From Convolutriloba macropyga (lineage: Eukaryota): a stretch of DNA of 64,000 bases. The notes beneath the pieces are model-generated. The model made no database searches. It was not told the origin of the DNA and saw nothing but the letters and a program-made list of their open reading frames with translations. Position 1 is the stretch's first letter; each line of letters starts with the position of its first letter. The translations under genes and the position numbers were made by a program. This document shows positions 1-64,000 of the stretch, in pieces. The stretch covers positions 25,420,001-25,484,000 of the forward strand of contig NC_134479.1 of NCBI RefSeq assembly GCF_964194025.1, read 5' to 3'.

Positions 1-136
1 AATTTTGTCTTACCAAAAAGTCTTGTGGTCTATTAAAGGACTGGTGGTCAATCTGTCTATTTTATTTTTAAGTTGTTTCATGGAAGGCCACTAGCGTCTA
101 TCGCGGCTATTTTCCGGCAATCTGCCGGCTATGTTT
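1..136 (+). mobile_element. 3' end of a non-autonomous Helentron-like (HINE) element, family A
   Basis: CGCGGCTATTTTCCGGCAATCTGCCGGCTATGTTT (subterminal IR, CCGGCA-ATC-TGCCGG hairpin, T tail); the preceding ~100 bp match 42765-42866. Confidence 0.7.
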
Positions 137-1635
137 TAAATTAAGATAGTCAATATTTGTGATTTTAAAAACCTTTAATTTTAAAAACTTTAATTTCAAC
201 CGGATATTTTTGCACCGTTTAAAAATGACGAGCAAGATTTGTCGCTGAGTGTACCAATTGATTTTAGATATATATGATAGATTTAATATGGAGATCACCG
301 GCTACGCTTCCGACATTGTCGAAGAAACAAGCAAAATACAGCAGAGGAAGATTGCAGGCTCTTGCAATCAGTGGGTGCTTGGGGGTGTTAGCTTTTCCTA
401 TTTGCATTAATACGTTACAACGACTAGTTTGGAAGCCGTTGAGATTGACTAGTAATTTGAAAGCGGCCCCTTTGTTTGGTAAGTTAATGTTTTCTCATAC
501 TTGAAAAACACTGCGAACTTTTTCAAGAAATCGAGTGATTTTCTGTTGGTCTGTAAGATGTTGCTTTTCGATGAAGCGTTTCGTAATTGCTCAAACCATA
601 ACTTTTGCAGTCGTGTCTTTGTTTTGACGAAATTATTTTTGACTGACCATTTTGACTTTTCGGGCGACTCTTACGATCTTGACTTTTTGAATTTTGTGTG
701 ATCTAAATTGTTCTTTCACATTTTTGAACAGCTCAAAATTTGTTGGCCACAATTTACTACTAAAAGAAAAAATATAAGCTCTAGTAGCATTGTTTAAGGC
801 ATTTAGTGAAACTATTGCCCCGCTATCGCTTTTACTACCGCGCCTTCTCCGGTTGAAGCAGGCACCAGTGAAATGGAGTCCTTATCGTTCGTTCGTGATC
901 AAGTTTTCCGATATTAGTAGGTTATGATAATTATTTTGACGACTGTTTTGTAATGTATTTGTTCTTTTTGATCGTACTTTTTCTGGTTAGTTGGTTTCTA
1001 AGGCTAAATTATTTTTCAATTGCGGTAGAAGATTGTTCAATTGCGGCGTCAAGTACATGTACATTCAGATTGGCTTCAAGTGCATATACACTCCGTTGTT
1101 TAATCTCAACGAAATTTGATAATCAGTTAAAGGACGAGTTTTTCTCTCATTTTTTAGTCTATAACATTTAAATAAAAAATAGCTACTTAGTTAGTTTTAC
1201 TTGAAATTTCAAAATCAAACAATTTTATTCTTAACTTGGATCAACCTAAGGATTGGTTTTCTTCAATTAATCTTATTAAAATGTATGAACCCTGCTATTA
1301 GAACTGTCTATTTTCTGTCCATTAGAACTCTTTCGTGGCGTCAAGTCTTTGCTGATATTGTTTTTGTTCGAATTTGCTCTTCGACTTTCATGATCTAATT
1401 GAAACTGAATGTTTATTCCACTTGCGATTAAAAGTTTGTATAGTTGAACCGCTGATCTTGATTTACGATTTGATGCTAAAAGGAAGGTATGGGCACGCTG
1501 GTCAAAATTGATTGGCTTATTATCGATTTATATTGAAGCTTTTTTAGAGTGGTCTTTTGTGTGCTGTACAAAATTGAGAATTCTATTCAATGAGACATTG
1601 GCTATCTGTCTTAAAGATTTTTTTCCAATAAGATT

Positions 1636-4490
1636 TAGTAGTAGTAGTGCAGGATTTAGAGTACGACTCTTGAGTTTCCACCCAATTTACAGTTCAGATC
1701 AGTTTTCTTCTTTAGTATATTGCAGTTTCGACATCTTCAAATTACTCTCCATGTGCATTTGTTCTCTTCCACATAATGATTTGTGAAGAAATTCCAGTAT
1801 ATTTTCTGTAAAGTAATTTTGTTTAGGGTCTTTCCATAATCTCATGCGCAACTCTAGAAAACTTGTTGAAGAGCAATTTCGTTCTTCTAAAAAGCTATCG
1901 TTAGTTTTGTTAATTCTCGCTTTTGTGGTTCGATGTTCACCTCGTTCGGTCTGACGTGTTGTTTCTACTACTTCTTCAATATCGCTAATAACTACATCAT
2001 AATCCCCTCGAATAATAGATAATAGAAGCAAAAGATCGTGCATTTCTACATAGACTCAGTAGTAACAGTTTTAAGGTCACTAAGCGATTCCGGTAGCTCG
2101 ATTTGAGTTGAGTATCCATTTCGTTGCTTGGTGTTGAACTTTTTTAAATTCGTGGAGGTTACTTCTACTTGGTAGCCATGTTTGAGAGGCATAGACGGCA
2201 ATCGGCACAACATATCATTTGTATGCATTTAGTTTCACTTTCCAGTCACATGAGCTTGACAAATTACGTTTTATTTGAAAGGGTGAGCTCATTGCTTGCT
2301 TTCCTATACTTGCTAAGGTAATTTTCATTTCAACTTAGATTTTGCTGTATATTGAGTCCCCAATTTCTTTGAGACTTTACTGATTCGAGATCTTTCTCCC
2401 CATTTTTTGCCTTGATGCTCCCTTTATTTATTAAGTATTTGAGATTTCTTTGTATTTGGTTTCATTTTGTTGGTTTCAAGCCATTTTTGAATAGTTTATG
2501 TTGCCTTATTCAGGTCATTTTGGTTGTGCGCTATCAATTTAAAATCATCAGCCTTTCAACTTCTTGCATCATTTCGGGCAAGTCATTGATGAACAGGCAG
2601 GAGAAACAGAAGTGGTCCAAGAATTGACCCTTGGAGTACACAGCTTGTGACAATTTGGAGGGAAGGCTCTTGGCCGTTTACTTGAACAAAGTGCTCTCTG
2701 TTTGAGAGATAAGACTTTATTAGTCCCCATATGCTTTCACCAATTCCAAGATATTTCAATTTTTTAAGACGACTTGCGAAACAGTGTCAAAGGCTTTGGC
2801 GAAATCAAGACACAGTACACTTAATTCTCTAGTTGCTCTAAGATCGTTTTAAGTTGTCTCTCTAAGATCGTTTTAATCAGAAATTTGATCTAGAAAAGTG
2901 ATGGACTGAAGTGTGGAAGATCGTCGCTTCCTAAAACCGTACTGACTTGGGCGCAACTTTCTTTCAAAAAAGTAGTAAAATTTGTCAAATATGTCACATC
3001 AGCCTAACTTCCTTCTTTAAACATTGGCGTTATCTGGCTTATTTTCCAATATGTAGGAAACCACTGTTTGTTTATGTATGTCTGGAAGAGTAACTTCATT
3101 GATTTACACAAAGTTTTTGGCAAATCATTAATATGAGTTTCCCAATTCGATCCGGTCCGGTGGATTTGTCTGGATTTAGATCACATAAAATATCGCCGAT
3201 TTGCTTTTCACTACATGTCAGTTTATTTAAGTTTCCATTAGTTTTCGTTGTTGCTAATTTTTCACACTTGCTAAATACTGAAACGAAATAACGATTAAAT
3301 AGTTCTGCCTTTTCCATGTCAACGGACGTCTCCTCATCATTTAATTTCACTGTTGGTGGTATCAAAGCGGTCTTCCTGATGCACTTCAAATGTTTTTTAA
3401 TCTTACTAAAGTTTCGCTCTTCAAAAACCGATTTTTCGAAATCTTGTCAGTCAATGTTACTCTACTGTTTGATTTGCTTTTCTAGCCTTATCAATTTAAT
3501 CAATTTGCTTAGAGAGCACTTAGTTCGTTTTTTGAGTGTATTCAGTCGTTTGATTAAATTTGATGTAAAACTTGAAATCCATGGAACCAGATTAGCTCGG
3601 TGATTGGTTATCCTCGCACAATTTTTTGTCAATTTTTTCCATAACCATTTGTACCATCGGAACAATAGTTCGTCAACATTGCTTTAGCAAAAAGGTAAAA
3701 ACGGTTCTTGTTGAATGCATTCATTTAATTTCTCCCCATGGTTCTTTTGAAGGCTGACATTGTAGATTTTGTTACGGATGAAGTTTCAACTTTAGACGAT
3801 TCAATTATTGTTTCGATCGGCTTGTGGTCAGAAAATTGTTCGTTATTCTGGAAAAGATCTATCAATAACCTTTCTTGATAATCACATTTTATTACCGAAT
3901 GAGGATTTTTACAAAGGACTACATCAAGTTCGTTATTAGAAAAATTACAAATTAAGGTCAATTAGTTTTGCTAATAGCTCTTTTTCGTAATCAAGCTTTG
4001 ACGACGACATAGAGGCCCAGTTTTTTGTGAGAAATTTAAGTCACCCGTTATTATCACTATCACAATGATTTTCAACTGCTTATTCATGGAGCTGCTGCAT
4101 TTCATTTAATTTCCATTGATAGGGGCTAGGGTTCGGTGCATTGTATATATTGCAAATCAAGATATCAGAACCTGTTATTGTCAAAATTTTCATGCTGAAG
4201 TCCGGGTTTTCAATTCCGAACTCTATATATTGGTGAGGAATGTTCATCGTGACTGCGATGAGAACAACACCATATTTGCTCTTTCGGTCTTCAGAAATTT
4301 TGCTATCGTTTCTGTATATCAAGTATTTATCAAGGAAAAGTGCTGACGACGGAATATCTTGTCTTAGCCAATTTCTAGCTGTATCGTATTTGGTTTTGAG
4401 AGAACAAACGTTAATTCCTCATTGTATATGTTTGCTATTTCTATCAATAGAATGAGAGGGTAAGTTTTGGAAAAAAGATAAAACTAAAAT
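1636..4490 (-). mobile_element. Decayed non-LTR retrotransposon ORF2 (APE endonuclease + RT), CR1/L2-like LINE
   Basis: Minus-strand fragments in the expected order: NWL..IYRND..VVLIAV, ICNIYNAP, GDLN, LDVVL, SDHKPI (APE); KAELFNRYFVSVF, KSTGPDRI, LDFAKAFDTV, QGS..GP..FLLFINDL, ADDFKL (RT); C-terminal CTWRVI*RCRNC; (CTA)n tail at ~1636-1648; many stops and frameshifts. ORF1 remnants may extend to ~5000. Confidence 0.85.
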
Positions 4491-5771
4491 AATAATCGGA
4501 CAATACGAGTGAATGGAAATGATCTATCCTTGTTTTTGGATGCGTTTGATGGTAAACCAAGTGTAAGGTTTGATGCTGATGCCATTTTACTGGTAACTTT
4601 GTTCATTTTGAATTGGTGCGCTAATAATTTTTCAACAGTTACACCCAAATACATGCTCATATAGGTTGGCTGTAGTCAGTCCACTTCTTCGTAATGTCTT
4701 TTTTGCGTGAAGTTTAGTTTAGTTTAGTTATAGTCAGCATTAAACAAGTTCAATTTACGACTTTCCTCACTTACATACGTTGTCGAAGGAAAGGGTTTTC
4801 AGTAGAGCAAGCGATTTTTCAGTACCAGTACCCTTATTGATAGTCAATTAGTAATAAGCTAAATTCAGAATAATCATCATTTGGACAATCTTGTTCCCTT
4901 TGCTTATGGGACAGTCAAAATGTATTTTAATCAATTCCCCTTGCGATAAAAACTGTTGCGTAACTTACCGGTGAAGTATCACGTTAAAGCCAAATTAACA
5001 CAAATCTGCTTCGTTATTAGACGAGCCTATCGCACTCTTTTAAACACTGTCGATAGAAGTGTGATAAACTCTTAGTGTAATCAGGGCCAGTGATTTAAGT
5101 TATGTAACTGTTCTAATCGCAACGAGAGTTGATTTAAATCAATACCACACTTTTGTTGTTGGTTTTAGTTCCCATCTGCACCTTCAAATGACTTACCTCT
5201 TTTTAAAATTGAAGAATGATATAGTTGACATACCAGGTAGCGGTCGGAGCACTCGTGACTGAGCAGCTCTCGAGCCTTGCTAGTCTCTAAGTATATCATT
5301 CACCGAAACTGTTTTGAGGAGACATTTTTGAAGAGAGTGAAGGGCGGTTCTTAAATGTTCGAACGGATTAACTCCACCTTTCAACAAATAGTTGATGTGA
5401 TATTGAATTATCTTAATTCGTCCTGGTTACAATTAATTCATAATTTTTTGCCGTCTTGAAACATCATTCTTTTTCATTCTCTCTATAGAAGTACGTCTTG
5501 GATCTTTTCCGACAATATCTTGATGGACTGGTCTCTTATAAGTTTCAGGAATCGTGTAGCTTTGTTTTCTGCCAAATCGTACTCATGTTCGGATTACATT
5601 CAGTTTTAAGTTATAAAATTATAAAGTTATAAATTATTAAGTTATTAAAGTTATAAAATTGTGTTGAAATTGTCAAATGATATTTAAACACGTCGCTTTA
5701 ACTTAACTGTACAGCGTTAACGGTTTCACTCTTGGCTTGTGTTTATTGATTTGAGCTGGTTTCTTATTTAG

Positions 5772-6103
5772 GTTTGATTTCTTTTTCCATCGCCCATGGA
5801 TTGGCAGCAACCGTATTTCATGTATCATTCACGACGATGAACAAGGAGGATCATGTGCGAATCTTGACCAGAAACAATCGTGACATAAATTTCAATCAGA
5901 ATATGCTTTCTTCAGTTTATGATGAAATCTTTGGGGCAACGCAGACAATTGAAATGAAACCAGTGATTGCGTCACTGCTGGCAAATCTGGTCATGTTTCA
6001 CATTTGTGGTGGGAGATTAAGTTCATTGCTTCCTAGTCACCTTTTGGCTGTTGGAGGTTATGGAAGGACAGGCCTATCCTGCTCTATCAAAAGCGCGTCG
6101 AAG
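5772..6103 (+). CDS. Internal exon of an uncharacterised gene (GGRLSSLLPSHL..VGGYG motif); upstream exon(s) not found
   Basis: tttag acceptor (phase 1) at 5771, AAG|gttaga donor at 6103, open frame; joins in phase 0 to the exon at 6500. Confidence 0.7.
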
Positions 6104-6499
6104 GTTAGAAACTTTTTTGGAGCCTAGAATTAAACGTTTAAGTGATTACACTTCATTTTTAGTCTTCTCTATTTCACATAATGGCGATTCTACTCAGAAT
6201 AAACGTTAAGCAAATTATAAGGTTTTACGATTCACCCCTCAGTTAAGCTAACAGATTTTGATATCAAGGTTCGCTTTGTGAAGTGCTCTAACTATATAAA
6301 TGTCCCATTTGGCTGAATTCATCAAAGCTTGTTTTAATATCCGTCTCTGACCGTTTCTCATAAATCTATGCTTATTTTAACATTGACACCGGCTCCGAGT
6401 GCAAAATTGGTGACATGAGTTTCTACGCAGATCATTTTTTCAAATTTTATCCTCTTTTGCTGAAATTGATCTCATTAGCAGGGTGTTCATGTGTTTCAG

Positions 6500-7018
6500 A
6501 ATCAGAAGGAAGCTATCCAAAAACTTGGCGCAACATATGGCTGTCATTCTTGTGGTTCAAAGCTGTACCTGCAACGCATGAAAGAGTCTATGAAATCTTG
6601 GATCAAATACCCGACGACGACGAAGCCTTTCATAAGCGATCATCAGCCTCCTTCAGGTGTTTTGATGCAGTCGTGGTGGAATCGTTGTCAACTGCTATTG
6701 TTTCAGTCGAAGCATTTCAAACAGGCTCTGTACCCACAGTGCAATAAGTGCTCTTTAAAGCAGTCATCTATAGTGAAATTCTTAGCTGATAGTTCTGCAT
6801 TATCCTATAATGGTGCTAACCAGTTTGTGAGTAAATCGTCGAATAATTTGATCAGTAGGTCGATTGTAGTTCACTCGTTATTCAGCTTCAGACTAAGTAT
6901 GTTTTGGTACCCTTTTCTGTCTTATTTTTACTTGACTTCTAACGATTTGCTGCTGATAAAGTTGTCGTTTTTACAGTTTCATAATATGACAATTAAGTTA
7001 ATTCAAAATGTGATTTAG
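6500..7018 (+). CDS. Terminal exon: zinc-binding HNH/His-Me-finger-like domain (GCHSCG..SDHQPP..YPQCNKCS..Q) plus hydrophobic C-terminus
   Basis: tttcag acceptor at 6499 gives ..SIKSASK-NQKEAIQKLG..; motif read directly in the ORF. Confidence 0.7.
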   Translation, partial: NQKEAIQKLGATYGCHSCGSKLYLQRMKESMKSWIKYPTTTKPFISDHQPPSGVLMQSWWNRCQLLLFQSKHFKQALYPQCNKCSLKQSSIVKFLADSSALSYNGANQFVSKSSNNLISRSIVVHSLFSFRLSMFWYPFLSYFYLTSNDLLLIKLSFLQFHNMTIKLIQNVI

Positions 7019-7120
7019 TTTGTCTGGTCTGGTTGCTTTATTACGTGTTTGAATGGGTAGGATACAACATTGATGGGAAATTAGTGACTTTTTTTACATG
7101 TTCTCGATTTAATTAATGTT

Positions 7121-8040
7121 TAATAGCCGCCCTCATCTTCTCAGCCGGCTATTATTGCGCTCGTATTTTTTTTACAATTCAAAGAATTTGAATTGTATTG
7201 GGGCGCTGTCTTTTTTTTTAAGATCTGTTCACACATTTTCATGATTTTTGAAGTAAAATTGGAGTAGTGATTTTGGTCACGCCGAAACAGGAAGTGGAGC
7301 GAAAAAGCGAGTGGTTTTGCGGCGTGAAATTTTTTCGCTCTAAATTTAAAGTAGAGTGAGAGAACGGTGTTTGAACAAAAATTCGCTTTCTCGCTAGTGG
7401 TTTTTTGTTCACATGCGGCAATTTCACTTTGATTTTTACAGTTTTTTCGATTTTTTGGATCGGATTTTTTTCGAAATGGTTTTTCCAATCCATTCATAGT
7501 CCGTTCTTGGTCTAGTTTTCTGTTTAGTCAATGAAAATTCTTTGAATTGTGTGTCAGGACTTGTCCTGCTATGTTTTTTTACTTCGTCAAACTTTTTTTC
7601 GCTTTACCATTTTGCCGCTTTTTCGACATTTTGCGTGAAATCTTTTTGACTTCTCTAGGCTAGTTTCACTCTTCTCTCATTCTGCTAAAAGTGAATTTGA
7701 ACATCAGTTGCTAAGCAAAGCAATTCAAAATGAACAGAGTCGGTATAAAAAATCAGAAATAGAAACGGGATAAACCCATAAAGCCCAATTTTAGATGCCC
7801 GCTATTTGAACGTCGTTCCTATAAGTCTTATTTACCATCTCTAATGCTTATTGTTATTGATGGTAGTCGCCTCTCTAAAACAGAAGTATGTTCAACTACG
7901 AAATGCCATCAAAATAAATCGGACTTAAAAAATTTTTTGTACAAAAATCTTTTTTTTTCAATATATTCTATTCGTTCAATCCCAATCATGCTTATTGGAA
8001 TCAACGGCGGCTATTTTCCGGCAATCTGCCGGGTATGTTT
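7121..8040 (+). mobile_element. HINE-like non-autonomous Helentron, family A, complete (~920 bp)
   Basis: 5' AATAGCCGCC and 3' GGCGGCTATT are exact reverse complements; 3' hairpin CCGGCAATCTGCCGG; T-rich flanks, no TSD; internal blocks shared with 14880-15425, 23400-23900 and 62596-63140. Confidence 0.75.
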
Positions 8041-8132
8041 GTTGTTCCAATTGCATTGTATTTCAGATACATTGCTGTTAAAGCTACTTCGCATTTACTG
8101 GATATCGAAAGTAATTGCGAATAACGTAGTGC

Positions 8133-8291
8133 ATGCCCAAAAAGTTCCCGCAACAAAATTCGAAGGCCGTTGAGGCCAATGCTCGCAAGACTGCGGCCAA
8201 GGAAGCAAAGCAGCAAGCAGATGACAAAGCCAAAGAGGACGCGTATTGGGCTGATGACGACAAGCATGTGAAGAAAAAGGAAGAACGCAAG
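8133..8291 (+). CDS. CCDC124: CCDC124 (Lso2/Oxs1 homolog) exon 1
   Basis: MPKKF..NSKAVEANARK..EDAYWADDDKHVKKKEERK, the conserved CCDC124 N-terminus; donor AAG|gtgagt. Confidence 0.92.
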
Positions 8292-10353
8292 GTGAGTCTA
8301 AAGCATCTGTCCTCTGCCCTTCATAGACTGTTTATTCTTGTTGTGGTTAAATTTTTGTAACCAGTGCTGTATATGTTAAAGTAGTCTGTAAACAAAGTAT
8401 CTCCAATCTCGACAAACACAAACCTTTGCCTGATGTTCATTGCGGCCTTTTCGGAAATCAGCTAAGTTTTGAACGAAACAAGCTGTTTAAGTGAAAAGAT
8501 TTGAGACCCATCAGACTCCGGTTTACTGAAGCCTTATATGACTATGAACTCAGATTAACGAGTTCTTTGATAGCCACTTAGTGGTACATCTACAGCTGTT
8601 ATTGGTCCCATCGTGTTTTGATGAACCGAGAAGGGTTTGTCAATGTGAAACTAGTTTTGGCTATCTATTTTTTTAAAAAAAATGACTATCCAGTAGCGTT
8701 GATTTTCACATCTAGCTATAATATCGCAAAAGTTTGCTTTCAAAGGTTGGCAAAAGGAAGTTTCTTAAGATTTTTAATTCTGTGATTGCCGACTTTCAAA
8801 CTCGTGTAATTTTTATTGCAACTAAAAGCTAGCTAGTTTTCTCCATTTTGATGGAATTTTAACATTGCATTGGTTGAATATTGTATCCAATTAAACAATT
8901 AGTGGAATCATTTTGTATTCTGTTGGTTTTTGTTTAAAATGTTCTCGATTTTGTTTATGTTTTTCATATTGATTGTTAAAAAGAGACTCGGTCAACAGTG
9001 TAGAATTATTTGTAAGTTAAGGCATTACGTTTCAAGGCAGTTGCTAGTTCGCTACTATAAAAGCAATTTAAATCCAACAATACAATACGATGTTTTAATA
9101 TCTGGTTGCACAAAATATTCAAATTTAGAACAAATTTGTCTGCAGAAAAATATCTAACGAATATATTTCAGAGACACAAAATATTGTCAGTACTCGAACT
9201 ACATATCTACGAAATGCTCAAATTCGTCTTGAGATCTACATACCAATTGCATTCTGAAAAATACATAAATGACTTGTTTTGAGAACAAAAGATCTGCTAG
9301 AAATGATTATAATCTTTTGCTTGAACCTTTTTGTAGAATAAAGCTGAAAGAATGGCTGTGCGATTTCGCGCCGCAAAACTTTATAACCTGTTAACAAAAA
9401 CAGAATCTCATTACTACTTTTTATAACTGCACTGGTATTGACATAAGTAATCTCTATCACAAATTGAAATACTCTTACATACTTAACAACAGAGCTTGTA
9501 AAAAAAATGTTTTTGTATGGATTAAATCTATGCTACCATTTACGTGCATGCGGCAGGGCTGTCAGAATAAGCCTGGTTTCTCTTGAAGGAGGAAGAAATT
9601 TTGGGGACCATGAGTTAATTTTCCGGCACATTTTCATTAATGATGCTGGAAAAGGGGGAAAAATTTACTTAATGTATATCCTTAATGTATGCATTCGTTT
9701 AACCTTTCAATAATCTCATAATTGAAATTTTGAAGGGAGAGTGTTGAGGACAATTTGTCTTGTTGTCGGTCCCCTCCAAGTCTCTTTATAGATTGATGTT
9801 TGTTAAAGTTTGTTTGTATTGAGTGCTTGGAGAATTTTTTTTCTTTTTAATGTAGAAATCTATAGATAGGCCTTTTAGCGCAAATTTGTCCACATCTGTC
9901 TTTTCTGGTCACAATGATAGTTTTTCTGTTATTATTTATACTTTACCCAATTAGTCAATCGGTTTATAAATTTTTCTGTTGGCATAAGATGTGTTGCTCA
10001 TACGAGATCGTTGTTGTTCATATTCGTTATAACTTTCGAAGGGAATGGCATTAGCACGAATTACATCACAGACGTTGCTTTTTAATGCAATTTGTCGCTC
10101 GATCGTTTTTTATCTGTCCAATTTTGACTTTTTTGCGGAGTCCAGAGTTTGTTGGAATGTTCGCAACCATTTGAACGTGTTCGAAAGCTGGAAACAGCAA
10201 TTTTTTACTCGTTCGGTGCTCTGAAATTAGTTAGCTTATTTTTTTAATTTAGTAATCTTGAAATTCGATGTAAATTTACAATCAGATTCTTATTGTATAG
10301 TTTGGTCGTTTTTGTTGTCAGTGGCCCTTTTCTTTTGGTATTAATGGTTTCGC

Positions 10354-10396
10354 GGCTATTATTGTAATCAGAAAATTTCTGATTACAATAATAGCC
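10354..10396. repeat. Perfect inverted repeat, 21-bp arms, 1-nt loop
   Basis: GGCTATTATTGTAATCAGAAA-A-TTTCTGATTACAATAATAGCC. Confidence 0.9.
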
Positions 10397-10491
10397 TTAA
10401 ATACTCAAATAAGTTTTTTTTCAGCTCTTTTATTGGCGCCGAAATCAAAGGTTCAACCGACTTCAGTGTAGTGTTCAATTTCATTTTTCAG

Positions 10492-10678
10492 CAAGCGCGT
10501 GAGCAGAAGAAAAATGACAAGCTAGAAAAGAAACAAGAGAACTCGCGGCTGCTTGAAGATGAGGAATCACAATTGGGAGGAAAACAGTCTACGAACGCGT
10601 CTGCTAGTAACTCAAGGATGACAAGACATGAAATCATGCTGGCCTCCCAAAAGAGCACCGAAAATGCTGCACAATCAG
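10492..10678 (+). CDS. CCDC124: CCDC124 exon 2
   Basis: tttcag acceptor, QAREQKK..KKQENSRLLEDEES..RMTRHEI, donor G|gtatat (phase 1). Confidence 0.88.
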
Positions 10679-10992
10679 GTATATTATGCAAATTAATAAT
10701 CAATGTCGCCTGAATGTAATGACAGTGGAATCATCGATTTTTTTAAAGTCCAAATTACTCAAACTCACAAGTATACTTAATTGACATCAGACAAATTTGA
10801 ATCTCAATTAAAGTCGTAGAACTATTCTGGACCTTGAGACGTAGAAATTGATATGGGACGATCTTGTTTTTAAAAGAATCTTCAATTTCTTCACAGTGCG
10901 CCGTTTAGAGAACTACTTGACAGCTGATTTTGTCGCTTCTTTGACCTAGCATGACCCTGAACTCTTGATTTTTCTAATCCAAAGGGGTTTAG

Positions 10993-11140
10993 GTGATGGC
11001 TCCGCTAGGCAAGGTGCTGCAGGATCCAACAAACTCGATGACGAAGATGATGACAGAGACCTGGTACCCAATATGAACAGAGAGATTGGATTGAATGACA
11101 CTGGAGCTAGAAACGTCGACGAAGCTATTGCGCAACTCGC
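10993..11140 (+). CDS. CCDC124: CCDC124 exon 3
   Basis: tttag acceptor (phase 1); PNMNR..ARNVDEAIAQL conserved; donor GC|gtacgt (phase 2). Confidence 0.85.
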
Positions 11141-11262
11141 GTACGTATTTTGTTTCGTTAAATGAGATATACCAATTTTAGACAAGCTTACTTTGACTCA
11201 AAAGATGGTTAATTGTTTTCAAACGAATATTTTAGCTATTTATACTAGTCCTGCTGGTCTTT

Positions 11263-25290: not shown

Positions 25291-25632
25291 CGTCAGAAGA
25301 TTTCATTCACCGCATTGAAGTTGCGTCACGAACGAACAAGTTGCTGCCACTGCTAAACTAAGTCACACTAGTTTGCAGACTAGCGCAGTTTCAGCTTACC
25401 TGCGTCATCTAGAACAGGAACAGTTTTCACTGCTGTCAAGTTCAAAGTCAAGACAACTTTTTTGCGTCATTCGAAAGCAACAAAGAAAAACTAACAAAGC
25501 AAAAATACGCCTTACTAAGACCCCTAATTTTGCGTCAAGGTTAAAAAGCTGGCCCCGGACAGAAGTGAAAGTTCGGGTCAACTAGCGGGCTCGAACCCAA
25601 AGCAAACGCAAAAAGCAGTTTCGGCGACGTCA
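25291..25632 (+). promoter_or_regulatory. Cluster of six CGTCA (CRE half-site) motifs upstream of the G-alpha start
   Basis: CGTCA at 25291, 25324, 25403, 25465, 25533 and 25628; four are TGCGTCA, the last is GACGTCA. Confidence 0.4.
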
Positions 25633-25653
25633 CCTAAAGCCGAAGCTGCCAAT

Positions 25654-26164
25654 ATGACACGGGACGGTGACGATTCAAGTCAGCGAAAACGATGGCCTTC
25701 ATTTCTTCTCTGTGGATTGTGTGGTGGGAGCTACCAAGGACCCGACTCAGCCCCAACTTGCACGTTGAACTCCGACCAACGTCGGGCAAACCAAGTCAAT
25801 CGAAACATTGAGAAGTCGCTACGTGAAGAACGTGAACGAACTGCACGAGACGTGAAGTTACTTTTACTAGGTGCAGGAGAGAGCGGTAAAAGCACAATAG
25901 TCAAACAGATGCAAATTATTCACCGTACAGGTTATAACGAAGAAGATTGCTTAAAGTACAAGCCTGTTGTGTACAGCAATACAGTACAAAGCATGGTGGC
26001 TATTATTCGTGCTATGGGTAAACTGAGCATACCATTTAGTAGTCCTGAGAAGGAAGAAGCTGCCAGACAGTTTTTCAGACTGGCACAGGACCACGCGGAG
26101 AGGGAATCGCGGGATCTCTCGGAACAGTTTTGGCAGACTATTCGGGATCTCTGGGATGACTCAG
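25654..26164 (+). CDS. GNAI: G protein alpha subunit, Gi/o class, exon 1
   Basis: VKLLLLGAGESGKSTIVKQM P-loop, YKPVVYSNTVQSMVAIIRAM; donor G|gttggt. Confidence 0.95.
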
Positions 26165-26349
26165 GTTGGTTTTGTATATCAATCCGCAATCAGGTGTTTT
26201 TCCGTTGTTCTCATAGGTTAATTTGCCCATTTTCTTGCACTGTTGTTCTGATTCGTGTGCACATGCAATCAAAAAAGAAAATTCATATCGAATCATTGGC
26301 TCATCAATTAAAAAGTCGTCATTACGATATGTCTTTTAAACACATCGTT

Positions 26350-27860
26350 TAAATTTATTTTAAAAAAGCTTAAGAGCAAAGTCTGTAAATGAAAAATGTT
26401 GGTCATTAAAGAAAATTTTTAATTCATCTGCTCGTGCGATTGAAAAAGAAGAATTGGCGGCAAATACAAGAAAACTATCGAAACATTGGCTCGTCAATTA
26501 AAAATTTGTCATTCCCGTTGTCCTTTATATGAAGTATACAACGGATACACGTCTTTTAAAATTATTTTAAAAAAGCTTAAGAGCAAAGTCTGTAAATGAA
26601 AAATGTTGGTCATTAAAGAAAATTTTTAATTCGTCTGCTCGTGCGATTGAAAAAGAAGAATTGGCGGCAAATACAAGAAAACTATCGAAACATTGGCTCG
26701 TCAATTAAAAATTTGTCATTCCCGTTGTCCTTTATATGAAGTATACAACGGATACACGTCTTTTAAAATTATTTTAAAAAAGCTTAAGAGCAAAGTCTGT
26801 AAATGAAAAATGTTGATCATTAAAGAAAATTTTTAATTCGTCTGCTCGTGCGATTGAAAAAGAAGAATTGGCGGCAAATACAAGAAAACTATCGAAACAT
26901 TGGCTCGTCAATTAAAAATTTGTCATTCCCGTTGTCCTTTATATGAAGTATACAACGGATACACGTCTTTTAAAATTATTTTAAAAAAGCTTAAGAGCAA
27001 AGTCTTTAAATGAAAAATGTTGGTCATTAAAGAAAATTTTTAATTCGTCTGCTCGTGCGATTGAAAAAGAAGACTTGGCGGCAAATACAAGAAAACTATC
27101 GAAACATTGGCTCGTCAATTAAAAATTTGTCATTCCCGTTGTCCTTTATATGAAGTATACAACGGATACACGTCTTTTAAACTTATTTTAAAAAAGCTTA
27201 AGAGCAAAGTCTGTAAATGAAAAATGTTGGTCATTAAAGAAAATTTTTAATTCGTCTGCTCGTGCGATTGAAAAAGAAGAATTGGCGGCAAATACAAGAA
27301 AACTATCGAAACATTGGCTCGTCAATTAAAAGTTTGTCATTCCCGTTGTCCTTTATATGAAGTATACAACGGATACACGTCTTTTAAAATTATTTTAAAA
27401 AAGCTTAAGAGCAAAGTCTGTAAATGAAAAATGTTGGTCATTAAAGAAAATTTTTAATTCGTCTGCTCGTGCGATTGAAAAAGAAGAATTGGCGGCAAAT
27501 ACAAGAAAACTATCGAAACATTGGCTCGTCAATTAAAAATTTGTCATTCCCGTTGTCCTTTATATGAAGTATACAACGGATACACGTCTTTAAAAATTAT
27601 TTTAAAAAAGCTTAAGAGCAAAGTCTGTAAATGAAAAATGTTGGTCATTAAAGAAAATTTTTAATTCGTCTGCTCGTGCGATTGAAAAAGAAGAATTGGC
27701 GGCAAATACAAGAAAACTATCGAAACATTGGCTCGTCAATTAAAAATTTGTCATTCCCGTTGTCCTTTATATGAAGTATACAACGGATACACGTCTTTTA
27801 AAATTATTTTAGAAAAGCTTTAGATCAAAGTCTGTAAATGAAAATGTTAGTCATAAAGTA
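26350..27860. repeat. Tandem satellite, 207-bp unit, ~7.3 near-identical copies, in G-alpha intron 1
   Basis: GAGCAAAGTC anchor at 26374, 26581, 26788, 26995, 27202, 27409 and 27616, diverged at 27823. Confidence 0.95.
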
Positions 27861-28660
27861 AATATTGTTCTAATTGAAAACTGATGTTTGGCAGCAATAC
27901 TGTTACTAGAAAATAGATGTTTTAGGTTCTTTGAGCCAACTGAATTGAGTGTCGAACATTTTAAACAATTAATTTTGATCACAATTTGAACTGGGTCAGC
28001 TTTGATATTAAATGAATTTTATTACTGAATGACATAATAACTGAATGTTATCAAGTTATTAGGTTTGATATGTTTGCGTTGATTTCTTTGACATTTTGGT
28101 TTGTGGAAAACAGAATCCCTCATTGGAGAAATCTATAGGAAATGTTGCTTCTCTAATTTTTTCGAATCGGTATTGAAGAGTCATTGTTTCAAATTGTTGG
28201 GTTATGCAGATAAATATTTATTCTTTTGTTTGAGCGTAGCCTGCAGTTGCGGAAGGAACTCCACAAGGATCGAAACTAAGATAAACAAGAGAATAAATTT
28301 GATATTCTTTTTTCCCAAAAGTATTTGGTTCCTGAATCTTGTCACAAGAGGATATGGTCAAATGGCAATCTAGCCTCAAAGAAATTTCTTATTAATTGCT
28401 CTCGACCGAAGTTTGAAGCAAATATTGTAATTGTGTCTTTTTATGCAAAATTCTTGCTTGACCATTTCTGCCCTTTTATGTTCTAGAAACGAGAATTAAA
28501 GCCACTGAGCTAAATTGCTTCTCTATACTCAAGCAATGATGAGGAAATTCAGGTTAAGAAATAATGAATCTACTTTGTGAAAATTTTTTGAAGTCTATAA
28601 CATGAGCTACTTATAGAATGAGCTAAACACAGCTGCAGTTTTTTTTTCAAAATATTCGTT

Positions 28661-29063
28661 TAATTGCTCTCGAACGAAGTTTGTAACAATTTTTGTAAAC
28701 GCGTTGGTCGTTTTTTTTCTGCAATTTTTTTGCTTGACCATTTTGCGCTTTTCTTTAACATTCTTTGACTTCTCAAGTGACTTTTTCACGCTTTCGTTCT
28801 TCATTTAGTGATCTCATTTGTTCTCACTCTGAACTAAAGCATGTTGCTAATATAAAATCGATTGCAGCATGGGAAAAAGAAGGGCCTGATAGCCGAGTAG
28901 GCAGTGCTTCTGGTGAGGTATCGGGAGGTCCATAGTTCGAATCCCGGCGTGGTAAACTATTTTTGCACCCATAATGAAAAATTTATCTAGGCTACAGTCC
29001 CCGAATTAAATTGCCTCGCCTGTCGTTCGAGATCAGTTCTTCCGACATTTGTCGGTTTATGTT
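28661..29063 (+). mobile_element. HINE-like element, family B, with internal tRNA-derived cassette
   Basis: 5' AATTGCTCTCG; 3' CGAGATCAGTT plus CCGACA-TT-TGTCGG hairpin plus TTTATGTTT; a further 5' end at 28393. Confidence 0.65.
28882..28970 (+). pseudogene. tRNA-derived Pol III cassette inside a HINE
   Basis: TAGCCGAGTAGG A-box, GTTCGAATCCC B-box at tRNA-like spacing, TTTTT terminator, then GCACCCA. Confidence 0.6.
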
Positions 29064-30067
29064 TGAATCTTGAAATTAAAATAACTCGCTATGATTCGTG
29101 TGCTCATGCAATCGAAAAAGAAAATTCATATCGAATCATTGGCTCATCAATTAAAAAGTCGTCATTACGATATGTCTTTTATACACATCGTTTAAAATCG
29201 TTTAAATTTATTTTTAAAAAAAAGCTTAAGAAAGACCAAAGTCTGTAATTGAAATATGTTGGTCATTAAGGAAAACTTTTAATTCGTCTGCTCCTGCGAT
29301 CGATAAAGAAAAATTGAATTTGTCCCTGAATTAAATTGCCTCGCTGTAATTCGAGATCAATTCTTCCGACATTTGTCTGTTTATGTTCGAATCTTGAAAC
29401 TAAAATAACTCGCTATGGATCTCTTCAAATCAAGAGGTGTCAATTCATTGAATTTAATTTATTAGAAAGCTAAACGTGGTGTGACATTGCCCGATGGAAT
29501 CAGATGCTCCACTCTGTAGTAGTTTCACAAAATGGCCAAAACTTCTTTTGTCTCATCGTATGACAAACTATTTCGAGGCAAATGAGAACAGTAAATTTTG
29601 CTCAGAGTTCTTATTTTACTGTTACACAGAACGAGATTGTTACATATAAATGACTCTGCTATGATAGCTAGAGGTTTTCGCAATGAAGATATCAGAGTAA
29701 TGATAAATCTAAAATAGCAATAGCTGATCTTAGAAATTCAATTTGTTTTTTTTTTAGGTTTTGGTATTTTGGAGCATGATTGGTGCTCTTTTGCTGCAAG
29801 AAGGGGAGAACCATCCATATAAGCGATTACTGAGTTAACTGAAACTAATAAAATGAAAGAAACCAGACAGTGTCTAATTCAACATGCCTTGGTTCCAAAT
29901 TTGATCAACAACTTTGTAATATGCATCCTACCGAAATATTGAAACCTAATGTGCTGTAATTGGGTTATTTTAAAAATAAACTCAGCTCACAATACGATTT
30001 TGATTTAGCCGGTCGAAGCACGTGAAACTCAATTTGTTTTTTTGGGCAAAGCTGTATTTTTGCTATT

Positions 30068-30862
30068 AATTGCTATCAAAAGAAGATTGTTGCAATCGTA
30101 TTATATAATTGCAACCGGCTTTTCCTTTGACCATGAATTTTTGTCCTCAAAAACAGATGAAACAGTCTCCCATTCCGTCCCGTCAATTAAGTCCGCTTCA
30201 TTCACCCATTTCCTCATTCACCCAATTCCCTTCCCTGCTTCTCCCCACCTAAAGCTGGCTTTCGTTAGCCCCGCAAGCTATTGAGAAACCAGCGCTCGAC
30301 AATTGTTCGAGAGCAATTCTTCCGACGTTAGTCGGTTGTTTGGTTAAGATGTCAGACTGAGGTCCTGGGTTCGAACCCCTGTTGAATCGTTTTTTGCACC
30401 CATAAAACATTTCTATGCTACGCCCCCTACAAATTAAATTGCCCCGCTGGTTGTTTGGGAGCAATTCATCCGACGTTGGTTTGTTGGGTTAGGTTTATCT
30501 TAGGTATATTTCATTAATTGCTCGCGAACGAAGTTTGAAGCTATTGTTATGGTCGATGTGTTTAATTCAATTTTGTTTGCCTGAGATTCACTTTCCGATT
30601 GATTTTTGTCTCTTCAATTTTAGAGTTTTGCGTGGTCTAAGTTGCATTGATTCACAATTCTTCAGTTGAACTCATTTCCCGAACTTTTAAGACAGGCAAA
30701 TGAGAATGAATTGGTCTTTTCAATACGAATAATTTTTTAATGTTCTTTAATTAGCTCTAATAAAAAATTGATGCTTCGTGGTGCGCGCTTATTCAAGCTA
30801 CCTAACAAATGCCCCCATCGGTGTCCGAGAGCAATGATAAGTCCAACATAAGTGGGTTTTAT
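30068..30862 (+). mobile_element. Nested/adjacent family-B HINE copies (30068-30341; 3' end ~30480; 30515-30862) with a third tRNA-like cassette at ~30341-30400
   Basis: AATTGCT.. 5' ends; CGAGAGCAATT + CCGACGTTAGTCGG hairpin; TGGTTAAG..GGGTTCGAACCCC..TTTTTTGCACCCA. Confidence 0.6.
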
Positions 30863-33800
30863 TTACCTTAGGGTTTGAAAACACGAAAAATTTAAAAGAT
30901 GCTCTTTGTAGCCTACAGTTCGAATGTTTCAAAATGCATATCTCATTGTTCTAAAAGCATAATAAAAGTTTTTAAAGCATGTAGATAAAGGATATGAAAA
31001 CCATTATCTCCTACGAGACACGCAAAAACGCAAGAAGGCAAAGCAAGCTTAAGCAAAAACAAGCACAAAAATAATCAAGATCCTTTAATCGCTCGATGTG
31101 TTAATGCCTTGAAACTAATGTTTAAATGCGAATTTTACATAAGATAAAAGCTGCAAGATCAGAATATTTTTGAGCAGTTTTGCTATAAAAATGCAATGAA
31201 AAAGATTTTAGAAGCTTTCAAATTTCATTGCTTATTCAAGTTGTTTTAACAAGTTTGGATGTCTAAGGCCTCAATAACAACTAGATATGACATCAAAAAA
31301 CAGCGAAAAGTACTCGCGGAACTGAGAATCAAAACTATTTAGAAAAAAAATTGTCTTGTCGCAGTCAAAAAACGCTTGAACTACCGAGCAACTACAACTG
31401 CAATTCATTTGCAAAAGCATGCCACCTTTTTATTAGTTGCAAATGATCAAATTAAACAAACGACAATAATAGGCTGGCAAAACTAAAAAAGTTAAATAAA
31501 TATTTTGTTTTCACGGCAACTAAGATCAATGGCTAAGCTTTGGTAAAGCCAAGGAACTGATTTTTACAAATAGCACGAAATGGCAGATAAGCCAAAGATG
31601 CTGGCAGAACTAGAAAGAGGTCAACTTTTTTTCTGTGCAATTTGGCGTTCTGAAAGTAATGAAAATTAAACGCTGTTCAAAATATTCATGCATTGAAACG
31701 AAGTTTCATTACATACAACTTGTTGCAAAGTCTTGAATTGAAAGTAAAGCAAGAAGAACGACAGTATAGTCAAAAACTATAATATTTTGGAAAAAACCCT
31801 TTAGGAGTCCTTATATTAACAAGGAGGATCGTTAATGCGCGTTCGCACATGATGTTCTGACCCGAGCTGATCTACATTTTTGACTTAATTGTCAACCAAA
31901 TGAAGAGATAACCAAAAATAGATGTTTGAGTTTTAAAAAATCTTTACACACCCAAACTACTAATTGAATTACATAATGCCATGCGCTCACGAGAGCTGCC
32001 GATAAACGACTGCGGGAACAAAAAACAAACAATATTAGCAAAACTAAAAAAAAATAACTGCAAAGAAACTATTTCTAAATGTAAAATCACCCAAACAACG
32101 TCAAAATGCAATCAGATAAAACCTTAACCGCACAAATTTTCTTTTATCTTAACTATACAGCAGATGGGACTTTTCCCTATTGAGACTAGGTACCAAGTGA
32201 AAAAAAATATTAAGGCGAAATTCAAAAATCTATCAATATTTTTTTAAACCAATTAATTTCAAACGTCTTAAAAATCATTAGCTTTTAACATAATTCTCGA
32301 TTAATTTACTTAAAAGTCCTTAAGAAACTGATAGGACCTGTTTTTGGTCAGGCTAAACAATAGAAACCGACTAAAGAAGCAGAAAACTCAAGAAATTACA
32401 AACAATCTGCGTAAACACAAATTACTGAAGCCAATAAAATCAATAGATATTATATGAATATCATTTTTTTTTTCAATTGTTATCTATACTAATTGAGCTA
32501 AAGTTATACTGAACAATTCAATACGTTCACGTGGGCATCATTTGAAAATAATTGGGCTCTGTTATTACGCGAATGTGATAAAAGAAGAGAAAAATAAACA
32601 CAAATAATGACCACTCATGAAACATTTATGAAAACGCATATTGTCCCACGAACAAAACATCAGTTACGACATAATATCAATAGGAAGTTCAATTTTTGAA
32701 TAACAAGGAATTGGATGGGACCTCTCAATGATGAAGACAAGTTACAAGTTGACCAAAAGAACATAAACAATTTTAAAAAATTTTGAAAGAGAACAATATC
32801 GTGCACTTTAAGACTATTTGCTATGAACTGACTGCATAGAGTAATATCATTCATTCGATTGTCAATTAGAAACCTTTGAGAACTCTCAGCATTTTACGAC
32901 TACATAAAGAGCAAAAAAACAGCAAACTCAAAAAAATGAGAAAGAAACTGTCAAAGCCATTAAACTTTCAGTACAAACGTTTCTTTTTTCAAATCAATTT
33001 TTAAACAACAATAGTATTCTTTTTTTTAACTATAAGACTTCAAAAACTCAACAAATATGAAAAATATTTTAAAACCACGAAATCTTTCGAAAACCCTTAG
33101 TATCATCACCATTAAACTCAATACTTTTCAACGAAGTCAATAAATACGCTACGTTACGCCTCGACGGGAAGAAAATGCTGTTTGTTGTTCACCAATCATC
33201 AATAAGACATCAGAATAAGTCTTGTGACTACGAAAACAATAACAAATAAAGGCAGAAACGAAAAATTCAGTGGAAAAGTGCGAGACGAAAGTCCCATTTA
33301 ATGCATTAAGTTTTCTCTGAAAACTTTGTCCATGATTCTTTTAACGTCTTCTCTGAGCCAATAAGAACCATCAATAAAAGTATAGTGTGATAAGATTTCA
33401 AAAGGAAACAAAATTTGAATAATTTATCCAAAAATTTAACAATATATATGAAATCTCGTCGCATCGAATTCATTAAACCAATAATTGAAGATAAAACCGC
33501 CAGCCAAGTTAATTTTGATTGCAGTAGAAAAGACGGGGGTCCTGTCATTAGTGAGATTGACTTACGCTTCACAAAACTAAGTTTAAGATTGGTTGAAGGT
33601 CAATTTTTTTTTCAAAGATTCAGCAGTCATTAGCTGTCCACTCAAAGCACTAGATAGGTTCAATTAATGCTCATTAGGTAGACTATGGCACTTTTAGTCA
33701 ACGTGTCTGTGCCATAGGACTTCAAAAGTTCAGTACTATCTCAAAAAGAAAATCAAAATTTCATTCGAAATTACGAACAGTGAGTCGAAGCCAAAAAAAT

Positions 33801-35099
33801 ATGAGCGATTCATTGAAAGCTAACTTTCTATTCATTGGGCATCATTGGTTTTTAGATGACTTTTGTCATCAACGGAACCTGGATATGAAAGGTGACTATT
33901 ATCTTAGTGACTTTAAAAACAAAGAAATGTATAAGGTTTTCTTAACAAAAAACAGCTCTCAAATAGAATTTGAATTTTTTGATAGGAAACTTCCCTATGA
34001 GACCAGAACTAGTCTTTGTAATCGCCTTTTATCTATTAGGAACACCTAATTGATGCTTTTTTTAGCGTGAAATGTAAATTTAAATTATAGAAAAAATGTT
34101 AATTCGAACAAAAATTACGGTAGAAGTGAACAAAAGTACACCAAATATCCCGTGTTCACATGGAACGTTTAACCCCGATAACTCCTCGAAAACAGCGAAA
34201 TTAAAAAAATCTTTATCTCGAAATCTACGCTAGACGAGCTTTTTAATGATTCCACTGACATTTCTCTACGATGAATATATCGATCGGCCAAAATTGTCTG
34301 AACAAAAAACCCATTTGAGTATATAGTTCATCCCCCACAAGTGGGGTCGGAAGAACAATTTGCGTTTTGAAACCATCAAAATTCACAAACGAAAACAACA
34401 AACATGAAACTCTATGTTAACAGCAGGAAAAGACAATTATAAAACGCAACATTCGGGTAAAATTGGGTGGCAGACGGCGTTTTAACATGAATTAAGAGCT
34501 ATTTAAATAAATCAGCAGATAAGCACTGACACTTTAAAAATACTTAAATAAAATTTGTTTTTTTTTTTGGAAAACATCTAATTTTTTGTAATCTTTAATT
34601 GAAATAGCATCAAAAAGCTACGAATGCAGTGAAATTTAAGAACTCACATTATTCTTATTTAAAAAAGCATTTCCAAAGTCAGCAAAATTGCCAATTGCTT
34701 ACTCAAGCGTTAAAACAGCTATTATTTTAAGTTGTTTTTTAAAGAATGTGCACACCTCATGGACTAACTTGAAAAACGGGAAATGTTCTGCAGCGGGGTA
34801 AACTCACAATTTGGAAAGTCTGCAGTTTCTTAGATTAATAGAGCTGAGTAGTAGTAATAGTATAAGTCTTCAATTGACCAAATTATGGTTTTAAGGGGCA
34901 CAAAAGAAGCTAAACATTGAAGTGTTAAGTAAAAGGTTTAAGGTTTTTTAAACTTAATTGGTTAATTATTTAAGGAGCGCAGAAATGAGTTATAGTTAGC
35001 TCTTCCCGAGCACCAAACAAAATCCGTCAAATAGAGTTGCTGCACTATTTTCAGGTGAAAGATACTACGAATTAGCATGAATACCGGCAATCTATTTCT

Positions 35100-38000
35100 C
35101 TTTAATACGGAACTTCCAAAATGTATAAAAATAGCTTGTTAATACAACGTTTTTATATATTTAATCATTGGAGAGTAAGGGAAAACCTTTATCGTTAAAC
35201 GGCTACTGCTTTTGAAAACGGAAATTTTGACGTTTGACTTAATCAGCAATTATTAATTTCGCTAAATTTATCGCAAATTGCTTAGGGTAAACCTAGTTTT
35301 TATGAAACACCTCTTTTCTCAACAAAAAAGAATAGCAAAAACCCCTCATTTAGAATTGTTGCGAGTTTATAAAATGTTTAGAATTTAGAAATTGACTGAT
35401 CAAAGGATGCTAGACTACAATATAGTTGCTTGCTTCATTGAGGTCTTATCAGTAAGATACTACAATCTTGTTAGTTTTCAGCTGTATTTTTTTTCGCTGT
35501 ATTTCCACAAATTTTGAGTAATATTACTTCTTGGTAATTTTTGATTTTCGTTGAAATTAGGGACAAATGTGGAAAAATTTCTCAAAACTTGGTCTCTATA
35601 ATTTTTAAAAGTGTATTTAAAGTATGGTTTTGGAATTTAAGTCTTGAAAGGTAATGAACATCATACAACAATGATTGGCTCCGAATACGTCCAATAATAT
35701 TGAATCATAATTTGTAACTTGCATAGAGCGTTCCAATGCGAGGCTCAAATCGTTGCCTAAATTCTAAGCAAGGTCTGTTTTCTTCAAAAACCGGTGAGCA
35801 AAATTGCGTCAAACTGATGAGCTGAATATTTTTCATAATATCTATCGAAAACATATTTTTTAAAAAACCGGGGATTACAGTTTTGCCTAATTTCATAGGA
35901 AGTTTTTTTGCAAAATCCTGGAGCCTCAAAATTTGGTGTGAAACCTGGGGTCTTAAAATATTCTCTAGTTTCTTAGAAAAAAATTTATAAGAACCTGGGT
36001 GCTCAAAGCAGAACTAATAGTTCATACTACCATATAGTTTCTTCCATCGTTTTAGGAGGTTGTATCAATAAGGTAACTTAATCTTATTATTTCTGAGCTG
36101 TAACTTTTTCAATTCTGCTGTTTTCAAGTTGTTTTTTTTTGGTCATTGGTAGTTATTGATTATTGTTTTTGGATCAAATTAGAAACAATTGTGTTAAAAA
36201 ACGACTTGGTCTCAATAATTGTAAGAAAAGGAGTTCTTGAAAATGTTTTGAAATTAATGTGTTGAGAAAGGTGTTGAACATCATAGAACAATAATTGTTT
36301 TGGAATATGTTGAATAATATTGAATCTTGTCTTGCATAGAGCTTTCAATTCTTTCAAAAATAATGGAAAGTCTTCAAAAATGCGTCATTGTCCGTGGAGT
36401 AATCTTTGTTACTAAATAACGTTTTGAGAGCACAATGCAATTCTTTCTCCCAACTATTGAAAAACTTTTACGCTATAAAATATCTAATCATTGAAGTCTA
36501 TTTGAGAACGTTTATTGTTACGGAGGCACTGCTTTTGAAAACGGGAAATTATACTGGACTTTTTCGAGCAAACTCAGAAACTATTACTTTTATTTTTTGT
36601 AATTTCTTACGAAGACTACTTTTTGAAAAACCAGGGGGCTCAAAATGGAGGAGGCGGTTAGAATTGGGAAGTCAACGCGTTGGTCTCACATTTCCCCTAA
36701 TTTCTCAGGGAACCTATTTTTCACAAACCTGGGGCCTCAAAATTGGGCATCAAACCGGGGGTTTCAAAATTTTCCCTAATTTTCTAGAAAAACTAAGCTC
36801 TCAAGAACCTGGGAGTTCAAAAGTGACAGAGCAAAAGATGTCAGACCTGCATATAGTCTGTTTCATTGTTTCAGGAGGTTTTATCATTAAGATACCACAA
36901 TCATGTTCTACCTAAGACGTATATTTTCTATGCTGTTTTCTAGTTTTTTTTGGTATTATTGGTCAATGTTATTTTTTAGATGAAATAAGGACAAAGGTGT
37001 TAAAATAAGCCGAAATTGGGGTCTCAATAAGTGTTAAAATGGAATTCGTAAAAGATTGTTTTGGAATCGTAGTTAAGTGAAAGGTGTTCAACATCATGCA
37101 CGAATAATTGATTTGGAATACGTTCAATCATTTTGAATCATGTCAGAATGTGTAATTTGCTTTAGGCTTTCTTTGAAAATGATGGGAAAAGTTACCATCG
37201 TATTATTGTTGTAAGAAATGAAGATATAGAGATCACCTTGTCGTTCGTGGCGCCAGCATAGTCAATAAATAACGTTTTGAGAGCAGATTGTAATTCTTGC
37301 TTTTGAAGAACTTTTACGCTATTAAATATCTTTATCGTTACACAGCTACCGCTTTTTAAATCAGGAAATTTTAATAGACGTGTTGCAATGCACTCGGCAC
37401 TTATTATTTCTGTTCAATTCTGCGTATTTTCTCAACAAAACTTTCAAAAACCGGGAGCTCAAAACGGGGGAGGGAGGCAAAATTGAGGCGTCGAAACGGT
37501 TCTCTCAAGTTTTTGCCTATTATATTAGGGGAATCGATTTTTTAAAAACCTGGGGGCTCAAATTGGTCCCCAATTTTTTTCCAGAAATACTAATTTTTGC
37601 TTCCAAGCTGTGAGTTTTCTATTCTGCTGGGTTTTTGTTTAAAGTTTTCTTGTTTTTTGGGGGAATATTGGTCCTTGTTAGTTATTGATCTTTTTTTTGG
37701 ATCAGTGTAGAGCAAAGGTGTTAAATACGCCAAAAATATGGTCTCAGTAATTGTAAAAAAGAATTGCTATATTATTAAAATACTGTTTTGGAATTGCAGT
37801 CTTGAGAAAGGTGTTCAACATCATACAACAATAATTGGTTTGGAATACCTTCACTGATATTGAATCATGACAAAACTTTTAATTTGCATAGGGCTTTCTT
37901 CGAATAATAATGAGAAAAGGTACCATCGTAGTATTTTTGTAAGCAATGAAGATATAGATATCACTTTATCGTTCGTATAGCAACTGTATTTACTAAATAA

Positions 38001-38950
38001 CCTTTTGAGAGATGATTGTAATTCTTTCATTTATATACCCAACTATTGAAAAATTTTCAAGCTATTAAGTATCTATTCTTTGAATATTAAGGGAGAACTT
38101 TTATCGTCACGCAGCTACTGCTTTTGAAAACGGGAAACTTTAATAGACGTGTTCCAATGAACTCAAGTAATTATTAATTGTGTTAAATTTTCCCGTAATT
38201 TCTCAGGGAGACTTCGAAAAACCGGGTGCACCAGACGGAGGAGGGGCTAAATGTGGTCTCAAGTTTTCCCCTATTATGTTAGGAAAACCTATGTTGTAAA
38301 TATTTGGTTGTTAAACATGGGGGCTCAATTGGTTCGCTTGATTCTTAGATCAAAATTGGGGCATCAAAATTTGGGGTCAAACCCTGGGTTCTGAATATGC
38401 TCGCTATTTTTCTAGAAAAATTGAATTTTTTAGAAGCCGGTTTCTCAAAATTGACGGAACAAAGGAGGGAAGACTAGCATATAATTCCTTCCTTTATTGG
38501 AAGAGGTATCAATAAGATACCACTACTTTCAGGTTTTTCTTCTTACTTTTTTTCGTTATTCAAAATTTTTGGGTAATGTTGTTTTTTTTGGATGAATTTA
38601 GTACAAATGTGGTAAAACAGACCGAAAACCTTGTCTGATTAGTTTTATAAAACGGATTTCTTAAAATTTTGTTTTGGAAAGAAAGAGGTGAACTTCTTAT
38701 AAGAATGATTGGTTTGAATACGTTCAGCAAAATTGAAGCTTGGACTGGCATAGAGCTCTCAAATCTTTCGAAGATATTGGAAAAATCTGCGTTCTTAGTT
38801 TTTTTCTAAGTGCTCAAATTAATGAGAACAAATTATTGTGCATGGAGCAACCATAGTAACTAAATGTCATTTTGAGAATAGATTGGAAATGTTTTTTCTT
38901 TAGATTCCAATTATTCGATCAAACACTTTTACGGTTTAAAAGCCCATTCA
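35100..38950. repeat. Old degenerate tandem array, ~5 units of ~0.6-0.9 kb
   Basis: AAGGTGTTCAACATCAT-like anchors at ~35648, 36268, 37081 and 37808; CTACTGCTTTTGAAAACGG-like anchors at ~35203, 36527, 37345 and 38115. Confidence 0.75.
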
Positions 38951-40267
38951 TAGGTTTCTCAAATACATTTTCGAAAAGACAGGCGATAGTTTATTGTGTT
39001 TGGTTGTGCAAATAGGCTGGCGTTAATTTTAAAATTTTCTTCAGATGAATTGTTCCATCATTGTTTATTTGTCGCGAAGCGATAGAAAAGCCCTTATTAT
39101 ATCGTGGTTTTGTTTCGTGGTTTTTTGTTACGACCACGAACACGTGACAATAATTATTGCCACTTTTTTGGTTATGGACCAGCTGTATCGATGCATGGGA
39201 TGTCATTTGGTACTTGGCATTTTGCATTTTGTTGAAATTTTTATTGGTCAATTTTTCGGGGATCATCAACTATAATATTAGCAAAGCCCACTAGTAGTTT
39301 ACTGTTTTCCATTCATTGCCGACTCGCCTAATCAGAGGAGAGATCGTTTGTATCATTGTCACCTGTTTGAGTGGGGATATTGATAACTTTTACGCAATTT
39401 GTTTTCCCCCAATGAGCTCTGAGTAAAATAACCAAATATTGAAGTACCTTACGGACAAAAATTGTAACAAAAGTTAGATAACACTCTTTCGTTAGCTGAT
39501 ATTTCTTGAGAGAGGTCAATCGTATGTACGGTCAACATACAACATCAATGGGCTGTCTCAAAAGTCAGGCTGCTCTTTAAAAACTCAAAAATTCTAGAAT
39601 TGTTTGTTGTTCCTTTTCATCTGAGTGACCAAAATTTTGATAACCAAGATGATTTAAATTGAATTCTTAACAAAAACTGGTCAATAGTATTCGAGTTTTT
39701 AGATCAATGCTGTGTAATTTGTTAATATTTCGTGCCATATTAAATCACTCACGTATATAATCTAGGTTGAGAAAGTAAACTCTTATTGAATTTCAATATA
39801 GATCACCCAAACTATAGAATTATGGTCCTGTTTTGCCGGATTTTGTCAATTGTCGGTAATGCTTATCATTTAACTTCTTTCATTTAGCTGACTTATTATT
39901 GTGATTTGGTATTGAATTTTTTGTTTTCAATGAATATTTGTATAATTTTACGTGACTCTGATGAAGTCAGGGGGAAAATCTGGCATTAATCGGGAAGCGC
40001 GTGTATTTATTAACCAAAATTTTGATCCGATTTTTGCCGAGTCCCGCACACTTACCTGATACACGCACTTTGCGAGTTTTAAGATACAGACAGTTTTCAA
40101 ATCTGGCACTATATAGGAAATCAAATGCGAGCAACCAAATTAACTTAACCTAATAGATTTCAAGAGTTCATACAATTTAGACGGAGAGCTGCTGTATTAC
40201 TCAGTTGTAAGGGAAAGTCCAAAAAAGTAAAATCGTTGTTAGGAAATGCAAGGAACGTTTTGTTTAG

Positions 40268-40471
40268 GTATCCACGAATGCTACAGCCGGTCGAACGAGT
40301 ATCAGCTGAACGACAGTGCGGCGTACTACTTCGATTCAATAGACAGAATATCAGAGCCAGGCTACATTCCCACCGAGCAGGACATCCTACGCACCAGAGT
40401 GCGCACCTCTGGCATCGTAGAGATCCAGTTCTCCTTCAGACGCCTCAACTTCAGAATGTTTGATGTCGGAG
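40268..40471 (+). CDS. GNAI: G-alpha-i exon 2
   Basis: tttag acceptor; [34 protein letters not shown]; donor G|gtcagt; intron 1 is ~14.1 kb. Confidence 0.95.
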
Positions 40472-40699
40472 GTCAGTTCACTTTCTCCATTGTGCAAAAA
40501 TCTAAAATTTAAACCAATTTAGTTCCAATTACAACTTCTGGGAATGAAGTTACTCTTATCTAACATCCTGGATAGTTTTTAAAAGGAAAGAGAAATTTTA
40601 CTTCCACGCTTATTATATTCCCCTATTTGCACTAACAGCTGGACAACTTGGGAGTTAGGAAATCAAACTTTGTGAGGATTGTTTTAACTGATTTTTTAG

Positions 40700-40788
40700 G
40701 TCAAAGATCAGAGCGAAAGAAGTGGATCCATTGCTTTGAGGGAGTCACTGCTATCATATTCTGCGTTGCTTTATCAGCCTACGATCAG
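40700..40788 (+). CDS. GNAI: G-alpha-i exon 3
   Basis: [30 protein letters not shown]; tttag / gttaca splice sites in phase. Confidence 0.95.
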
Positions 40789-40945
40789 GTTACATATCAG
40801 ACATATTTGTTGGGCGCATTTATTCTATCCGCTAGAAAATATACCGCGGTCCGGCAAATTTAAGTAGAATTTTGCATATTTCATAGTTTTCATGTCTAGT
40901 CTTTAGAGCCTGATTGACTTGGCCTCTGGTGACTTGGCATCTCTT

Positions 40946-42866
40946 TAATAGCCGCGTCCTCAATTCCAGGCGGCTATTATAGCGCTCCTAATTTTTTTTA
41001 CAATTCAAAAAATTTGAATTGTATTGGGGCGCTGTTTTTTTTTAAGATGTGTTCACACATTTTTCAGACTTTGATCTTTCAAAACGGGATAAACGTGTAA
41101 AGCCCAGCGGGCATCAAGTTTCATTAGATGACCAAAGTGGGCTTCAGTAGTCTTTCAATTGCTTAGGGTGGTACAGCTGCTGGGATGGCCTTAATTTAAG
41201 GTTAAAAGGTCATTTTAGGAGTTTTTGGGCTCAAAATGTGGCAATTTTTCATGTTTTTTGTGACTTTTTTGAGTTTTTGTTTGATTAGTCTTGTGTTGAA
41301 GTTTTTGAAAAATGATGAAGGCCTTTTGCGAGAAAAATTTACTTGTTATGACCATTTTATGAGCTATATATTTTGGTACTACAAACTTAAACAAACAAAC
41401 AAATTGATACTAATTTTTTCAAGTTTTTTGAAAATTTTTGTCATTTTTTGAGTTTTTCCAGCTTCAGGGGCTAGTAAATGTCCTTTTTGGTTTGAAAATA
41501 GAGCACTGCATAGTTTCTAGTAATAATGGATTTGTTTTCAACATTTTAATGTCTCGAAATTCGGCATTTTTTTTTTTTTTTGAAAAAATCTGAAAACTTT
41601 TCAAGGTTTCCTAAAGTTTTTGTCAATTTTTGATATTTGTCCTTTCTCAAGTGCCATAAAACCTATTTCACGGTCTGATAAAAGTTACTGCATGGTTGTT
41701 AGGTTCAATGGATTTGTTTCCAATAGTTTAACCTTTCGAATTTTAGAAATTTTTTGAAATTTGAGATTTTCTCTAAAAATTATTGCCTATCGATCTTTGA
41801 ACCAATGAATTTTTTAATGCTCGGAATTGGGTTAATGGATAGCCTCTAGAGACACAGAAATGATTCTGAAGATATTAATATCACGATTTTCAGCAAATTT
41901 TTTTTAAAGTTTGCAATTGATTTCATTTTTTAAATTTTTCGGTCGTTTTTGAGTCAATCGATCTTCAAGGGTCGTTTTTTTTCAGGTCATGCAGATATAC
42001 TGGGCCGATTTTAAAAACAAATATTGATCTTGAACATATATTTGAAATAGTTATATACAAAGGATGAAATTTTGCCTAAAGGGTAAAAGCTTCAAGAGTT
42101 TTAGTAATGAGTACATTTTTGTTTAGTTCGCTTGATTGTTTGTTTATCATTTTTTGAGATGATTTTATTTGTGTTTTGGCTGGCATTGTTCAATCGATCT
42201 GCAGGTCGAGTACTTCTAAGTTTTTCATTCAATTCTTTGAATTGTTTTTCAAGACTTGTCCTGCTACGTTTTTTACTTCGTCTTACCCTGACTTCTTGGA
42301 ATTGACTTTTTCAATGACTTACCTCTCTACACAGTTTTACTACACAGTACTACACAATGACTTACCTCTATAAGCAAGACTTTTGAACTCACTTATGGAG
42401 CTTTAAATTTTATGAACATTTACTTGTTAAAGATCAATAGTGTTCATCTAAGTAGTGCCAAACATATATGCCCTAATTCTTGATTATTAGAGTCTTGAGT
42501 TTTTGATTTCGAATATTAATTTTGGGATCTTCTCCGTTTGTTCCCCCATTACGTTATGCGCCTCTCAGTTACAGAGCACGTGCCATTACATAGTAAGTCA
42601 TTATGTAAAAAATATTGTACGTGCATCTGAGGGGTGCAAATAATATGCGCCCACTAAGCCGAGGGGGCACAAACGGAAAAGATCCTAATTTTGAAAAGCC
42701 CTATTAAGGTTTTCTCCTTATAGAGCTTATGTGTCTCATAAAAATGACAGTCCAAAGCTAACCCAAAAAGTCTAGTGGTCTATTAAAAGACTCTTTAGTT
42801 GTTTCAATTCATGGAAGGCCTCAAGCGTCTATCGCGGCTATTTTCCGGCAATCTGCCGGCCATGTT
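40946..42866 (+). mobile_element. HINE-like element, family A, ~1.9 kb, in G-alpha intron 3
   Basis: 5' AATAGCCGCG / 3' CGCGGCTATT exact subterminal IR; 3' hairpin; internal modules shared with 14150-14830 and 20080-20620. Confidence 0.75.
42525..42685. mobile_element. MITE, 161 bp, Merlin-like (GGATC termini, 8-bp TSD)
   Basis: 23-bp TIR GGATCTTCTCCGTTTGTTCCCCC / GGGGGCACAAACGGAAAAGATCC (2 mismatches); TSD TAATTTTG at 42517-42524 and 42686-42693. Confidence 0.85.
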
Positions 42867-43184
42867 TATTTATTGCCGCAAAGCAACAGCTGGGCAGTTA
42901 TTGGCCTTCTCTTTGTTTTTTACAATGGAAAAAAATTGTTTTGTATTAGTGCTTTGTCTTTTTTACGACTCGAAGTGGATTAATCGTGATCTCTTTCTTT
43001 TAATCGGTGACTTCTATATTATTGTGTATAGGTGGAAATCTGCTGAACAAAAGTCAAAAGAAGAGAGAAATTTAGATTGCTTTTTGTTCATTCATTGTTC
43101 TAAGTGAGAACGAGAAAAGTACGTGTAAAAACATTTGCGCAAGTTTGATCTAATTTTTTGTCCAACTACTATTTTAATAGCTTT

Positions 43185-43625
43185 TTATAGCTGCGAAGCT
43201 GTAAGCTGAGCGAAGCTATATTGCGATGCTCTTGGTTTTTTTGTTTCGTCGTCTGACGCTCTTTTTTCGTTTTACATTTCTTCACACAGCAAAGCTGAAA
43301 AAGTCAAATTTTCTGAATGACTTCTTCCTCTCACTAACGGAATTTGCGCGCGTGACGTCATTTCTCACTCGCTTTAGCAAAAGTTTTTAGGTTATTTGCG
43401 TGATTAGATTTTGATCATACGTGCAGTAAAGGTCCCTAATAAGAGGCTTCTGCGGAATGAATTTTAACAAGCTTTATTAATTTATCGCTGAATGTTTTTT
43501 ACCTAGTTTTTTTGAGCGGCGTCGATTTTTTTTTTCAATTTAGATCTGTATCTGTTTCTATCTCTGTTGTATGGCACGCAGGTCTATTCTTTCGCAGCTA
43601 TTCCGGCAATCTGCCGGCTATGTTT
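43185..43625 (+). mobile_element. HINE-like element, family A (ATAGCTGCGAA subtype), ~440 bp
   Basis: ATAGCTGCGAA / TTCGCAGCTAT plus CCGGCAATCTGCCGG hairpin. Confidence 0.75.
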
Positions 43626-43979
43626 AAGTTTTTGTATCCTTTTCCAAATTTTTATAGTTTTGGGGAGCTTTTTGGTTAAATTTATTACAGAAAAATGAAC
43701 AGATTGAGCTAAATTGGTCTCAATAAGCGTTGATTTATCTGAATGAGGGGAAATCTGGCTGAATTTCCACAAATTTAGCCGACAGCATGCAAATTTGACC
43801 GTACCAAATTAACAGCCTGGTAACCATAACTGACTTTGAAAAATATGAACGAAAACAGGAAAATTGTAACAAGTCGTAATTACTCCCAGGCGCGGAACAA
43901 GTACTTTAAAGTTGAACAAATTTTGTTTTTTTTTAAAAAAAAAAACGGTCCACGGTCTTCATTCTCTTAAACTGACAAA

Positions 43980-45240
43980 AATGAATGAAAATAAAATTTT
44001 TAAACTTGTTTAATCCAAAAGACGAGACTGATGTAATTTAATTCTTGACAACGGATTTCGTTACAAGGAAACAAATAACCAAAAACCGGTAAATAATGGT
44101 TGCACCAGTCGACTTGCAGCAAATGTAGAAAAAAAAAACAGAAATTATACGAAATCATCCAAACACTGTGACAACCCGGACTTTGAATATATTGCCAATG
44201 CAAAATATAGGCAACAAATTTTATGTGCGAATGAAAATGATCCTTCTAAAAACGTTCGGAACATTTATGAGTTTCATACAATTCGAAGTGGACTTCATAA
44301 AAGCAGTCGAAAATTTTTGCACCAGCACCAAAATTTGGGACCAACTTTTTAGTCCCAAAAATTGGGCAGAAACGTCCGATGGCCGAGATTTTTTTTTCAT
44401 CAGGAACCAGGAATGGTTATATTTACAAGCAAGAAATTGCTTAATATTTTGCAAAAAGCAAATTTATTCTTTGGCGTGGAACTTTTAAGGCTGCATCAAT
44501 ACCTTTAAGCAAATTTTTGCTGTCATTTCGGATAGAAAAATACCATTTTTGTGGGCTTTATTATCAGAAAAATCTGAAGATTATCGTTTTGTTATGTGCA
44601 TTATCTCAGAAAAATGTCAAAATTTTTTGGAAACAATATTTTAACAAAAAAATTTTTTTGAGGGAGCATGAATTTGAAATTATGGCAGAAATTATTGATG
44701 AGCTACCGAGCACTGATCATTACGGTTGTTTTTTCTATTTTACTCAACCTTTATACCGAAAAATTCAACTTCTTGGTTTGGTTTTTGATTACAGCAACTC
44801 TAGCAAACCTTTTAAACAATTTTTCAGCAAAGTTTTTATTGGATTTTTGCCTACTGGAAATATCGTTCCTTGCTACAACTCTTTCAAGAATTCCGGTTTT
44901 TGTCGCCGGGTTTTTACAAGTCACCCAGCTTCTAAGAAATTTCTTGAACTTTTAAATTTTTGGATTAAAAAAAACGATGTTTTGTGGAACGTCTACAATC
45001 GGGAGCCAACTTTAAGAACCACAAATGTTGGCGAAAGTTGGCATTCTTCTTGGAATTGAAAATTTGCAAGAAATAATCCTTTTATGTGGATCGTTATTCA
45101 GGAATTGATAAAAACAAGGTGCACTATGAGCAAGGTTTAATAAACTTATCAACATATTGGAACAGCGTTCGTGTTATTTGTCAATCGACTTTTCGACTAA
45201 TTTCCTACGCCCCCGGATTAATCTATAACATCGCAGACGC
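43980..45240 (+). pseudogene. Decayed Mutator-like (MULE) transposase
   Basis: EFE..AE....P....GCFFYFTQPLYRKIQLLGL and RTTNVGESWHSSWN resemble the MULE DFE..GCxFH..Q and RTNNxxEGWH motifs; frameshifts and stops. Confidence 0.75.
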
Positions 45241-45383
45241 GCATCCTTTTATCATAGAATCAAGTACTGTTAAGGCGTAGAATTTGCAGTTAGGGCTGTT
45301 AAAAGCGTACTAGGAGATCGTAGCTGGTGGAAAATCGTTTTTCGTCTAATAAAATAATCGTAAAAAAAAGTTCGTGTGTTTAG

Positions 45384-45752
45384 GTTTTAGCCGAAGATGA
45401 AGAAACGAATCGGATGCACGAAAGCATGCAGCTGTTCGAGTCAATATGCAATAACAAGTGGTTTGTCACAACATCAATTATTCTTTTTCTAAATAAAATG
45501 GATTTATTCGAAGCCAAAATCGAACTTTCACCGCTTACTAAATGCTATCCCGAATACGCTGGTGAAAATACGTATAATGAAGCCGGGAGGTACATTCAAG
45601 TTAAGTTTGAAAATTTGAATAAACGGAAACAAACGAAGGAGATTTACCCGCATTTTACCTGTGCTACCGATACCACTAACATTCAGTTCGTTTTTGATGC
45701 AGTTACAGACGTCATAGTGAAGAAAAACTTACAAGAATGCGGTTTATACTAA
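45384..45752 (+). CDS. GNAI: G-alpha-i exon 4; spliced protein ~390 aa
   Basis: tttag acceptor; [18 protein letters not shown] (NKxD), TCATDT, C-terminus LQECGLY with Cys at -4. Confidence 0.95.
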
Positions 45753-45841
45753 CAAACTTGATTCTAATTTCGGACATTTTAATTATTTTAAAGACTTGAT
45801 AACGTTATAAACGAAGTTCAGGTTAATTCTTGGCTGCTGAA

Positions 45842-46121
45842 TAATTGCTCTCGAGCGAAGTGTTTTCATGCAAAATTTTCGCTTGACCCTTTTGATTTTT
45901 CGAGTGACTTTTTCGCCCTTGACTTTTCGTCACGCCCTTGACTTTTTCAATTCAAATGAAAAGTGCGCCAAAATTAGTGTAATTTTTTCCACATCTAATG
46001 ACGTCATTTGAAACTCTTAGTGAATTTAGTTACCGCCTCCGCGACGGAAGCAAGCTGCAATAGATTAGAGCTCCCACTAGTCGTCCGAGAGCAATTTTTC
46101 CGACGTTAGTCGGTTATGTTT
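45842..46121 (+). mobile_element. HINE-like element, family B, complete (~280 bp), 90 bp after the G-alpha stop
   Basis: AATTGCTCTCG / CGAGAGCAATT exact IR; CCGAC-GTTA-GTCGG hairpin; TTATGTTT end. Confidence 0.75.
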
Positions 46122-47870
46122 TATTTCTTGATCTGTTATATTTCAAGAACAAAGTGATTTCACGGGCTTGTTAAATGATTGTTAATTTTTCCTCAATTAG
46201 ACCACTCAAATATTGTTTAAAATGAGTGTGCTATTGTAAAAACGTTGCCGTGAAAACGACCTGATGAAAGCTGGCAAAACCCCTGGGTACTGGAAAGCTC
46301 TGGTAAAATCCACAGAAAAAAGCGGAGAAAAGGAAAGTGCTTTGAGTGTCAAGCTTCAGAAATTATTTTTCCCTGAAGAAACAGAGGTTAAATAGCTTTC
46401 TGAATTTACTACGGTTTGACCAACGCTTGTTAAGTGTACATTTGCGCCTTAGCTGGGCATCGAAATGATACTCCGATTTATAAAATTGCCACATTTTCAT
46501 TCATTCATCGCGATGTTGCTTCAACTGTGGAAGTGAGCAGTGACTGGTGAATTTTTCCATTTGACTTACTTTCTTTTCCTAATACCCATATTCTCAGAAA
46601 AAAAATTATGTACTGTAGGAAAGTAAAAGAAAGTGAAAGGAGCTCATTTTGTTTTTGCAATTGACTTGAAATATCTTTTCATATTTGCCGAAAATGATGA
46701 AAACTGCAGAATATTTCAAGTAGTTTCTGTAATTTTGGATGTGTTTGCAGGTTTACTATGTGTGCTAAACTTAAGTGAATAAATTTGGTTTTATATTTTT
46801 GTATTCGTGGTGTGTAAATATTAGACATGAATTCCTGCCAAAAAATTTTTAGTGCTAAAATTTACTTTTCCATTCGTTTATACACAATATTTTTATCAGA
46901 ATAAATTTGACTTAATTATTTGCATTGACATGATATTTGGTGACGGACGTGATAAAACATCGAGTTGTTTTTGGCTTTGTTCGTCATTTTTTTCTGGAAA
47001 ATGCACCGTTAATGGTAAAAGCGGTGGATCTAATTGAAATTTGTAATAAAAACAGGACAAATTGTTAAATTTTATGGTTTTCAATTCTCATTAGTTTGTT
47101 TTTGTCATAAACAACAGCAAATTTTCATGCCAAAGCCTAATTTTACAACTCGTGAAGTTAAATATTATTTTTGGCCTATTGTTTCAAGCTCGCAAATTCA
47201 CAAGATGTAAAGGATCTTTTCAAGCAATCGCCTCGTTGGTACCTAGACGAAAATCGCCACCCCTAATAAATTTCACTCGCCTATGTCTCAGAAAAATTTT
47301 GATAGTTCAATAAATTGCTTGTTTAAATTCTATTCGAGAATTATCTCCCCTTTGGCAATAGGACTCGATTGTTGAAAAGATCGAACGTGCAATTTATATG
47401 ATCTCTGTGCCGTAACGTGCAATTTATACAACGTGAGTTTCGCAATTGATGTTCTCAGCCGTCAATGATCTCATTGAGTGCTAGCAATTTAATTTGATTA
47501 AATCTATCTGGTAATCATTAATAGTACTAAGTGCAGTAGAAACCATTAAATTATTTTTAAAATAAGAATTTTACAATTTTATTCAATTCTTACTCAATTA
47601 ATTTCTGAATTACTTTCTCTTTCGGAGTAATGATGATAATATTTTAATTATCATAACTAGTAATGATATGAGTTATAATTACTCTTCTGTCATCATACTG
47701 TCCCTGTGGTTACATTGTTTTTGAAATTGATATTTTCACTACTATACTTGTTTTAAATCTCTTCAGTAAAGGACAGGCAGGGCATAAATTATGATGGTTG
47801 ATTTTTTAAATCAAAAGTGAGTATTAGAATTGCAGTCATTTTTGGAGCTTCGGATTGCGTGCAAATAAGC

Positions 47871-48364
47871 TGTCGTGGTCGATAACACGGGTAAAAGAAT
47901 TCAATAAGTTGGATTTTAAATTAAATTTTGAACTGAAAATATACAAAAATTAGCTTGTATTTATAGTAGTTATCTATGCGAAAATATACAGAGAAAATTT
48001 AGATTAGCTAAAAATATGTTACATGATTGGCATGTGAATAGATCTTAACTCCGAATCCCGGGGGTGATTTTCTATTTTCATCAACATTTCATGAGAATCA
48101 TATATGGCTTGGGTTCAATCGAGTTCATTAGTTGGAGGTCGGTGGATGTTAGAATCTGTTGGTGGGAGAATTTGCTTCTCACATATGATTGATAGGTCAA
48201 TAAGATAATGATAGCGCCAAAATAAAATTAGAATTGAGTTTAGTTTTGTGGCCATTACTTATCGACACAGCAGTAAAGTTCGTCAGGTAAGTTCTTCTTT
48301 CGTTCTTTGAAACTTTAATAAAGAAAACTTCTAAGTTTCTTGATGTTTCTTTGAAACCATCACA
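47871..48364 (-). repeat. 3' LTR (494 bp)
   Basis: Direct repeat of 52228-52726, preceded on the minus strand by the PPT. Confidence 0.95.
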
Positions 48365-51300
48365 TCCTCCCTCCTTTTTAAGCAAGTTTGTGGGTGTAGG
48401 TTCTCCAAATCTGTCCGGTTGTTTTCTGTTTCTTGTTGATGTTCGTGAAGGCTCTGAGCTTTCGGATTGTTGGTGCTCTGCAGATGTGGCTGCAGAGGCT
48501 TCATCTTGAAGTGAAGGTTCCACATCTGTGCTCTGAAGTTGTTGTTCTGATTGAGATATGGTCTCCTGAACTGCTGGTTCAGTTTTCACATTGTCCTCGT
48601 CTAGTCTCGCAATTTGGCTGTCGCTCACTAGAATAGTCCGTGCTGAGTTTTCGGTCTGTATGAAGGATGTGTTCAAGCCCTTCCTGATGATGAAGTTAGA
48701 AGGAACTGTCTTTGTCTTTTCGTTGGCCTTGAATAGAAAGGGTTCGCACAAGTCGAAATCTGCTATTGCTGGTAGCCTCATTCTGCGTCCCAACACGAGT
48801 TCAACTGGAGTTTTGCTCCTCGTCTTTGAATTGTTGCGATGTGTCATCAGTGCCCTTTGCAGGAATGCTCCAAATGACACATTAAGTTTGGGACTCCACG
48901 CTTCAGGTGCCCGCTTCACTGTCTGAACTGCTCTTTCAGCTAGTCCATTAGCTCTTGGATGATAGACGGGTGATTCCATTTTCTTAATTCCCAGTGATTC
49001 ACACCACTGTTTAAGGTCACCACTTACAAATTCAGGACCATTATCAGATACTAAAGTTTTTGGTATTCCGAATCTTGCAAAGATTTGACTAAGATATATT
49101 TTAAGTGTTTCTGATGTTCTATTTCCCGCGGGGAAGGCTTCTATCGAACCAGAACCTGCGTCAACAATTACTAAGATATTGCCTTGTTCCTTAACATAAC
49201 CCCAGTCCATGTGGAGCCGTTCCCAAACGTCGGCTTCTGGCCACGTAGAGACTGTTTTTCCAGGCTAGGCCTGTTCAATTGACAATTCTTACATTTACTA
49301 ACAAAGTGTTGAACGTCTTAGGTAATGCCGGGCCACCATGCTATCATTCTGACTGATGCCTCAGTTGCATTCTTCCCGGGATGTGTCTCATGCGCTTTTG
49401 CCAAAACCAAGTGTCGTAGTTTTGGTGGAATGAAAGGAACAACACCTCTGAAGATGATTCCATTATGTAAAGTAAGTGCATCTTTCTGTTGTTCGAATCC
49501 TTTTTCCGCTTCTGAACATTGTTTCCAATTGCCGCTTTTGATTCGTTTCATTATGTACTGGAAGAGTCTGTTTGTTCCAAGTTCAGTTTTGATTTCCTCT
49601 TGGGTCACCAAATCACTCTGGGCGAAGTAGATGTTATTGATTGCGAAGCACACTCGATCGTTGTCCGATTCGTCTTCGTCAAAATCCATTCTGCTCAAAG
49701 CATTGCATGGGGTACCTGCTCTCCTGGCGTGTACTTCAACTCATAGTCAAAACTCATTGGAGCTATTGCCCATCTTGTGATTCTCGCTGATGCTGTCTTC
49801 GGGATCTCCTCGTCTAGTGCAAAGAGATAATTGAGTGGTTTGTGGTCAGTCTGTAGGGTAAATCGTCTTCCATGAAGGAATTGTTTTAGTCTTGTGACCA
49901 CAAACACAATTGCCAGTGCATCCCGCTCTATGTTCGAGTAGTTTTGCTCCGCTGGAGTCAATTTTCTCGATACATATGTGACTGGATGCCCTTCTTGCGA
50001 AAGAACCCCGCCAATGGTTTTTTCAGAGGCGTGAGTAGTAACGGTTGCTTCTTTTTGTAGACTATATGGCTGTACTAGTGGGTTAGCACATAATTCATTT
50101 TTTTATGTCTTCAAAGGCTTTTTGTTGCATTTTGCCCCATGAGAAATCGTTATTTCTCATGTTATTTAAGGGTAGCGTTTTTGTTGCAAAATCAGGAATC
50201 ATTCTTCCGTAAAAATTAACTAGCCCAACAAACGATTCGAGTTGTTTATTGTTAGTTGGTGCTTTTGCATTTTGTATTTTTTCAACATGTTTGGGATCTG
50301 GTGCTATTCCCTCCTTTGAAATGGAGTATCCCAAAAAGCTAACACTATCGACTGGTTTTGAGTTAGATTTTTCTCATTAATAGTAAATTTTTTCACGTAG
50401 TCGACTCTTGACTGCAAGCATTCTCTTGTCGAACTGCTCCTTGGTAGTTCCATACACCAATATAACGTCTTGAAAGATCACATCACCTTTGATTCCTTTG
50501 AGTGTTGATTCGATGCAATTCTGGAAGATTAATGAAGAGTTTTTCAATCCCTGAGATATTCGGCACATCTTGAACAATCCCTGAGATTTGTTGATTGTGC
50601 TTATATCTTTTGCTTCTTCGTCAAGTTCAATTTGATAGTAGGCATCTGAGAGGTCAATTTTGCCAAAGTATGAGGCCCCATGTAGGTTGTGGAAGATTGT
50701 CTCCATGTCTGGTATTGGGTAGTCCTCATCCATGACCTTCCCTTTGATGTGCACTTTCAATTCCACGCAAAGTCTCAGTTCTCCACTCTTCTTTCTCTGC
50801 CACACCACTGGAGATGCATTAGTGACTCCTCCTGGCTGTACCGGTTCAAGGATGCCTTGTCTGACCATTTGTTCCAGCTTCTCTGTGACCTTGTCTTGAA
50901 GAGGTAGTGGTATTTTTCTGGCTTGGCAGAACATTGGCTGTGTTCCTGGTATCAGCTTCACATGAGCTTTGTGACCCTTCACAGCAGGTAGGTGCTCGGC
51001 TGTGATGTTGTTCACGCCGTGCTTTGGTAGGTCTCTACCAAGTAGTCCAAATTCTTTATCAGACTGCACAACTGCTAGTTGTTTTTGAGTGAGCTTGCTT
51101 CCGTTCCACTGAACGTCACAAGAAATTGATCCCAGAAACGTTAATTCATGACCATCATAAGCTTCGAGATGTCTTATCTGAGGTTTACCATCCAACTGAG
51201 GTTTACCAAGCTCAGTCCATATTTTGATGATATCACTGTGCTATCTGCACTACCTGCATTTTTAGTTTGTAGTTAATTATTGAGATATATTCCCATGTCA

Positions 51301-52227
51301 CAGACATGCAAGAGATTTGTTCTTTAGTATAAAAAGTTCCCATCTCCGATGCTGGAGATGCTTGCTCTGAAGAAACATTTTCTTCTTCGCAAAAGTTATT
51401 GTACTTACCTGAATTTGGTTGGGGTTTGCTTCTACACATTTTTGAGAAGTGTCCCACCTTATCACAGGTGTTGCATTTTTTACTTAGCGCTGGACAGGGT
51501 CTACTAGAGTGTGGCTGACCTCCACACCTAGTGCACATGTTGTTGCTTTTCTTAGCCGTGATTTTTTCATTTGGTTTTTGAAAGGTCTTTTTGAAGTTGA
51601 ACTCAACTTCTTCTTTCACATTAAAGGGCTTATTACCTGATGAAGAACTTGCAAAAGCCATTGCTTGACTTCTGAAATGTAAGCTCTCGGTCATGTCAGT
51701 AACCGCCATTGCTGGTTTTGCTTCAATACCGTCTAGTAGTCTAAGTATTGCTTCAGGGTCCCTCAAACCTGAGATAAACTTTTTTTTACCAACTCCTCTT
51801 TGGGCTTGGCCGCTGTTTTCAGCTTTTCGAAGTCATAATAGCGTGCTTCTTCTCTTAGACGTGCTATGAAGTTGTCGTCTGACTCCCCTACACCTTGTAT
51901 TATGGACAGAAATTTAGCCCTTTCTGCCGTTACTACTCTCTCTTTAGGAGAAATATAATTTTGAATCGCCAATCTGATGTCTTTATACGGAGTGTCTGTC
52001 AAATTCCTAGGACTCATTAGGCTCCTATGTTTAATAATTGCATCTTGCCCGCACATACTAAGGAAGAGATTGGTTACCTGTAGGTCCTGTACAGTACCAT
52101 CGTTGTTGACCTTGTCCTCTTTCTTCTCTGCGCGACATATCGCCACAAAAGACATAATCCATGCAGTAGCTGATTCTGCATTCTGTAGATCTAAAATTTG
52201 TATGTCTGTAGCTGGTCTGGACACCAT
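48197..52227 (-). pseudogene. Frameshifted gag-pol of the Gypsy element
   Basis: CPALSKKCNTCDKVGHFSKMC; LLGRD; KIDLSDAYYQI, FQDV (catalytic DD lost); TDHKPL; HETHPG..WWPG; SDNGPEF..ANGLAER. Confidence 0.9.
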
Positions 52228-52726
52228 TGTCGTGGTCGATAACACGGGTCAAAGAATTCAATAAGTTGAATTTTAAATTAAATTTTGAACTGAAAATATA
52301 CAAAAATTAGCTTGTATTTATAGTAGTTATCTATGCAAAAATATACAGAGAAAATTTAGATTAGCTAAAAATATGTTACGTGATTGGCATGTGAATAGAT
52401 CTTAACTCCGAATCCCGGAGGTGATTTTCTATTTTCATCAACATTTCATGAGAATCACATATGGCTTGGGTACAATCGAGTTCATTAGTTGGAGGTCGGT
52501 TGATGTTAAAATCAGGTTTCAGTTGGTGGGAGAATTTGCTTCTGACATATGATTGATAGGTCAATAAGATAATGATAGCGCCAAAACAAAATTAGAATTG
52601 AGTTTAGTTTTGTGGCCATTACTTATCGACACAGCAATAAAGTTCGTCAGGAGCTCTTCTTTCGTTCTTCGAAACTTTAATAAAGAAAACTTCTAAGTTT
52701 CTTGATGTTTCTTTGAAACCATCACA
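52228..52726 (-). repeat. 5' LTR (499 bp)
   Basis: Near-identical to 47871-48364 (about 15 substitutions and 2 indels by eye). Confidence 0.95.
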
Positions 52727-53097
52727 TAAGCTGACGTTTTTGAGTGCCGAACTGGAACTGATTTTGAAAGTGCCGAAACTGCAAAGGGGTAGTTAATTAT
52801 AAATAAATCACTTACCGAAATGATTCTCAGAGCGACAGTTTCAATCTGATAACTGGTTAAGTTGTAGTAGGGCCGAAGCCATTGACGCGGTCAGGAATTT
52901 TTGTCATTATCAACTTTTATTAGTGACGTACAACTATGTCGAAGTATAACTGCCGATTGAAAGAGAGTAAAAAATTTGCTCAGTTTTGCATCCGATAAAA
53001 TGCTGAACCGATCAGATCACTTTCTCCGAAATGAGAGTTAAAATTCTCATTGTTATTGGTTAGACTTTAAGGGGTCATTTCGATTAAGTGACCTGAT

Positions 53098-55295
53098 TAA
53101 TTGCTCTCAAACCAAGTCGGAAGTAACCGTTTTAAATGTGTATATTTTCATACAGAATTTTTGCGTGACCGTTTTTCGGCTTTTGATCTAGCACTCTCTG
53201 TAGCTTCTTGTGAGACTTCTTAAAATGAGAAAACGGTTTTTGATCGGATAATATTTCCCTCAATAGTGGTTTTTCTGTTCACATGCTGAAAATTGACTTT
53301 GTTTTTGTAATTGTTTTTAATTGCTCTAAAACGAAGTTTTTAGCAATTATATTAGTCCTGTCGGTCTTTTTTTATGCGATTTTTCGCTTGACCGATTTTT
53401 TGTCTGACGCTTTTGACTTTTCGTCCTCAAAAACGGGATAAACAGGTAGCGCCCAGCGGGCATTAAGTGCTCTTAGAGTTTTTCAGCTCTGTTTCAGCTC
53501 AAACTGTTGACCCCCACCCCCCGCCCCCCCCCCACCGCGCTGTTGTCCCCCACCCCCCCACCGCGCTGTTGCCCCCACCCCACCCGACTTTTGCCACCCC
53601 CACCCGACTCTTGCCACCCCCATCACCACCTCCCCCATGGATAGTTACTGACGAACAACCGCTCGCTAAAAACACAAATTTATACAAATTTTCACAATTT
53701 TTAAAGTTTTTTGAAAATTTTTGTCATTTTTGTGAAACTTTTGCCAAATTTTTGAGTTTTATTAACCCTAGATGTCAAGTAACCCACTCTGTGGTTTGAT
53801 AATAGGTTACTGCAGAGTTTCTAGTGGTAATATAATGGTTTCAACTTTGCGAATTTTTGCATTTTTTTGAAAAAACTTGCAAATTTTTTCAAGGTTTTTG
53901 AAAATTTTTGTCGGATGTCAGGTTTATCCAGCATCAAGAGCCAAGAAAACTCCTCTAGGGTTTTATGATAGGTTACTGTATAGTTTCTAGACGTACTGGA
54001 ATTTTCTCAAGATTTCAACATCAAGAATTTAACGTTTTTTTAAAAAATAGCATTTCAAATTTTAACATTTATTGTCTTTATTCAAGATATTTCAGCCTCT
54101 GGGTTCAGAAAACCTGCCTAAGGGTTTGAAAATATGTGGCTGCATAGTTTTTAGTTGTAATGGAATGGTTTTCAACTTTTTAATATCACAAATTTTATCG
54201 ATTTGTTTCAATAAAACTTGCAATTTTTTGACAATTTTTGTCATTTTGTAGGTTTATCTAGCCTCAAGAGCCAAGGAACCTCCTCTAAAGTTTGATAACA
54301 AGTTTTTGTATAGTTTATAGATGCAATGGAGTGTTTTAAAAGATTTTAACATATAACGAGGTTTAGCATTTTTTTGAAAAATTTTTGGCAATCTTCATAT
54401 TTTTGAAATTGCTTCATTTTTTAAGGTTTTTCCAGCCAAGAAGCCTCCTTCGATGTTTGATACTAAGCTGCTGTTTAGTTTCTAGAGTTAATGGAATTAT
54501 CATTATTTTGATGACTCGAGTTTTATAATTTTTTGATAAATTTTAATTTGAAAAATTTTTGAAAAATTATTATCATGTTCCAAGTGTATGGATCTTTATG
54601 AGCCAGTGAAACTGTTTAAGGCTTGAAATAGGCATATTAGATGGTCTCTTGAGACAATGGAATGGTGTTATGAAGATATTAATACCGCAAATTTTTTCAT
54701 GATTTTGTTAAAATTTGCAATTGTTTTTAAAATTTTTGAATATTTTTATCCTTTTCTGAGTTTAACGATCATTACCGGCCATCAAAGCTTTTTAGGTCTT
54801 GCAGATGGGTTACATGACAAAAATCCAGAGACAAAAATTGTTTTCGAAGATTTTTTACTGCGAAATGTGGAAACTTTTCTTTGGAATTTTGCACTTTCAG
54901 TTTTCTACATGATTTAGTTACTAACAAGTTTAGAAAACTTGAAGTTGTAGAGTCGAATCTCATCATGGAAAAAATTCCTAGCTGTCTCTCGCTATCTCTC
55001 TGTGTTGGCTGGCGTTTCTTTCCTTCTCCTTCTCGCTCACGTTTAATCTCAGCAAAGCAATCTAAAACTACCGCAGTCATAAAAAACGAAATCAACAATA
55101 GAAACGTCAATTAGTATGTTATCGGGTCTGCTGTTTTGATATTCATTCTAATCTCTGTATCCTCACATTAAGAAACAAGAGTTTGTATAACTTCGAAATT
55201 CAATCAAAATAGTTCGCATTTTTCGCAACAATCAGTTCTCCAATCCCAACCCAATGGAAATCAACGGCGGGTTTTTTCCGACATTTGTATTTTTT
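53098..55295 (+). mobile_element. Composite HINE-like region: family-B 5' ends (53098, 53318), C-rich tract, degenerate internal tandem modules, hybrid 3' end
   Basis: TAATTGCTCT..GAAGT starts; repeated GGTTACTG..TAGTTTCTAG modules at 53700-54850 also seen at 14150-14830 and 41400-42130; end GGAAATCAACGGCGGGTTTTTTCCGACATTTGT. Confidence 0.5.
53510..53637. repeat. C-rich low-complexity tract (G-quadruplex-capable on the - strand)
   Basis: Many C4-C9 runs; duplicated CCACCGCGCTGTTG and CCCCACCCGACT.TTGCC units. Confidence 0.8.
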
Positions 55296-57634
55296 GTTTT
55301 TGATCACAAATGACTTCACTCTTTTTGATATCACTTCGGGAAACTTTAAACCCTTTCAAAGTTTAGCAAAAGACAACTGTTTTCACGGAAGTAAGGTCTC
55401 AGGGTAAAATGAATGAAAGAATTGTTCTCTTATCAAGAAAATTTGTTTTAGAACTGAAAAAAAACGTCGACTTTAATTAGTGTTTTTTTTTGAAGCAGTT
55501 GATGGTGTTTTTGGGTTGCATCGGCCACTCTCTCAGTTCATTTCATGTTGGCTTGGGTATTGTCAATGCCTATTTTGAAATGAGTAAAATTCGCCTTTAA
55601 ATGTAGAAATTTTTCGCCTTTTCTGGCGTCAGTTTTTCAGCCTTTTAAAGTACATGTAAAACAGTAGAAGAAAACTTGGATAGCGAAATATTGTCTGAAG
55701 TGTAGCAATACTTTTTGTCCCGGAAATTTATGACTCTCAGTAATTGGTGCTTTTAAATATTTATAATGGTAGATTTAGAAATTTTAATGGATGCTCGTCC
55801 CACCCCAACTCTTGTTAGGGCATAAAGCAGTGTTTTTGTTCGTATTTTTATCGTTTTTTTTCAGAGCTCAAAAATCTTTTTATAGTGTCATTTTTCACGT
55901 TTAGTGTTGTTTTAAAAGATTTTGTCATTATTTTTTCGTCATTAATGACTTGTGTAAGCACTAAGAATTAGTATTTTCTCAAGGCACTTTTGTCCCATCC
56001 ACGTTTTTGCCTTATTGAACAGTGAGGCTAGCTTCACTTCGCTGAACACTAGTTGAACAAAAGATGGTTTTCTGAGAGCAATTAGTACAAATATGTCGTT
56101 TGTCACTTTTGCAAATATCATTTGTATTTGGGCAGACTTTTGAAAAAAAACTGATAGCATCCCAAAAAAGTTCGCAGTTCTATGTTTTAATTTTTGAAAA
56201 GACAAGCCTCTGCTCAGGATTCTATGTCCAGTTTTTGCGAAGCAATTTTCGGATTTCGCGCGCCTTCCGATTCAAAATTTTCAGAATGTTAAATTTAAGG
56301 AAATATTAAATCCGGGGGCGATATCTTAGTTCAACATTATTATCCTCACTGACCGGCTCCTCATCTGAGTAACGGTTTTTAATCAGTAACGATGCTAATA
56401 AAAGTAAATTGGGAAAGCGTTTCTCTGTGCAAGTTGACACATTCAGTCCCCAACAAAATGAAATACACTAAGCTCTAAAAACAATTGAGCATAGAGAGTT
56501 CTTTGGGAAATTTCGGAAGAAAGTGGCAAAAATTTGACTCAGAAGTCGGTCGAAACTTGTGCGAAAACTATACAAACCGTCTCTAGATGTTTTAAAAGCT
56601 AAAAGCGAAACAAATTGCTGGGCGACTAATTTCAAAATGATTATTATTTGATGATAGTGACGCTTTTTAAAAATTCTTTAGGAGCACGTAGATTTTTGGT
56701 ACCATAGTGTATTTGGATGTCATCTTGAATGTATTTCTTAGAGAACGGCAAAACTCGAGTATAATCAGAGATCTGTACTGTTTTTTAGAAAACCGATTAA
56801 CGTTTATGTATATCATGCTATAGCGACGACAGATCATACAACAATGCAATACAGACATCAATCTGAAAGGTAGAAGTCAAACTTCCGGTTGTAGGCTTGA
56901 ATTTAATTTTTGACTTCTTTGATTAAGATTTACGTCAACTGTACTACGTCTTAACAGAGAACTTGCTTCGAATCAACCTAGTTACTATTGAGCATTACAA
57001 GATCAAATTTTATTGTTAATTCGTTACAATTGCATATTTTTAATCGTCAAGACACCTAATTATCAGGACTGCGCGTGGATTTGAAGTTCTTTCCTTTTAT
57101 GGCCCTCTTTAACTTAATAGTGGGCTATAAAAGGAGGGAACTCACTACAATTTTTATTAAATTTTTGCATATCTTTAAGCTGTGAGATCAAATTTTGTTT
57201 TTTTTCTATTTTACCCCCGCCAACCCCTAGAAAATTTTGGTTTTGTATTGGGGTCTTTCCCATTTTGGTGTATTTACCATGAATTGGGGGCGGGGGTATA
57301 GGTTATCTGACCACTAAGCTGGGGAGACCACTTGACTATTAAATTCAGCTGCTAGTGCGACTGTTTATTTATGGTCTGTTAATGCTCGATCAGATTATTG
57401 GATCCATATTATTCGGAAACACCTCCCCCCATGCTGTTAACGCTTCTTAAATGCATCTGTAAAAATTAGTTTGGGATTTAGTCTGGGGAAAGTGTACTTG
57501 TGAAGCTTTAAATTTTGCCATTCTTAGAAGATGTTCGACTAACTTGAAAATATGTTGAGTGCATCTGCGCGCAGTTATAAGTACACAAAGGTCATCAAAT
57601 ACAACCATACTGCTAATATTGCGTCGAAGTTGAC

Positions 57635-57739
57635 ATGTCGAGACGAAATTGTTCAACTGGAAAGCACGAGACAGCTTTGGCCTCTCTCAGTCCACCCCCT
57701 CTTCGTCCACCGGTGCATTCAAGAGCACATAATAATCAG
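57635..57739 (+). CDS. Putative exon 1 of an unannotated gene (MSRRNCSTGKHETALASLSPPPLRPPVHSRAHNNQ)
   Basis: ATG with an upstream in-frame stop, GC-richer than its flanks, donor CAG|gtatgt (phase 0). Confidence 0.5.
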
Positions 57740-58893
57740 GTATGTATCGTTGGTAAAGCCTTCACACCTTAAATTTTCTGGGCAGAAGACAAAGAGATCA
57801 GATCTATCTCATTGGAGCCCTCTCCCCCTCCCCCTTCTTAATTTAAGCGGGCTAGAGCGTATGCACCCCAGCCCCCGATTAATGTAAATATTAAATATAC
57901 TATAATTGGGGACTTTAATGCTGGCAATGATAGGAGAGACCCATCAAGAGGAGTTCGTCGGGGGGGGGGGGGGGGGAGTTTCTGTATATAAAGCAGTGAA
58001 CGCCGGAGCTGTTGTGAATAAAAGTTTCCAATATTTTGCAACAATTTTAAGGAATATATTCGAGGTTGCTCCCTTTTTGAATGCCAGTTAAGGTTCTTGG
58101 ATACGGTTTGCTATACAAATCAAATCGGTATTGCATTGTCCAGTTATTTTAAGACACCCCGGCATTAATTTGAGATACGCAGACAGGCATTGTACAAGGA
58201 CAAAGCAAATATAATTCCTGTGCTTTGGAAAACTTTTTGACAATTAGCAAAAATTATTCGAGGTTGCTTTTATAAACTGTCGTATAAGGTTCTTGGATAC
58301 AGATGTTATGAAAGTCGGTTTGGTGCATGTCAGCTTATTTCGAGAGAACCTGGCTTGAACTTGTGATAAGTGGATGTGCATTGTAGAAGATCGCAGTACA
58401 AAGCTATGGTTAGATGTAATGGATTCTTTTTTTTTCATTATGGCTTTTGTCAAAGGAGGCTCAAATTGCGGTTGTAAGAATATAAAAGATGTAGGATCAA
58501 TTAGAGACCGGATTTTAAAATTTAACATCGGATGGAGGAGACATATTTTCGTTCACATTTGTCGACCGTGCTAAATTAGATGTCCATATAATTAACCAGT
58601 TCTCGTTGGATAAAAGGACTTCCTGACATTCTATCGCTCATGCGATAACTTCATTTTCATTGCTATGAAAGTCGTTTGATTTTACAGCTTTTCGAGATGG
58701 CCAATATTGAGCTTCTGATATAAGATCTGTTCAGACTATCTCTATTCGACTGTCTCAAAACGCAGTCAGTTTAATCTTTCAAGCGTGGGTTCAAAAGGGC
58801 GAGGGTTTCACACTTTCTAGGGGCATATTTCTAAGTCTCTGTTCGACTGTTCAGTGTAACCAAAGTGCCAAATGTAAAAAAATAAGTTTGTAG

Positions 58894-59036
58894 ACGGAGG
58901 ACCGCAATGCATACAAGAAGACCATGAGGCCACAACTACCACCCAGGAACAGCACTAACACTCCAGAGAAAGGGGACAGACCAGATCTGACGTACCGCAG
59001 GTCAAATTCGAAGAACGATCGAGGAGGCATCAAAAG
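58894..59036 (+). CDS. Putative exon 2 (TEDRNAYKKTMRPQLPPRNSTNTPEKGDRPDLTYRRSNSKNDRGGIK)
   Basis: tttgtag acceptor; only the phase-0 frame is open; donor AG|gtacat (phase 2). Confidence 0.5.
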
Positions 59037-59276
59037 GTACATTGTCTTTGTTCTGCGTGTTTTTAATAGAATACTTGAGTCATGTTTTGGAAACCTCTGA
59101 GACTCTTGAGATCTTCTCTAGCAGCTTTATATTTGAATCTGGCCTGAGACCTTTGCTGTTTTTTTCTGAATCCGGACTTTTTGTCGCTGAGTATGTACAG
59201 TTATCCCAAGTCCATGATGTCATTTTTCCATGGCTGTAAAAACGACTTCAATCACTTGATTTCTCATTGTTTTAAG

Positions 59277-59404
59277 GGGTGTGAGCTTGGATGGCCAAGA
59301 GACGGGTGACTCGAAAGCTGACAGGACTTTTGATGTGTCGTCACATCAACTGATGGGATCTTCTGCTAACAAAACCTACGACATATTACCAGAGCTACAG
59401 CGAG
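59277..59404 (+). CDS. Putative exon 3 (RGVSLDGQETGDSKADRTFDVSSHQLMGSSANKTYDILPELQR)
   Basis: ttttaag acceptor, open in phase 2; possible donor G|gttatt, or read-through to a nearby TGA. Confidence 0.45.
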
Positions 59405-59899
59405 GTTATTTCAACAGTGACCCAAATTTTACCATGTGTTGAAGTTTATCACAAATGATTCGAGCGGATGAACATTTGCGAAAGCCTCTCTATTATTGAC
59501 TTTTTTGGACGCTTTTGTACAGGTTTCTTATTGTTATGTATTTGACGCTCCTGCAAAATTTTACCAAGAGGTCTTATCTGAAGTATTAGCAAATGGTGTT
59601 GGTTTCAGTAGTAGGGTTTGCCCGGTCAATTTGTTCCTATAAATTTTGCACTTTATACAGACGAAAATGGCGACATGGTAATCTGCTCTATTTATTGAAA
59701 GAGCGGTTTGCATAGTTAAGAGAAAGTGAATATTAGACCGATTTACGTTATTTTTGTTCACTTTTTCCCGAATTTTTGCCTAAAATTTCGCCATCTTGCT
59801 AAAATAGGTAACAATTGTTAACAATAGTACTGTTGATGTTATTTTTAAAGACAAAAAAAGTATTGTTGACTCTTTTGATTAAATTTTTTTGGCTAAAAT

Positions 59900-62300
59900 T
59901 TTGGCTGACTGTTTAGAAATTCAGCCTTTCTCATCAAAAATTGCCCGAAATAAGCTTTAGTCCACTTTGATTAAACTTGCTTGAGTTACACACCCAAAAC
60001 AACAACTACAATCTTTGTAAACTGGTCCTACTTCCATGTCCATTGAGAGTGGTCTGGAATTAAAATTTTGTCGTTTTTTGCTAACTTTATGATTATTGAA
60101 AACGCAGCATTTATTTTTGATCTTTTTACTAGCACATTATCTAGATCTATAAAATTCGAAACAATTGAGTGTTATTACTGGATGAACAACAATAGCAACG
60201 CTGATGTTGGTCAAATCTTGGACAGTTACAATCCAAAAATAATTCCCATTGTAATCAGTCGGTCTTTTTTTTTTAAAATATCTTTGTTTAATTAAAGAAC
60301 AGAACAATTCAAATCAAAACTCACTGTTGATGCTTCCAAATGGCTTCCTAAGAAGTTGCAAATTAATGTATCTGGTTTCTTTGCTAAAAAAATTATGGTC
60401 GTTTTGACTTTTAGAAATGTTTGATTTTTGAATAAACAATGGCTTATGGATTTTTGCCATTATTTTTCAACTTGTAGCCTAGTGTCAGCAAAGAAAGAAT
60501 GCTTCTTGTTTCTACTGAATTCAAATTTAATCTTTTTTGCTTTAACGTATTAAGTTAGGGTTTTCTGGCTTTGATACTACTAGGTTTCACATTTTTTCAA
60601 TTTTTAGGCATTGGCCCATTTTGCACGTTTTTTGTTTTGTCACATTATCACATTGATCACTGTTCAAATATTACATTATTGGCGTTCAGAATAAGGCAAA
60701 ATTGAACATATAAAAGTCTTTATAGGCATAGATTACGGCTTCTTAATAGTTTTAACGGCTTCGACACCCCCTTTCTCGAAGAATTTATTTTTTTTCATTT
60801 GTCTTAAACTTTTGTTTTTACTTTGTCTTTTTAGTCATGAAATTTTCTTGATAAAGAAAGATCTCATTGGCTCTTTATGGAGGAATAATTGAATCTATAT
60901 TATTGTTTGAGTGGATAGCTGATGGCTTTCATGACTTTAAAAACAATTGTTTAAAAAAAACCCTTAGCTTTGCAGTTTTGTTCTTTTTTACCTAGTCGCG
61001 TTAAGAGTTTGTTAACTGGTCACATATGACGTGATTTTTGTGCAGTGATGATGCATGTGTACAAAATCTAACGATTGTTTTTAACGAATTCGTAGTGAAT
61101 TTACTGGCCTGGACACGGGTTTTCCGCAAAAAAGTAAACTAATTTTTGATTTTTGTCTTTATTTGGGGTTCTTTTTGTAGAGGTCAGAAATATTCTAAGT
61201 ATTTACAGGTCTCAATCACTTCTTTCGGTCGAATAATCGAACCTATTTCTTTATTTCATTTTATGGCTCATGGCTTTCAAAAACGAATGGTTTTCGAAAA
61301 ATACAAAAGTATTACATAATTTTGCTCTTTTTCTTTTTTATTCTCTTGCTACCTATTCTCATCAAGGAGAGGTCGCAAACCATATTAATGGCGTTCGAGG
61401 AAGGCTTAATCGAACTTATTTTGAGCGGCAAAATATGGCTTCACGGCTTCGAGAGCGTTTTCTCGTGCGTTTTCTCGCAGAGTTTAATTTTTGTTTGTTT
61501 CTATTTGTTGTTATTTTCTGTAACCGCATAAAAATTGAATAAACGCAGGTCTTTATGTCATCATATAGAGGCGTTTGTGGTCAAAAACGTAATGGATGTT
61601 TTCAATTGCTATCTATTGTTGTTCATTACTTTGAAATTAATGTTTTTTAAGTTTAAGCCAATTTTTTAACTTCGACGTTTTTTGTTCTTTTTTGTTTAAT
61701 TGTTAACGAGCCTTCTTATGGAGTAGTTCCATATCTTTTCTAGTAAAGCACAAGTTATTTTTGTTTAATTTCAGTTTTTACTCACGCTATTTTGACCATG
61801 TTAATAAGTTTTTTAAAAATGGACAATGTTTTTGATGTAATTAATGTTTGTTGTAATTTTTGTTTGATTTGGTTGTTCGTCTTGACTTGCTTTGTTAATA
61901 ATGGCTGATTTAGTCAATGTAATTGGGCATTTTTTTTACTCCACTGAATTATTTGCGTTGGAAGCGATCGTTTTGTTCGTTCACATTTTTTTTGAAAAAT
62001 ACTTGAATTTTTTTTTGGGTTTTCTATCTGTTTCTCATTTGGTCGACATTTATGCCAAAATTGTGGATGAGCTGTGTCGGAACACGGATTACCGAGCCTC
62101 CGTGTTCGAGGATTCTTTTGGGCATAGTTTGTTCTAGAACTTAATTTGTTGGAGTCTTTGTGCCCTTTTTGAAATTCTTCACAAGTTAATTTATGAAGTG
62201 ATTTTTAACTCAATCGTTTTTGCTCCCCGAAGCAGGATAAATATTTTTTGTTCGTCTTGTGTGCTATTGAGGACAAGGTGTTATTATCGAAGATCAGCCA
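59900..62300 (-). mobile_element. Heavily decayed LINE remnant (APE endonuclease, possibly ORF1)
   Basis: Minus-strand fragments in APE order: FADTRL (~60490), LITMG (~60250), DLDNVLV (~60140), IPDHS (~60052); boundaries approximate. Confidence 0.35.
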
Positions 62301-62544
62301 AACCTTTACCTGAGTCAGGTAGTCTGTTTTATATACCAAATTGCCGTTCTCCTCTCTCTTTTGGAATAATAATTTAATTTATATTAAAAACAATACTTTG
62401 TTAACCGTAGCAGTCGTTATAAGAGAGTTAAACAATTGTTACAAAACTGTCCGGAGTGTGGGTAATTAGTTAAGTGAATAAGTGTAATTAAAGTTTGTAT
62501 AATATTGCATAATGTGTGTTATCGTGAAAAGTTGTATGATGTTT

Positions 62545-63490
62545 AATAGCCTCCGTCAGCCTCTCAAACGGCTATTATTTAGGCGCTCGCGTTTTTACAA
62601 TTCAAAGAATTTGAATGGTATTGAGGCGCTGTATTTTTTTAAGATCTTTTCACACATTTTCATGATTTTTTAAGTCAATTTTGAGTTGTGATTTTGGTCA
62701 CGCCGAAACAGGAAGTGGAGCGAAAAAGCGAGTGGTTTTGCGGCGTGAAATTTTGTCGCTCTGAATTTAAAGTAGAGTGAGAAAACGGTGTTTGAACAAA
62801 AATTTGTTTTCTCGCCAGTGGTTTTTTGTTCACATGCGGCAATTTATTTCGATTTTCACTGGTTTTATTGTTTTTAGATCGGATTTTTTTTCCAAATGGT
62901 TTTGCCAATCCATTCAGAGTTCATTCTAGGCCTAGTTTTTTGTTTGAACCAAATTTCCTTTTCTCTCTAGTTTTTTGTTCACATGCGGTATTTGACATTG
63001 ATTTTCTGTTTTTTAAATTTTTTCTGATTTTTTTAGAAATGGTTTTTCCAATTCACTCAGAGTCCGTTATAGGTCTAGTTTTTTGTTTAGTTAATGAAAA
63101 TTCTTTGATTTGTGCGTCAGGACTTGTCATGCTATGTTTTTTTTTCGTTCGCTTTACTTTTTGATCTCGTTTTACATAAGTCACGATTTTCACGTCTGAC
63201 TTCTGACTTACTTCGCTCACTTTTTCAACTGAATGGATTTTGAATCTTTTATGCATTGAATTACACAATATAATGAATTCGGTCAAAGTCAAAAGAGCAA
63301 ATCTAAATGAAACCGGATAAACCGATAAAGCCTGGTCATTAAATCATTGAGAATTAGGTTATCAAAGTTCATTAGAGTGTATGCTAGCTGATATCGGTAT
63401 TAAGTTTATTAGCCTTTCAGTTTGGAAGCTGAATTATGTATAGTTTTAGAATCTAACTGAAACTGCACGCCAAATAAGAACACTTTTTGA
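62545..63490 (+). mobile_element. HINE-like element, family A 5' end and internal modules; 3' hairpin not seen
   Basis: TAATAGCCTCCG..CGGCTATTA start; 62596-63140 colinear with 7172-7575; 63150-63490 similar to 22975-23320. Confidence 0.65.
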
Positions 63491-64000
63491 CACTAAAACA
63501 GCAAAAAAAATATTTTGTTTCAATCCCGATTTTTCTCCAAACCCTTCAAATTTGTACGAAGTGAATTCCAATCTTTTGATGCAGTTTTTATAATTTAGCG
63601 TTTAGTTTTTGAGCGTATGGAAGTAAATATGGAAGTAAAAAAATATATCACAGCTTCTAATGTTTTTTTGATGCGCTGAGGGGCAAGGTTGGGCCATCTA
63701 GATGATTATACGCGGGAAGAAGACAGTTTGTCAGTTTCCTGACATAGGTAGTTCATCTCAACCTAATTAGATACTCAACAGGGAGAATAGAATACTTTAT
63801 TATGAGATCTTTTGTTGAGTCCATCCTATTTCTGGAATAGAATGCATGAATGGCCCAATTTAGTTGTTTTTCAAGCGATATAAGCAAGTTTTTGTCAACC
63901 TGATTGAATTAAGAGTAAGGAATAGTTTAAATGGCTCTTAACAAATGCGTTCAGAACTGTTGTCATTAGAAACTTTGGCATCCGATTGCGGAGTGTATAA

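Follow-up and report, generated by a model that had tools for sequence, protein, structure and literature searches.

A single-copy acoel gene for a probable NGO1392-like HNH/EndoVII nuclease related to the tips of bacterial polymorphic toxins

Within a 64,000-nucleotide stretch of the genome of the acoel Convolutriloba macropyga (the window; contig NC_134479.1, positions 25,420,001 to 25,484,000), we find a single-copy gene of three exons whose product carries the complete residue signature published for the NGO1392-like (Tox-SuFu-Nuc) clade of HNH/EndoVII nucleases, and whose modelled domain has a beta-beta-alpha-metal layout. Bacteria deploy members of this clade as the killing tips at the C-termini of polymorphic toxins of the RHS, HINT-processed and MafB types. 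The acoel protein is most likely, from its sequence, a domesticated nuclease that is still catalytic. We consider it probable that this is a functional gene descended from an NGO1392-like nuclease which was recruited long ago by eukaryotes, and that its product may still cut nucleic acid in a housekeeping role. Sequence analyses of 2011-2012 had already recognized the family and reported its spread among eukaryotes (PMC3113570; PMC3482391). To this the acoel gene adds a checked exon structure, an architecture specific to the eukaryotic members (a helical frame, insertions and His304), and a tandem bacterial form of the domain.

Results

Gene model and exon structure

The gene lies on the plus strand, and the positions of its features in the window are collected in Table 1. 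Its three exons splice into a coding sequence of 1056 nt without an internal stop, and the resulting 351-aa protein agrees letter for letter with RefSeq XP_075258106.1, annotated as "uncharacterized protein LOC142350230" of C. macropyga. A preliminary description, made from the letters of positions 5772-7018, had read that interval as part of an intron-containing animal gene which joins 6103 to 6500 and is missing its 5' exon; on each of these points it has held up. Both introns are of the GT-AG type, and the spliced product reads ...GGRLSSLLPSHLLAVGGYG...SASK/NQKEAIQKLGATYGCHSCG-x27-DHQPP-x26-YPQCNKCSLKQ across the second junction (slash), with both of the quoted spacings verified on the protein. 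The missing 5' exon is placed 5.3 kb upstream by an ORF (274-504) that matches the N-terminus of an ortholog (P0002, described below), and ends at a phase 1 donor, G/GTAAGT at 478/479.

Exon 2 corresponds to an ORF at 5774-6127, of which the coding part stops at 6103, directly before a GT donor. It encodes hydrophobic helices 2 and 3 together with the conserved lead-in motif LPSHLLAVGGYG (P156 at 6032-6034), and this motif opens the nuclease domain, of which exon 2 carries the part at about 6014-6103. An alternative GTGAGT donor at 6826, within exon 3, was rejected because the alignment to the ortholog runs through the site without a gap. Intron 1 carries retrotransposon debris on the minus strand, and a gene matching RVT_1 is called in the colinear part of the second haplotype. 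A Pfam scan of the neighbouring short ORFs gave no match.

Table 1. Features of the acoel gene, in window coordinates
Feature	Position	Strand	Remarks
Exon 1	274..478	+	ATG at 274; residues 1-68 and first base of codon 69
First conserved hydrophobic helix (exon 1)	352-417	+	Residues 27-48
Intron 1	479..5771 (5293 bp)	+	GT 479-480, AG 5770-5771; the second haplotype (L004) retains both
Exon 2	5772..6103	+	Residues 69-179; acceptor AG 5770-5771
Intron 2	6104..6499 (396 bp)	+	GT 6104, AG 6498-6499, kept in L004; splits the nuclease domain
Exon 3	6500..7018	+	Residues 180-351 and stop codon (7016-7018)
Predicted HNH/EndoVII core (exon 3)	6500-6790	+	
Putative first zinc knuckle, C194-H195-S196-C197	6542..6553	+	Conservation in 113 relatives
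D226-H227-Q-P229-P230, end of predicted beta-strand 1	6638..6652	+	D, H, P and P invariant in 113
P258-Q259-C260-N-K-C263-S264-L-K-Q267	6734..6763	+	End of predicted strand 2, putative second zinc knuckle, invariant Gln on alpha-helix
C-terminal hydrophobic/aromatic helix region (exon 3)	about 6860-6937	+	Includes nearly invariant H304

Copy number, haplotypes and transcript support

A profile of the domain matches one place only in the 1.18-Gb C. macropyga genome, and the gene is therefore neither a repeat nor a transposon ORF. A match to a transposon ORF, which the preliminary description had named as evidence against its reading, did not appear; an origin as a transposon or homing-endonuclease ORF was rejected on the single copy, the gene's own introns and the orthologous copy on the other haplotype. 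The locus sits on a 58-Mb chromosome-scale contig and is flanked by animal-type repeats. A second assembly contig (L004) is colinear with the locus at 92-96% identity and has an intact copy of the gene in which none of the four splice sites is lost. The four sequencing runs that hold the stretch are genomic DNA and carry both alleles at similar depth, which identifies L004 as the other haplotype. Between the two haplotypes the NG86 dN/dS is 0.31, with zero replacements in residues 185-269, and the exons are no better conserved than the introns in this comparison. Judged from the sequences, the stronger argument for constraint is the deep conservation of the whole architecture rather than the comparison of haplotypes.

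An exhaustive HMMER search recovered the ortholog P0002, a protein of 346 aa that aligns end to end with the 351-aa protein at 51% identity. Its source is a 1116-nt metatranscriptome contig (L005) of a relative, in which the ORF is uninterrupted, and this mRNA passes both junction positions, including the site of intron 2, without a gap. Transcript support for the C. macropyga gene is indirect, and its splicing is predicted from homology and from the RefSeq model.

Relatives and invariant residues

Homology of the acoel protein to its relatives stands far above chance, as judged by phmmer E values of 1.8e-65 and 4.2e-37 for the two nearest proteins and by the 121 cluster representatives that were found at E<=1e-3 among 1.84 billion in the exhaustive HMMER search. 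The eukaryotic relatives include Theileria parva and T. equi, together with clusters labelled most often as Cnidaria, Bacillariophyta or Chlorophyta, a distribution as patchy as the preliminary description had suggested. In 113 aligned domains, C194, H195, D226, H227, P229, P230, C260, C263 and Q267 are invariant, C197 and P258 are each kept in 112, and G189 and G193 are nearly invariant. Position 259 is occupied by Gln in 100 of these relatives and by His in 12, and the residue after C263 (position 264) is Ser in 85. Upstream of the core, P156, S157 and G163 are invariant or nearly so in the 65 eukaryote-type relatives.

Scans of the 351-aa protein with Pfam, NCBIfam and PADLOC gave no significant model match, and among 120 relatives the Pfam model HNH_5 touched one (E 1.5e-4), with none touched by NCBIfam or PADLOC. 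For the classical HNH models (PF01844 and kin: HNH_2-5, GH-E and Endonuclease_7), no profile match rose above the curated threshold; DUF7828 matched weakly and under its cut-off (E 0.003), and we found no mention of it in searchable papers. The bacterial tips described below do not match any Pfam model either, so that the label "uncharacterized" reflects the fact that Pfam covers neither the eukaryotic nor the bacterial members. Searches with HMMER against the sequences of the PDB, by single sequence and by profile, gave chance-level matches only, and word-indexed homolog searches with the ortholog, the full-family profile and the domain region returned almost nothing and no names. The H...N...H triad of canonical HNH nucleases is incomplete: its first His is present (H227), and the last His or Asn, after the second CxxC, is replaced, with S264 and an invariant Gln at +4 in this region.

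Predicted fold

The full-length ortholog was modelled by AF2 with pLDDT 82 and pTM 0.80, and the domain of the 351-aa protein with pLDDT 79. The domain model comprises a strand at residues 224-228 (E75-79), a second strand at 254-259 and a helix at 261-276 (H112-127), in the layout of a beta-beta-alpha-metal core. In both models FISDH forms strand 1 and ALYPQ strand 2, and the second CxxC and Q267 open the helix that follows. When the model was aligned exhaustively with the structures of 48,161 PDB representatives, ranks 1-16 were all taken by HNH/EndoVII nucleases, at modest Z scores of 5.1-2.4. The best matches were the HNH domain of ZRANB3 (Z 5.1 over 89-90 residues), T4 endonuclease VII (Z 4.3) and the GVE2 HNH (Z 4.0), followed by Cap5, Gme, McrA, IscB and the Cas9 HNH; the ZRANB3 HNH was recovered again with the full-length model. 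Foldseek searches of the PDB with the full and domain models gave no match at E<=0.001, the NucB, Cap5 and Gme HNH structures appearing only at E 1.8-5.8. Protein-language-model neighbours of the protein include GH-E, HNH and colicin DNase clusters.

Despite the modest Z scores, we assign the modelled domain to the His-Me finger (beta-beta-alpha-metal) fold because a single superfamily fills the top of the list and the language-model neighbours agree. The zinc-type CxxC..DH..CxxC nuclease module proposed in the preliminary description is supported: the predicted core and its best PDB matches are those of HNH/EndoVII nucleases. The other sign that had been named, a hit to an HNH profile, failed to appear among significant Pfam matches. 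A homodimer prediction for the 351-aa protein scored 0.00, which weighs neither for nor against a dimer.

Relationship to bacterial toxin tips and the NGO1392-like clade

A likeness to the tips of RHS and other polymorphic toxins, suggested in the preliminary description, was recovered by searching plasmids with residues 175-290 as a tblastn query. In Bacillus toyonensis, the domain matches an RHS toxin cassette on pBT002 at its C-terminal tip (E 7e-5), in an ORF that is preceded by a YD-repeat ORF. In Priestia megaterium, it matches the extreme C-terminus of a DNRLRE-domain protein of 2,200 aa (E 4e-4). Aligned with the acoel domain (alignment A3), the toxin tips are 33-42% identical and have in common the zinc knuckles, DHQPP, RLYP[QH]CxxCSxxQ and the lead-in G.[FY]A..S.PA. 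Scanning 185,579 species genomes with the two tips yielded 18 further toxin loci, which span Bacillota, Actinomycetota, Proteobacteria, Bacteroidota, Chlorobi and Acidobacteria. The domain is usually terminal in a long open frame (1,000-1,400 aa or more at seven of the 18 loci), and PT-HINT lies upstream in two. Several of the loci with related tips have an immunity gene: the ORF directly downstream of the tip is Imm21 at L017, Imm33-like at L015 and L016, and SUKH at L027 and L029, where both tips are Cys-less variants. At L013 and L014 this ORF is DUF7003, and SuFu was found in none of the ten ORFs scanned. Tips with the same residues as the acoel protein adjoin immunity genes, and this residue set would therefore be catalytically toxic, that is, active; we regard this as the best indirect argument for activity.

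The NGO1392-like, or Tox-SuFu-Nuc, clade of HNH/EndoVII nucleases was described by Zhang, Iyer and Aravind (PMC3113570; PMC3482391). Its published signature is CxxC, DH, CxxC, Q (Table 2 of PMC3482391), its spread takes in many bacterial phyla together with apicomplexa, choanoflagellates, metazoa, stramenopiles and viridiplantae, and its listed immunity partners are Imm-SuFu, Imm13, Imm21, Imm33 and Imm38 (PMC3482391). The signature is complete in the 351-aa protein (C194xxC197, D226-H227, C260xxC263, Q267), and the eukaryotic matches to Theileria, Cnidaria, diatoms and Chlorophyta fit the published spread. We place the acoel protein in this clade, whose prototype is NGO1392 (MafB of N. gonorrhoeae FA1090), on the strength of that signature, of the eukaryotic spread and of the immunity genes beside related tips; the predicted fold and the toxin context agree as well. 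A phage collection gave one chance-level match (E 0.4) and did not confirm the reported mycobacteriophage members. The eukaryotic versions have been judged unlikely to be toxins because of their conservation and low divergence, and possibly recruited for DNA repair (PMC3113570).

Tandem-domain bacterial proteins and the domain tree

Some bacterial proteins are free-standing, carry the domain twice in tandem and are not classic toxin tips. They are among the best-scoring matches (E down to 7e-10), ranking after the acoel and acoel-like orthologs and a few protist proteins. One example is WP_279585515.1 of Xanthomonas campestris, for which a scan of the genome collection returned no match. Two of the four tandem-domain neighbourhoods examined adjoin type VI secretion genes (tssF/G-clpV in Xanthomonas, and VgrG-DUF4280), and the remaining two are of a housekeeping kind. 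The domain tree, built on 78 usable columns, is poorly resolved, and we read from it only how eukaryote-type and bacterial domains divide in broad outline: 63 of the 68 eukaryote-type domains fall on one side (SH-aLRT about 81-83), with all of the toxin tips and most of the tandem domains on the opposite side. This split is compatible with one old acquisition by eukaryotes.

The helical frame of the eukaryotic members

The eukaryote-type members have one common architecture, not found in the bacterial toxins. The nuclease domain is preceded by some 150 residues that include three conserved hydrophobic helices and followed by about 60 C-terminal residues of helices, so that the hydrophobic segments reported earlier as flanking the domain are indeed present on both sides. 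Two eukaryote-specific insertions lie inside the nuclease domain, and the C-terminal aromatic helix region holds the nearly invariant His304.

The first two hydrophobic helices model as a long hairpin (residues 20-96), which in the PDB comparison weakly resembles many membrane hairpins, at Z scores of 5-6.5 that are generic. The 19-residue Kyte-Doolittle means of the three helices are 1.6-2.1 in the 351-aa protein and about 1.1-1.2 in the family. The summed insertion energies are marginal, at +2.4 to +4.7 for the 351-aa protein and at family medians of about +4 to +5.5. Across the family, hydrophobicity is conserved but marginal for insertion into a membrane, and these sums do not support such insertion. 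The frame may serve to anchor the protein in a membrane, or else as a soluble scaffold or restraint.

Discussion

Proposed mechanism

The established chemistry of His-Me finger nucleases is the basis of the mechanism proposed here. As in T4 endonuclease VII, C194, C197, C260 and C263 would together bind a zinc ion with a structural role. The general base that activates the attacking water is predicted to be H227, which lies where strand 1 ends, and D226 and Q267, possibly with Q259 or S264, are predicted to hold the catalytic divalent metal. Q267 lies at +4 from the last Cys of the second knuckle, which we take to be the position of Glu65 in endonuclease VII. With these predicted metal ligands and general base, the protein would be expected to cleave nucleic acid, most likely DNA. 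The helical frame may then either tether the enzyme to a membrane or restrain it. The cellular job of the protein, we infer, would be housekeeping, for example DNA repair or organelle DNA upkeep, and not toxin warfare.

Alternative explanations

We think it unlikely, though worth weighing, that the domain is a catalytically dead relic, namely a zinc module that binds nucleic acid or protein in the manner of the Tox-GHH domain of animal teneurins. In favour of this reading, the protein lacks the last canonical HNH metal ligand (S264/Q267), no HNH profile matches it, and there is published precedent among eukaryotes for recruited toxin HNH domains that lost their activity (PMC3417536; Table 2 of PMC3482391). 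However, D226, H227 and Q267 are invariant in 113 of 113 domains, including toxin tips that are guarded by immunity genes, whereas the teneurins have lost conserved histidines (PMC3482391).

We are similarly doubtful that the eukaryotic branch is a new kind of membrane-embedded HNH nuclease, in which the hairpin would anchor the protein in an organelle or endomembrane, such as the mitochondrial inner membrane beside the nucleoid, and the domain would cut or resolve DNA in a structure-specific manner. We know of no such membrane-embedded nuclease or resolvase in acoels, cnidarians, ciliates, piroplasms, diatoms or green algae.

A role in host defence, as a toxin-derived nuclease that is membrane-anchored or secreted and directed against bacteria, viruses or algal symbionts, seems to us distinctly improbable. 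The toxin ancestry of the domain would suit such an effector, as would a basic N-terminus followed by hydrophobic helices, which could be a signal anchor. Acoels are moreover reported to be without conserved immune signalling pathways (PMC12849515), and unconventional effectors are therefore conceivable in this group. Nevertheless, the gene is single-copy with no expansion of the family, the dN/dS of about 0.3 and a core free of replacements give no sign of diversifying selection, and the same architecture recurs across very distant eukaryotes, in which this version of the domain was judged an unlikely toxin (PMC3113570).

That there is no working animal gene here at all, and that the locus is a pseudogene, an annotation artefact, or contaminant or symbiont DNA, is very improbable, since although exons and introns diverge alike between the haplotypes, the 351-codon frame is clean over three exons with GT-AG introns in both of them, aligns at full length to an expressed ortholog, keeps every family-invariant residue, and stands on a 58-Mb chromosome-scale contig with animal-type repeats on either side.

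Significance

The acoel gene is a clean example of a nuclease of bacterial warfare that animals and many protists have retained as a conserved gene in single copy, none of its catalytic-looking residues being lost. Its range extends from acoels and cnidarians as far as ciliates and diatoms. In the fifteen years since the family was first noticed it has received neither a Pfam model nor a name, and we found no experimental study or report of nuclease activity for any member of the clade in searchable papers. Should the enzyme be active, its role would be new biology, for which DNA repair (proposed in 2011), organelle DNA upkeep and defence are the candidates. Tractable relatives in which to pursue this role include Nematostella, Phaeodactylum, Tetrahymena and Chlamydomonas.

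Comparison with known systems

The best structural match to the acoel domain, the HNH domain of human ZRANB3 (PDB 5mkw), belongs to a eukaryotic DNA-repair nuclease. It is only 11% identical to the acoel domain, however, acts in the context of a SNF2 translocase, and lies outside the NGO1392-like clade. T4 endonuclease VII (PDB 1e7d) and the acoel domain would have in common a beta-beta-alpha-metal core and a Cys4 zinc site to which each of two CxxC knuckles contributes. In both, the first knuckle is followed by a DH pair and the second directly by polar residues, and their structural alignment extends over 94 residues. In contrast to these structural likenesses, there is no match between them at the level of sequence profiles. 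Behind the second knuckle, the Ser and the invariant Gln of the acoel family take the place of an Asn and a Glu in endonuclease VII, which is a soluble dimeric junction resolvase.

Teneurin Tox-GHH and DFF40/CAD (Tox-HNH-CIDE) provide a precedent of another sort, in that each is an HNH/EndoVII tip of bacterial polymorphic toxins that was recruited by eukaryotes (PMC3482391; PMC3417536). They belong to other HNH clades. The histidines lost in teneurins were catalytic ones, whereas the acoel family keeps every invariant residue, and CAD has a dedicated inhibitor, ICAD, whereas no partner is known for the acoel family. The tandem-domain bacterial proteins have the same invariant residues as the acoel protein, but they carry two domains per chain and have no helical frame.

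The closest likeness is with the NGO1392-like clade itself. The acoel protein differs from the toxin tips of this clade as a stand-alone protein of 351 aa whose gene has introns, and which has a helical wrap, two insertions and no immunity partner. With the clade as a whole it has in common the signature of CxxC, DH, CxxC and Q, the predicted fold, homology to the tips of RHS, PT-HINT and DNRLRE toxins, and the same listed spread among eukaryotes (metazoa, apicomplexa, stramenopiles, viridiplantae).

Genomic surroundings of the nuclease gene

To the 3' side of the nuclease gene lies a repeat that is missing from the orthologous site in L004, the second-haplotype contig, where window position 7121 abuts 8035 directly with a 6-bp overlap. 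The repeat shows a presence/absence polymorphism at this position. Further copies are found elsewhere in the same contig (166-1167), and the repeat belongs to a very high-copy family, since its contig depth in the genomic runs reaches up to millions. Within intron 1, the retrotransposon debris is colinear with a called gene at 3986-4486 of L004 that matches reverse transcriptase (RVT_1); the window's own minus-strand ORFs in this intron (3096-3389 and 4080-4322) gave no Pfam match. The downstream ORF, a short piece, likewise gave no Pfam match; it resembles an N-terminal exon of CCDC124 type, which would belong to the next gene.

Features within and around the nuclease gene (window coordinates)
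Feature	Position	Strand	Location or role	Basis
Retrotransposon debris	~2400-4330	minus	inside intron 1	RVT_1 match in colinear L004
H304 of P0123 (window protein)	6872-6874		C-terminal helix region	alignment A5
Repeat, ~0.9 kb	7121-8035		just downstream of nuclease gene	
ORF, start MPKKFPQQNSKAVEANARKTAAKEAKQQADDKAKEDAYWADDDKHVKKKEERK	8133-8290	+	candidate N-terminal exon of downstream gene	

Nuclease domain variants and immunity genes

At least 90% of the eukaryote-type members carry H304, within the consensus HxxxxRxxH, at a position that the bacterial tips, with their short tails, do not reach. This histidine may contribute a further residue to the active site or to metal binding. Among the related bacterial toxin tips, a variant from Chlorobiaceae (L026), Ca. 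Angelobacter (L027) and Saprospiraceae (L029) has none of the four zinc cysteines left: GDHSN replaces GCHxCG, DHQPP is kept, and the motif ...FYPHSxxSxRKQG is retained. These tips, which are followed by SUKH-family immunity genes, look like a zinc-less offshoot of the NGO1392-like clade. Behind NGO1392-like tips of Lysinibacillus (L013) and Shouchella (L014), the immunity-gene position is occupied by DUF7003 (PF22535), matched by the ORF directly after the tip with E-values of 2e-40 and 6e-37. Because DUF7003 is absent from the 2012 table of immunity families for the clade (PMC3482391), it may represent an immunity family not yet recorded.
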